A stretch of DNA of 64,000 nucleotides. It comes from Camelus dromedarius. Its lineage: Eukaryota. Shown here piece by piece: positions 1 through 64,000 of the stretch. The notes beneath the pieces were generated by a model. That model did no database searches, had not been told where the DNA came from, and was given only the letters and a program-made list of their open reading frames with translations. Location: NCBI RefSeq assembly GCF_036321535.1, contig NC_087436.1:12648001-12712000 (forward strand), written 5' to 3'. The translations under genes were made by a program, and so were the position numbers. The stretch's first letter is position 1. The number at the start of each line of letters is the position of its first letter.

Positions 1-387
1 GTAGACTTCACCAAATATGCAGGAACACTTTATAAACTGGTTTAAGAAAAAAAAATCCCGTAACTTATATAGAAATTATTATTGCAAATGAGGATCAGGC
101 ATTATGAAAACAATAAATTGATGAAACAGGATTGTGAATTCTAAAGTCAACCAAATCCAAATGTTTCCCCCTACACCAAGTAAATAATGTTTAAAAAGCT
201 AGATACAGGAAGATTACACAGAAGAACAGTCTCAACAAAATTTTCCACAAATTCCTAAAATTGAGGTAAAATTCATGTTAAATACTCACCACTAATGTTG
301 AGTTCAAAAGAAATAAATGTATAAATAATCTACAGTACTTCCTAATTTCATATTCTACAATATTATTTAAAGTATTTTTAAACTTAC

Positions 388-1170
388 CCAAATGAAGTAA
401 TGTAAACTGGGCCGCCAGTTCCTTTGCATCTTCTAACGTAGTGCAGAGTTTGTCTGGCATGAAGTAGCTCTGGGATCCATTTGCAATAGCAGGAATGACA
501 ATTTTATACACCAAGAGTACTTTCCCATCTTGACTTGTTGTTGAATATAAATAATATTCTGGTGGTGCCCAATTATTTTTGTTGCAGTAATAATCCAAAT
601 GCATTACTGCAGAATTGAAATGATTAGATTTTAAAGAATACATACTAATTGGAGTAAGCTTTGTTCCAGGATAAAATGGGTAAGCGCATCTTTCAATTTC
701 AGTGGGGCTTGGGCTATGCTGGCCATTGAGACGAGCTGGAAGAGTTAGTGGCTTGCCTAGAGTTTTTGGGTAGCTCTCTTCTTTGTTAGCAAACACAATC
801 AGGTTTTCAGAATTGGGGCTAATCTGACCATTAAGATGCTGTCTCCAAGTGTTTTCTTTATTTACTGGTTTTGCCAGTGTTACCTCAATACTTGCTCCAT
901 CAATGCATTTTCCATTCATAACAGACATAGCAGACACAGCATCATCTCGGTTGAAAAAGTGAACAAAAGCATAATCTCTAAGTTTCTTTACTCGTTCAAC
1001 TGCACCAGGTTTGAATTTATTGAATTCGGCTTTAATTGTTTCCTCTGTAGTTGAGATCATTAAATTTCGTACATAGAGAACCTTAACTCTCTGCATGGTT
1101 TCCTCATCAACCTCCTTCTCTGGGTCAGCCCAGTCCACCTGAATAGTATGGCCCCAGAGCTGGAAGGTGC
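388..1170 (-). CDS. RBM46: RBM46 coding exon 4 (783 nt): end of RRM2, RRM3 and a C-terminal dsRBD-like domain; the gene continues beyond the left edge
   Basis: Acceptor ttctttacag|GCACC at 1170 and donor TTGG|gtaagt at 388. Translation [37 protein letters not shown]...RDYAFVHF...AAQFTLLHL matches the A1CF/RBM46/RBM47 family. Phase is consistent with exon 3. Confidence 0.96.
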
Positions 1171-1662
1171 CTGTAAAGAAGAAGAAATTAATCTGAAGAC
1201 AATTAAAACAAAGTCAAAATTAACTAAAACTGTTTCTCCAAAAAGGCATAGGCTCAAATACATATCAACTATATTTGTGGTTAAGCATTCACTCTCCTAC
1301 TTACACAAAAATTTTTACTAAGGTGAACCCAGCCAGAATTTTAAGAGTCAAGAGGAAGACCTTTATTAGAAAAATCAGGTACTGTCCTTTGGACTGTTAC
1401 CAAACAACAATTAACAGCTCAGTAAAAGTGTATACATTCAGTAAAGTAAACGAGTAAAGTATTATAAATAATGACTCATTTTATAGAAACTACTTCATGT
1501 CTTTTAGAATCATTTGATTTATTTTACTTCCTTAATCTTTATTCCTCTTTAAGGGTACTACATATTTTCATAATACTGATCTATGAGGTACTGGGTACTG
1601 TCATTTTTCCACATGTATAGTAAGGTGAACATGGAAACATAACCTTTAAAGGATATGTTTAC

Positions 1663-2130
1663 CTGGAATTAGCTTTCTCCTAGCCATAGCAGCAGCTCTG
1701 TGAGATTCATATTCAACAAATGCAAAACCCCGATTTTTGGTCTTATCAGTTGCACTTGGATAAACGATGACATCTACAACTCCTTCTGTAACTTTCTTCA
1801 TTTCATCCAAAATTTCTTCCTTCTTCTTTTCCTTTGGAATAGCTCCAATGAATAATCTGCAGTTATCCAAGCTTACACACACACCAATAAACTTCCCTGG
1901 TCGAATCTCATAATTATTAAGAATTCTGATGGCTAACTGGGCTTCTTCTTTCGTAGTATACATCACAAAAGCATAACCTCGATTTTCACCACTAAATTCC
2001 ATCATAAGTCGAAATTCATATATCTTCCCAGCTCTTTCAAATACAGGAACTAACTCATCTTCATACATATCACGAGGTATTTTTCCTACAAAAACTTCAC
2101 AGCCTCTAGGTGGAGGCGGACCTTCCCAAC
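1663..2130 (-). CDS. RBM46: RBM46 coding exon 3 (468 nt): RRM1 and most of RRM2
   Basis: Acceptor ttgtcttcag|GTTGG at 2130 and donor CCAG|gtaaac at 1663. Contains RNP motifs [20 protein letters not shown] and RGFAFVEY. Confidence 0.97.
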
Positions 2131-3010
2131 CTGAAGACAAAAAACAGACAAATTCTAATAAGATATTTATGTTCACTATTCAATCATCCATTCCCCTAAT
2201 TTAATGTGAGCCTTCTATGTGCCACGCAATATTATAAGTGTCGAGGATACAACAGTGAACAAAATAGAATCCCTTTCCCTCATGAAGCTTATCTTCAACA
2301 GAGAAAGGAGACAATGAATAATGGGCACTATGAAGAAACATAAGGCCACAGAAGGGTTGATATTTTTGGTAATCAGGTAAATCTTCTCTAAGCACGTGAG
2401 GTTTAAGCAGAAGCCTGAATGAAGTAAGGGAAATGAGCCTTGAGAATATATCGGAAATAAAAAGAAAAAGCAAGTGTTTTGTGTATTAGAACAACACAGA
2501 CATGTTGGTGTCTACGGGAAATGCACACTTGAGGGAGGAGTGAAATGACAGGCAATGTGGCCATGGATGTAGCCAGAGGTCAAGACTGTGTATTAAGTCT
2601 TATAGAAAGTTAATTGGAAGATTTTGAGCGAAGAAATTGCACTGGCTTTTGGTAGAAAGGCAAAACATTATAACCTGTTTGCATCTAGTAAAAACACCAC
2701 TCCTCTACTCACTGCTCTTTCAAATTCTTCCCCAAATGACCTCCCCTTTAATAGCCAGAGTGCCCTTTCCCCACTGGCCCCATCCTGACTTCTTTCTCAA
2801 CTGCTTCTTAAACTAAGAGCAGAGCTGGAAATATGTAAAGGAAAGACATGGCTATACCTCCTTTCCCTCATAACAGTAAAAATGATTGCTACGGTCTGAA
2901 AGTGGTTACAAGGAAAGAGCTATTTTTGGGGATACTTGTGGAAATATATATACCTAATGTAAATGGCCACATTAAAGATTCAATTTTTTTGAACATAAAC
3001 AAATCCACAC

Positions 3011-3161
3011 CTGGAGGAGGACCACCAAATTTCCTCTGCCCATTTTCTTGAACCATGTTGTAACCAGTCTTTTCCATCAAAGCAAGTAATGCCGCTTCAT
3101 TCTGAGTACCAGTTCGGACTTTACTGCATCCATTTGTTCCATCTATGTTTTCTTCATTCAT
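3011..3161 (-). CDS. RBM46: RBM46 first coding segment in exon 2 (exon 3011-3172, including 11 nt of 5'UTR)
   Basis: Acceptor tgctttag|GAACTGCAACC-ATG. Encodes [50 protein letters not shown]. Donor CCAG|gtgtgg; 151 nt (phase 1) joins exon 3 in frame. Confidence 0.96.
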
Positions 3162-4183
3162 GGTTGCAGTTCCTAAAGCAAAGTTTAAAAGCTGTGTTCA
3201 TGACATGGAGCACCAGAATCCATGAAGCAGTTCTGTGAGTTGCAGAAAACCAAGCATAGCTGTGGCTGCGGCATTTGGTGATCACTGCAGCCCTGCCCCC
3301 AAAGTTCTCTACAGTGGAAGCTGGAAACCTCTTTTAATATCTCTGATGAATTAAGCAGTACCTTTAGAAGGCCTAAGCTACAAGAATGGTGGGGGGGAGG
3401 CAAAAGGGAAAAGGGAAAAGGAACAATAAAAATAAAAGTGGGAAAACAGAAGTTAGTGTAAGGGAGAGAAGAAAAACAGCAAGCAGCAGGAGTAACAAAG
3501 TGTTCAGAAACGACAAACTGCCATCGCCAAAATCAGGTGAACTTGAAAGTCCCTCCTAGCTTTAAAATACCTGAACTTTTCTGAGTGACGATGAATACAG
3601 CTACAAACACATCTGTAGCATACACACCGCACCATCTTTTAGTCTTAAAGGTCCTCCCAAGCTATCCTACTGCATCCAGTGATGTAATTCTGAAGAAAAC
3701 AAGGCAGGAGAAAGTGGCTCACGCCCCCATAGAGTTTCCACCTGCCATCTGCCTCATTTCCTTAAATTCAGCAGTCCAGTGTTCTTTAATAAGCTATGAG
3801 TCATTTACTAAGCTGAATCATCACTCAAACTGCCTACTAAGTTTGCCTAACAAGCACTGAGAATGAGATTTTCAATAGGCATCTCAAATTCAACATATCC
3901 AAAACTGAATGTCATTTTATCTTTCAAATCCGTTCCTTCCTGTTTTATCTTATCTCCGTTAGCTCATCCAATCAATAAATGGCACCACAGCATACATACT
4001 CCCTCTCCTTCAAACTGTCACATCCAGAAACTTGGGACTTAACCCTGAGTCCCTCCTTTGACTCACAGCTAACCAGTCACAAAGACCTGCTTATTTGCCC
4101 TTCTAAATATTTCTTGAAATCAATTTTTTCCTGTCTATCCCCACAGCCTGTTCTCAGATAATTATTTCTTACTTGAATTAGTA

Positions 4184-4510
4184 CAATCACTCCTCATTAC
4201 TCAGCATCCACAGGGGACTGGTCCCAGGACTCCCGTGCATGCGCAAGTCTCATATAAAATAGCACAGTATTAGCATATAACCTATGCACATCTCCCCATG
4301 TACTTTAAATCATCTGCAGATCACATATAATACCTAATACAATGTAAATGCTGTGTAAATAGCAGTAAATACAATGCAAATGCTACATAGTTTCCAGCAT
4401 GTGGCAAATTCAAGTTTTGGGAACTTCCTGAAAATTTTTTTTCCCAAATGTTTTCAATCCAAGATTGGTTGAATCTGCAGATACAGAATGGCGGATCAGA
4501 GGATCAACTA
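4184..4510. mobile_element. MER2/Tigger-like non-autonomous DNA transposon remnant in RBM46 intron 1
   Basis: TA-flanked; contains MER2-like text (…catccacaggggactggtcccaggac…tataacctatgcacatc…aatacaatgtaaatgct…ttggttgaatctgcagatacagaa). Confidence 0.65.
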
Positions 4511-4854
4511 TACTAGGATACTAACCACTGTTCAGGTTTTAGCCTTGTGCCCGTCAAACAAAATCTCCACAATATTGTCAAGGGGATATAAAATATGTAT
4601 CTGACTATATTAAGCTTCTCCTACAAATAAAAACTAATGGGAAAAGTGAGTAAATTTATTTTTTTATCTTAGAATCAAGAAGGCCCTTCTAAAAAAATTT
4701 TTTAAAGCCTCAAAGAAAAATATTACTCATTTTTACTATATATGTATTAGCTATTTTGGAAGGCAAAAAATACCACAAAACTAAGACAAAATTATAAGCA
4801 AGGAAAATAGATCTGCAACACACATAGTAAAAGGCTAATTTCCTTAAAATAAAA

Positions 4855-5075
4855 AGAACAGCATGGTGTCATAATTAAGAGCGAACTCAGGTACCCAAAC
4901 AACTGCTTAAATGTGAACCCTGGTTCCTCCCCCTTACTAGCTGGGACTGTGGGCAAGTTTGGCCTCAGTTTATCTCTAAAAAGTGGGTACAGTTTCCACC
5001 TCACAGGGTTATTATCAGGATTAAGTATAAAAGGCTCAAAGTAGTATTTTTCATATAAGCACTATAAATGTATTT
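4855..5075 (+). mobile_element. MIR SINE remnant
   Basis: MIR core-like text (cttactagctgggactgtgggcaagtt…cctcagtttatctctaaaaagtggg…cctcacagggtt…aggattaa). Confidence 0.6.
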
Positions 5076-5199
5076 ACCATCTAGTTAACATAGTAAAAAT
5101 ATATAATTAATACTAACATAATAAAATAATACTGTTGTATAACCAATTGATTAATAGAACAATAAGAAAGACAAACTGTTGACCAGGGACTGCAAACTC

Positions 5200-6130
5200 A
5201 AATTCATTTATTCAATGAATGTTTAATAAGCACCAACTGTGTGCCAGGCATTATTCCTTATGTTTGAGATACATCAGTAAGCAAAAGACCAAAATTCCTC
5301 CCTTGCATAGCTTACTCCAGTGGAGGAAATAAACGATAATAAAAGTAATACGTAAATAATATGTTAAAATATGTAGGAGGAAAAAGAGCCGAGATGGAGC
5401 ACATGGGTGGGGAAGAGGTTTGCAGAAAACAGGGTACAATTTTAAACAGATAACCAGCATAGGGCTCACTGAGAAGGTAACATATGAGCAAAGAACTAAG
5501 GAACCTAGCCATCGCAGTTACCTGGGAAGAGCACTGCACACGAATGGGAAGATGAGGATGGAGGCCCAAAGACAGAAGGGTGCACGGCACAGGTAAGGTA
5601 CAGAAGGGAACCAGTACGGCGAAGCTGGGAGGAGGACAGGAGATGAAGTCAGCGAGGTAACAAGCTGCCACTCTGCACAGACCTGCTAAGTTAGGTGACC
5701 AAGGGCTTACACTTTTATTCTGAGTAAAATGAGGCTGTAGATTTTGACTACAAGAGTAATACAATCTTTCATTTTAAAAGGATCATCTGGGTACTGCATT
5801 GCAATGTCAGTAGAAGAGCAAAGGCAGAGACAGGGAGACCAATTAAAAGATTACGACTAAAATTCAGGTGAGAAATGAAGGTGGCGTGGACCAGAAAGCC
5901 TGAGGTGGAGCAGAAAAGCAGCAGTCTCTGAAATAAGAATATTTTGAAGGTATACCCAAGAGAATTTTCTGACAGATTGGATAGGAGATAAACAGAGAAG
6001 TCAAGGATAACCCGAAAGTTTTGCCCTGAGCAATGAGAAGCAGGGAGGTGAGGAAGGCTGAGATAGGACAGATTTTTTAGAGCTAAGAGCAGAGTTCAAT
6101 TTTGGACGCGCTAAGTTTGAAAATCCACTA
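5200..6130 (-). mobile_element. Old LINE2 remnant
   Basis: L2 3'-end-like text (attcattt…aagcaccaactgtgtgccaggca…) followed by a purine-rich L2-like body ending gagttcaatttttggacgcgctaagtttga. Confidence 0.55.
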
Positions 6131-9100
6131 AATGACCAACTCAAATGCCTACAAGGTCATGGCAAGAAATGTTAAGTGTGTGAAAAGAAAAGGTCCAGTA
6201 CAAGACTCTGAGAAGTGCTATGCACTGTGTGTACGTAGAAAGCCATTGGAAAAGGGCAGTGGTGGCTCAGTTCTAGCACACTGTCACCATAAGGAAACCC
6301 AGTCTGCCCAGTTATGCTAAACTTTCCAATTTTTCAAGAGAAGCCAGAAGTCTGCAGATTTTTATGTGAAATCTCTCAATTTTTAAAACTTGAGAGTCAA
6401 GGAGCCATATTTACATATCAAAGCTACATAAATGTTATTTCCATTTACACGTGCAAGTACTCACAGGCATAAAAACGGCATGATTAATGTAACCTGGTGG
6501 AAAATTATGTTCAAACTTAATCCAGGGTATATTTCATCCAAATCCCAATTCCAAAACTTAGTGAGTCAAAGTCTCAATTTAGTTTGGTTCTCTACACATT
6601 CAGTGAATGTTTTTTAAGTCCGAGTCACTTAACTGGATTTTGAATCATGCTGATGACCCTAAGGGGTAGAGAACTACCACCATGGGTGGGGGGTGTCAGG
6701 GGCAGAGTACACCTCAGTGTAACTTTCTACTAAGCAGAGGGAACTGCACAAAGTTGGCAAGGGCTGAACAGAAGGTAGCTTCCCGCCAAACCAAAGTATT
6801 CAAACACAGGTTGGACGTGCTGTAGCAATTCAAGAAAAGGGTGCACTGCTGGACCATGTGGCTTTTAACATCCCTTCCAAAATGTAGTACAGAGTTCAAG
6901 CATAGATCCTGCCTTGAAAGGACTTACAATCCAGGGAAGAGTTAACATCACCAAGTTAGGAGCCTTCTATGTTTTAAGCCTGCAATTTAGAGAGCATTAT
7001 TGCTACGTGAGGTTCATGGTTCCCTGAAAACAGAATACTGCAGGGTTAAAAACTGGAAATTAATTCAATTATAAAAACAGTAACCAAAACTATACAGACC
7101 AAACAAAATGCCTGCAGATTTTCTGTGGTTTAAACTCTGGGTTGCGTAAGAACAGAGATGCCACCTGCCTTGAACACTTTCCCTATTATCCACCATAGTG
7201 CTTGGTGCACAGCATGAACTCAGTAATTATTTGTTGGATGAAGAATGTAACAGAAAATTCAGAAAAAACCTTAACATGATTTCATGCACTTTTAGCAGGT
7301 GTGCATTAAGTCAGGATGACTTTTTGAGAAAATTTGGTAACGTTTATCAAATTCTAAAATGTACAAACCTTAGTAATTCAATTACTAAGAAACTAACCTG
7401 CAGATAAAGTTGCACAAGTATATAAAGATAAATGCACAAGCATGTTCACTGCAACATCATATGCAAAATTAAAAATTTAGAAAATGTCTAGTCTGCCAAC
7501 AGAGGACTGATTCAAAAATTATGGTATAACTACACAATGGAATATTATAAGGAACATCACAGATTTGTTTGTGCAGATATGGAAAAATATTCAAGAAATA
7601 TCACGACAGACAGTAAGCTGGAGAACAATACATTTACTATTTATCAATTGTTTGTTTGGTTTAAAGATATATATGTATACATTCACAGATGCTTGTGAAT
7701 ACAAAAATGAAGGCATACAAAAATTTTGGAAAAATGTACAAGGAACTTTTTAAGTAGTTACCATTGGTAAGTAGGAATAAAGAGTCAAGGGACCTTGACT
7801 TGTCACTTTTCTGTGAATATCGAGAGCATGTGCTACTGCTACGTGTATTAAGAGCAAAATGCTCTTTCAGGGACTCCCCACTATTCCTTAAAGATAAAAC
7901 CTGAACTCTTGGGGGGGGGGGGAAGGTATAAAGGTCCTTTCATAATCTGGCCCAGCCTACCTCTCCAACTTCATTTCTTACTATATGTCAACAACAGTAC
8001 TTACCTAGTTGCAATTTCAAACATGTGCCATGTTCTCATATACCAGCCTTTGCACAGGCTGCTCCCACAGTCCTTCCTCACATTCTTTGCCTGTCCCACT
8101 CCTGTTATCCCCCCCCCCCCCCCAAGCCCTCCCTGAGCCTCCCTTCTCGATGCTAAGCTAGGTACTGCACTCCTTTGTTTGTACAGCTATCACAGAGCCC
8201 ACCTCAGGGTGCTGGGCTGTCACTCCCTCTGCCTCCTCCTCCCCAACCCCTGACAGACATTAACAAGGGTCTAGTCTTTCATTTCTAAATCTCTACACTC
8301 CCTGACATATGATTAATGTGCAATGAATCAGACAGGGAGGGAGGAACATTATGATTTAACCGAAATAATGGACTTGGGTGAGAGAAGACCTGAGTGCTAG
8401 TTCTCAGTCAAGAGACCTCTGACAAGTCACTTCACTCTCACCTTTACTTTCCTAATCAGTGAAATTCCATTTTATGTTTATTTCCGCATTCATTTATTTA
8501 GCACATTATATGCCCTGAATGACGACAGGCACTTTATATACATTATCTTATTTAGTACTTACCTGTCAGATAAGTATTCTTTTCCATTTAAAAATAATAA
8601 ACTGAGACTAAGAGAGATAGTTATAGTGCTTGTAAATTGGTTGAATAGATATTCAAATTAGAGACCTGTATGCTTAAATATTGAACTCCTAAACCCCTAC
8701 TTTACATTATCCTCATGTTAGATATTTAATAATCTGAATCTCCAAAAAGTGATATAATTTACCTTAGATGATATAACTTAGAAACTACAACACCAATACC
8801 TAAGTCCAGATTTTGTTCACAATAGTTTTTTTTAAAAAAGGTTAAAAGAACTAATCAATTATTCACGCCTTCTTTGAAAAACTACAGTATGATTTAAAAA
8901 AACACTGTACAAACTTAGAGGGAAAGAAATCATCAACAAAAATTTTTTGGAAAACCCCTAATAAAATTATTTCAAACTTATTAGAAACCTTAAAAATCAC
9001 CTAAATCAACCACCCCTGCTGTTTACGTCTTCTTTATAACACTGCTGCAAAGCAGTCACACATTTTATTCTCGAATTCTTACAACAAACTCACTATCCAC

Positions 9101-12092
9101 AAGAGCAACATTACTTTGGTTAACTCTTTAAGAAAGTTCTTCCTTTTAGTGGATTATAATCTCTTTCCTTGTAACTTTCACCTATAGGTCCTGATTTTAT
9201 CTTTCTGGTCAAACTGAACATGTCTCTTTCATGTAACTGCATTTGAAAAACGATTCTCCTCTTCTCCAGGCTAAACATTACCAGTTTCTTTAATCCAGTA
9301 TTTCCTAAAATGATGTCTCTAAAATGATTATTCCAGGAGCTATTAACAGATAGGCCTCAAAGATGTGTTCTATGCCTAAATACATCCGAGAATCACTATA
9401 CCTCCCTCTAAAGAATACCACAATGCTCACCAACATACGTAAGGCCATGAAAAGTTTTAGTTAAACCTTTTAGAGCTTTGTCTAACTCATTGTTTCCCAA
9501 ACATTTCAGTATGATACCCTAATTTTCCTTGGTGCCTCTATTAACTTTCTATAGAACCATTTGGAAAATGGTGTGTTAACTGCTTCTTATATGGTACTGT
9601 TTCATGTTCTCTCACTATCCTCTTTTTCCTTTAAAAGTATGATGGCCAAAATGGGAAAGCCCATTAGTACCGAGAAAGACATCAGTGTTCTGCACAGCTG
9701 CATGATATTGACAGTGCAAATTAAGCATACTGTCAAAAAAAAAAAAAACAACCCCACAAATCAGTATGATTTTAGAATCATACTGAATTTCACCTTTTTA
9801 CGTTCAATCCACCACTTCCTCCTCTCCCCCCTGATCTCTTAGCCACTTGCGCCCTTTCAGTGAGAGGACCTAACTTAGCCCCTTCTTCCAAGATACAATT
9901 TTAACATTTGCAAGCTTATTTAAGAGCTACCTTTCCAAATATAATCAGAAAACAACTTAAAACTGCCCGGGTCTGACCAGTGAATAGTAACAGTATTCAA
10001 CATTGAGTCAAAATCCTGTCATCCTTAACAATGAAATACAATATCCACGCATTAACATAATTTGGGTCCTGATAATTCATTTTAAAAATATATTCACATT
10101 AGTAGAATAGATATATGTGACATTCTAAAGAAACTTTAAAATAATAATAATAAAGCTATATTGTAATGGCCCATCTCTAAGAAAGGTGAAAAGCACTCCA
10201 GCTTTTCCTTAATTCCTCCTTCCATGTACATTTCATCAGGGCAGGTATTGTCTCATTTCTCTTTATATAGATTTTGGATTCTTCTAATTAACTGGCCTCA
10301 TTTATTTATTAAATGGCAGAACTAGGAAATAGGAAAGAAGTCGTATCAAAGGAAAAGTCTTAAGTCTGTATATTCAGCTAACTGTGTACCTTACACTACT
10401 TCAGGGACATATTTCATTTATGTGACAACAAATCCAATAAATAAATCAATGTATTATTAACAGATTCTAATAAAAGAGATGTTACTCTTTAACAATCAGA
10501 ATCATTAATGAGATAAAGATTAGTTAACCAGCCTCTTGTCTTTAAATAAAAGCAATTTTTCTACTATCATTCCTTTAAAATTAAACACATTCTAAATGAC
10601 AAACTACCCTTTTCCATTTAAGATTATTTTTATTCTAGGTTTTGCCATTATACCATCACTGAAGACTTTACATTAAGAAACTATTAGAACTGCAACTGGA
10701 CCTTAAACCACTTTCAACTTTATACACAGGAAAATCAAGATTAAATAAGGTAAAGAAATTTGCTTAAGGTCACAAAACTAGTAACTGAAAAGACGTGGGC
10801 CTCACACTGTCACAGATTTATAAACTCTGGCTCTCTTCCATCATTTAGTCTAGAGGGACCTTAGTGGCCTGTACATCCCACAGGACATCATCCTGGCCCA
10901 TTACACTGAAGACACCATGTTGATACAATGTGGAGAATAGGAAAGTGTGAGAATTCCATTCTTAAAACATCCTGTAGGAAAAAGGATGAGGGAAAAAGAC
11001 TCTAGAACTAAATATGCTACCTTACACATGCAGTTTACTGCCTGTGAAAGCTACAGATAAATATGGCTTCTGATTCCATTTTATCCAAAAAAGTTCTGGA
11101 CTTTTTGTTGTTGTTGTTAAAACTGTAACGCATAGCCTGCTCTAAATGGCTGATTTCTGAGACCCAACCCACCCCTGCAATTACTTTATGACAAACTTTG
11201 GGTTAATCCGTGTCTCTAAAGTTATATTTTTAAGGACATTATTTAGAGTCTCATGTTGAAATAACAGGCCAGTCCCCACAATAAAGACTCTTTTAACTAG
11301 AGAAATAATAGAAACATATGCTATATTTAGTACATTTCAAGAAATCTCAATCAAAAATAAAAACTTGTAATTACAGAAGTATAAGATACACTGGAGAGTC
11401 ACCAATCCCATCCTATCTTTAAAAAGGAATATGTTCTTATCTTAAAGCCTCCAAAACAAAAGTCACATATACAACTATCTAATTCAAAATTAAGAAAGTT
11501 TAAAAATATCTAACATTAAGACTATATTTAATTTACCCAAGATACATCTCTAAAAGAGCCAGAATTCAAGAGCCTCAACCAGAGAAATACAAATCCAATC
11601 TAAAACAGACATACAGTATATTTACCTCAAAATTTCCAGAATCAATTTGAGAGTTACCAAAATTCCAAAGCAGAGCCGTCCTACACATTACGGCAAAGCT
11701 GACATACCAACTGAAGCTTCCAGGCCCAATTAGTTCTCTGCAACTTTCAGCTGTGGATTCACAGTCCTAAGTGTTTTACAAACTTTCTTCCTTACCCTGC
11801 TGACCCAGGGAACCTCAGTAAGAGAAGAAGGGTCCAATGGAAGAGAATGGCATACATGTTTTTATGCAAGCAAAAAAAAAAAAGGGGAAGGGTAGATTAA
11901 AAATTGTTGCAGCATATATAATCTCTAGCTTTCACTGATATATCTTTTTTTCCAAACTTTAGACTTTTAAAGGTTCCTTTCCATCTCAGTTTCAAAACTA
12001 AAAGAAAAAAGAAAAAAAAAAACCCACTAAGATATAAAACAGACGGCTAATATAGCATAGTCAATCACAGGATAGACATTCCAGCAGCAATC

Positions 12093-12228
12093 CGGGGGGT
12101 TTTCTTGGGGGGGGGGGCAAGAGGGTGTGAGCTAAAAGGTTTATTTATTTAATACTTTTTTAAATGGAGGCACTGGGGGTTGAATCCAGGGCCTTGTGCA
12201 TGCTAAGCATGTGCTATACCCTCCCCAC
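12093..12228 (-). mobile_element. tRNA-derived SINE (camelid-type) with a 13-bp target-site duplication
   Basis: Reverse complement gggagggtatagcac…cttagcatgcacaaggccctggattcaacccccagtgcctcc. TSD tccagcagcaatc at 12080-12092 and 12229-12241. Confidence 0.85.
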
Positions 12229-14249
12229 TCCAGCAGCAATCTGAATCAAGCCTTTACCTTGAAATGCAAACTCTATCTTCATTAATGTGAAGCATTAACA
12301 AAAATATAAATTTTCAAATTCTGACTGCCTTTCAAAACAGAAAATATATTAATGAAAAAGTGATAAGCACAATTTTAGCAAAATATAAATGAGAATCATT
12401 TATCTAAAGAAATTTGTGTCAGCTGTGTTCAAACTACTTAAATTGAAACTTCATCTTCTGAATTACTGTAAAACTTTATGATGTGAAAAGGAACACTTTA
12501 TAAATTTTACTATGATTTTTAAAAACTGAATGTAATGGTGAAAAAAACATGAATTCTTAAGATATAAAAATACATTTATAGAAAGCACATTTAGATCTTT
12601 AAGGCATCCTTAAATTACATGGCATTACATTCCCGACTTGTTCAGTTGTCAGTGAGCATGGTACACTGAGACTATGCTTGCCAGGTCAATGGAGGTTTTT
12701 TAGCAACAACTCATTTCAGTTAACAGACTGCACTACAGCAACGTGGCTGGAAAATGAGAAGGATTAATCAAAAGTATATGGATGTGTAATTCTAACATTA
12801 TTTCAAAATAAAAGGGTATAGATGGATCAACTGAATTCCATTTTCAATTACTTTTGTTAAAGAATGAGACAACATTTTTATTCCTAGAAGTTAAAGATAT
12901 AGTTTTAAAAAGCTTTAGTACTTGGTGTTTCACAACCTCTAATAATGCTGTGGAAGGCAAATTTAAATTTAGAAAAGATTTAAAAATTGAACTACTTTAA
13001 AAATAATTGTAATAATAAATTTTTAAGATATCACTTAGAATATAACATTGTAGTGTGCTCTTTGAACTTAGGATAAAGCTATCCACAACAGAACCAAAAC
13101 TCTAATACAACACTACAAAATTACACACTACTACTGTTTATGAAAGGTCTTCTATAATCTGTCATCTGAAATCTGTCACAATTTGAACACAGAAATCATA
13201 TTTTCCTCCCTCATTTTCTTGCTTCACCATCAGGTAGTAAAATAAAATGCGAAACAACACCCAGCATTAATACGCAAATCTGTCCAGATTTTACACCAAT
13301 TACATGATTTGTAGTCACAAACCCTCCTTAAACCAGCATGTCTAGTTTCCTGATAACAAAAGTGACACCATTAAAAATATGAGACCTAATTTTGGTCCAT
13401 TAAATTGGGCATATTCTTGTTAGTAAAAATTCTTACCTCCTAATATATCCAGTAATGCTTGTATTTCAGTAAAATATATCTTTTATACAGCAAGTGTTGG
13501 TACGTATTATAATCTTTGGCAATAATGTTCAAGTCCAATACTCCACTCTCTTAAATGAAAATTAGCGATTAAGCAGAAACTAAGGCATTGCTAATATTTA
13601 ATAATCTTTATATCTATAATAGCAAATAATTGCAAATAAAGTAATTTTAAAACAGAATGTTTTAAACGTGTACCCTGGAAAGGAGTCCACCATTAATGAG
13701 CCCATGATGAGCTTTAATTCTGAAAGGCTCTAAGTGGAAGTCTGTCCAACTCCTCAACTACACATTGTAGTGATTCTTGAAAATATCTTCCTATTATTTA
13801 AATAACCAAAATTCTATCAGCACGCAAATATTATTTATATGTTAGTCTACTTATACACGCAGGATACCTTGCTTCCTGATTCTATAGCCATCCTCAAACA
13901 CAAAGCGGGACAGACTTGTAAAAGAAGCCAAGTCTTAAAAAGCACCTGCTGATGATCCCTCTGTGATACTGGTCCGTATTAAAATCGCCATATACGATAA
14001 AGACTACAGAATATCCAGAATGTAAAGAAAGCGAGATTAAAGAAACATCAATCTTAGCTAAACTAAATTCACATATGAGCTGGTGCCCAAATAAATCAAG
14101 CAGCTTCACAAGGATCTCAGAATTAATACCGATGCCAGGATGAAATCCCAGGTCTCCTGACTCCAGGTTCAGTAGTCCGTCCACTGCCCCAAAGGAAATA
14201 TTTTTTAAATTAGTAATTAAAACCGTCTGGTGCTAGGAAACAAAAACAG

Positions 14250-15430
14250 CAGTATTGCGTGTGCTCCCGTCCATGGCTGCGCGCCGCGTGTCGCGGGGGA
14301 GACGGTCAGTTATCGTCCCCTCCACCCGCAGGCCGCCACGTCAACACCGGACACGCAAGGGAGCACCAGGAGAGGAACAGAAGAGAGAGTCAAGGGCACG
14401 GAGGAAAGTTCGAGGCTCATCCCCGTTAGGACGCGATGAAACGACGACGTGAATGTCAAACCTCACCCAGCAGTCGGGGCGTCGTCCCAGAGCCTCCAGA
14501 CGGGACGCGAGTCTCGACAAGGGCCGCAGGGCCGGGAGGGCAGGCGGGCGGCCTAGACCTGCGGCGGTCGACGGAGCAAGAGTGTTAGGAGAAGAACATG
14601 GAGCGCAGCAGGTGGGAAGCGGCCGGAAGGCGGCGGGGGAGGGCGGAAATAAGGCGGAGAGAGGGCAGGGCGCCGCGGGGCGGAAGCAGCCGCCTAGGGG
14701 CCCCGACGGGACGCGGAGCTGGGGCCAGACGGCCGGCCGGGCCCCGCGGCGCCAGCGGCGACGGCAGGGGCTGTCAGGTCAAAAGATGCTCCCGGGGCGG
14801 GAAGCCCAGCTGCCAAAGGCACCTGTGCTCCCGCTGCTCGACGGGGCTAGGAGAGAGGACGCGCGCCGGCGGCGGACACAGTCTCCAGCCGGGCGTGGGT
14901 CCCCACTGCGTAATTGCCGTGGCAGCGGGTCGGACAGGGCTTCTTGCGGCCAGGAGGCAGGGTCTCCAGCCGTTACCAGCGGTTTGGCAGCGACCCCGCG
15001 GCCCCCATCCCCTCCTCACCCCTTCGGGTCTTCCAAGGTTGGTCCAAAATCCCTGGGACCAACGACCATAAACCGCCGCCACCGTTTCGGGGACCAGTCG
15101 GTCAACAGCGGGGGGTCGCCGCAGGGGGGAGGGGGCTCGCGGGGAGGAGCTCGCGCGGTCCTCGCGCCTAGGCTGGGCTCCCAGCGGGCGCCGCGCGCGG
15201 GGGACCTAGGCAGCCCCACGCGGAGTGGCCCCCCGGCCAATCAGTGACCCGCCCCGGGGATGAGGGCGGGGGAGTGGGCGGGGCCAAGGTTTAAATCTGG
15301 GGATGGCTCTTGGGAGGGGAGAAAAAAGTGCTTGGAGTGACAGACTCTTTAGCCAATTGGGGCGAGAAGAGCGAGTTTTAGGGGGCGGGTGGACAGAGAC
15401 TGATCCCAGTAGAGGGACCTGCGAGTTTTG
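14250..15430 (-). promoter_or_regulatory. RBM46: RBM46 CpG-island promoter and non-coding exon 1 (candidate donors at 14977 CTG|gtaacg and 15020 GGG|gtgagg)
   Basis: Abrupt GC/CpG-rich island ~11.8 kb upstream of the exon 2 acceptor. CCAAT boxes near 15237 and 15353, GC boxes near 15264-15283 and 15381. Exact TSS and donor are not determinable from sequence. Confidence 0.8.
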
Positions 15431-16157
15431 TGAAGGCGTTCAAACACGAGAACTGTGATTTGAACTTCCGTACTTCTCTTACTTGGGGGGAATATGGATA
15501 CACTGTAAAAGTCCTTTTTCTCAGAGTTTTCAAGTTTTAAACTGCTAGCTTGACCCAAGACAGTCATATACTATGGACCTTTTTAAATACGGACTTGGGC
15601 TAGGGGTGAGTAGGTATAAGGCTAAAAGGCAGATTTGCAAATAGGACTAGATGTATACAGATTAAATGGTTTTTATGCCTAATAAAATGGGTGGAATCAG
15701 GAGACCTAGTAATAGGCTGGACTCTAACACGAATCAGTGTGGAGAGTGATTTGGTGGTCTGCTTGACCACCAGGTTTATGCTTGTGTAAAACCAGCTTTC
15801 ATGGATATGGCTGGGTGCCATTCTACCCACATAACCCTGAATGTTGCCTCCTTTTAAAATCGAGCTTGGGATTAAATGGCAGACAAGGGAAGAAAAAGAC
15901 GACTTTCAGGAACCAACTCTGCAGACCTACAGAATTTTAGAACTGGAAAGAACCTAGATCAAGTAGCTTCTCCTTTAGCAAAGAAGGAACTTGATACCCA
16001 GAATAATCCAGAGTTACACAGTAACACAGGCCCCCTAATTCCCAACCTTAAGGAGCTTTCTTCTACACTAACGTGTGATTTCAGTTTGTTGTCTCTGTTA
16101 GTTCTAGGCACTAATGAATGTCTTAAGTTTTCTTTGCTAACAGGTGTGTGTGTCTAT

Positions 16158-16168
16158 CTCTCCCTCTC

Positions 16169-16244
<76 letters not shown>
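16158..16244. repeat. (TC)n microsatellite, interrupted
   Basis: Direct reading of tctctc…ccctctctc… run. Confidence 0.95.
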
Positions 16245-16249
<5 letters not shown>

Positions 16250-17854
16250 AATCATACTCCAGCAGTGAGGAATTAGCAAGAAGTTTGGAGTCATACAAAT
16301 CTGGGCTCAAATCCTTATTTACCATTTCGATTGTGACATCTTAGACATCTTCTCTGAGCCCCAGTTTAAAATGGGGATTGTGAGGTTTTAATGATGATCT
16401 TAACAAATAATGAGCACTTACTATGTGCAGAAACAACCTTAAGGGATTTTCGCACAATTCATTCAATTCTCACAGTAACTTTGGCAAGCATGCTAGCCCC
16501 ACTTTACAGATAGGGAAACTGAGACACATAACGCTTACATAGTTTATTTAAGGTCATACAGTAAGTAAGTGGCCCAAGTTTGGCTCTGAAACCTGCAGTC
16601 ATAACCACAATGTTATACTGTCCCAAAGTGTGTCCAGAAAGAAGTGGCATATTACCCAGTGCACACTGAAAGCTCAGCATATACTCTTTCCTAAACATTC
16701 CGCCTTCAGTCAATCAATACTAATCTCATTTATCTAGGCTGCATGCATTCAAAGTAAAGCAACAAGCTAGACTGATAGAATATACCTCCTTAGCTTTTTT
16801 TTTAGCATGTAATTTCTCCAATTTAAGAACTACAAGGGTGATAATCATTCTATCATATTTATTATTATTTCTGGCTTCTCTTTTATTTCTCCAAAAAACG
16901 ATTCCCCACATTCTTAACTTTCATGTTTGTGCCGTCTCAATTTGGAGTAATTAATCCTAAATACACATGCTTAAGGTTAAACTAGCTGAAAGTGTGTTAG
17001 ATGTATTGGTCTGGAAACCTCAATCATTTTTTTTAGAAGTTGCTGCAGAATCCTTAAAATGTCACTAGGGGGAGATGTTATCTTGCAAGGTACAAAAGAT
17101 GTTCCTGGAAGTAGACTGAAGGGTTGTTTTACGTTTCCAATTTTCTTGTTTCCTTTCTCTTTCCCTCCACATATAAAGGAAACCAACCAAACAAAAGCTT
17201 CTCAATAGACATTAGAATCAGGCCATAGAACCCTGTTTTAGATAAGACAGTGTTATTTAATAACCCCTCTGATACGTACATTTTATGTCCTTTTGGTCAG
17301 ATTCCTTCCAAATCTTTTATTACCCACAGCCTATAAATTACTACATGTAAAATTAAAGGAATGACCTTTAACATTTCTCAAGGCTTCTAGAGAAGAGGAT
17401 CTTTAAAAACACTTAGAACAACTTGAATTATTTTTCAGGAACAGATCCCAAATTAGGTTTGTTGTAAGTTTATTTGCAAGTTTATGGGAAAGGTGATCCA
17501 AACGAATCGGAAGAAAGAAGATATATAGAGGTGTTTTTGACTGAAAGGAAGACAAAAGTTGAAAGATACTTGATGAGGGAGAAAACAGAAGGTGAGCTCT
17601 GTAAATGCCAGAAAGGTGAATAACTGTGGGAAATTAATAAACTGTGGGATTATAAAGTAGAAGAGTGCTTTTTTTTCAATTTCAGTGATAGGTTACACCA
17701 GCACATCTTTACATCCAGTAAGTGTACCTCCCATGATTAAATCTATCTTTCTAAGGCAGCCAATCAGAAATAGAGATCTCTATACATAGATAAAGGGTCT
17801 ATACAGGGAGTAAACCCATAACTAAGGCCTCACTTTACATGGCCTCAAGGCACG

Positions 17855-18720
17855 GAAACAACCTAATTGTTGATGGATGAATGGATAAAGAAACTGGGAG
17901 GGCTGCCTGAGAAACATCCATCTGTGGGAATGACAGCAGGGAAGGTTTTTATGTGCCTCTTTGCTTTTGTAAAAACGAAAACTCAGAAAGACTGAAAGAA
18001 TGCATTTTATATCTGGATTTTTACAAATAAAGATGGCTATTATAATGGGAAAAAAATGCAGTGTGGGTGTGTGTGGGTGCACACACACCCACACTCCCAC
18101 ACACAATGGAATATTACTCAGCTATAAAAAAGAATGAAATCTCAGCATTTGTGACAAGATGGTTGAAACTTGAGGGTATTATGCTAAGTGAATAAGTCAC
18201 ACAGAGAAAGGTGAGTATCATATGACCTTACTCATGTGTGGAAAGGAAGGAAGAAAGAAAGAAAGGAAAGAAAGAAAAAGAAAAAGAAAGGAAGAAAGGG
18301 AAGGAAGGAAGGAAAAGAAAGGAAAGGAAAGAAAAGAAAAAAAAAAAGAAAAAGAAGCTTACAGATACAGAAAACAGATTAGTGTTTCCCAGAGGCAGGG
18401 GGTGAGGGGTGGGCAAAAGGATGAAGGGGGTCAAAAGGTACAAACTTGCAGTTATAAAATAAATAAGTCATGGGGATGTGATACGTAATGTATAGCACAA
18501 TGACTATAGTTAATAATACTGTGTTGTATATTTGAAAGTTGGTGAGAGCAGATCTTAAAAAGTACTCATCACAAGGAAAAAAATTATAACTATAAATGGA
18601 GGTGGATGTTAACTAGACTTACTGTGGTGATCATTTTGCATTATATACAAATATTAAATCATTACATTGTACACCTGAAACTAACATAATGTTATGTCGA
18701 TTATAACTCAACTTTAAAAA
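17855..18720 (+). mobile_element. Old L1 (L1MA/L1MB-like) 3' end with internal GA-rich simple repeat (18240-18357)
   Basis: Typical L1 3' text: gatgaatggataaagaaa…acaatggaatattactcagctataaaaaagaatgaaat…gtacacctgaaactaacataatgttatgtc. Confidence 0.8.
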
Positions 18721-18747
18721 TGAAAATAATTTTGAAAAAGAAAAGGA

Positions 18748-18890
18748 GGGGAGGGTGTAGCTCAGTGGTAGAGTGCATGCTTAGCATGCAAGAGGTCCTG
18801 GGTTCAATCCCCAGTACCTCCATTAAAATAAAGCAAACAAACAAATAAACCTAATTAACCTCCCCCACCAAAAAAAAAAAAAGAAGAAGA
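18748..18890 (+). mobile_element. tRNA-derived SINE (camelid-type)
   Basis: gggagggtgtagctcagtggtagagtgcatgcttagcatgcaagaggtcctgggttcaatccccagtacctcc (Pol III A and B boxes) plus an A-rich tail. Confidence 0.9.
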
Positions 18891-20430
18891 AGAAAAAGGA
18901 ATCAATATGCTAGTCACCAAATTAATTTGATGTAGCCTTCCTAGTATAGAACTGCACTAAACATCAGAATAGGCAATGCTAGTAACTCATCTTTCAGTAA
19001 CATCCTCCATCAATAATGATACAGCTGTGCTGATTATCTGACCCTTGATTTCCCCTTTTCAGTTTAAAAAATCCAGTCATCCAATTATTTTTTAATCAAC
19101 TACAATATTATAGATAGTGTTAAGCAATGCAGATTGACATATGTCCTTTCCAATCACATTTTGGTAGCTGGGGCTGGTCACGTGGTGCTACCAACAAAGG
19201 GGTCTAGGAGGTATAATGCTACAGACACCCAAAATGTGGACACCTGTGTTTTTGCTAAGCCGCATCAGTGATTGCCACAGACACTGCATGCAAAGTGTCC
19301 AGCATAGCATCCACTTCGTATTCGTCCCTTTCATACGGGCTACTCCCCGTATGCCTTGTTTATAAAACAGGGCTATCTATATTTCAAAAGCATCCTTGAA
19401 TTCCCAAACTGTGTTCAGTACAATACTTGAACCAGAAAATGCTCCATGAAAAAGGTTATGTGATCAAATTAATTTGAGAAACACCACCTACTCCATCGCT
19501 TTTCAGAAATTCTCAGTGCACTTATTAAAAGTTCAGAGATATTCTGTGGGAAAGATAACTGTTTAATTATTTTTAACCTAAGGTTTAGCAAACTTATTTA
19601 ATCACCCAACAGGTTCATATAATACCTATTAATAACCCGAGGAACACCCATTGAACACTTGTTGGAAAATGCTGCTCCTGGCATTAAGATAGACTCACTG
19701 AATTTCCAGCTGGCAATGAAAAAGTTCTTAGCATTTAAAAACAAAATGTCTTACCCTGGAATTTATTACAGAGTTTCCTAATATATAGAATTATTTTAAA
19801 ATAGTTCTCTGTCAGTATATAAGTAAAAGGATGTTAATTAATTTATTCACCAAATATTTATTGAGAGTTTAAGTCTACCACCAGTACTACTAAAACCAAC
19901 ACTACTATCCCATTTGTTGAATGGTTCCTCTGAGCCAAGTTGAGAATTAGACCCTAGAGATACTATATTGAACAAGGTAGACAAGATCTTTGCCTTGATG
20001 GTGGTCATGGTCTAGATAGGAATTATCAGTCAGCACTGTTCTAAGACTTTGTGTGTGAATTAATTCATTTAATTCTCATAACAGTCCTTAAAGTTGGCAT
20101 GAGTATTGACTTCATTTTTCAGATGTGGAAGAGAGAAGTTACACAGCTAGAAAAATATTTAAAACTCCAGGATTGATTAAATAAATTGTGGACGACTTTG
20201 TAGTCATTAAAAATTCTGTTACACAGGAATATTCACATCATGGGAAACACTGTGGTTTTTGATGGCAAATAGAGAGTTCCAGTTTTACTAAAAGAAAAAT
20301 GTTTCTATGTAACATTAACAGACAGATTACAGGTGATATTTTGTCTTGCCACAGTGGGCTTGTAAAATTATTTTGTGAAAAGAAAAAAAAGAGAGTATTT
20401 TTTAAGAGAAAAAAAATTTAGTAACTTATT

Positions 20431-21067
20431 TTTCTTTCGGTGCTTGGGCCACAGCCAAGAGAGTAACCAGGCTTCAGAAGAGGCTCGCCTGCGGCGTCTG
20501 GCAAAAAGGTCTGGTTGGACCCCAAGATGACTAGCGAAATAGCCAATGCCAGCTCCCGTGGCAGATGCAGAGCCCGTCAAAGATGGCCTGATCACCCGCA
20601 AGCCTGTGACTGTCCTTTTCGGGGCTCCAAAGGGCGGGCACATGGGCATAAGGCACTCGAATATCCAAGAAGGTAACATGGTTGAGGGATGAGAACTCTT
20701 TGACCGATGTTCAGAGGACACCAGGGCTCTAAGACAAGTGACCCCACCTGTATCACAGCCTGTACCTGCAAGGGGAAGGGGAGGGGGTCCAAGAGCAGGG
20801 AGATTCTCAAGAACACATTGCATGCTTAAGACGGACAACACCCACAGGGAGCCCCTGGCTGACCAGGCTGAGACCCCAGGGCAGAGCCCAGGAAAACTGA
20901 GAGTGCCCTGGGGAGCCACCCAGGGGCCAAGGCGGGGCTCCTGGAAGCTGTCCAAGGAGGGAGAGACCATGAAATAAAGTTTCCCCTCCATAGTCTGTAC
21001 ACAGTGGCCTCGACAATTGTGTAGATCAACCACTCACTAAAGAAAGCCTTCACCTGCCATAAAAAAA
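20431..21067 (+). pseudogene. RPL19: Processed pseudogene of 60S ribosomal protein L19
   Basis: Intronless, with a pyrimidine-rich TOP-like 5' end. Start mutated (gcc-AAG at 20457). Decayed RLQKRLA…KKVWLDP…EIANAS R…KDGLITRKPVTV…KGGHMGI…YHSLYL…LADQAE…LSKEGET-K-TAA (20975-20977), then 3'UTR and short poly(A). Many frameshifts. Confidence 0.92.
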
Positions 21068-21384
21068 GACAGATAATAGCAATAAGCCGAAGAATTATGT
21101 GTTGTGGTTAGTTTCAACAAGGAGTATGTTAGTTGGTTATGCACCATTTATCTTGTCTGAATGCATCCCTTTGGTATATGTAAATGTAAAGTTAAAAAAA
21201 AATCTAGATACCGCTTACCATGGATGGGTCAGCCTCCTACCTATGGGGTGAACGCTGTCACCTAAGTTTAACATGAGGTCGGCCAGAGTAGTGTTGCACT
21301 TAGTAAAGATTTAATACTAGATTTATCTTTATAGTAGACACTTGCCTCACTAATTCAGATCAAAAGGGGGAAAGAAGCTTTTAG

Positions 21385-21530
21385 CTTTTTTTGAGTTTGT
21401 TTGTATTTTTTTAATTGAAGTATAGTCAGTTTACAATGTTGTCAATTTCTGGTGGACAGCATGTTTCAGTCATTCATATGCATATGTATATTCATTTTCA
21501 TATTCTTTTAGGTTACTACAAGATATTGAA
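21385..21530 (-). mobile_element. Short 5'-truncated L1 3'-end fragment
   Basis: ttttaattgaagtatagtcagtttacaatgtt…ggttactacaagatattga; same family text as at 24660 and 43940; flanked by aagctttt repeats. Confidence 0.7.
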
Positions 21531-22539
21531 AGCTTTTATCTTAATTTAAGAAAAATTCAAATGTTTTATATGTCCAAGTTGATAATAAATATTTAAACAG
21601 AAACTTGAGTGATAAGATAACTGACTGAACGAATTCTTTTGAGAACAGATTTAGTGAATACATAAGAGTGATTTACCTGAACATATTAGCAAGCAAATGA
21701 TGTGAGTAAATGGCTGCTTTGGAAATATTTGGGATCCGTCAGATAATTGTCTCAAGTAGTTTAAATATTCTCTCTTGTAATCTTGGGTACATTATTAATT
21801 TTCTTAAATTGTTGGAATTAAGCCTCATCAAGTATGAGATCATGTGCACTGGAAGAATCCATCTTTTCTGGAGATAAAAGTAGTACTTATCTCAGAGAGT
21901 TTTTGAGAAGATTAAGTGAGACAGATGAAAAGAGCTGAGTCCCGTCCTTAGTCCTAGTCAGCTTCTGATCTTGGGCAGAGATGGCTGTTTGCTTATTACC
22001 GTCACCATCAACACCACCAAGAGCACCGTCATCACCATCACAGTGATCAGTTCCAGCAAGTTAGTGCCTCCTTCAAAATGAATGCACGCAGCTACACTGT
22101 TGTCTGTGCCTGATGTCTCCCATCTGTGGCTGGAACCTAGGCTCCAGAGACACAACTTAGTCACTAGGAAGACTGAAGGTGGCATTCAAGGTGGAAAGGA
22201 CAGGCCTAAAGTTTCTAGACATGGTAGGGGTGGGAGCCCTTTTTCCCACCTATAAATTTTTTAAAAATAGGGTTTCCCTTCTGTTTCCTGCACACATCCT
22301 CACTTCAGAAGGATACTGAGAGAGGCAAGGGGGAAACAGTGAAAACAGTTAATTAGGTCCATTGTGCACAGAGTACGTTTAGAGAAGGAACGAGGCTCCC
22401 CTCCGGGTAGGAGGCTGCACAGGTTCCTCAGGGCACCACCAGTGGCCCTGCTTCCCCTTCCTCTCCTTTTCACCTCACTTCCAGCTGGCATCTCTTACCT
22501 GCCTCCGCTAGTGACGTCCTTGCCCAAACATCACTCATC

Positions 22540-22553
22540 AGGTCATCAGGTCA
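22540..22553 (+). promoter_or_regulatory. Perfect DR2 nuclear-receptor element AGGTCA-tc-AGGTCA (candidate RARE) next to a near-CRE TGACGTCC (22512-22519)
   Basis: Motif read directly from the sequence; function untested. Confidence 0.35.
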
Positions 22554-24659
22554 TCAGCCTAATGAGATGGATATCTCGATAAGAAAATTTATGTCTCAAG
22601 AATGCTAGGAAATGAGGTGTGGGTGTTAATAAAAGACTTCAGTTGGCTAAGTATTGCCGTATTATTATACACGGATTATTATTTCCAAATATTTAGAATA
22701 AATACTGAGCACCTCCCGCACAGACGCTCACCTTACAAACTGGTCACAACTGAATCGTCCCCTCAGGTGAGGGGGCTCTTGAAGCCTGTAAAGCCAGAGT
22801 CATCAATATGATTGGTAATTGATATCAGAATGATTGGTAACTACAACTGATCACTTACTTCCGCTTTCCCAGGTTCTAATTTTAGAAAAAGAGGTATTTA
22901 TTTATAGCAGGAGCTCTGGTTTGTATTCCTGGCCCCTGCGTTAAGGCCACACTTCCATTTTCCCTCCCTCCTTTCAATGGCAGCTTCCAAACGAACTTTC
23001 CTGTTACCTGGCTTCTACGTAAAAAGCTCCACACTGCCAGTAGCCCTTTCTCTTCATGAAGTCCTTGACGGAAAGGAGCCAGCACAACAAGTTGCTGTCA
23101 GCCAGGCAAGTCTGGCCACTACTGGGGTTTCCAAAAGGTCGGCAGCTGGGCCATATCATTCGAGTGGACAGAGGGACTAACCCACCGGGTCCTGGAGCTG
23201 GCTACTCTGCAGCGTGGACACCTCTTGCGGCTGCCCCGACCCCACTGTCCCCGCTCCACAAAGGCACCGCAGCGGGAAGACCATGCACCTGCTTGGTTTC
23301 TGAGCGCCAAATCGTGGTGCACAAGCTGGAGGATCCAAGAGCCCCTTTAAAATCATGAACTGAAAGAACTGATGTGTAGATACCAGAAGGAACTGTAAGC
23401 CTCCTAGAAATACGGCTCAAGAGCGTGGAAGAGGCATACTAATATGGCCCCTTGGTTAACATTGATTAAGCTTATCTAATACGCCAAGTCCACTGCGGGG
23501 GCTCAACACACTTTTCCTCTAACCTTCATGATAATCTTGAAAGTCAGTCATATTTTCCCCCATTGATACTTCAGAAGATGAAGAATGAGAATTTGCCAGA
23601 CTCCAGCTGGTCCAGAGCAAGACTCAAAGCCAGATGTTTTCATTTTCTCACAAAGGCTCCCCAGTGAAGACTGAATAGAATCGCAGAGCAAGAGTGAAAT
23701 TATGATGAGAAACAGCAAATCAAGGTGATAACGTTTACAAAACAACAGAAAAATCAGAGGATTAAACAAGAGTCACATTTCCAATAGATAGAAATCAGTT
23801 TCATTCCTATTAAATTGAGGAATAAAGTTATTTGGACAATCTGTGCATCATGTTGACTTGTGAGGCCACCTCCGGGTGCCTCTGTGGCTTTCCCCACATC
23901 TTGGAAAGCCATTATACCCGTAGAGCCAGTCAGAAACACCTCAAACTGGTGCATACCAAAACTGTTTTTGTTTTTGTTTTGTAGGTCAGTTATCTGGGCA
24001 ACAGAAGAAATTTAGAGAGACAGAGAAAGGAAAGAGTATTTGCACCTCAAACCCAGAGCCAAGTCCTAAGAATGAGGATTTTCAACCATGAGGTGCGATG
24101 GTCTGTAGAGACAAGCAAAGGAATAAACAGGAACTTTACAATGGAGAGGGATAAGTGCCATGTTTGTGCATGTGGTTTACAAACCACAGCCTGAGCCATG
24201 TCACCCATCACTGCGACCAGCCAGGGCACTACGAGAGGCAGTGCAGAACTACCCTCGGCGGCCCCCTGGTGGAGAGGAGGCTCAGGGGCCTCGTCTTCCA
24301 CATCCCTAGCGAATAAAGACGCAGCGCCTTCCTTGCACCATGTGCTCAAAGCATACTTGTCGAAAGGAGGAAGATAAAAAGAAAAAATTAAATTAAATTT
24401 TTAAAAAATGGCTGCATAGATGTCTGAATGTAAATCCGCTGAGAAGCAAGAGTCCATTCATACTTTGGCTGCCTGTCGACGGGAAAAAAATCCTGGGGGA
24501 CAGTGAAATTGTACACATTCTTTAGAATTTATTGAGCACTGTCCTAGACACTTAGAAACACTATATTTATTTTTTTTTTAATTTAACACCTTTATTATGG
24601 TATGATTCCTGTACAGTAAACTACACATATTTAGAACCACTTTAAAAGAGCTTATAGTT

Positions 24660-24826
24660 TTCTGTTTTTGTTTTTCTTAGTGAAGTATAGTTAGTTACAA
24701 TGTGTCTATTTCTGACTCACAGCATAATGTCTCAGTCATGCACATACACATCTATATTCGTTTTCATATTCTTTTCATTACAGGTTATTACAAGATATTG
24801 AATAGAGTTCTCTGTGCTATACAGAA
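24660..24826 (-). mobile_element. Short 5'-truncated L1 3'-end fragment
   Basis: tagtgaagtatagttagttacaatgtgtc…caggttattacaagatattgaatagagttctctgtgctatacag. Confidence 0.7.
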
Positions 24827-27372
24827 GAAAAGAACTTGTAGTTTAATTGGGGAGCGAGACAGTCCTGCTGGCAACAAGGCCCGCACAGTGATCTGGCCTG
24901 CAGTGTGAGGTGTTTCGGGGTTCACTCAGCCTTCGAGCTTGGCCCCAGCACCCACCCCCATTTTAGAATCACAGATAAAGGGAGCTGCTGGGCCCACATC
25001 CACATGGTCACCCACACTCAGGAGAGGGCACTCCGTTGTGAGCTTCATTTTGTTTCCTCACGCTGTTGCAAACATTCAGTCACGCAATTAACAGGCACCC
25101 AGCAGGTCCACGTGAAGCCGGGAGGCCTGTCTTTGTGAGAGGAGGCCAACCCCCTGGCCTTGGACAGGGTCATCCTGAACCCCTTGGCCCACCTGCTCCC
25201 ACCCAGCTGTCCCATTTCCTGGACTAATGTCCACTGTAGGGCCTCACCCTTCTCACCCCACAGTCAGCTCTGTCTTGGCTTCTCAATGGCTGCTTCAGCA
25301 GGGGTTCCAGGGCTTGGTTCACAAGTGGTAGAGACTAGAGGAAAAATGTTTAGAACTAGACATAGGAGAATAATTCATCCTGTCTGTTCTCAAAAAATGA
25401 CCAAGACAGATTTCTGCTGAATCAGCAATACTGCAGGTGTCACACATGTAAATAATATCCTTCTATCTGTAACTCCAGCCCATCATCACTTGGGATTCCA
25501 CCACCCACAATAGGCCCACAGTAGGTTTGTTTGAGGAGGATTTGCTCCTCGCCTTTTGTGAAGAGACAGCACGCTCCACTTGCCACCCCTGTCTCTCAGC
25601 TTTTCAGTATTCACCCAGCTGAGTTCCAGGGCTGTGGCTTGGGATGCGAAATTTCGTTGCCCAGAAATGACTATTCATACACCTGGAGGATAGTCTCAAA
25701 CACCAAGATGCCTAGCTTGGGGGGCTGCTGGGCATCCGTGTGTGTACCAACATGCAGGTCGTAGAGGGACACACCTATGAGTATTATGACCGGCTTTGGT
25801 TTCCTCTTAATGCCAACTCGGCATTGCTTCACAAAAAGGAGGCTGCTTTGTAAACAGTTCACTATGGAGTATACAGTGTTCCCTGGTGTCAGCCACCAGA
25901 CTCCATCAGAGGACTGCCAAGCTTGAATAACATCTGGTGTACCTGGGTGCAATTTGCACAGATACCTTAACAAAACTAAAACCTGACATCAGCTGTCAGC
26001 TCAACTGTCATATTCCAGGCGCAGGGACCACCTTACCTTTCCATATCACTTCCTTGGGTGAGGATTTAAGGTTAAGAACTGTTACATTTTGTTGAACTCA
26101 AGTTCAATCTCTACAGCCAAAAAGCACAGGTAAATGAAAGTAAATGTTCCCCCTCCTCATGTGGAGTGACCACTGGCTAGATACAGTATGAAAGCAACTG
26201 ATGACCTCACTTGCTTGGTTGCCCACAAATAGGGCAGTGTGAAATAATGCCGAATTTAGAGTAAAAAATACCAAAGTTTGAGTCTTCACACCACACTGCT
26301 GACTACAGGATCTTGAACATTTAATCTGCTTAGCCTTGTTTTCCTTGACAGTAAAACAAGAATAACACCTTAGTGGTTAAAAACCAAGTCACTCAGTATT
26401 TATAAGTTCAATTTCTCCATTAAAAGATAATAATTATTAAATGAGTGAACGTATGTGAAAGCCTTTTACAAAATAACAAATGCAAAAGTGACTTTGGACT
26501 CAGTTCTAATACTATGGTCGCAACAGACCTTCACCTTGAGAGTAGAAACTTTTGTTTTCCACCTCTGTAGCCCCTCTGCCAAGTTCAATGCCTAGAATAT
26601 AATGGACGCTCCATACCTGTGAGCCGAAGGAAAGGGATGAAGCAGAATCTGAATTATCTGCTGTTGGAATGAGTCAGTTGCCTTCAGGAAGTTGTCAGTA
26701 TCCTAAGCCTGCAAATGCAACTGTGGAGTGGCGGTAAGGTTACCAGATGTGGTTGATAATCAGAGGGCATGAGGGGTCCCCATTTCTGCTCTCCTAACTC
26801 TATTTAGTTTTCTGTTTATTAATTTTTTTCACAGATTCTGGGTTTCTGGGAGAGACCACCCAACCCCACCATGTCTCCCTCATACCAGGCAAAATGTGTG
26901 CTTAGGAACACATCCGATTGTCCTAACTTAGGAGGCCATCTGTAAAAGTTCTTTGAACCTGGCTAGGAAAAGAGCCAAGCAAAGGGGTGGCGTTGGGAGG
27001 AGGGAACAGATAAAAGTTGACCTTTTCTGGTTTTCTTACTTTTCCCTGATATCTGGGTGTGAAGCTAACTCTGGGATCAAAGGGATAGCACTTATTTCCA
27101 GAGTGGTCACAAGAATGAGCACTAGGAAAGTGAAGAACTTCGAGCTGTAGAGAGAGATGTACCAGGCCCTGCAGCAAAGGAGAGCGTAGGTGGCGCTGTT
27201 CACCTACAGAGAAGCTAGTCCCTCAAACAGATTGTCATGGTGCTTTCCATCCATGTCCTCTTTTCTCTTCACGTTCAGATTTTCTCCCATCTTGTCCTCT
27301 GTCTTAAATTCCTCTGTAAGTTTTAAAAATAAATGTTGCAAATGTTATTGTCACTTTAAATCCTCAGCCAAG

Positions 27373-27871
27373 TGTTGACAGGAAACAGACTGCCAGATAT
27401 TTTTCCAGCAAAGATGGGTTTATTCAGGATCAGCAGAGAATTGCAATTCAGGGTCTGCAACCATGGTGAGCCATGTGAAAGTCCTCTGCAAAAATGGAGG
27501 GAAGGGGGAAGGTATAGCTCAGTGGTAGAGCCCACGCTTAGCATGCACAAGGTCCTGGACTCAATCCCAAGTACCTCCATCAAAAAAAAAAAAATCTTAA
27601 ATAGACTTAATTACCTCTCCTATTCCCCCCCCCCCGCCAAAAAAAAAAAAAAAATTGGAGAGGCTAACTCTTTTATAGATGGGAAAAGGAAGTCGGAAGG
27701 GCTTTGGTAAACAGAGTCCATGGCTTTTCATTGGCTGCGTCCTTGCCAGGAAAGAAGAGGAGTCTTTCTTCCTCCTAGTGAGGTTGGCTACCTTCACAGG
27801 GTGTGAGAGCTCCCCCTTCTGGTTTCCCAACTCTTTCTAATTGAGGTTTCTATTGATTATCTTTTTTTACA
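27373..27871 (-). mobile_element. Solo LTR (ERV1-like) with a 4-bp TSD CAAG, interrupted by a SINE
   Basis: TG…CA ends with CAAG on both sides. Minus-strand AATAAA (~27418) and TATAAAA (~27671). Confidence 0.75.
27504..27654 (+). mobile_element. tRNA-derived SINE nested in the solo LTR
   Basis: ggaaggtatagctcagtggtagagcccacgcttagcatgcacaaggtcctggactcaatccc plus A-tail. Confidence 0.88.
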
Positions 27872-30424
27872 CAAGAAAAATTAGGCGTAGCATGAAATGA
27901 AAAGAATTTACCATCGCTGAATTCCTGGGTAGTCATTTGTCCATGACTTGCCAGAGGTGAAGTGGAGAGAGATTCAAGTGCAGAGGTGGAGTTTGGAGGG
28001 AGAGTTAAGGGAGTCTTAGAAAGGAAATAAATGATGTTGGTCAAGTGTGCAGCAGTTGCTGCCTCTTTGGTTTCCACCCAGGAGTGTGCCACCTGGTCAG
28101 ATCAGGTGTCAGGACCAACATGGAGCCTCCATCTCTGCTTCTTCAGCCTGCACAGATCCTTGGAGGCAGCTGCAGGCTGAGCCATGCTTTGCCAACAAAA
28201 GCTGTCTATCTGATAAACTTTGGAAGTTCAGCTCATTGTCTGCCTCAGTATAAACAAGGAGATTTTCTCAAGAATGCTAACACACATTTGTAGAGAATCT
28301 GAGAAACTTTTGGGGTCAAGCTGCTCAAAGAGTTTCCCAAAGCCTTTGAACCTGAGTCCTGCCCTGTGTCTTGATCTCTGCTCCATCATTCTGTGAAAGA
28401 GAAGAATGGAAATGAAGTTCCCTTGACAGATTGTTGGAATAAGAGCCCAAGACTCTAGAGTCCCGTGCAGCTTCTTACTCTATTTCTACTCCTTCCCATT
28501 TCTCCTGACCCTGCTAGATTTTCTATCTGAATACGTGTTCTTTTCAAAAAAGCCAGGAGAAATGGGAATGTTCATTGATTTGACTGACCCTCTGATACTA
28601 ATCACTGTTCTGAAAGAAATGTGCTCTTCTGATAAGATTACAAATAGAGTATTTGTCCCTCAGAAAACAATTGTGAAAATTAACTTGTGATTTATATTCG
28701 TAAATGAGGCATGAAGCAGTTGACAGTATGTTTCATTCCAAGCAATGCCAAAGTGAAAAAAAGAGATGTCAGATATTCTACTGTTTTCTGAGTCTTTGTG
28801 CTTTCCTTTCTTTTCCCACCAAACTACTACAAACAGAAGCCTACACTCATTTCCCATTTACATTTTAACCTACAGTCTGCTGTCTCCCCTAACCTCCCCA
28901 ACACCCCAGTATGAAGCGTTAGTAGAGTACTTATGAATTAAGGTTGCTCAATTTCTTTGTCAAATCCAACGTGAACACTGCTCAGTCCTCTCTTCTAATC
29001 TTGATGCTATTCATACACTTACCTTCTAAAGCTCCCCACTCCGTGGCTTCCTCCCAGTCTCTCCTGGTCCGCTCTAGCCTTTTGCACCATTATTCCTCAG
29101 TCTCCTTCTGGAACTTTCTTGGTCTTTCTTTCTCCCTCTTATTGGTTTGCGACTTCAGTCTCCCATTAGTACACTTTATTTTAAAAATATCTCCTTTAGA
29201 GTAGCTCCAGTGTGCCTTGGAGCTCATGGTCATGCAGCTTGGCAACAACTTATTGGCCCAGGGAGGTCACCTGCTCTGATGGTATCTGACCTAAAGGATA
29301 TGACAGAGTCCAATTGCCCCAGGATCGTCCAATTTATAGCCTCAGCTTCATCCACCACCGTGAAAACTACCAAAGATATCTCCATCCCTGAGCTCTGTCT
29401 CAAGCAGGAGACTCAAATTTCCAATTGTTTACTCTGTATTTCTACCAACAGGACCCTCCGTGACTCAGACTTTGTATATCCAAGACCAGGCTCATCCTGC
29501 CTTTCCCAAGGCTAACTCCCGTAGGACGGCACAATGCGACCAGTTATATTTATCGGTGCACCATCTTTGCCTGTTATCCCTCAGATACATGTCTTGGTTT
29601 TTCCAGTAGGCTGTTTCCCAGGCTCTCCTGACAGCTGCTTTCTGGCTTAGTTGGCCAATGTGAGGCTCTCTTAAGAGATTAGGTGAGAGGAGGGGGGAAT
29701 CCAAGGCATTACACGTATACACACATATCTTGCCAGACAATGCTTAGAACGATTTCTGTTTTCTTGGTTGCATTGTGTATGAAACACTCTCCCTCTTTCT
29801 CACCCGTCAAATCACTCCATTCTCTCCTCTCTGTCCCCACTGCCACTGACTTACATCCAGTCTCCATCATTTCTCTCCTACATTTTGGTAATAGAATGTA
29901 TGTCCTTTGAGTTAAGTCTCCTCATTCAATCTATTCTCTATATTGTTGCAGAATGAGCTCTCTAAGGTGATAACCAGGTAGTCCTCTCCCATTTAAACTG
30001 ACCAGTAGTCGTCTTCAAAGGAAAATCAGCTGCAAGTAGCTCCTTTAGAGTAGCTTCCGCGTGCCTTGGAGCCCATGGTCGTGCAACTTGACAACAACTG
30101 GTTGCTGACCCAAGGGGGTCACCTGATCAGACCATATCTGACCTATAGGATAGGAGAGTGTTCAGTGCCCCATAAGGCAGCCTGGCTAGAGAACTTTGTT
30201 CACTGTGAGCACCGATAGTGCATCTAAACTAGTCAGCCTAATCAGATCCATTGGCAATTTTTGGGGAGAGACAGGGATGTGGCAGTGCGGAGCAGAAGTG
30301 GAAGAAACACAAAGTAGAGGTGTAAAGACAGTTATGGGGCAGCAGAAGCAATGGCACACTGAGAGTAGCAGTCAGTAGGCAGGCAGAGGAGTAGCAGTTC
30401 AAAGCTCAGTGTGGGGGCAGGTGG

Positions 30425-30512
30425 CTAGGGTGTCGCTCATGTGGTGGAGCGCATGCTCGGTATGCATGAGGTCCTGGGTTCAATCCCCAGTATCGCCATG
30501 AAAAAAAATAAA
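30425..30512 (+). mobile_element. tRNA-derived SINE, diverged copy
   Basis: agggtgtcgctcatgtggtggagcgcatgctcggtatgcatgaggtcctgggttcaatccccag plus aaaaaaataaacct. Confidence 0.8.
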
Positions 30513-31824
30513 CCTCCCACTTTTTCATGTATCCCTAAATAAACCTCTAGCCATAAAACGTCTGTTTCTCTTCCTCACAACCGAATTCCACCCATATTTA
30601 TGCTTTTCACAAAAATCGCGTGCTTATTAGACTTACCTTTGGAAAGTTTAGGAAACACTTTCCACTCAAGACTGTCAGTGTAAAGTCCTCTGTGATTTTG
30701 CCTCCTGTCTCCAGCATCACCTGAGCAGAGTCGTCCTTCCTCAAAGGAACGGTGTGTTCTCTGTAACAGCACTGGGCATCTTTCTCTCAATGCAGTGACA
30801 TAAACACAGATGATTATTCTTACTGACTAGCAGCAATCCAACTACAAGAGGGCTCTCAGGACTCTGTCCCTTTGTATTTACCGCTCCAGGTGCCTGCAAT
30901 TGCCTGGAAGAGGGAATCCTCTCTCACTGTAAAGATTTGTGTTCTTTATGGCTTGGTTAAGGTGTCAAGGAAGACTTCTGTGCCATCCCTCTCCTTGACT
31001 GCCCCCAGTAGACAGGTCTTAGCTCCTGTTCTTCTGACACCTGTACAAGCTTATCATTGTTTTGAAATTGATTTACTTGCTATTCTTTCTCCCTAGATTG
31101 AGGAACTACCGGACTGAGATCCTAACTATTTCATTCTTGTGTGGCCCTGCTTGGACTACGCAGAGGGTCTGCAAGAAATTAATACATTCATTGCAGGAAA
31201 GCTTGTCCAAGTTATGGGAGACCTCAGGGAGCTGATGTGGTTATAGTGGAAAGCAAGCTGGAGTCAAGCTTTGGCTCTGGATCGAATTATTTGCATAATC
31301 ACAAAGTATCTCAAACTGTGTCTGATTTTCCATAGCGGAACTGTGATGAGATGTTTAAGGGTTCAGCCCAGGAACTTCTGTGGTCTTTGTCATGCTGTGA
31401 ATGGCCTGGGACTTGCTCCTACTGATACCTCGTCCCCACCCGTCCCCACCCCACCCCACTTGTGGCTAGTGTAGAGCTGCAGGCTGCCTTGGTAACATTA
31501 CACATCTGGTTAGAGATTTCATGCCCATGGCTCTGATTATTTGTTGTTGTTGCCTGATTTTGTGGAACAGAGAAGGATTTGTTATTCAACAGGACACAGA
31601 ACCCTTTTTCCATAGTCAAGGTAGGCTTCAAGATGTGGATAACACAGATTATATCAATCTGAAGGTAGCTCCACAAAAAGTTTAATTTTAAATATATAAA
31701 ACTCTGTTCAGCAGAGAAAGCTCTAAGAAGCAAAAACTTCCAGGTTACCGTGTTCAAAAACAGTGTTACCTACTTTTACGTATTTCAAACTCAGAGGCGA
31801 GAGAGAACAGTATGCAAAATTGAT

Positions 31825-31830
31825 TTTATT
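31825..31830 (-). terminator. LRAT: Probable LRAT polyadenylation signal (AATAAA), giving a ~3.7-kb 3'UTR (31805-35498)
   Basis: tttatt on the plus strand; consistent with the long 3'UTR of mammalian LRAT mRNA. Other AATAAA sites exist nearer the stop (~32177, ~33784). Confidence 0.55.
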
Positions 31831-34800
31831 GAACATGCATGTATATCAAATATAAAATTAGTTGAGCTGACAGATCTAGATAAGTCTCTAAATAGATCAT
31901 ATAAAACAGAAGATTAGCAATCATCATTTCTTAGATATTTCTCATCTATAATAAGACTTTTGCCATTGGCACAAACTTTGATATCATTGGTAAACATTTT
32001 TGATACTTGACAATCAAGGTATGAAATAGAAAATGGAAAAATATGAAATAGATCTATATTCTGAAACAAATAATTTTTTAAACAAGAAATCCATACTTCT
32101 TGGCTTGTCCTGTGGGAAAAAACTTATCTAGCAGAACAAAGAGCTAGAACATCCAATATCCACATGGTCACCACATTTATTTATTTTTCAGGAACCAACT
32201 TTCTGGAGGAAAGGATACACAACTCCTCTCTGACACTCCAGCAAGAGTTATTCATGAGTCAAAAAGAAGTATTTAGCTAAAGTCTGCTGATGTTTCTTTG
32301 ACAAGTTTGCTCTCCATTCTTACAATTACAGTCCATTGTTTGAGAGACTGAGGGCCATAACTAGTCTCTTAAGATCCCCTTGCTCTGTCTTGACCACACC
32401 CCACCCACAGCCTTCCTCCATGCTCTTGAGAATTACCGCTCTGAATCCTGAATCTCCGTTACCTGTTCATAAAATCCGAACTTCTTGATCTACACAAGCC
32501 TTGAACCCCCTGATCACTGCTCTCCTTTTCCGGCATCTCTCCTCATCAGCCTGGCCATGCTCTCCCCTCTGAAACCACTTGCATTTGCCTGGATGCCCCA
32601 TGCAGTTTCATGCTTTCAGTCACTGAAGAGTGAAGTACCTCCCACGTATGTGCCAAGGTGTGGTGGGGGCGACTTTCACGCATTTGCTCATGCTGTCCCC
32701 AAGGCACAGAATGTCCTGCCCCAAATCTGTCCTTTTAGAAAACACTCCCATTTTTCAAGTCTTAGCACAGTGCCTATAATTTTGGCCTTATCAGTGAAAA
32801 TCAACCAGGTTTTTTTTCCTGTGCCTTTAATCAGCTGAACTGCAGAAAGTCTTAACAGTACTTTTATGTCTGTGAGACCATAAACTTTGAGAAAAAGGTC
32901 CATGTCTCGTTCATCTTTTCATTACCAGTGCCTGCATAGTACCTGACACGTGCGGCATTTCATCTTAGCCCCAATGAGTCCCAGTCAGCCTTTAGCTAGG
33001 CACAGCAAAGAACAAAATAAACAACCAAAAACTGCATCAGACACGACTTGATTATCGCTTCACAAGTTACAATCGAATTTTAGAAATATAAGGGATTTGC
33101 AGGACCACTGGTGTGAATCTTAACAAATGAAGCCCAGAGAGATTCATTAGAGACGCAGTCACGGCTCAAGGTTTCTTTTCTAACCGTGATCAAGGCTCTA
33201 TATACGCTTCTTCTCCTACCTTGTTAAACAACTGATCCCACTGAGCACAACGAAACGAAAACTCTCCTTTCCTCCTAAGAAGGTCAACAAATTCTAGTGC
33301 CGTGAGAACATTTAATCAAAAAAACCCCCTCCTTTCTGGTTCCCTCTTCCCACACGTAGTGAAACACATCCGTTTAATGAGACCACGCAGCCTAACGCTA
33401 GCACTGCCTCCTTCACTCTGACTTCTCCTGCCCTTCAGGAAGAGTTCATTTCTTCTGCCTCTGTTCCCATAGCACTGCATTTACACTAATATAGGTCGTT
33501 AAAAATTGATATTAACTGCAGACCATGAAATTGTACCAGGTCAGGGTCTGGCACATAATGAGCACACAAATGAAGGATGAATTGAATCTGGCTTTGAGGA
33601 TATGAAGCGAGTCAGGACTAACTATGTTCACTCCAACCTTAAGTACTTCCTTTGGCTTTTAATGAGGGATCATGATCTTTGAACACAAATTTAACACCAG
33701 ACAGTGGTTTTTGTTACCTGCAACACCAAAGTCTGCCCCAAAGGGTGTTAAATATTTATGAGGACACCATTTTTTTAAATGAATTTATTTAAACAATTGC
33801 TACATGGATAATATACAGGAAGTGAAAAACCACTAATACAGTGGAGTCTCACAGTGGTTGTTTCTAACGTAGACACACTAAAAATAATTTTCAATGTCTG
33901 GAATAGGCCCATAGAACACTTTATCCTGTGGTGTTGCCATTTTATGTTTTAATTATTTAAAACATTTAAATGATTAAACACAAAGGTTAATTATTATTAA
34001 ACTCTCACTACATTCGTGGTAGGTAAATTAGTGGTGATAAAGCATCAGATACACTAACATCTGCTCTTAAATTCATTCTGATTGGATTACTGAGTGACCA
34101 ACTCCACCCTCCTCATACTACTCATTATGTGACTCATTATCTTGTGATTCTTGATACTTTATAAAGCATTTAATACTTGAAATGCAGGTCTAGCTTGTGC
34201 TTTAATTTTTAGAATTTGGTCATTTTGCAAACACGCTTACACGCTGGCTTGAACACTGCTACATCACAACTCTGATATGAAAACAGCCTCTGTGTAATCA
34301 ACTTACATGCCTGGTGGCATTAAGACACTGAAAAATTATTCTTAACAGTTATTTCCTTTGGTCCCACTTGTTTGGGTTTTATAGACTGCTGAAGCGTCGT
34401 TCTTTTAAGGATGTAAACCGTACTGACTTAGCAGTGAAAATGGAGAAGCCTGACTAGAAAACAAATCTCAGGGCTTTTAGAAATTCTATGGTGCAGTAGT
34501 AAGTGCTTTAAAAGATAAATCATCCAATGACAAACATGCAAGTTACACCGGTGGTGCAAGAACCTAAGTGAATGGATGGAACGTGCCTTTACATTCACCT
34601 CTACCAATGCTTTGCACTAACCACACTTGTATGATAAGAAAGCCATCAAGAACGAAGCTTGTCTTTCATCAGCCTGAGTGCATGTGGATATCTGTATATT
34701 TAACTGGCACATACACACTCCAAGTACCCAGATTACTTCAATCCTATATTCATTTTCCTCTCAGAGTGGTTTAAAGGAACTACAGTGACACATAAAAGGG

Positions 34801-35498
34801 GGAAAAAAAAAAGAATGCCAGGACTCCTATTAAGTAAAGCCAAATCAAATAATACTGCAGCGCTAATAGCTAAAACACAGATTTCTATAGTTCTGGTCAA
34901 CTACTTTGTCATTAAACCTTAACTTTGCCAATATGGTTTCAAGTAATGAAATTATTCTTGACTTACTGGAAATTATACATAATACATGAAAAAAAAATTG
35001 TGATTTTGTTTTTTGGCCAATCATCAAACATGTTTTCATCTGAGTAAGGGAAATTCTTTGAGTTTAATACAAATTTTTCAATGAAACAACATAAATTTAC
35101 AATAAACTTAGTGATCTTATTCAATAAATTTTCCAATCTTCAAATTCAGGCGTAACAGAGAAGAGCAATGATTACAGGAGAGAAAATAATAATAACACAA
35201 ATAATCTCCTGTGGCCATCATCTTAGGGGCTGGTTTTCTTGTAACGACGCATTCTATCAGAAGTTGTTGCGTTTCCAAGATTTGCACAATGCTTTAAAAT
35301 GGAACTGCCTGAGAAGATTCAGAAAGCCTTTTGTTCTTGGGCTTACATGGTAAGCACTTGGCGTGATTCTTAATCACATTTTTATCCGGAACACAGTGTT
35401 ACAGGTCACATTTTTCTCGACTATGCATATACTGATTTGTGCTCTACAAATATGAACATATCTACACACCGAATACACACTGACAAGGGGGCATGAAG

Positions 35499-35651
35499 TT
35501 AGCCAGCCATCCATAAGCAGAATGGAATAAAAATTGCAGGAAGGGTAGTATATGATGCCATGCCCAGACAGACTATAGACGCCAATCCCAAGACTGCCGA
35601 AGCAAGAACGCTTCTCTGATCGCGAATAATTATCTTCACATTCTCACAAAA
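35499..35651 (-). CDS. LRAT: LRAT coding exon 3: C-terminal transmembrane anchor
   Basis: Acceptor ttttattttccag|TTT at 35651. Encodes [53 protein letters not shown]. Too short for the ORF track. Confidence 0.97.
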
Positions 35652-37912
35652 CTGGAAAATAAAATGTAAGAATATTAGAAAAGGTGGCTAAACTGAAGAA
35701 GAGTCACCTATCCCAAACAGCAGAGCAGAGTTTCCCCAGCTATTTTCTATCTACCAGACAGAGGAGATTTCTCTCACATCTTAGGAAAGGATTTAAGATG
35801 TTACTTAATAGTTCAGTTTCTTGATGCCACATCCCATAGTAGCTGAAATGATACTTTAGGCTACTAGGTTAATCCTGGAAGCTGTCTTTGAAAAGATAGG
35901 ACATTTATAGGAAACTAGGAAATGTAAGCACATAAAAGTTATTCAGGATTAAAGGTTAAAAACCATATTAAACTGCCTCTCAATAACAATAACATATTCT
36001 AAAGTTAAATAAGCAAATCAAATTTAGCGTATCATTCCTGGTGAATTCAGTTCCCACAACTCACCAGCCTACAGTTTGGTAACACTCATGATGATAACTT
36101 TCTCATCAGTCTCAAAACCGAAAGGCACACAAAGTCTGATTTGGTTGTCATACCCCATTCCCTGCCAAAATAGGTTATGTTCACAATCAGTTATGTGACA
36201 CAAAATTGACTGCTGCAAATACAGATAAATTAAACATGATCCTTACCCCTGAGGAATGCATTCTTCTAATGTGTGTAATTTTTCTTCCTTAGAAAACTAA
36301 TTTCCAGAGAAAATAGCTATGGTTGAGTTCTGGATCATCTAACCATTTAACCTGTCCAGACTACCCTCTGCTCCTGCAATGGGAATACTGAGGTTATTAT
36401 GAGGATCGAATGAGACCTTTTTTGCAGAAGTACTCTGTACTCATCTGCACACTATATAAATGTAAGGTATTACAATGATTATTATGACTGCTATATTAGT
36501 TGACAATTATCTCTACCTCCTCACTGTCAGGGCAGAATGTAGCAATCAATTACTTCATTTTGATATGAGTTTTAAGCTCCTTTTCTAGACATGACATTAT
36601 ACGCTTTTAGGGTCTCCTATAGTGGCCTGTTTAGTCCTGGACAGCTAGGTTTCCAAATTCTTAATGGATAGAATGCACAAGTTCAATATATTTTAACACA
36701 CTATCTTCACTGTAAAGTTGTCCCTGTCCGTACTTTATACAGTATCTCAACAAATACAAAATTTCCTGTTGGTTATCCAGATGTCATTCTTTTTATATGT
36801 CAACTATATGATTTGTCTCTTTTAAACTAAACTAACAAGACATTGAGTTACAAACACACCATCTTAAAAGTGATGAGAATGAAACTGAATGAAGTTTTCA
36901 GGACAATGAGAAAGTTGCTTAGCAATTAATGGGAAGGTATACACTGAAGTAAATGAGAATATCGTCTTGATACAGTCATGCTTCCTTTATCTTTTTTCCC
37001 AATAATTTTTAATTAAGGCCTACACAGTATCATTCTGGGCTCTCTTTTCCCCAAAAGATTTTCCCAAGGAGCATCTCATTTCGAATGTCCTAGTCTTGTT
37101 CACTTGGCTGTCAGTGCAGGAGGCATCTCTCAAAGGTAGGAAAATGTCTTGTATTTCTAGGTGTTAAGAAGCCTGTAAGGGCAGTTTTGAGCACTGAATC
37201 CCCAGAAATTAAAAGGGGTCTGTGCATTCATTTTGGCAATGAAAACCAGCAAAGGAAAAAAAAAGGATAAGGAATAGTAATAGTTACTAATTAAAGGGCT
37301 TTATAGTTTACAAAACACTGAAATTTTTAACAATAATATAAAAGTTTAATTTTTTGATTTCTAAACTTATAAAAAAAAAAGAGCATCACTACAAAAAAAT
37401 AAGATTCTCTCCGAGTTCACGTTTATATTAATTGCAGTGTTTTCGTGAGGGAAAGCGCTTTTGAGAGTTTTCACAAACTCAGATTTAAGAGGCAACTCTG
37501 CAACTCTCCTGTTGAGCTGATAATAGCTGTATATATTGTGAACTCCACAATTCGTCCCAGAATCAGGTCATTCCTTATGCTTCTGAAAAATAGAAACCAG
37601 TCCTCCTTCAGTATTAATGACCTACTTCTCCTAGGGCATGTTCAAAAACACTCCTTAGAATTGGAATATTTGGGACGGGGATTTTTTTCTCCCCCCTCCC
37701 CAGGAAATCTACTCTGTGGCCAAGCTGTTTGTTAGACCATTCAAAGCGAGGACAAAAACTCAACTTCACAAGAGGTGCTATGCAGCAAATAGCAATTAAA
37801 ACACTTCTCTACTTCTGTGAAATCTTCCAAACTTTCCAAAGATGAAAAACTACTCCAGCTAGTTGTTAATGCAGATTAAATATTTTACTACCTTAAGAAA
37901 GCACTTGTACTG

Positions 37913-37913
<1 letters not shown>

Positions 37914-37970
<57 letters not shown>
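37914..37970. repeat. (GT)~28 microsatellite in LRAT intron 2
   Basis: Uninterrupted GT run. Confidence 0.97.
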
Positions 37971-37973
<3 letters not shown>

Positions 37974-39430
37974 GTAGAAGTATGTAATACAGTGCTATAT
38001 GTGTTCCATGAAAGGGTAACTCCTAATTACGGGATAGAAATACTGTTTTTCCTTAGAGAAATGATTTGCTTTGGGTCCTGAGTAAATCTGACGTGTTTCC
38101 TTTTGAACACTTTTGGAGCCAGTGTTTGTAAATGTGGTGAAGTTCATTTCTAGACGGGCCTGGACTGGAGCTGTGAGTCTTGAATCACTGCACAGTGCTC
38201 TAATTGTATTTTTATTTTACTTAGAAAATAATTCCTAGATTGAGTCTCTCGTGGCTTTATAAATAATCTATAGAGTTTTAGACACTGATGTATACAAGCA
38301 TTATACTTTCCTGCTCTGCCACAGAGGAAAGATTTTCCTATATGGGTCCAAAAATTAAGATGTAGAGCAATAGAAAATTGGTTACATGGCCTCAGATTCT
38401 TTGGTCCCACAATATCTAAGGTGAAGAGTAAAATCTGAAGCTTCTTTTGTGATTGCCCAGGTTTTCACAGTGAAGGGCACACATTATCAATACCTCTTTA
38501 GCCACTGCAGGGAAGGCTGAGAAAGCTTCCAATTGCAAATGAAGTTGCAGGCTTAAAATGTTAACGTTACAAGTGAAGAGGTTTCAAATGTTAATAAAAA
38601 TCCACTGTTTTTCCTTTGGGTTTGTACCTAATGTAATCATCTTAAATTCGAACTTTTTTTTTTTTTTTCCTTTTTAAAGTAGCCATAAAAAAGACCTTCC
38701 AACATTTAATGGCTCTTCTTGAAAATCAATTGTTTTGATCTCTGGGGAACATGTAAACAAACTAACCTATCTGTGGGACTAGTGGGTAAAGGATGCTTAA
38801 CAATGAGGAAGTCTAGATGGGGATTAAAGCCAATACTGAAAGAATTCAGAATACCAAGGAAAAGACTTCTCTGAAGCCCAGACACAGGAGGAAGGGATCT
38901 ACCTGGGAGGTCTTCTTAATAGAAATCTTGGTAGTTTATTATTAAGCAAAGGAAATTCACTCTCTGCAGCTTAGGGGGAAACTGCATGCATCCTTATTTT
39001 AAAGGGACAACATTTGTACTATACAGTGTTATAGATTAGATATAAACTCTGGACACTTTCCTTCCAACTGCAATTCTTGGGTAAAGTTGCAAGCACAGGG
39101 TGACAGATTTTCTGTGACTCTCCCATTTACCTGCCCTTTGTCATATTTCAGCTACCCTGGGGGACACCATGATGACTTCCGCAGCAATAACTGGGCAGCT
39201 CTCTGGCATCGCTGGCAACTGTACTGCACTGCCACACTCTTTCACTGTGCATTTCGAGATATCCTGCAAGGCACATTGCCACTTATGTATTCACTTGGCC
39301 TCCCCGAGGAACATCAGAGGACTCCTTCCTAAGTCTAGAACTCAATCCCTGCTCAAACCCAGGGGAGAGAAAAGGTTAGAGATGGGAGGGGGCGTCCTCA
39401 CCGAGCCCACCGGCGAGTCACGCGTCGTAC

Positions 39431-39967
39431 CTTGTCCGACTGGGGGCTGATGGCGGTGCCGAACCTGCAGTAGGTCACGAAGTGCTCGCAATTGTTCCAC
39501 AGTAGGCTGTAGGAAGTCGTGCCCAGCAGCTTCTCCGCCCTCTGCGCCACCTCTTCGTTGAGCAGCGCCTTTTTCTTGAGGGACTTGTCCAGGTGATTGA
39601 CCAGGATGTCGGCACCGTAGGCAAAATCCTCCACCGTGTCCACGCGGATGCTGGCCACCTTGACAATGACGCCCAGGACGAGACGCTTGTTAGAGACCAC
39701 CTTCTGCGTGAGCCCCTTGTCATCGGTCAGGGCCAACAGGATGTCCGGCATCATGTGCGCGACACGGTTGTCGCCCAGGTAGATGCCATAGTGTGTGAAG
39801 TTGGTCCGGGGCACCTCCAGCACGTCGCCGCGGAGGAAAGAGTTTACACTGTAAGTGGTCATTGCCTTGTTCTCACCCGGGGTGCCCGAACTGAAGAGCT
39901 TGAAGTTGGAGATGAGGAGCAGCTTCTCCAGCACTAGGGACACCGCCTCCAGCATCGGGTTCTTCAT
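39431..39967 (-). CDS. LRAT: LRAT coding exon 2: lecithin retinol acyltransferase, permuted NlpC/P60 catalytic domain (full protein 229 aa)
   Basis: Acceptor ttttccctgcag|G-ATG. Encodes [22 protein letters not shown]…[14 protein letters not shown]…[16 protein letters not shown]…SPQSDK. Donor AAG|gtacga at 39431. Catalytic His/His/Cys (H59, H71, C160 here) are intact. Confidence 0.98.
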
Positions 39968-40068
39968 CCTGCAGGGAAAAGGGAGTTTTAGGGGGACTGC
40001 CGCCCCTCGGGCGCCGGCCGGGACTGGCAAGGTGAGCTGGCGAGACAGGGCGCTGCGCCGCTGCTCAC

Positions 40069-40300
40069 CTGCCAGCCAGCCGCTCCGGGCCGCGGGGCAA
40101 GGCGGCTGCGGAGGAGGGAGGGCGAGAAAAAAGGGAGAGGGAGAAGCCTGGAGATTGGCTTGCCCGAACCTCACTGCGGACTGAGAAGGATAAGGAACCG
40201 GCGGCGGTGGCTGGTGGCTGGACAGTGGGACCCGCGCCGCAGGCAGCAGGCGGGGACCAGCACCTGGTGGCCGGGCCGAGGCGCAGGGCCGCGCGCGGTG
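40069..40300 (-). other. LRAT: LRAT non-coding exon 1 (TSS approximate); 100-bp intron 1 (39969-40068)
   Basis: Strong donor CAG|gtgagc at 40069; located just downstream of the TATA-like, GC and CCAAT elements. Confidence 0.75.
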
Positions 40301-40319
40301 CTCTGCGTGGCGAAGTCTC

Positions 40320-40392
40320 TAAGGCCTTTTATTGCCGTCGAGGGGGCGGGGCCGAATGCCGTCACAAACCCAGCGAGAGCGCTGATTGGGCG
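40320..40392 (-). promoter_or_regulatory. LRAT: LRAT core promoter: TATA-like AATAAAA (~40327-40333), GC box (~40342-40351), CCAAT (40385-40389), within a CpG island spanning ~39.4-42.2 kb
   Basis: Canonical CCAAT-GC-TATA order and spacing on the minus strand. Confidence 0.75.
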
Positions 40393-43300
40393 CCGGCGGC
40401 GAGCGCCGAGCGCCGCGGGGACGGCCGGTACTCAAGGCTCTTTGCAAGCAACAAGAAGCCTCTCGGCTTCGGGGGTTCCGCCCCGCGACCCCTTTACAAG
40501 CACAGGCTTCCTCTCGCATTCGAAAATTTAGCACTTCCCGCCTCTAAGCGGCTGTGTTTGGAGAGTAGAGGCCGAGCGTGGCCGCACAAAAGATCCTGCA
40601 CCTGTCTAGAGTGGGGCGCGTTCTGGGCACTTTCTGGGACGTTTTTGGTGGAAATTCCCCTGGAACGAGATTTCTGAGCAGAATCACCTCCCTCTAAAAG
40701 GTTGGATACCCGGAGACCAAGGCTTACTCAAATGTTTGCATTTACTCTGAGAAGTGTGAGCGCCTCGAAAGCCTGCAGACTCCCTCCTAAGCTCCGGAGA
40801 GCGGTGGTCCCGCACACCGCGCAACTTTCTACCCTTTAAAAGCCCCGAAGGACGCTTGCTTTGGGCTGGCGCGCGGGTAGGGAGCGACCCCGCGAGCCAT
40901 CGGAACCCCAGGCGCCTCGGCGCTCCGAGGCACCAGTGACCGTTGAGCGCACCGCTCCCAACGGTCAGCGAGTAAAACGGCGAAGCGCCCAACGTCCTCC
41001 CGGAGAGCCGGATTAATGTCGAAGTTTTATTTCTTCGGCTTTAGGGGTCACATGGACCCAGCTTCGGTTCACCCACCGAAACTTTGCCGCTCCCTTTTAA
41101 AGCGCAGCCCTCCGAGGTGGCGAGGAAGGAAGAGGCACTGAGTTCCTCGCCCGAGCGCCTGCGGCGGGCCCCCGGTGCACCGGCGAGGGGCCCTGGGGAG
41201 CGCCCGGGCCCGGGAGCTGCGGGCGCGACGTCCGCCCTGGGCTCCGCACGCGGTGTCCCGACCCAGCGCAGAGTTCCACGATAACACATTATGTAAATGC
41301 TTGAATTCCTCGGACAAAGGCCACAATGGAGAGCCTCGGTTGCCTCCACAAAGCCGCCCAGTGCGGGGCTAATAGGTTTCGTCAGTAAGCAGATTCTTCG
41401 CCCGCCTGGGGGAGGGGCTCCCTGCGGATGATGGATGAAGGGACATTCATTTTACCTGGAAGATGAAGGGGACCCTGGAGACCAGACTGGGAGGAAGCCG
41501 GCTCCCCATTATCCTCCGAGGCCCGGCCTTTGCTCCCACCCCCTGTCTGCCCTCAGCGCTCTGTCCCAGTCGCCCCGCTTGCTGGTGACTTTTGTTCATT
41601 TCCCAAACGATTTCGAATCACACTACAGTCCCAGCAAAGAGAAGAAAACTCCATTCCCTACAAACGGATCGAAAGAGGAAGGTGGGGAAGGGGAGAGAGG
41701 CAGTGGACGTGAAAATCTTTTAAGACATTTATTTCCCCAGTCTTATCCCAAAATTTAAAGAAAAGCGCAGTTAGCGAGTAGCTTAAACGAATCAAACTGC
41801 TCCGCACTCAGGCGCTCGTTAGCGTTCGGCGGCCCACCAGCTCAGCGGATGGACTGGAACTCTGGGCAGTCGTAGAAGCCTGATCCAGACCGACGTCGGA
41901 CCCTTAGGCTCAGGACGCGCTGGTCTGGTCCAGTTCTGGGAAAGCGCGGACACCGGAGCCTCCAGGGTCACAGGCCAAACGGCCCGGGCAGATCAAAGGC
42001 GACTCTGTAATTAGCGATTTCCGTCTCCAGTGGTCACTAACCCGGCCTGTAATGCCTGCGACCGTCTGCACCCGGCGAATGTGCCGGGGGAACTGCTCAC
42101 GACTCCACAGAGGGCTTTTTTCAGATAAAAAGGAAAATATTACGGAGCAGTCACCTAGAGACCCTCCTCAATGGCCGCACTCCCACGGCGTTTTGGGAAA
42201 GGTGGGCGACGCCAAGCTGATTTACGTTTGGTTTTTCTTTCGTTCCAGGTAGGGTTAATTATTTTGGCCGCTTCTGAAAAAAACGGAGATGAGATTAAAA
42301 TGAGGCATGAATCGGAGTACTTTGCTCAAGATGTAGGGATTCTGCTGCCTTGGGAAATGAAGGGGGCGGGGGCTGTCTCCATAGTTTCTTGAAAGTTTTT
42401 GTTTGCCAGGGTTAACTCCCAATTTTTAAGCCAGAATATTATGCCATTACATAAATTAATTTTCCCAATGAAACTGCCCAAAGCAGCCCTCTCCTCCTGC
42501 CCTGCTTGCCGGGGATTCGGCTTCTGGAAACTCAAAGGAGACAGTGGAACATCTTCATTTATCCGGTTTCTGAAATCTCCTCAAACCTATTAAGGGGGAG
42601 GGCTTAGCGAGGATTAGGCTGCCTTTCAGCTGAGAAAATGCAGCGTCGAATGAGATCTTGTTGACTGAACTGATTCCCTCCCCTCCCTTATTCTTCAGCA
42701 ATCATTGAAATCTTCCCTTGCAAAAAGCCACTTCTTCACGTTCTCAGGGCTGCATTATGTGTATTTCTATGGCTGAGCGGCCACATTTTGATGGCTCCTT
42801 AGAGACACACTTCATAAATAATACGTATATACACTAATAAGCTCACATTCCCACTAAGATTTTCCTGCCTGAATCAATTTTAGCCAAACTAAAAGAAGAC
42901 AACAGCTATTAGAAGGAAAGGCCCAAGAGAAATCTAACACCAGAACGTTCTCCTTCCTAAACCAGAAGCGGTCATTGGTCGAGAAGTGAATCTGGCTGGC
43001 TAGAAAGACCCCTTGTTCCCCAATTGTAGGAAAGGTGGCTACATGCAACAAGTTTCAGTGTACAAATGGGCTGAAAGGACTCGAATGGGTCGCCAGATCT
43101 GGTGGGGAGATTCTGAGAGTTCTGGCCTTCCGGTCAACATGTAGGCTTCACTCAACTGTCAACTCTTTCCTTGGCCACCGCTTCCCTACCGTCCAGCACA
43201 AAGTCCAAAGTTGAAAGACAGCAGCCTCCCCACCTGCGAGTGGGTCCCTCTGCTCTGCTCGGGCCGAGGTCTGTTTCTCCCTACGGCCAAAGTTCCGTTG

Positions 43301-43834
43301 GGGTTCTGCACAAAGAAGGCTTAAATTGGGGCATCTAACTTGTAGGCTTCACCCCTGTCTCTAGATCCCATCGCGGGTCCCAGAAGAAAGCGTTCCTGTC
43401 CTCAAGGACAAGGGGAGGAGTCCTGCAGGAGCCTGGAAGGCTAGTGGACTTCCTACCTGTGGATTTCATACCTCTGAAGACTCCGTCTTCCTCAGATGCC
43501 TTTGCGGAGGAGTAGAAGATCACAGTATCCTGGGCTTCCTGGGTGTGAAGCACTAAACTAATAAGCATTTTCTCACTTAATCCTTATAACCCTATCAGGT
43601 GTCATCTCCATTTTACACAAGAAGAAACTGAGGTTATAACTGTCTCCTCACCTTGTTAGTGTGGATCAGGACTGAACTGCAGGCTCTTTGCTCCCAGGTC
43701 CACCACCACTGGGGAAGTCTGACCTCCCATCAGTTCATCTACCTGTCACCCATTCATTTACTGAGTACCTGATGTGCCCAGTCCTGGAAGCTCAGTGAAA
43801 TATCCAAGCCTAAACTTAGATCCCAGAGCTTTTC

Positions 43835-45018
43835 CTCTTCCTTCCCTCCTTCCTTCCTTCCTTCCCTCCTTCCTTCCTTCCTTCCCTCCTTCCTTCCTTC
43901 CTTTCTTTCTTTCTCTTTCTTTCCTTCTTTTTCTTTCTTTTAAATTGGTGTATAGTCAGTTTACAATGTTATGTCAATTTCTTGTGTACAGCATATTTCA
44001 GTCATACATATATATATTCATTTTCATATTCTTTTTCATTATAGGCTACTAAAAGATATTGAATAAAGTTCCCTGTGCTCTACAGTATAAGCTTGTTTAT
44101 CTATTTTATATATAGCAGTATCTACAAATCTTGAACTCCCAATTTACCCTTTCCCACCCCTTACCCCCCAGTAACCTTAAGTTTGTTTTTTATGTCTATG
44201 AGTCTGTTTTTGTTTTATAAATAAGTTTGTCTTTTTTTTAAGATTCCACATATAAGTGGTATCACATGATATTTGTCTTTCTGTCTGACTTACTTCACTT
44301 AGTATGATGATCTCTAGGTCCATCCATGTTGCTGCAAATGACATTATTTTATTCTTTTTATGGCTGAGTAGTATTCCATTGTATAAATTATACCACAACT
44401 TCTTTATCCGTCATCTGTTGATGGACATTTACATTGTTTCCATGTATTGGCTATGGTATACAGAGCTGCTATTAACATTGGGGTGCATGTATCTTTTAGA
44501 ATTAGAGTTCCCTCTGGATATGTGCCCAGGAGTGGGATTGCTGGATCATATAGTAAGTCTATTTTTAGTTTTTTGAGGAATCTCCATATTGTTTTCCATA
44601 ACAGCTGCACCTAATTAAACTTATAAGCTTTTGCACAGCAAAGGGAACCATAAGCAAAACAAAAGGACAACCTACAAACTGGAGAAAATATTTGCAAAAG
44701 ATGAGACTGACAAGGGCTTAATTTCCAGAATATAAAAACAGCTCATACAACTTAATAATAATTAAAAAAAACAATACAAAAATGGGCAGAAGACCTAAAC
44801 AAGCAATTCTCCAATGAAGACATTACAAATGGCCAATAGGCACATGAAAAAAATGCTGAATATCGCTAATTATCAGAGAAATGCAAAACAAAACTACCAT
44901 GAGGTATCACCTCACACCAGTCAGAATGGCCATCGCTCAAAAGTCCATGAATGATAAATGCTGGAGAGGGTGTGGAGAAAAGGGAGCCCTCCTACACTGC
45001 TGGTGGGAATGCAGTTCG
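43835..45018 (-). mobile_element. 5'-truncated, 5'-inverted L1 insertion (twin-priming structure) whose tail has become a TC/TTCC simple repeat
   Basis: Minus-strand L1 3' end at 43940-44611 joined to a plus-strand ORF2 segment at 44612-45017. TSD ccagagcttttc (43823-43834) / ccacagcttttc (45019-45030). Confidence 0.85.
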
Positions 45019-47984
45019 CCACAGCTTTTCTTTAAATTTGGACTTTATTTCCATGCTCCTCTAGTGCCACGAGTTCCAGTGCTAAACACCAAGTTATTTT
45101 ACTGCCATGGTGAGAAAGGTCTGGTTAGGGTTCTGGTCAATAGTACACCTTCACCAGAAAGGCTCCAGCACTTGAGTGGCCAGTAGTCCTCCACCCTCTT
45201 AGACACAGGAATGGGCGCCTGGGGTGGGGAGGGCACAGGTGTTGGGCATCTGCCCGAGGGCACAGAGTCAGAAGCGGAACCTAAATGGGGTGTCTCAGAC
45301 TTCTTCCCTCTTAGACCACCTTCTTTTCCCTAAGCCTGGTGCACTTGGCTTTCTAAACTTTGTACTTTTGAATTATTGTCCCCCTTTAGGATGATTTTGT
45401 TGTTTTTCTTATATTTTTTAAGATCATTAAATCACCAGTCACAGACATTATGATCATCTTAACACTTGTTTTTCCTCTGATCTCGCTACCCGTCTATCTT
45501 CAGTTCCTCTGCCTATGCTCAGTTCTGGCCCCCTGGACACAAATGGAGGCCCTAACCAGCTGACTCTCAGGGGACATGGAGAATAAAGGCTTTTGAACTT
45601 CCCTTCGGAGATAGAGGAAAAAGAACAGACACCTCTTCATGGAGCCTCCTAACCCAGTGCTCCCCGGAGTGTTCCTGAGAGGAATCCATCACCTCCTGGG
45701 AGGGGGTTTTTCTAGCTTCCTTCCTGGCTGGCTAGCACCTTATTATGAGGGTCTCATTCCTGCCCTGGGAAGTTAGTCCTTCAGAAAGGTTAAAGGCAGC
45801 AGCTCCAGCCAGACAGGATTTAGTTGTTGTTTTTGACAACCATAACTTAAGAACACGGTGCAAAACAAGGAATTTACATTTAATATTGTAAAGAATCATG
45901 ACTCAAATGAATCCAGTTTATTAATAAATTAAGAACAGGTTGAGGCAGCTGTGATGTAGGAGAAGGAGGCAGAAACCCTGAGGGTAAGGCCTGGTGTTGC
46001 CATTTATCGCTAAATAAACTCAGACCAGTCATTGGCAACCTTTGAGCCTCCATTTCGTCTCTCTAAAATGGGAATAATATTTCAGAGGAGAATTTTGAGG
46101 ATTAAGCAGAATCAAACCTATTGTGTCAAGGGTCATAAAGTGATACATCATCTCTAACATCATCTGTGTTAGTCATCAGTGAAGCAGAGTAAGGCAGAGG
46201 TGCTTCTCTCTTCTGCTTGGACAGAACAGTCATCCAAGAATGCGGAGTAGACAAAAGGCATGCTTTTACTCACAGACTCCCTCTGATGTTTCAGCGCAGG
46301 GCCACAGAGGTGAGCAGGAAGTAAGTACGTGAGTGCTTTGGAAGTGAGCGCAGCAGGCAGAGGCAGATCTCTGCTCCTCCGGCTGCTGGATGCCAGGGAA
46401 GCCCTTTACAATTCATAAACACAAAGACAAAACCTGCCATTTGAAAGTGCCTCTCATGAATACAAAACCCCCCAAAAGTCCATCTTAGAAACAATCAAAT
46501 GACATGATACCAAGGAGTGACTAAAATTTTTGAGATGCTCATGACAGGTAAAGCACATTACAGTTTAAAATACAAATAATAAATGACAAGCCATGGCATT
46601 TCTTAACAACGTGGAGCAGATACCTTATAAATTCACCTTCTTTCTTTTTGATTCTCATTTTATTATTGTGAGGCAACAGTAAACATGGATATTGGATGAC
46701 CCAGGTTTGTTAACAAAAGCAAATGTGACAGTAATAACCTTTGGCTACATATTCAAAAAGTAACAACCACACCAGTGTATTCATACAGGAACTGTACAGA
46801 GAAGTCAGGTTTGGCTATGCCCCAGACAGGTCAGCACTGGTGATCCCCAGTAATGCGAAGTACCAGGAACAGTGGTGAATGCCATGCTATTAGCTGTATT
46901 TCAAAAATCCTTTCTAAATACACAGACATTGTAAAGATAAAATGACAGGTAACTGAATGCAGAACTTTTTTAACATCAGTCTTAGCTTTTGCAACTCATA
47001 GCTGATGGTTTGTGAGATCACTGAGAGCCACGAGGCCTCATCTATAAAGTGTCTTGAGCTGGATTAGAAGGAGATGCTCTTTAAACCCTTCCAAGTGTGC
47101 ATGGTCCACGGGCCTATGAAAATCAAATTACTCAGGCCCTTCAGACAGTCTTAGCTGTTGCTCTTGGTGAATTTTCACAGGGAGTAATTCCCAGAAAAAG
47201 AAGATAAATCACTGTCTGGTACTTAGAAAATCTAAACAGCATTCACAATAACTGCTTTAAAAAGTGCAATGCCTCATTGAATTAAAAAAATAATAATAAA
47301 AAAGAAATCACTCATAGTCCAGTGAAGCAGTAATTACACAAGAAGGAGAGAAGAGACTGAGCAGGAGTCTGGCAACAGTTGGTTCTGGAAATCAAGGGCT
47401 TTTTTGATAACATATGTTCAATCATAAATTTTAAATAATACAAACACAATATTTGTGTTTCGTCAATTTTTGTAGCAATATATATTATTGATTTTTGAAA
47501 AGAAGAACATGTCTTTAATTTCTAAAATTAACTTGAAATAAATGTATCTTTCTGGTATTTTTGTAATTACATTTACTCTTACCCACCCCAGGCAAAAAAG
47601 AATTCAGTGTAGTCCAGCTAAAGCTGATTTATACCTCAACAGCTCAAACAACTATAAAAAAGGGAAATTGGATTTTAAATTGTCTCATTCTTCTTAATTG
47701 GGAGAACTCCAAGTGGGCAGCTCTCTCCTTAGGGACCAGGCTGCCTACATTCTCCAATGTAGGCACAAAACTTTGTGCTTCAATTAAGTTCATTTATTTT
47801 TACCCTGGTCGCCCTCTGCAATGACTTGCCTTTATGTCAGATTACATAAAGTTACTTTCATTTTCTTAACACGCAGACTTCCCCTGTAAAGAATGTGAGT
47901 GGAATAGAAATTGGATCACACAGAATTAATAAAGTAAAGTCAAAACTTTTTTTTTGAAGATGAATTAAAAATCTTTGAAATTGT

Positions 47985-49504
47985 GAGGGAGCAGCCAAGA
48001 TGGCAGAGTAGAAGGACGCTCTTATCTCAGCCTCTCCCACCAAGAGAGACGTCCACGGACCCACCCATCCACTCAGAACACCTGCTGAACTTTGACAGAG
48101 CATCGCCTTCTTCAAAAGACAAAATTCATCACAAATCTGGTAGGAGGGGAAAAAAAAAAGGAGAAAAAAGGAAATTAGTGAGGGATCTGTTGCGGGGGAG
48201 CAGCAAAGGAGGAACAGCGCTCTTATGCTGGGATTCCCCTCCAACAGAGAGGTCAGTGGGGATGGAGGGGGAGCCTCTGAGGCTTGGATCAGTGCACAGC
48301 AGCCCTTGGCTGACAGAACTAAGTGAAATGGGCCTAAAATGTCCCTGAGATCCCCAGCCCTAGACTAGATGAGCCAGTGGGGGTGGGCGGGGACTGGCTG
48401 CCCAAGGCGGGCGGAGGACTGGGGCCCACCATGCAGAGGCAGCCTCAGGGGACTGGAGTGTGCTGTGTGCCGTGGCTGGGAGTGTATATAGAACAGAGCC
48501 TGGGTTCCCCATTTTAAAAAATTTTTAAAAATAGAAAAGAAGGCAACACTGCTGGTGCGTGTTGAGGGGAGGGGCACAACATGGCTGGGTGGTGGCCTTT
48601 GTCTCTGAAGACCCGCCGCACCATCACTGGTGCACTCTCAGGAGAAGAGAGATGGGCTCGGCCACAGCCACCGTATCCGCCGGTGCAGCTCCAGGGACGA
48701 GGTGGGGTTGGAACCTGAATCCGTACCCAAGGGCTCTGCAACTTCATAGGCAGGACTGAGATTTACTTACAGCCCCAGGCAGAGGGGACTGTTTTGCTCC
48801 GGAGGTGCCTTTGTGGACCCGCGCCTCTAAGACTAACAAGCAAGGAGTGGAGCTCTGCACGCAGCGGGGGCCAGGGCTGGTGCGGCCTGTTTTCTGTGAG
48901 CCCGCCTGCCTACCACGCGAGGACCCGGTGCTGGGAACGCGCTGACACTGCGGCGAGACCTGGTGGCGTGACCCGTGGGCCTCTGGAACGAGTGACTGGA
49001 GTTTGTGCAGTGGGGCGAGCGCAGGGGTGGCCTTTGGTGCTGGGGACAGCGCTGACCCCAACAGTGCACCACGGTCAGGTGTGCGACCCAGAAGTCAGTG
49101 GAACTGCACTGGTGGCTCTCAGGGCAGAGAACGTGGGGGACACCAGAGCAGCACACGGACATGCCCGTGGCTAAAGCGTGCATAAGGGCAGGTTCAACAA
49201 AGAGTACTCGCCACGCCCCAACCCCGCCTACTAAACACCACAGCTCAGAAATGGGGCTTGCAGTCTCTAATCCAAAAAAAAAGGGGAACAGACCCAGCCC
49301 CTGTCGGGGCTTGATGACCACAGAACAAAAAGGAGGCTCCACTCCACAGCCAGGGCAGGCTCTGGTCACACCACCACCAGCCACAGCCCCATTCAAAGGG
49401 AGAGCAGCCAACATACAAGGAAGAAAGATGTGGCAACCATCTGCACTAAAAACAGACCTGGTGACAAAATTATTAGGGGTGCACAGCCTACACAGGAGGG
49501 CCTC
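47985..49504 (+). mobile_element. L1-like 5'UTR / promoter fragment with no ORF1 or ORF2
   Basis: Begins GGGAGCAGCCAAGATGGC (YY1 motif typical of L1 5' ends) after an AT-rich TT/AAAA-like site. GC-rich for ~1.5 kb and ends at the ERV LTR. Confidence 0.6.
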
Positions 49505-49835
49505 TGTAGGGAAAATGGAGTCACTCCGGCTCCCTTGTCAGACATCTGGTGCCCAGTGACCCAGCTGTACTATCCTGCGTGTGCAGGACCCACGTAGTGT
49601 TGTATAAACGTGACTTGCAGCATCGAGTGCACTGGTGAGCGCCAATCATAGTTGGCTTGATGCCAGCTTTGTTTGCCTTGATATGTAAGGCGGGTGGGAC
49701 TTTCCACCACCACCACCGAAGCCTGTGTACTCCTTCGCAATAAGGGCATGTCAGAGATACCCCTGGCTCCGAGAGTGTTCTTCAGTCTGCCGGAATCCAG
49801 CGTGAACCTGCCAGGCCTTGAGCATTTGCAGTGCG
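49505..49835 (+). mobile_element. 5' LTR of a class III (ERV-S-like) provirus
   Basis: Starts TGTAGGG; TATAAA 49603-49608, CCAAT ~49642, GGGACTTTCC 49696-49705, decayed poly(A) signal AATAAG 49739-49744. Ends 2 nt before the PBS. Confidence 0.7.
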
Positions 49836-49837
49836 TT

Positions 49838-49855
49838 TGGTGTAGTCGGCAGGAC
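49838..49855 (+). promoter_or_regulatory. Retroviral primer-binding site complementary to tRNA-Ser
   Basis: TGGTGTAGTCGGCAGGAC matches 16/18 of TGGCGTAGTCGGCAGGAT, the complement of the tRNA-Ser(AGA-type) 3' end. Confidence 0.85.
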
Positions 49856-49870
49856 TCGCCGTGGACTGGT

Positions 49871-50630
49871 ATGGAGCCCTCTAAATCCCTAGGGTGGGTG
49901 GGCTTGAGGGGTGAACCCCGACGAGTATGTGGGACTCAGTAGCGAACATCTTTTCTACTTGGGCACCACCCCAGGGATGCCCAGAGGTGGATGGTCCCCC
50001 TGCCCAGGAGGAAAGGGCCCCACAGGAGGTAGGGGAGTCCCTAGAGAAGCCCAGTGCGCACATGGCAGCCAGGGCTTTGGAATGGGTGCTCCTCACAGCC
50101 CCGCAGGCTGAAACCAAAGCCTCACTGTGAGACATGGCAAAGGTTTAGAGTTACAGGAAAGGGAGGAGGCTTTGGAAGCCCGCATCTGAGCCCTGGAGGA
50201 AGATTTATGGGTTCTGGAGAGCCTGCCATCACCCCTTCCACGATGATGACAAGTTTGGGTGAGGTAGAAAGCCGTCAGACAGCAAAAGGGCGTACGAGCT
50301 GTTACCCGACAAATGGGGAAGTTAGCTAAAAGGACTGGGAAACCTGTCAAGGTCACTAGTACCCAGAATGTGGGCGCGCCTTGCAGGAGCCGGTGTAGAC
50401 TAAGCTGAGATAGATGGGAAACCTAATGCCCACTTACTGGAGTTACGGCAGGAGTTGAGGGAGGAGCAGAGGTCCACTTCCATGAGAAGGCATACCCCTG
50501 CTGTGAAAAGCACCAAGGAGTCCAAGGGGACCAGAGCAGTGCACCCTGAGGACCACGTGCTTCCCCGGGAGGAGGAAATGCTTTGTTTGCCTTTGAATAG
50601 AATGCAGGCCAAGGAACCTGCCTACAGGGG
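49871..50630 (+). pseudogene. gag: Degenerate ERV gag (class III, ERV-S/L-like)
   Basis: Fragments WDSVANIFSTWAPP…VDGPPA…ALEWVLLTA and VTST(Q)MWARLAGAGVD*AEIDGKPNAHLLELRQEL resemble ERV-S/L Gag; stops and frameshifts present. Confidence 0.6.
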
Positions 50631-50639
50631 GCAGACGGG

Positions 50640-50940
50640 GACCAGAGGCCGCATGTACAGCTTGCTGTTTACTGGTCCCCGACCATCGTGCAGCGAGTAT
50701 TGGCCTTGGTGGACACGGGGGCTGAATGCACTCTGTTACATGACGAGGCCCAGGGGCCTACATAGATGGCTATGTGGGGAAAAGTATCTGGGTGAAAGCT
50801 ATACAATTGCTCCTTGGAATAGGGCGATTGGCCCCTAGAGAACACAAAGTTCATGTGTCCCCAGTACCAGAACATCTACTGGGCATAGACGTGCTCACGG
50901 CCTGTGGCTGCAGACAACTGCCGGTGAGTTCTGCCTGCGA
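50640..50940 (+). pseudogene. pro: Degenerate retroviral aspartic protease
   Basis: DQRPHVQLAVYWSPTIVQRVLALVDTGAECTL with DTG at 50712-50720, and LLGIDVL at ~50877-50897. Confidence 0.85.
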
Positions 50941-53468
50941 GTACGGGTGGTGAAGGCAGTAGAGTGGGGACGCGCAAAACACCCTCCAGGACAGTTGCCT
51001 GTTTCCTGGCGGGTCACCAACACCAAACACTATAAACTGCCAGGAGGTCATGACGAAATTACAGGCATTGTTGCAGAATTAGAAAAGGTGGGTATTTTAC
51101 ACCAGCCCATAGTCCATTCATTTCTCCTGTATGGCCAGTGCGTAAACCCGATGGTACTTGGAGAATGACTGTGGACTACCAGGAGTTAAACAAGGTAGTC
51201 CCTCCACTGCATGCCACAATGCCTTGGGTGGCCAAATTGATGGAGCGGCTAAGCCATAAGTTGGGCACATATCATTTCGTGGCCGATCTGGCAAATGCTT
51301 TCTTTTTGATTGGCATTGCCCCTGAGAGTCAAGATCAATTTGCCTTCACCTGGGAAGGACAACAGTGGGCATTTACAGACTTACCCCAGGGATATTTACA
51401 CAGAGCCTGTGAATTAGACATGCACGTTGCTCCTGAGGGATTTGGCTGGGGTATGTGGCAACATTCAGAGCATTTGCAACAGCCCATAGGGTTTTGGTTC
51501 CAACTATGGAAGGGAGCAGAAAGCCGGTGCTCTCCTGTGGAGAAACAATTGGCTGCTGAATACGCGGCCTCGCTAGCTACTGAGGGTGTAACCGGCACAA
51601 TGCTGGTGATGCCCGCACCACCCACCCCATAGCGGCTTGGATAAGAGAGTGGACCTCAAAGCCCCGAAGTGGGGCAGCCCAAACTCCTACACTGGCAAAA
51701 TGGGGGGCACACTTACAGCAGCAGACTGTGCTTTCCATGAGCCCTTTGCATGCGTAACTCCAGGAGGTCCTGGGGGTGGTGACTTATGTGGGTAGCACGC
51801 CCACCGCTGAGTCCCCTTTGAAGACTGAGCCAGAAGCTAGTCCCTGCCAAGAATGTAGGGCCCCTGTGCCAGCAGATGCATGGTATATGGATGGTTCAAG
51901 TTGAGGGCAGCCCCCGACTTGGATAGCGGTTGCCATCCAGCCTGAGTCTGATACCATTTGGTGTGATACTGGGGCTGGCCAGAGCGGTCAGTGCGCAGAG
52001 CTACGTGCGGCACTGTTAGCTGTAGCCAATGAATCGCCGACCATTGCTGTCTGCACTGACAGGTGGGCAGTCTGCAGAGGACTGACCCTGTGGATTTCCA
52101 CCTGTCATTTGAGTAAATGGTCTGTCACGCATAGGCCTTTGTGGGGCCAAGACTTGTGGCAAGACCTCTGGGAGTTACATCACCAAAAGCAGGTGACTGT
52201 GTTCCATGTGACTGGACTTGAAACTTTGGCCTCACGAGGGAACGATGAGGCCGATACCCTGGCAGAGTTCTGATGGCTAGAGACTGCCCCGGGAGATGGA
52301 GCCCCCAGAAGTGACGTGACATATGGCTGCACTGACACCTGCTGCACGTGGGGCAAAAGGCAATGTGGGCCTCTGTGCGCACCTGGGGACTGCCAGTGAG
52401 CCTGGCAGAGGCGCACAATGCCTGTGAGCAACGTGTGGTATGTTCTAAGGCGCACTCAGGCGGCCCCCGGGCCCCTCAGGCCAGGTATTGCAGGGCAGAT
52501 CCCCCCAACTCACTGGCAAGTGGACATTGCTGGCCCGCTGCCTGGCTCTGAAGGCTGTCGTTATGCCGGCACTGTGTAGAGACTGCAGCAGGCCTGTCGG
52601 CGGCCCATCCAGTTCAACACCCGGAGCAGAGGGCTGTGTTGCGAGCGCTGGGACCCCTCTGTGTGGTGTATGGACGTCCTCTAGTGATTACAGGTGAACG
52701 GGGAACTCATTTTACTGGAGCCCAAGTGCAAAGGTGGGCACGGACATGAATATTGAGTGGGGAGGTTTCATATCCCTTACAACCCAAGGCCACAGGTATT
52801 ATAGAACAGTACAATGGCCCACTGAAACAAGGCTGCGAGCTAATGCCAACTGTGGAGGGATGGACCAAAGGGCTATGGGACGTCCTGCGAACCCTTAATG
52901 AACGCAGCTGACACGATGGCCCGGCTCCAGCAGAGGCGCTGCTCCATCGCGCTGCTGCACCCACATAGATCCAAGTCCAGGTGAAGGATATTTTGCTGAA
53001 ACCTGGATTTGGGCGACAATGTAGTATATTGCTGACGGCGCCAACCAGAGTGGAGAAGGGGCAGACCCTAACGTGGACGGGGCCTTGGACTATTCGGGCC
53101 CCCCACATGCGTCGGGTAGCCCTTATAGCACCAGGGGGGCCAGACTAGAAGCTGATTTACAAGTAACCCTGTGATTTATAGGACAATGGCCTCCCAGAGT
53201 AGAGGTAACACAGCCAGGGGTGGCACATCGATCCACTGTACTAAAAGGGACTTTTATGTTGGCCGTGTGGCCTATTAGGAGTTCTCTGTTACTGCATATT
53301 GAACCTGCAGAAGCCTCTCTTGGCTAAGCGAGTGTGGTATGCCAGTTCAAGAAGGCTGCTGCTCCCAGCCACTGAGTTATCAGCCGATAAAGCATTGGCA
53401 TGGATCTTGCCCGAGGGACAGGACCTACCACGGCTCATACCACTAACAGCCTGTCTTTTTGCCCTTAG
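50940..53468 (+). pseudogene. pol: Degenerate pol (RT with core deletion, RNase H, integrase)
   Basis: KPDGTWRMTVDYQELNK…DLANAFF…QFAFTWEG…LPQGYLH; tether PIGFW…EKQL; RNase H WYMDGS (~51881) and AELRA; integrase WQVD.GPLP (~52514), GTHFTG and FHIPYNP.ATGIIEQYNG.LK. Multiple stops and frameshifts. Confidence 0.92.
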
Positions 53469-54560
53469 GTTTGTTTGGACTAACACCCTGGTTGACTGGG
53501 CACACACTTGTGAGATGATTGCTAACCATTAGGCTTGCTGGATCTGCACTGAGTTGCCTGTTAGTGCCTCAGATGGGCTCCCGTGGAAAATTAAAGCAGC
53601 CTCTGAGGTTAATTGGACTTCGCTAAGAATGTGGAATGATACTAATCCACAATAGAACTTAATCAAAAAGAGGATACTTGCTGGGGTGAGAGAGTGCGTA
53701 AATCGCCCTCGCCCTGGATGGGATGTTCCATATAGGACAGTCTCGGCTGGGTGACAGCTGCAATGGTCAAGCCTCTGGCACGCATCCCCTTCTGCGTTGA
53801 GAGTTCAAAAAGACGGGACCATGTCAGATGGATCCCGTCTGGCCCGTGCAATAATGTTACTTGAGTAGCAAAGGGGGAGAAAAGGGGAAAGAGGAGTGGC
53901 ACCTTAGCCTGGCTTGTCCCTTGTGGGAGCCTTTGGGTCCGTGGGCAGTAAAGCCGACCATATCTGCCCCACCGCTGGACCGGCGGAGGCACTTGGGGAT
54001 GGCCACCTCTCCCTGTGTGGGTGCTGCCTACTTCACAGACCCGCCTAAGTAAGTGGGGAGCGCTTGAGGCATGCCACAGGGTATGGCGCACCCCTTGGTG
54101 GTGTCACCCCTCAGCTCTTTCTTCCCCCCAGGCAGCCACCATAGGGACAGAAGCAGAGATCAGTGCTTCAGCAGTGCACACGGCCAGGGCATTTAACGAG
54201 ACCCATAAAGCCCTGGGCCTTCTTAATGGTGAGGTGTATCAGCTGCGAAAGCTAGCTTTGCAAAATCGTACGGCACTTGATATTCTGACAGCTTCAGAGG
54301 GTGGGATGTGTGCCCTTGTAGGATCTGACTGCTGTGTTTATGTTCCAGATGCTCATCATAATATCAGCCAGGCTCTGATGGCCTTGGAAAAGAGCTAAGA
54401 GCTACTGAACACCTGACTGGAGACCCCCACAAGAATGGAAGGGATCACTGACTTCTGAGTGGTGCTTGGTAATAGCCATTTTGGAAGTATCTGCTTTTGT
54501 ATTAGCAGCTTGCTGTTGTAGTCTCTCTTGATGCTGTGGATTATGGATGGAGAGATCCAT
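53469..54560 (+). pseudogene. env: Degenerate gamma-type env (SU-TM)
   Basis: CWIC (53536-53547), SU C-terminal LWV.G…PYLP..WTG, RVWR cleavage-like site, ISD LQNRTALDILTASEGGM (54258-54308), CX6CC CALVGSDCC (54309-54335) and a hydrophobic TM-like stretch near 54460-54530. Confidence 0.9.
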
Positions 54561-55819
54561 CTGTCCTGTGAGCCCTTAATGAAGGCAGCTGACGCGATGG
54601 CCCAGCTCCAGTAGAGGCATTGCTCCAACGTGCCACTGCACCCAAGAGTCATCTTTTTGAATGACCTTCAAAATCTCTTTGACTCTAAAATTCCACACTT
54701 CTTTGAGAACGGCAAGAGTAATGCATTTTAATATTTCCCCTCTAGCTAAATTCAGATTTGTAAAGCAAGTCATAATGATCACAAAATATTAGCATAATTT
54801 ACATTTTATTTACCTATTTTAAAATTATGTATATATCAAAAATTATTTATACCAGTAAAATCTTCCCAAATAGCCAAATAGATAAAGTGTACTGAGTCAC
54901 AGTATCTGCCTGTTCCTGAAGAAGCATATGTTTGTTTCTTCCAAATAAGTAAAGACCAAGGGGTGGGGTGGGTCGGCACACGGCAAGTAGAAACAAGACG
55001 GGGAAGTTGTTAAGAAAGTCTATTCTGTAGCCGAGTTGCTGGGCTTCAAATCCTGGCTTTTCTACTTAGCTCTGTGACCTTGGGTAAGTTACTTAACTCC
55101 TCTGGTCTCAGTTATCTCCTCTTCAAAAATGAGTATGGTGATAAATATGATGCTGACCTCACAAGTTTGTGGTAAGGATTAAAGAATAAATATGCACATG
55201 TTATTTAAGAGCAGTGCCTAATAAGAACTCAAGAAATGGTGGTTGCATAATAGTTCTCATTCTGCAACACATTTAGCAATCTATTGATTATCGATTGCTC
55301 TCATGTAAATTTGCAAGAGGTGGCAAAGGTCCATAGGGTAGTAGGGAATTCTGTAAATGGGGATGGGAGAATTCTACTCTCTGATCCACCTCAGTAAGTA
55401 CTTACTGAATACTTAGGTTGTGTGTGGGCTCAGAGATACAACAGGAAATGAGATGCAGTCCCCTCCCTAATGGAACACAGGACCTGCTAGGGACGGGGGA
55501 GACCTAAATAAACTGCCCCAGTTCAGTGTGATGTGCTAAAAGAGCAGCAGCTCTCAAGGCGCCGGGACACTGATGAAGGAGTAATTAATTCTAACGGGGG
55601 CAGGGAAAGTGAGAGATGGGGTAGCACCTGAGCTGCACCATGAGGAGTTGGGGTTTGCTAGGCACACACGGTAGGGGTAAGTTAGTGCCGAAAGGCCAGG
55701 CAGGCTAAGGAAACATGAACAAAAGCAAAATTCTTAAAAATTGTTGGGTATATTTTGCAGAGCCATAGTGCAGCTCAATCAGAATAGAAGGCATATGCTT
55801 CTCCAAGAGCAGAGGGTCA

Positions 55820-55990
55820 GAGAGGGTACAGTTCAGTGGTAGAGTGTGTGCTTAGCATGCACAGGGTCCTGGGTTCAATCCCTGGCGCCTCCATTAAAAA
55901 ATAACTAAATCTAATTGCTTCCCTGACAAATTTTTTTAAATGGACTTTCATCCATACACCACATCAAAAAAAAGAAAAAGGAAAAAAATA
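55820..55990 (+). mobile_element. tRNA-derived SINE (camelid-type)
   Basis: gagagggtacagttcagtggtagagtgtgtgcttagcatgcacagggtcctgggttcaatccctggcgcctcc plus A-rich tail. Confidence 0.85.
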
Positions 55991-56353
55991 AGAGTAGAGG
56001 CTAGAGCCCCACTTGGGAGGCTTGAGGGGACAGGCTGGGAAGGCCTCCTACGCCGCTCCGGGCACTCACACGTTATTCCGCAGGCAGCAGAGAGCCAGGG
56101 GAGGCCTTCAAGTAGGGGACCGAGAAGATCTGGATCGGAGGGAGGAAGGAGAGACGCTGGAAGCAGAGACCAGTTAGAAGTCCACTTAGTAGTCTAGGAA
56201 AGGGGCTGAAACAGGGGGAGGGAGCTAGAACAAGGCAGAGGTGATGGAGGGGCAGGGACAAAAGCTGAAAGACACTTCTGGAGATAGACTGACAAGGTTT
56301 GGTGACCTGGATGCAGTGGTGGTGGCAGGAGTGCTAAGAGGAGTAACTGAGAC

Positions 56354-56962
56354 TGAGACAGGAGGGAAGGGGACAGGGCACAGCCATTAAAAGAATGACA
56401 CAGCAATCAGCACCAAGATGGTGGGAGATTCAAGTCCCAGTAGACGCTGAGCTTCAATATACACTCACTGAAATACACTAGGATGCTATATGGCACTCCC
56501 ACAGGTGCCAGGGCAATTTTAAGTGTGACCATAAAATGTCAAAAAGTGAGTGATGGCCCAGTTCCTGGGGACCCCCCCATCCCCAAAGTAGTTGAAATAA
56601 TCCTCCCTCTTGTGAGCATATGAAGTTACCAAGCCCATAAGTACTAACAACCCCACACCCTGTGGCCTCTCCTTTCTGGATGAGATGGCCGCACTCTGTC
56701 TATGGAGTGTGCACCTACTTTTGTTTTAAAACTAAATACTCACCCCCCACACCTCATGGCCTTTCTCTCGCCTTCTGAGACAGCCTCTGTCCATGAAGTA
56801 TGTATCTCTCTAAATAAATCTATCTTTACTCACTTGTGGCTCACTCCTGAATTCTTTCCTGCATGAAACCAAGGACCGACACTTGGTGGGGCACATCCCA
56901 GGGACTCAACTGTGACCTGGGACACGGCCGTCCTCTCACCCCACATTCATTTTCCTATATCA
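56354..56962 (+). mobile_element. Solo ERV1 LTR (MER41-like)
   Basis: TGAGACAGG…CCTATATCA; near-TSD agac/ggac; AATAAA ~56813. Same family as the copies at 63498-64000. Confidence 0.75.
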
Positions 56963-58626
56963 GGACCAGGACTCTGAAGTTTCTTGCTGGAGCAACTGGA
57001 CAGAGAGTAAGACAAGAAAGGAAGGAGTAGGAATAGGTTTATGGGAGGAAGAGAATGGGTTCAACCTCAGATATATTGAATTTCAAGCATCTACAGCTTT
57101 TCAAATGGGGATGTTTAGTAGGCAGATAAGTAGGGGAAAAAGGATCTCTGGAGAAGAGTCTGGCCAAGAGAAAAAGAGGCGGGAGTCACAAGTGTCTGGT
57201 GGGTAGTAAAGGCTTTGGTGCAGATGAAAATGCCCAGGGGCGGCACACAGCAAGGGAGGAGGAGACAGTGGGGACAGAGCTCAGCATAAAGGGAAGGCAG
57301 CACTAAGGAGTCATCAAGGTGCTTGAGGAAAACTGAGAGGCTGAAGAAAGTCTTCATAGGAGGGTGTGGTCAGTAGTGCCAAAAGCAGATGAGCTAGCAA
57401 GAGGGTCCAGGGGCTCTTGGATGAGGCAACAAGGAAGGTCCTAGAGCTGCAGAAGTTTCAGGGAGCCAGACTGCAGAGGGTGCAGAGAGTAGGAGTTAGG
57501 CAAAGGGAAGGACTAGGCAAAAAATGGAGATGATGATTGCAAGAAGTTCTGCAGAAAGGAAAGGAAAAAGAGGGGATCAAATGGAAGATTTCTTGTTACT
57601 TGCTTCTTGTTTGTTTTAATGGGGAACACATGAGGATATTTGTACCCCCAAAGGAAGGGAAACCAGAGGAGAGAACAAGTGCATAGCTCAGGGGAAGTCA
57701 GACCCAGAGGCGGTGGGGAGCCATTGGATCAAAGCTCCAGGTGGGAGAGTTAGAACTGGTGGTGGGTAAGGGCTCTTGTTCTCCAAGTCAGGAAAGGGGG
57801 AAGCAGGTAAGAAAAGAAGCTTTAGACACGTTTGGAAGTGGAAGTCAAAAAGACACTCACTTTAGTTTGTACTCTAAACTCTGAAGAAGGAAACTCCCCA
57901 ACCCAACCCAACCCGTTGGCAAAGTTGGCATGGATGGCCCAAGACTTGATGCAACCAGGAGATTCATGTAAGTTTATGGGTGTATAAGAAATTGACACCG
58001 TAACACTAGGCTATTTGCATATGGTGCGGATCTCAACGAAAAATGAGAGAGTTTGGAATTCCATTCCTATTCAGAGCATTTATTTATAGTAAATTTTACA
58101 TCCATGTTCCAAGGAGCTTATTAATCTTTTATCTCCTCATCTGTTAAGTAACAACAAGCTATTCCTCAGTGATGTCAGTCTCTAGGATTAAACCAGAGGT
58201 GTGGTGAGGTGCTGAAAAGGAAATCATATTTATGATGGACACTAGGGAAAATCAGGCTCATAGGATCATTCATTAAAATCCCTACTCACATTTTTATTAT
58301 GTCAAATCACTTCAAAATTATTACCAAACTATTTACTATGGAACAGAAAATACGGTTAAATTAAAAGTGGTCAGTCCCCTGGACTAAAATGCAAAAATAG
58401 TTTTACAGCAAGCCTTGAACTTAATTTGAGTTCAAAGTATTAGGTCACTGTACCATTAACTTTCAGACTGTTTCCTATTGAGAAGGCTAAAATATTCAAA
58501 TATTTTCTATTTTTTTCAAAATCCGTGTGAGGATACTACAAATGTGTGAAAAAATTGCATAAGTAATTGATAGGCTGCTTCTTTGAACCTGAACTTAATT
58601 TGTATACTTTCGCATGAAGATTGTTT

Positions 58627-59187
58627 AGAACAGGTAATAAGATGTTTAAATTACTCTTTAAAAGAAGAGCAAGATACTCTTCAAACAAATGACAATAAAA
58701 TTTGCCAAGCTTGGGTCTGAGTATCAGAGAGAACTGTGAAGAAAAAATGAAAAAAAAAAAAAAAAAAAAGAAAGAAAGAAAGATGAAATAATAAAAGATG
58801 AAACATTTTAGAAACAATTAACATAGTGAGTATAAATTTTGGATAACTTGAATAAAATTGGCTATGTTTCATTTAAAACTCTAAAAGTGAATATATTATT
58901 AAACAAATCACAGTTTATCAAGTTTTTAAAGTATATGCTTTACAGAATAAAAGAACGTCTTTATCAAATGCCTATGAGATATATCTATCATCTTCTCATT
59001 TGTGTCATATGTTAAATCTTTGTTGTTTATAATTTTGTGTTAAAAAAAAATCACCTGTTCTCTTCTACCTTCCAGTGACCACGTTATTAATGCCGGTATT
59101 CAGTCCACCAAATCGGTGTTTACTTATAATGTGTGTTTTCTACATTCTTTTACCTCGGATTCAATTTTGCAGTTGTACTGAGAAACA
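58627..59187 (+). repeat. Left arm of a long inverted duplication
   Basis: Reverse complement aligns by eye along its whole length with 60966-61520. Confidence 0.92.
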
Positions 59188-60129
59188 GTAAGTTCCCCAA
59201 TGCCAACCTCTTTTATCCACCTACTAATTACTTTAAATCAGGAAGATCTTTAATCTGGAAGTCCAGTACCACTTGTGCAAGCACTTTGCCCCGTTGAACA
59301 AAACAAACAGAAACATACTGAAGTGTTTAGCGGATTCTATTATAGTTACTAACTTCCATGTCGCACATTTTTAAAAAGTGACTTCTATTTAAATGATTCG
59401 GGTAAATAAGATTTTAGTTGATATTGTCTTATCAATTAAGAAATTTCAGAAACACATACTAAGGGGACACAGTTTCAAGTAAAACGTATTATTTGGTAGA
59501 TGAATTCTAGGTGAAGAACACATGAAAAAGGTTAATGTGTGCAAAGGAGAGACAGTTCCTGAATCAGAAATGCTTTATGCTTATATAGGAATGTACTCGT
59601 TGCAAGAAAACAACAGAGAAGGCAAATTTTAAGAGGAAAGTAAGAATCACACACAGAGCATAATACACCGATAAACATCTAAGTAAACTGAACATATAAA
59701 AGAACTGAAATAATATCTTCTTTCTGCTAGTGACTCACCACATGGCTACAGTATTTTAATTTCACCAGTGGTGCCTGCAGGTTACTGGCTTAGACAAGAA
59801 TCACAGCTGAAGATGTGAGCTGTTTTTATCGACTTCACAATTTTTTCCTTTATCTGATGACTGTAGCTTAGAATGACTTGGTGAGCTTCAGGTGGTCCAA
59901 AAGGTGAATTGAAAGACAGCAGAACTACAGAACTACAGAGATGCTGAACTGAGCATAATTTGTATAGTTCTAGCCATTTAAGGTTCGGACTAAATAAAAT
60001 TATTTCTGTGATTTCTTACATATTTCAGTTTGAGATATTGATGATGAAGGAAATGTGGAGGAGCATAAAGAACATTCCATTTTTAAAATTTCACTTCAGG
60101 CAAATTCTACTGAGAAGATTTTTCCTATA

Positions 60130-60295
60130 TTAGATGCCTCAGAATCACTTTAAGAGCTCTGTACAAAGCGGGTTCCTGAGGCCCATCTTGAGAGCTTCCA
60201 AGCCAGTGGGTCTGGGGTGGAGCCAGGATCTTTATTCTAACAAGCACCCCTGGGGATTCTGAGGCAGGGGGGCCTCACATCTTGAGAACCACTGA
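60130..60295. mobile_element. MER5A-like hAT DNA transposon remnant
   Basis: cagaatcac…gtgggtctggggtgg…tctaacaagcacccc.ggggattctga…ttgagaaccactg. Confidence 0.65.
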
Positions 60296-60965
60296 AGCTC
60301 GCTCATCCTTACAATTCTGCCAGTCCTCGGGTCATTGCTGAAAGGTGCCGCGGCCAGCTGAGCTTGAGGGTGCCGTCCTAATGGTCAACCACCCACTGCC
60401 CACCCCCCCACCACATGCACATATGTAAGAACCCAAGAGATACTCCCAATAAACAGATATTTTAACAACACATTTATTAAAAATTCATAGCCCCCATCAG
60501 TTGTCAATTGTATCTAAGAAGATATAAATATAGCAAGGTTTCAAAATAATTTGCAAAATTTAAGCCTAAGCGATACACTGGACTGAGCTAAGGTTACTGA
60601 CTAAAGTTCCTTCCTAGGATGACCCTGGTGTATTTGAATCCAGCTCCACAGTATCCGGTGTCAGCTGGTTCTGGGCCGTGATAATAAGATAAAACTTTCT
60701 TTACCTCAAAGGATGGTTCTCTTTAATCTATAGAATACAAATCCTCTTTTGCTTTAAGATTAAGCCATATATGAACTATTTTCTTAAACATTGAGATACT
60801 AAATTTTTTCTCTTGCTCTCTGGTCTTCAAATCCTCTAAAACAACACTCACTGAAATAAAGACAAATATGTTTCACTAAGAAGTTATCCAGAAAGACTTC
60901 CCTCCTATTTTATTCCTCATTCTGAACTGAGAGCTCTGTAGTATTAGGGCAGATGTTTTATAGAA

Positions 60966-61520
60966 TGTTCTCAGTACAACTGCAAAATTGAATCTGAGGT
61001 AACAGAATGTAAACAATACACATTATAAGTAAACACCGATTTGGTGGATTAAATACTGGCATTAATAATGTGGTCAATGGAAGGTAGAGAATTAGGTGAT
61101 TTTTTCGAACACAAAATTAAAAACAACAGAGATTTAACGTATGACACAGATAAGAAGACTGATAGATATATCTCACAGGCATTTGATAAAGATGTTCTTT
61201 TATTCTGTAAAGCATATACTTGAAAAACTTGATAAGCTGTGATTTGTTTAATAATATATTCACTTTTAGATTATCTCTTATTTTTTTTAAATGAAGCATA
61301 GCCAATTTTATTCAAATTCCCCAAAATTTATACTCAATATGTTAGTTGCTTCTAAAATGTTTCATCTTTTATTATTATTTCATCTTTCTTTTTTGTTCAT
61401 TTTTTCTTTACAGTTCTCTCTGATACTCAGATCCAAGCTTGGCTAATTTTATTGTCATTTACTTGAAAAGTATCTTGCTCTTCTTTTAAAGTGTAATTTA
61501 AACATCTTATTACCTGTTCT
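60966..61520 (-). repeat. Right arm of the long inverted duplication
   Basis: Inverted copy of 58627-59187, including a 31-nt perfect block (tccaccaaatcggtgtttacttataatgtgt on the left arm). Confidence 0.92.
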
Positions 61521-61809
61521 GGTGGTAGCAAGCAAGATGTCTATACACATGGCATATATGGTGTAAATCATGAGGCTGGTATCAGGATGAATTTTTTTTT
61601 TCCTCTGATTTTTTTTTTTTTTGGCCTTTGAGCCTTTGATCAGATACCATGAAGTATATACTGAAGTCAGAATATCTCAATAGGCAGTATTCTGAAAGTG
61701 AAATTGTTCACAGGGAAGATTTACTAACGATCATAACACAAAGTTATACTGTACCTTCTGTCCAGTGTTCATTGCACTTAGAATGTGGGAAAAATATATA
61801 TGTATGCGC

Positions 61810-62272
61810 TGTGGGACACTATGGGGTGGCCGGTCCATAATATGTGGGTTGGTAAAAGAATTTACCAGAGATAAAGTATGGGAATAGAAAGGAGTTTATT
61901 GGGACATGCTGCCATAGACAGCAGTGGGCCACACAGAAGAGAGGTGTCTGTGTGAGCACCGAGGGCTGGTAGTTGGGCTATTTTATAAGGTCTGGTCACA
62001 AGGTGCCTGATTGGTTTGTGCGCAAGTCTGGTTGCAGGTGATGCAAGAAGTTTAGAGTCTGTGAAGGGCGGTGGGGTTTATGACTCTAAGGTGGGCGGAA
62101 ACAAGCCAGCCTGAGCTATCATGAGATTAGGCATTACCTAGGGCTATTAGTTTGTTAGGGGAAACATGCCCAGTAAAGAATGTACTTTATCTGTTGAGGG
62201 ATCACAGGCAGATGTCTGAGGGCCCAGGAATGGGAGGCCATTGGACTTTGAAGGACATCAGAGGGCCCAACA
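61810..62272 (-). mobile_element. Solo LTR
   Basis: TG…CA ends; minus-strand AATAAA (~61895) and TATAAAA (~61981); flanks gtatgcgc/gtatgcac. Confidence 0.7.
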
Positions 62273-63131
62273 GTATGCACACACACATATCATATAATAG
62301 TATGGACTAATGGACTATTTTATATATGTGTGTATTTCTGTCTATGTGTGCATGAATGGAAATTGTTCAGAGAAGATCCACACTGTCTAGGGCAGCGTGA
62401 AACAGGCTATTGGGACCAAGATGTGTATCTGTGAAAGGAGCAAGGCAAAAATGGGGAAACTGAATGAAAAGGGAAAGGTAGCTGAACTGCTTGGAGGTAA
62501 ATTCACTGTCATCTAGTAACAAAATATTTTCCTTTACTTATGATATTTTAAACAGTGCTTTGGTTAATTTATTGAATAATAACATGGAAACCAGTGAATA
62601 TAATTGAAGCTATGCAAGGATGTATAAAAATAATACAATTATTATGGAAGTAGAATAAATATATTGATGGATTGCTCAGGCACTAATATAGGAATTTATA
62701 CATTGAATTTTTTTTTCTGTCATTAAGACTGATAGAAGACAGTTTCATCATCGATGTCTTGAAAGTAATTTTTTCCATTTTGTTTTGATGTCTACACGCA
62801 GGATATATTGTGTTAATCAAAAGATTGGTACCAGATTTTCTTTTTCCCTCTCCAACTTTTTACCTTCGAGGAACTGAAACTAGTCTTTGATTTTTTTTTT
62901 CCAACTATGCAATTTCAGCTACCAATTTTACATAGTATTAAATACCTTCCTTATTACTCAAATGAATAAAGGCCATATTTAAGAGCAATTTCTAAATGTT
63001 GTTATTTCAAGCAAAAATTAATTTTAAATAGGAGAACCTGCCCTAGGTTACTATTTCCTTTGTAAGTTGATGATTGTTAATATAAATTTGACTCATTTTT
63101 TTTCTATGTACATATAGCCAGGTGGAATGTG

Positions 63132-63167
63132 GACTTAATGAGATTCAAAGACTTAATGAGATTCAAA
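63132..63167. repeat. Perfect 18-bp tandem duplication (gacttaatgagattcaaa x2)
   Basis: Direct reading. Confidence 0.95.
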
Positions 63168-63497
63168 GTTATATAAGAACTGTTATTAATCATACTTCCA
63201 TAATAACTGAAATTATATTCACACATAAGTCTGCTTGTGAATTTCAGGTGATACAGAATTCTCCCCAGGCTTCTTTCATTTATTTTTTGATTTATGGACA
63301 AATATGGACAAATACTAGTATATGTACTAGTTTTCCATAACAATCCAGGGCAGTCTGTGACAAGAGAATAATATAAGATCTTTTAGAAGCTCAAAGAAGG
63401 AGGAAATGTTGGCCAAGATTGATTCATATTATGTAAAGTGGAATCACTTTAAGCACATCAGTGCTAGGTCAGGGCAAAGCCCCAAACCCACATGTAG

Positions 63498-63866
63498 TGA
63501 TTCCGGAAAACATGGGGTGTGAGAGGATGGCCATGTCCCAGGTCTTGGTTGAGTCCCTGAGACAAGTCCCACCAAGTGAGGGTCCTTGGCTTCATGCAGG
63601 AAAGAATTCAAGAGTGAACCATAGTTGAATAAAGGTAGATTTGTTCAGAGAGGCGTACACTCTATAGACAGAGTGTAGGCCGTCTCAGAAGGCAAGAGAG
63701 AGAGCGACCATGAGGTGTGGGGTTGTTAGTTTTTATGGGCTTGGTAATTTCCTATGCTAATGAGTAGAAGGATTATTCCAACTACTTTCGGGAAGGGGCA
63801 GGGATTCCCAGGAATTGGGCCAACGCCCAATTTTTGACCTTTTATGGTCAGCCTCAGAAATGTCAA
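63498..63866 (-). mobile_element. 5'-truncated ERV1 LTR (MER41-like), same family as 56354-56962
   Basis: Reverse complement matches the 3' two-thirds of the 56354-56962 LTR (…gaccataaaa.gtcaaaaa…gaattctttcctgcatgaa.ccaaggacc…ctctcac.cccca…ttttcc…tca). Confidence 0.8.
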
Positions 63867-64000
63867 GACCAGCTTTGAGGTTGACCATAAAAGGTCAAAG
63901 AGCGGGCAGTGGCCCAGTTCTTGGGAATCCCCACCCCTTCCCCAGGGTAGTGAGAATGGTCCTCCCACTTGTTAGCATATGAAGCTACCGAGCCCATAAA
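63867..64000 (+). mobile_element. Second, oppositely oriented copy of the same LTR, running off the right edge
   Basis: tgaggttgaccataaaaggtcaaag…ggcccagttcttgggaatcccc…gcatatgaagctaccgagcccataaa. Confidence 0.8.

Follow-up and report, generated by a model that had tools for sequence, protein, structure and literature searches.

The window, a stretch of 64,000 nucleotides of DNA from a camelid-like host (as had been claimed from its letters alone), contains the remains of a provirus at positions 49505-54562. Its parts follow one another in the order 5' LTR, tRNA-Ser primer binding site (PBS), gag, pro, pol without a dUTPase and gamma-type env. The relatives of the element are sister proviral copies in the same genome (loci numbered with L). 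The gene LRAT, which had been placed about 9 kb away, is confirmed by a Pfam match of 8e-40; it is encoded on the minus strand, its ATG is at 39967, and it stands head-to-head with the provirus, 9,538 bp from the LTR. The features are:

47986..49497, plus strand: high-copy, non-viral repeat that adjoins the 5' side of the LTR
49505..49835, plus strand: 5' LTR, 331 bp, beginning with TGT; the terminal CA of most sister LTRs is CG here
49838..49855, plus strand: PBS for tRNA-Ser(AGA/TGA), 16/18 matches
49927..50640 (limits approximate), plus strand: gag remnant, from translation, with many stops and frameshifts
50641..50940, plus strand: protease remnant, DTG at 50712, frameshifted
50941..53460, plus strand: pol remnant with the N-terminal half of reverse transcriptase (RT), tether, RNase H (about 51870-52270) and integrase (WQVD at 52514); no dUTPase
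53461..54562 (start approximate), plus strand: env remnant, stop at 54396, membrane anchor in a different frame
54563..54644, plus strand: 82-bp second integrase copy (of 52882-52963), in place of the env end, polypurine tract and 3' LTR of the sisters

As a whole, the locus is very probably best explained as a dead endogenous retrovirus of the ERV-S group, which combines a class III gag-pro-pol lacking dUTPase with tRNA-Ser priming and a gamma-type env.

State of the provirus and its insertion site

The sequence-only reading had given the same layout from LTR to env, and its motifs lie where it had put them. It had extended the element to 54644; the provirus does begin at 49505 but ends at 54562, and the final 82 bp duplicate part of the integrase. 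In four sister proviruses, both LTRs match the 5' LTR at 76-83% identity. Compared with the complement of the 3' end plus CCA of tRNA-Ser(AGA) and (TGA), taken from the genome's own genes, the PBS shows the 16/18 matches counted earlier, and similar tRNA-Ser sites are found in sisters L009, L010, L012 and L013. From what is known of retroviruses, the ancestral virus would have primed reverse transcription with tRNA-Ser.

All reading frames had been called defective; stops, frameshifts and deletions indeed occur throughout, and the window copy encodes nothing functional. Two large internal deletions had been missed, about 500 bp in RT and about 650 bp in gag. The latter appears as a gap of about 630-680 bp near 50235 against five sister copies, while the start and end of gag are by eye similar to HERVS Gag/Pro puteins. 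The protease (LVDTGAE at 50706) aligns with the N-terminus of the avian class III Pol P0045 and by eye is close to HERVS Pro, whereas HERVL Pro looks different. The RT deletion, at 51403/51404, takes out the YIDD catalytic site, which is readable in sisters L009 and L013. The pol motifs listed earlier are present as KPDGTWRMTVDY (51144), DLANAFF (51285), QFAFTWEG (51336), LPQGY (51381) and WQVDIAGPLP (52514); only FHIPYNP...GIIE.YNG, near 52770-52820, is spread across two frames, and a single-frame pattern has no match. A Pfam scan of five ORFs gave matches in three and none in the other two, namely RVT_1 (E 5e-5, below the cut-off, with the domain truncated), RNase_H (1.4e-12) and TLV_coat (8.1e-8). 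Searched with the dUTPase regions of P0048 and P0050, neither the element nor six sisters gave a match (E<=10).

The sister copies possess a 3' LTR and 5-bp target-site repeats, exact in L010, L013 and L015 and imperfect in L009 and L012. A polypurine tract, a 3' LTR and a target-site repeat were all sought after the env of the window copy and not found; within the element, no direct repeat occurs apart from the 82-bp integrase copy. This segment is identical to the copy's own integrase at 70/82 positions (85%) and to those of six sisters at 61-68/82; base states private to both it and the own integrase were not seen. It may stem from duplication within this copy, from a template jump during reverse transcription or from the remnant of a second provirus. 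Duplication during assembly was also considered and is ruled out by the 85% identity.

The upstream repeat gave 3448 first-look candidates; among the best 40, which were scored, the longest matches reach 71-77% over 1.3-1.5 kb. From its 5' end motif we read it as putative 5' UTR sequence of an ancient LINE-1. It is missing from the flanks of the sister proviruses and is probably the insertion site of the provirus. The remainder of this L1 was sought downstream, where 54645-55800 has no counterpart in the window or the fetched loci. The window copy probably landed in an L1 5' UTR; parts of both gag and RT, along with its 3' end, were lost, and its later decay was neutral.

Affinities of the class III pol

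The assignment of the pol to class III and ERV-S, proposed earlier, holds. Against reference proteins, the RT scores 80 bits with foamy virus, 52 with MLV and at most 35 with the others, while a true gamma-type Pol reaches 537 bits against MLV over RT-RNase H. A quick tree built on 112 columns leaves most of its forks open. In it, the RT belongs to a clade of 47 rows, together with RTs from galliforms, bats and armadillo and HERV-S-like ones (SH-aLRT 99), and the single gamma row, MLV-like and on a long branch, stands outside. Clustering with gammaretroviruses, which would have spoken against the assignment, did not occur. The camelid family, without the short L012, L013 and L024 that the length filter removed, is sister to six HERV-S-like rows with a support of 84; these rows are unnamed proteins, labelled through their resemblance to the published consensus.

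ERV-L proper is primed by tRNA-Leu, carries a dUTPase after the integrase and lacks env; none of these features was found here, and the RT is not MLV-like. What was found is the ERV-S set of a Ser PBS, a class III RT placed with HERV-S, no dUTPase and a PRIMA41/PABL-type class I env joined to pol. It is therefore very unlikely that the element is an ERV-L proper or a gammaretrovirus, even though the listed RT motifs and YIDD are common to ERV-L and ERV-S, and the RT tree has neither a foamy nor a mammalian ERV-L row. Against both speak the PBS, the absent dUTPase and the env, the low MLV score, and a Pro and RT that by eye resemble HERVS and differ from the HERVL, HERVL32 and HERVL66 puteins.

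Among known elements, HERV-S (HERV18/LTR18; class III, supergroup HSERVIII, Vargiu 2016) shares the Ser-type name and priming, the class III pol without dUTPase and, in the portions of the literature covered, a class I env akin to PRIMA41/PABL. Over the part of the HERVS consensus compared, Pro, RT, pol-env junction, SU start and TM are alike. In contrast, the camelid family is separate, with an RT 66-69% identical to four HERV-S-like proteins over 96-100 aa, its own 331-bp LTR and a camelid-like host. Passages of PMC4724089 and PMC8278194 describe HERV-S-type ERVs as lacking dUTPase. The Pol of mole LOC129144682 (P0060) is 57% identical to the window copy over 748 aligned aa; the bat proteins P0007 and P0019 reach 56% and 53%, and galliform P0045/P0046 38-46%. 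These Pols share the domain order, the lack of dUTPase and, where included, the RT clade (P0060 lacks the RT N-half and is absent from the tree), but they are open frames in other hosts.

The gamma-type env and its joining to pol

Gamma-type Env is defined, in the relevant part of PMC9967133, by an SU CXXC, an immunosuppressive-domain motif (ISD) and CX6CC. The window env has all three, with CWIC at 53536, the ISD LQNRTALDILTASEGGM at 54258 and CX6CC at 54309-54335, so that the covalent SU-TM type read earlier is borne out; a decayed furin site (54078-54089) and the HR1 glycan site NET (54195) were also located. Its PDB matches are syncytins, MLV TM and filovirus GP2. By-eye counts against the HERVS consensus gave 29/51 at the SU start and 31/53 in TM, and 34/53 for PRIMA41b TM. 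The nearest named relatives are a sloth PABLB-like Env (49% over the TM-containing frame of the window) and syncytin-Car1 (41%); row 3 of the Atlas results for env is also PABLB-like. Both relatives are intact and syncytin-Car1 is host-captured, whereas the window env has stops, frameshifts and the decayed furin site. Capture of a syncytin-like kind was rejected on these stops and frameshifts and on singleton changes that are flat over codon positions. The ancestral virus would have entered cells through an Env in which SU (N-terminal CXXC) and TM (CX6CC) were held together by a disulfide bond.

Since pol and env differ in their affinities and the window copy lacks a 3' LTR that closes the unit, the env could be thought a separate gamma-type insertion beside an env-less class III element. 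This has next to no probability and is already refuted by the sisters, as pol and env lie between one LTR pair in five (L009-L013) of the nine copies fetched. Moreover, the passage from the pol end to the env start follows the HERVS consensus, and the window TM groups with six sister TMs in a tree from which L009, L025, L030 and 12 database rows were left out as too short. The pol/env mosaic claimed earlier is thus real. The likeness to the published HERV-S consensus extends over Pro, RT, the pol-env junction, the SU start and TM, so that the mosaic was inherited, not created here; it is a clade trait predating the camelid family.

The rarity of the combination had been overstated, with HERV-S named as the sole env-bearing class III group. 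According to passages of Vargiu 2016 (PMC4724089), HERVS, HERVL32 and HERVL66 carry class I envelopes, as does every class III ERV found to have an env. The Xenopus XtERV-S (Yedavalli 2021), as described in parts of PMC8278194, also has env; it shares the class III pol, Ser(AGA/TGA) PBS, N-terminal CWIC, ISD, CX6CC, HR1 glycan site and TGT...ACA LTR ends. Unlike the camelid copy it is intact and recent, with 705-bp LTRs, a dUTPase-like region and a gag-pol closer to ERV-L, and the same parts of that paper set it apart from mammalian ERV-S. The pairing of class III pol and gamma env is already known for the group, and the camelid copy is an additional family, no new element type.

Spread, age and the neighbourhood of LRAT

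The family has at least 10 proviral loci and at least 28 LTR-only loci, the latter among the best 40 candidates scored. With all possible CpG columns masked, variants shared between copies, which may include repeat mutations, show an excess at the third codon position in RT (6/2/15, p 0.0014), RNase H (10/12/32, p<0.0001), the SU C-terminus plus TM (14/5/26, p 0.0005) and TM alone (10/5/17, p 0.011). The LTR control (7/17/9, p 0.79) and the SU N-terminus (5/2/4, p 0.46; 11 shared variants only) show no such excess, nor do singleton changes in any of the six regions. That env is enriched as pol is fits spread by reinfection, and these counts support a spread of the family while env was functional, hence by infection and beyond intracellular copying. 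LTR-pair K2P is 0.13-0.18 in four copies, and sister LTR pairs point to about 30-40 My; the LTR-pair ages span 22-42 My and fall below the copy-to-copy tip lengths of 40-57 My; all dates rest on a rate of 2.2e-9 substitutions per site per year, and the window copy, without an LTR pair of its own, is undatable by LTRs. Entry into the germ line of a camelid ancestor probably occurred about 30-55 My ago.

It is improbable that the dead virus was co-opted for regulation, with the L1-like 5' UTR and the LTR as putative promoter or enhancer head-to-head with LRAT. The window copy does retain the most CpG among seven copies (obs/exp 0.39, LTR 0.53, sisters 0.06-0.33) at an ordinary tip length, and four RNA runs from two studies contain 47-78% of its words. 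However, the upstream flank has 0.29 and sister L013 0.33, so that a regional effect is enough; the RNA runs may reflect DNA carry-over or read-through, no frame is kept and singleton changes are neutral. Equally doubtful is a wider account. In it, the ERV-S family seen here, undescribed and env-selected, would have entered camelids separately from a second ERV-S family of the genome and would be nearer to primate HERV-S than to that second family, which would point to transmission across orders; the window copy with its L1-like promoter would have evaded methylation in the germ line and would now act as a promoter or enhancer of transcription, head-to-head with LRAT. Two more RNA runs, at shares of 0.06-0.10, were set aside.

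We prefer the reading as a dead ERV-S provirus. A camelid ERV-S family was not found described in the literature searched, and parts of a Camelus transposable element paper (PMC8605555) give superfamily counts and clusters only. Judged by literature and protein comparison, the family appears to be new. The concept is unchanged, as the class III pol/class I env pairing is published for humans and frogs and HERV-S-related ERVs for bats (29/61 and 34/61 species, in sections of PMC12402889). According to passages of PMC8278194, no living mammalian counterpart of a mammalian ERV-S-type virus is known. With the camelid family the known range of ERV-S comes to include a camelid-like genome, and the case that mammalian viruses of the group spread while their gamma-type envelope still worked gains further support. 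If one genome indeed holds two distinct ERV-S families with env, they would help to time the movement of the group between mammal orders.

Polymerase and primer site of the provirus

The sequence-only reading had assigned the provirus to the ERV-S clade, and this assignment is correct, as judged by a reverse transcriptase (RT) that leans towards foamy viruses, a clade beside HERVS-like proteins, a tRNA-Ser primer binding site (PBS) and the lack of a dUTPase in the element and six of its sister loci. The window RT reaches 80 bits with foamy-virus RTs, 52 with MLV and 35 or less with the remaining RTs, while a true gamma-type Pol scores 537 bits against MLV. A mole Pol is the nearest named protein, at 57% over 748 aa; next come two proteins from bats and class III Pols from galliforms. 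In a quick RT tree (68 rows, 112 columns), which is without foamy or mammalian ERV-L rows and leaves most forks open, the window RT lies inside a mammal and bird clade of 47 rows (SH-aLRT 99), and its group (support 94) has as its sister (84) a set of six unnamed proteins resembling the HERVS consensus. Clustering with gammaretroviruses did not occur; the sole MLV-like row stands outside this clade, as do dUTPase-bearing fish and amphibian rows and gypsy rows. Compared by eye with supplements 3 and 4 of Vargiu 2016, at 400 characters per sequence, the window copy resembles HERVS in protease, RT, tether and the last Pol residues and is plainly more distant from HERVL, HERVL32 and HERVL66. In the same comparison the SU start agrees with the HERVS consensus at 29/51 positions, and TM with HERVS at 31/53 and with PRIMA41b at 34/53.

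The motifs of protease, RT, integrase and env named from the sequence were located where claimed, collinear on the plus strand and spread over three frames with many stops; one of the integrase motifs is present but split by a frameshift. Pfam matches to RT, RNase H and TLV_coat domains were obtained in three of the five open stretches scanned, and the element retains no long frame, in keeping with its description as defective. The PBS at 49838-49855 matches the 3' end of tRNA-Ser(AGA) and tRNA-Ser(TGA) genes of the same genome at 16/18 bases. LRAT is a minus-strand gene whose ATG is at 39967, so the provirus is 9.5 kb upstream, close to the ~9 kb that had been noted, and oriented away from the gene.

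Excerpts of Vargiu 2016 (PMC4724089) describe HERVS, HERVL32 and HERVL66 as having class I envelopes and no dUTPase, give a class I type for every credible case of a class III env found, and group the HERVS Pol with an avian ERVL. Excerpts of Yedavalli 2021 (PMC8278194) report mammalian ERV-S as env-associated and dUTPase-less, and an intact frog example, which is also covered by a review (PMC10536682, in part). Among 61 bat species, HERV-S-related ERVs are given for 29 and ERV-like elements for 34 (PMC12402889, excerpt), and a horse study, in its excerpted part, lists Ser-primed ERVs without an ERV-S classification (PMC5682256). Titles and abstract openings yielded no report of a camelid ERV-S family; the resolution of a Camelus transposable element survey ends, in the part available, at superfamilies, and its supplements may list such elements (PMC8605555).

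Sister loci and envelope

Scoring of 40 of 108 candidates in the genome gave at least 10 loci with internal sequence, window copy included, and at least 28 LTR-only loci, counts that are lower bounds. Nine sisters (L009-L017) were fetched, and five of them (L009-L013) hold pol and env inside an LTR pair; env therefore belongs to the proviral unit, which rules out an unrelated adjacent insertion. The copies with the fewest deletions are 6.6-6.7 kb long. L010, L013 and L015 have exact 5-base target-site repeats, L009 and L012 imperfect ones.

Sister loci with partial structures
L011: two LTRs with pol and env; 3' LTR partial
L014: pol, env, 3' LTR
L015: env with an LTR on one side and part of an LTR on the other
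L016: gag-RT and one LTR
L017: LTR and start of gag

Compared with its sisters, the window copy has lost some 650 bp from gag, some 500 bp from RT and everything beyond the env tail; the YIDD site, which is present in L009 and L013, falls within the RT deletion. The place of its 3' end is occupied by an 82-bp DNA copy of integrase, identical at 70/82 positions to the element's own integrase and at 61-68/82 to those of six sisters; no private base is common to this copy and the own integrase when compared with these six. The duplicate is old. Upstream lies a 1.5-kb high-copy repeat that we take to be an L1 5' UTR. This L1-like repeat was probably the insertion site of the provirus, and a deletion probably removed the 3' LTR and the rest. 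GCCTC at 49500-49504, just before the LTR, is also the target-site repeat of L013 on a different contig; this identity is probably due to chance, because the flanks diverge further out. Three full sister proviruses, three LTR-only matches and several second-family loci cluster at G000:C13:35.7-47.9 Mb, on a contig of the same genome.

The gamma-type character proposed for env is borne out by TM matches in the PDB to syncytins and MLV TM, besides filovirus GP2, and by its best named relatives, a sloth PABLB-like Env and syncytin-Car1. The PABLB-like affinity agrees with the published link of the HERVS env to PRIMA41/PABL (PMC4724089, excerpt). TM has an HR1 glycan site, a trait that the excerpted part of PMC9967133 ascribes to some gamma-type envelopes. 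A public 2.2-kb contig (protein P0143) encodes 127 aa that share 99% identity with the TM-containing frame of the window; it is the same locus in another data set and gives no indication of function.

A second ERV-S-like family and neighbouring features

The second set (L024-L042, L044, L045, L049, L051 and L053; for example G000:C20:962881-964983) is from the same genome. Most of its loci have only about 300 bp in common with the window's pol, at 65-72% identity; 10 have TM matches of about 40% identity, and none matches a dUTPase. They group apart in both trees, with 15 rows in the RT tree (support 91) and 10 rows in the TM tree (99). The second family looks younger, because several of its branches are short.

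Other features of the window
281-2179: minus-strand exons that encode RRM and DND1-type dsRBD domains, presumably RBM46, the usual LRAT neighbour
12100-12220, 18751-18822, 27505-27654, 30419-30512, 55822-55912: five related tRNA-headed repeats
56351-56969: LTR-like repeat of another family, one copy
63512-64000: same LTR-like repeat, two inverted copies, tail-to-tail or head-to-head, arms of 125 bp with a 19-nt spacer
58627-59184 and 60968-61520: AT-rich inverted repeats with A-tails, about 560 bp each, 87% identical and separated by 1.8 kb

The sole ARAGORN match in the window, a tRNA-Ala, is most likely a SINE, since it is one of the five related repeats.

Age, present state and past selection

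Four LTR pairs differ by K2P 0.13-0.18, corresponding to 30-42 My at 2.2e-9 per site per year, or by 0.10-0.17 (22-38 My) with CpG masked. Copy-to-copy tip lengths in RNase H-integrase, CpG excluded, give 40-57 My, an upper bound because viral divergence is included; the window copy (0.104) is ordinary among them. Fourteen runs contain 0.99 of the sequence's words; they are typed DNA or have no type, come from two coded organisms and 8 studies, and 10 of them are flagged as possible sources.

CpG retention at 47986-54562 is 0.39, and 0.53 in the LTR, which is high for such age. The three sister copies of contig C13 retain 0.06-0.08 and three others 0.20-0.33, and these differences suggest that germ-line methylation differs between provirus loci. 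The high retention and four RNA runs that contain 47-78% of the element's words are the only hints of present activity, and the runs may reflect DNA carry-over; we consider a regulatory role near LRAT very improbable.

The ancestral virus would have followed an otherwise ordinary cycle, with tRNA-Ser priming and 5-bp repeats made by its integrase. In envelopes with CXXC in SU and CX6CC in TM, a labile disulfide isomerises upon receptor binding and frees the fusion subunit (PMC9967133, excerpt). Changes were counted by codon position in 6-9 natural copies with all possible CpG columns masked, a looser mask being concordant. Those shared by at least two copies, and thus mostly older than insertion, show a third-position excess in RT (6/2/15), RNase H (10/12/32) and the SU C-terminus with TM (14/5/26, p 0.0005), and none in the LTR control (7/17/9) or the short SU N-terminus (5/2/4). 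Among changes confined to a single copy, no region counted has such an excess. This is the pattern that purifying selection on pol and env leaves while a virus replicates, with neutral decay once it is fixed in the host genome as a provirus. The genome has two ERV-S families, and the element is a truncated member, under neutral decay, of a small camelid one.
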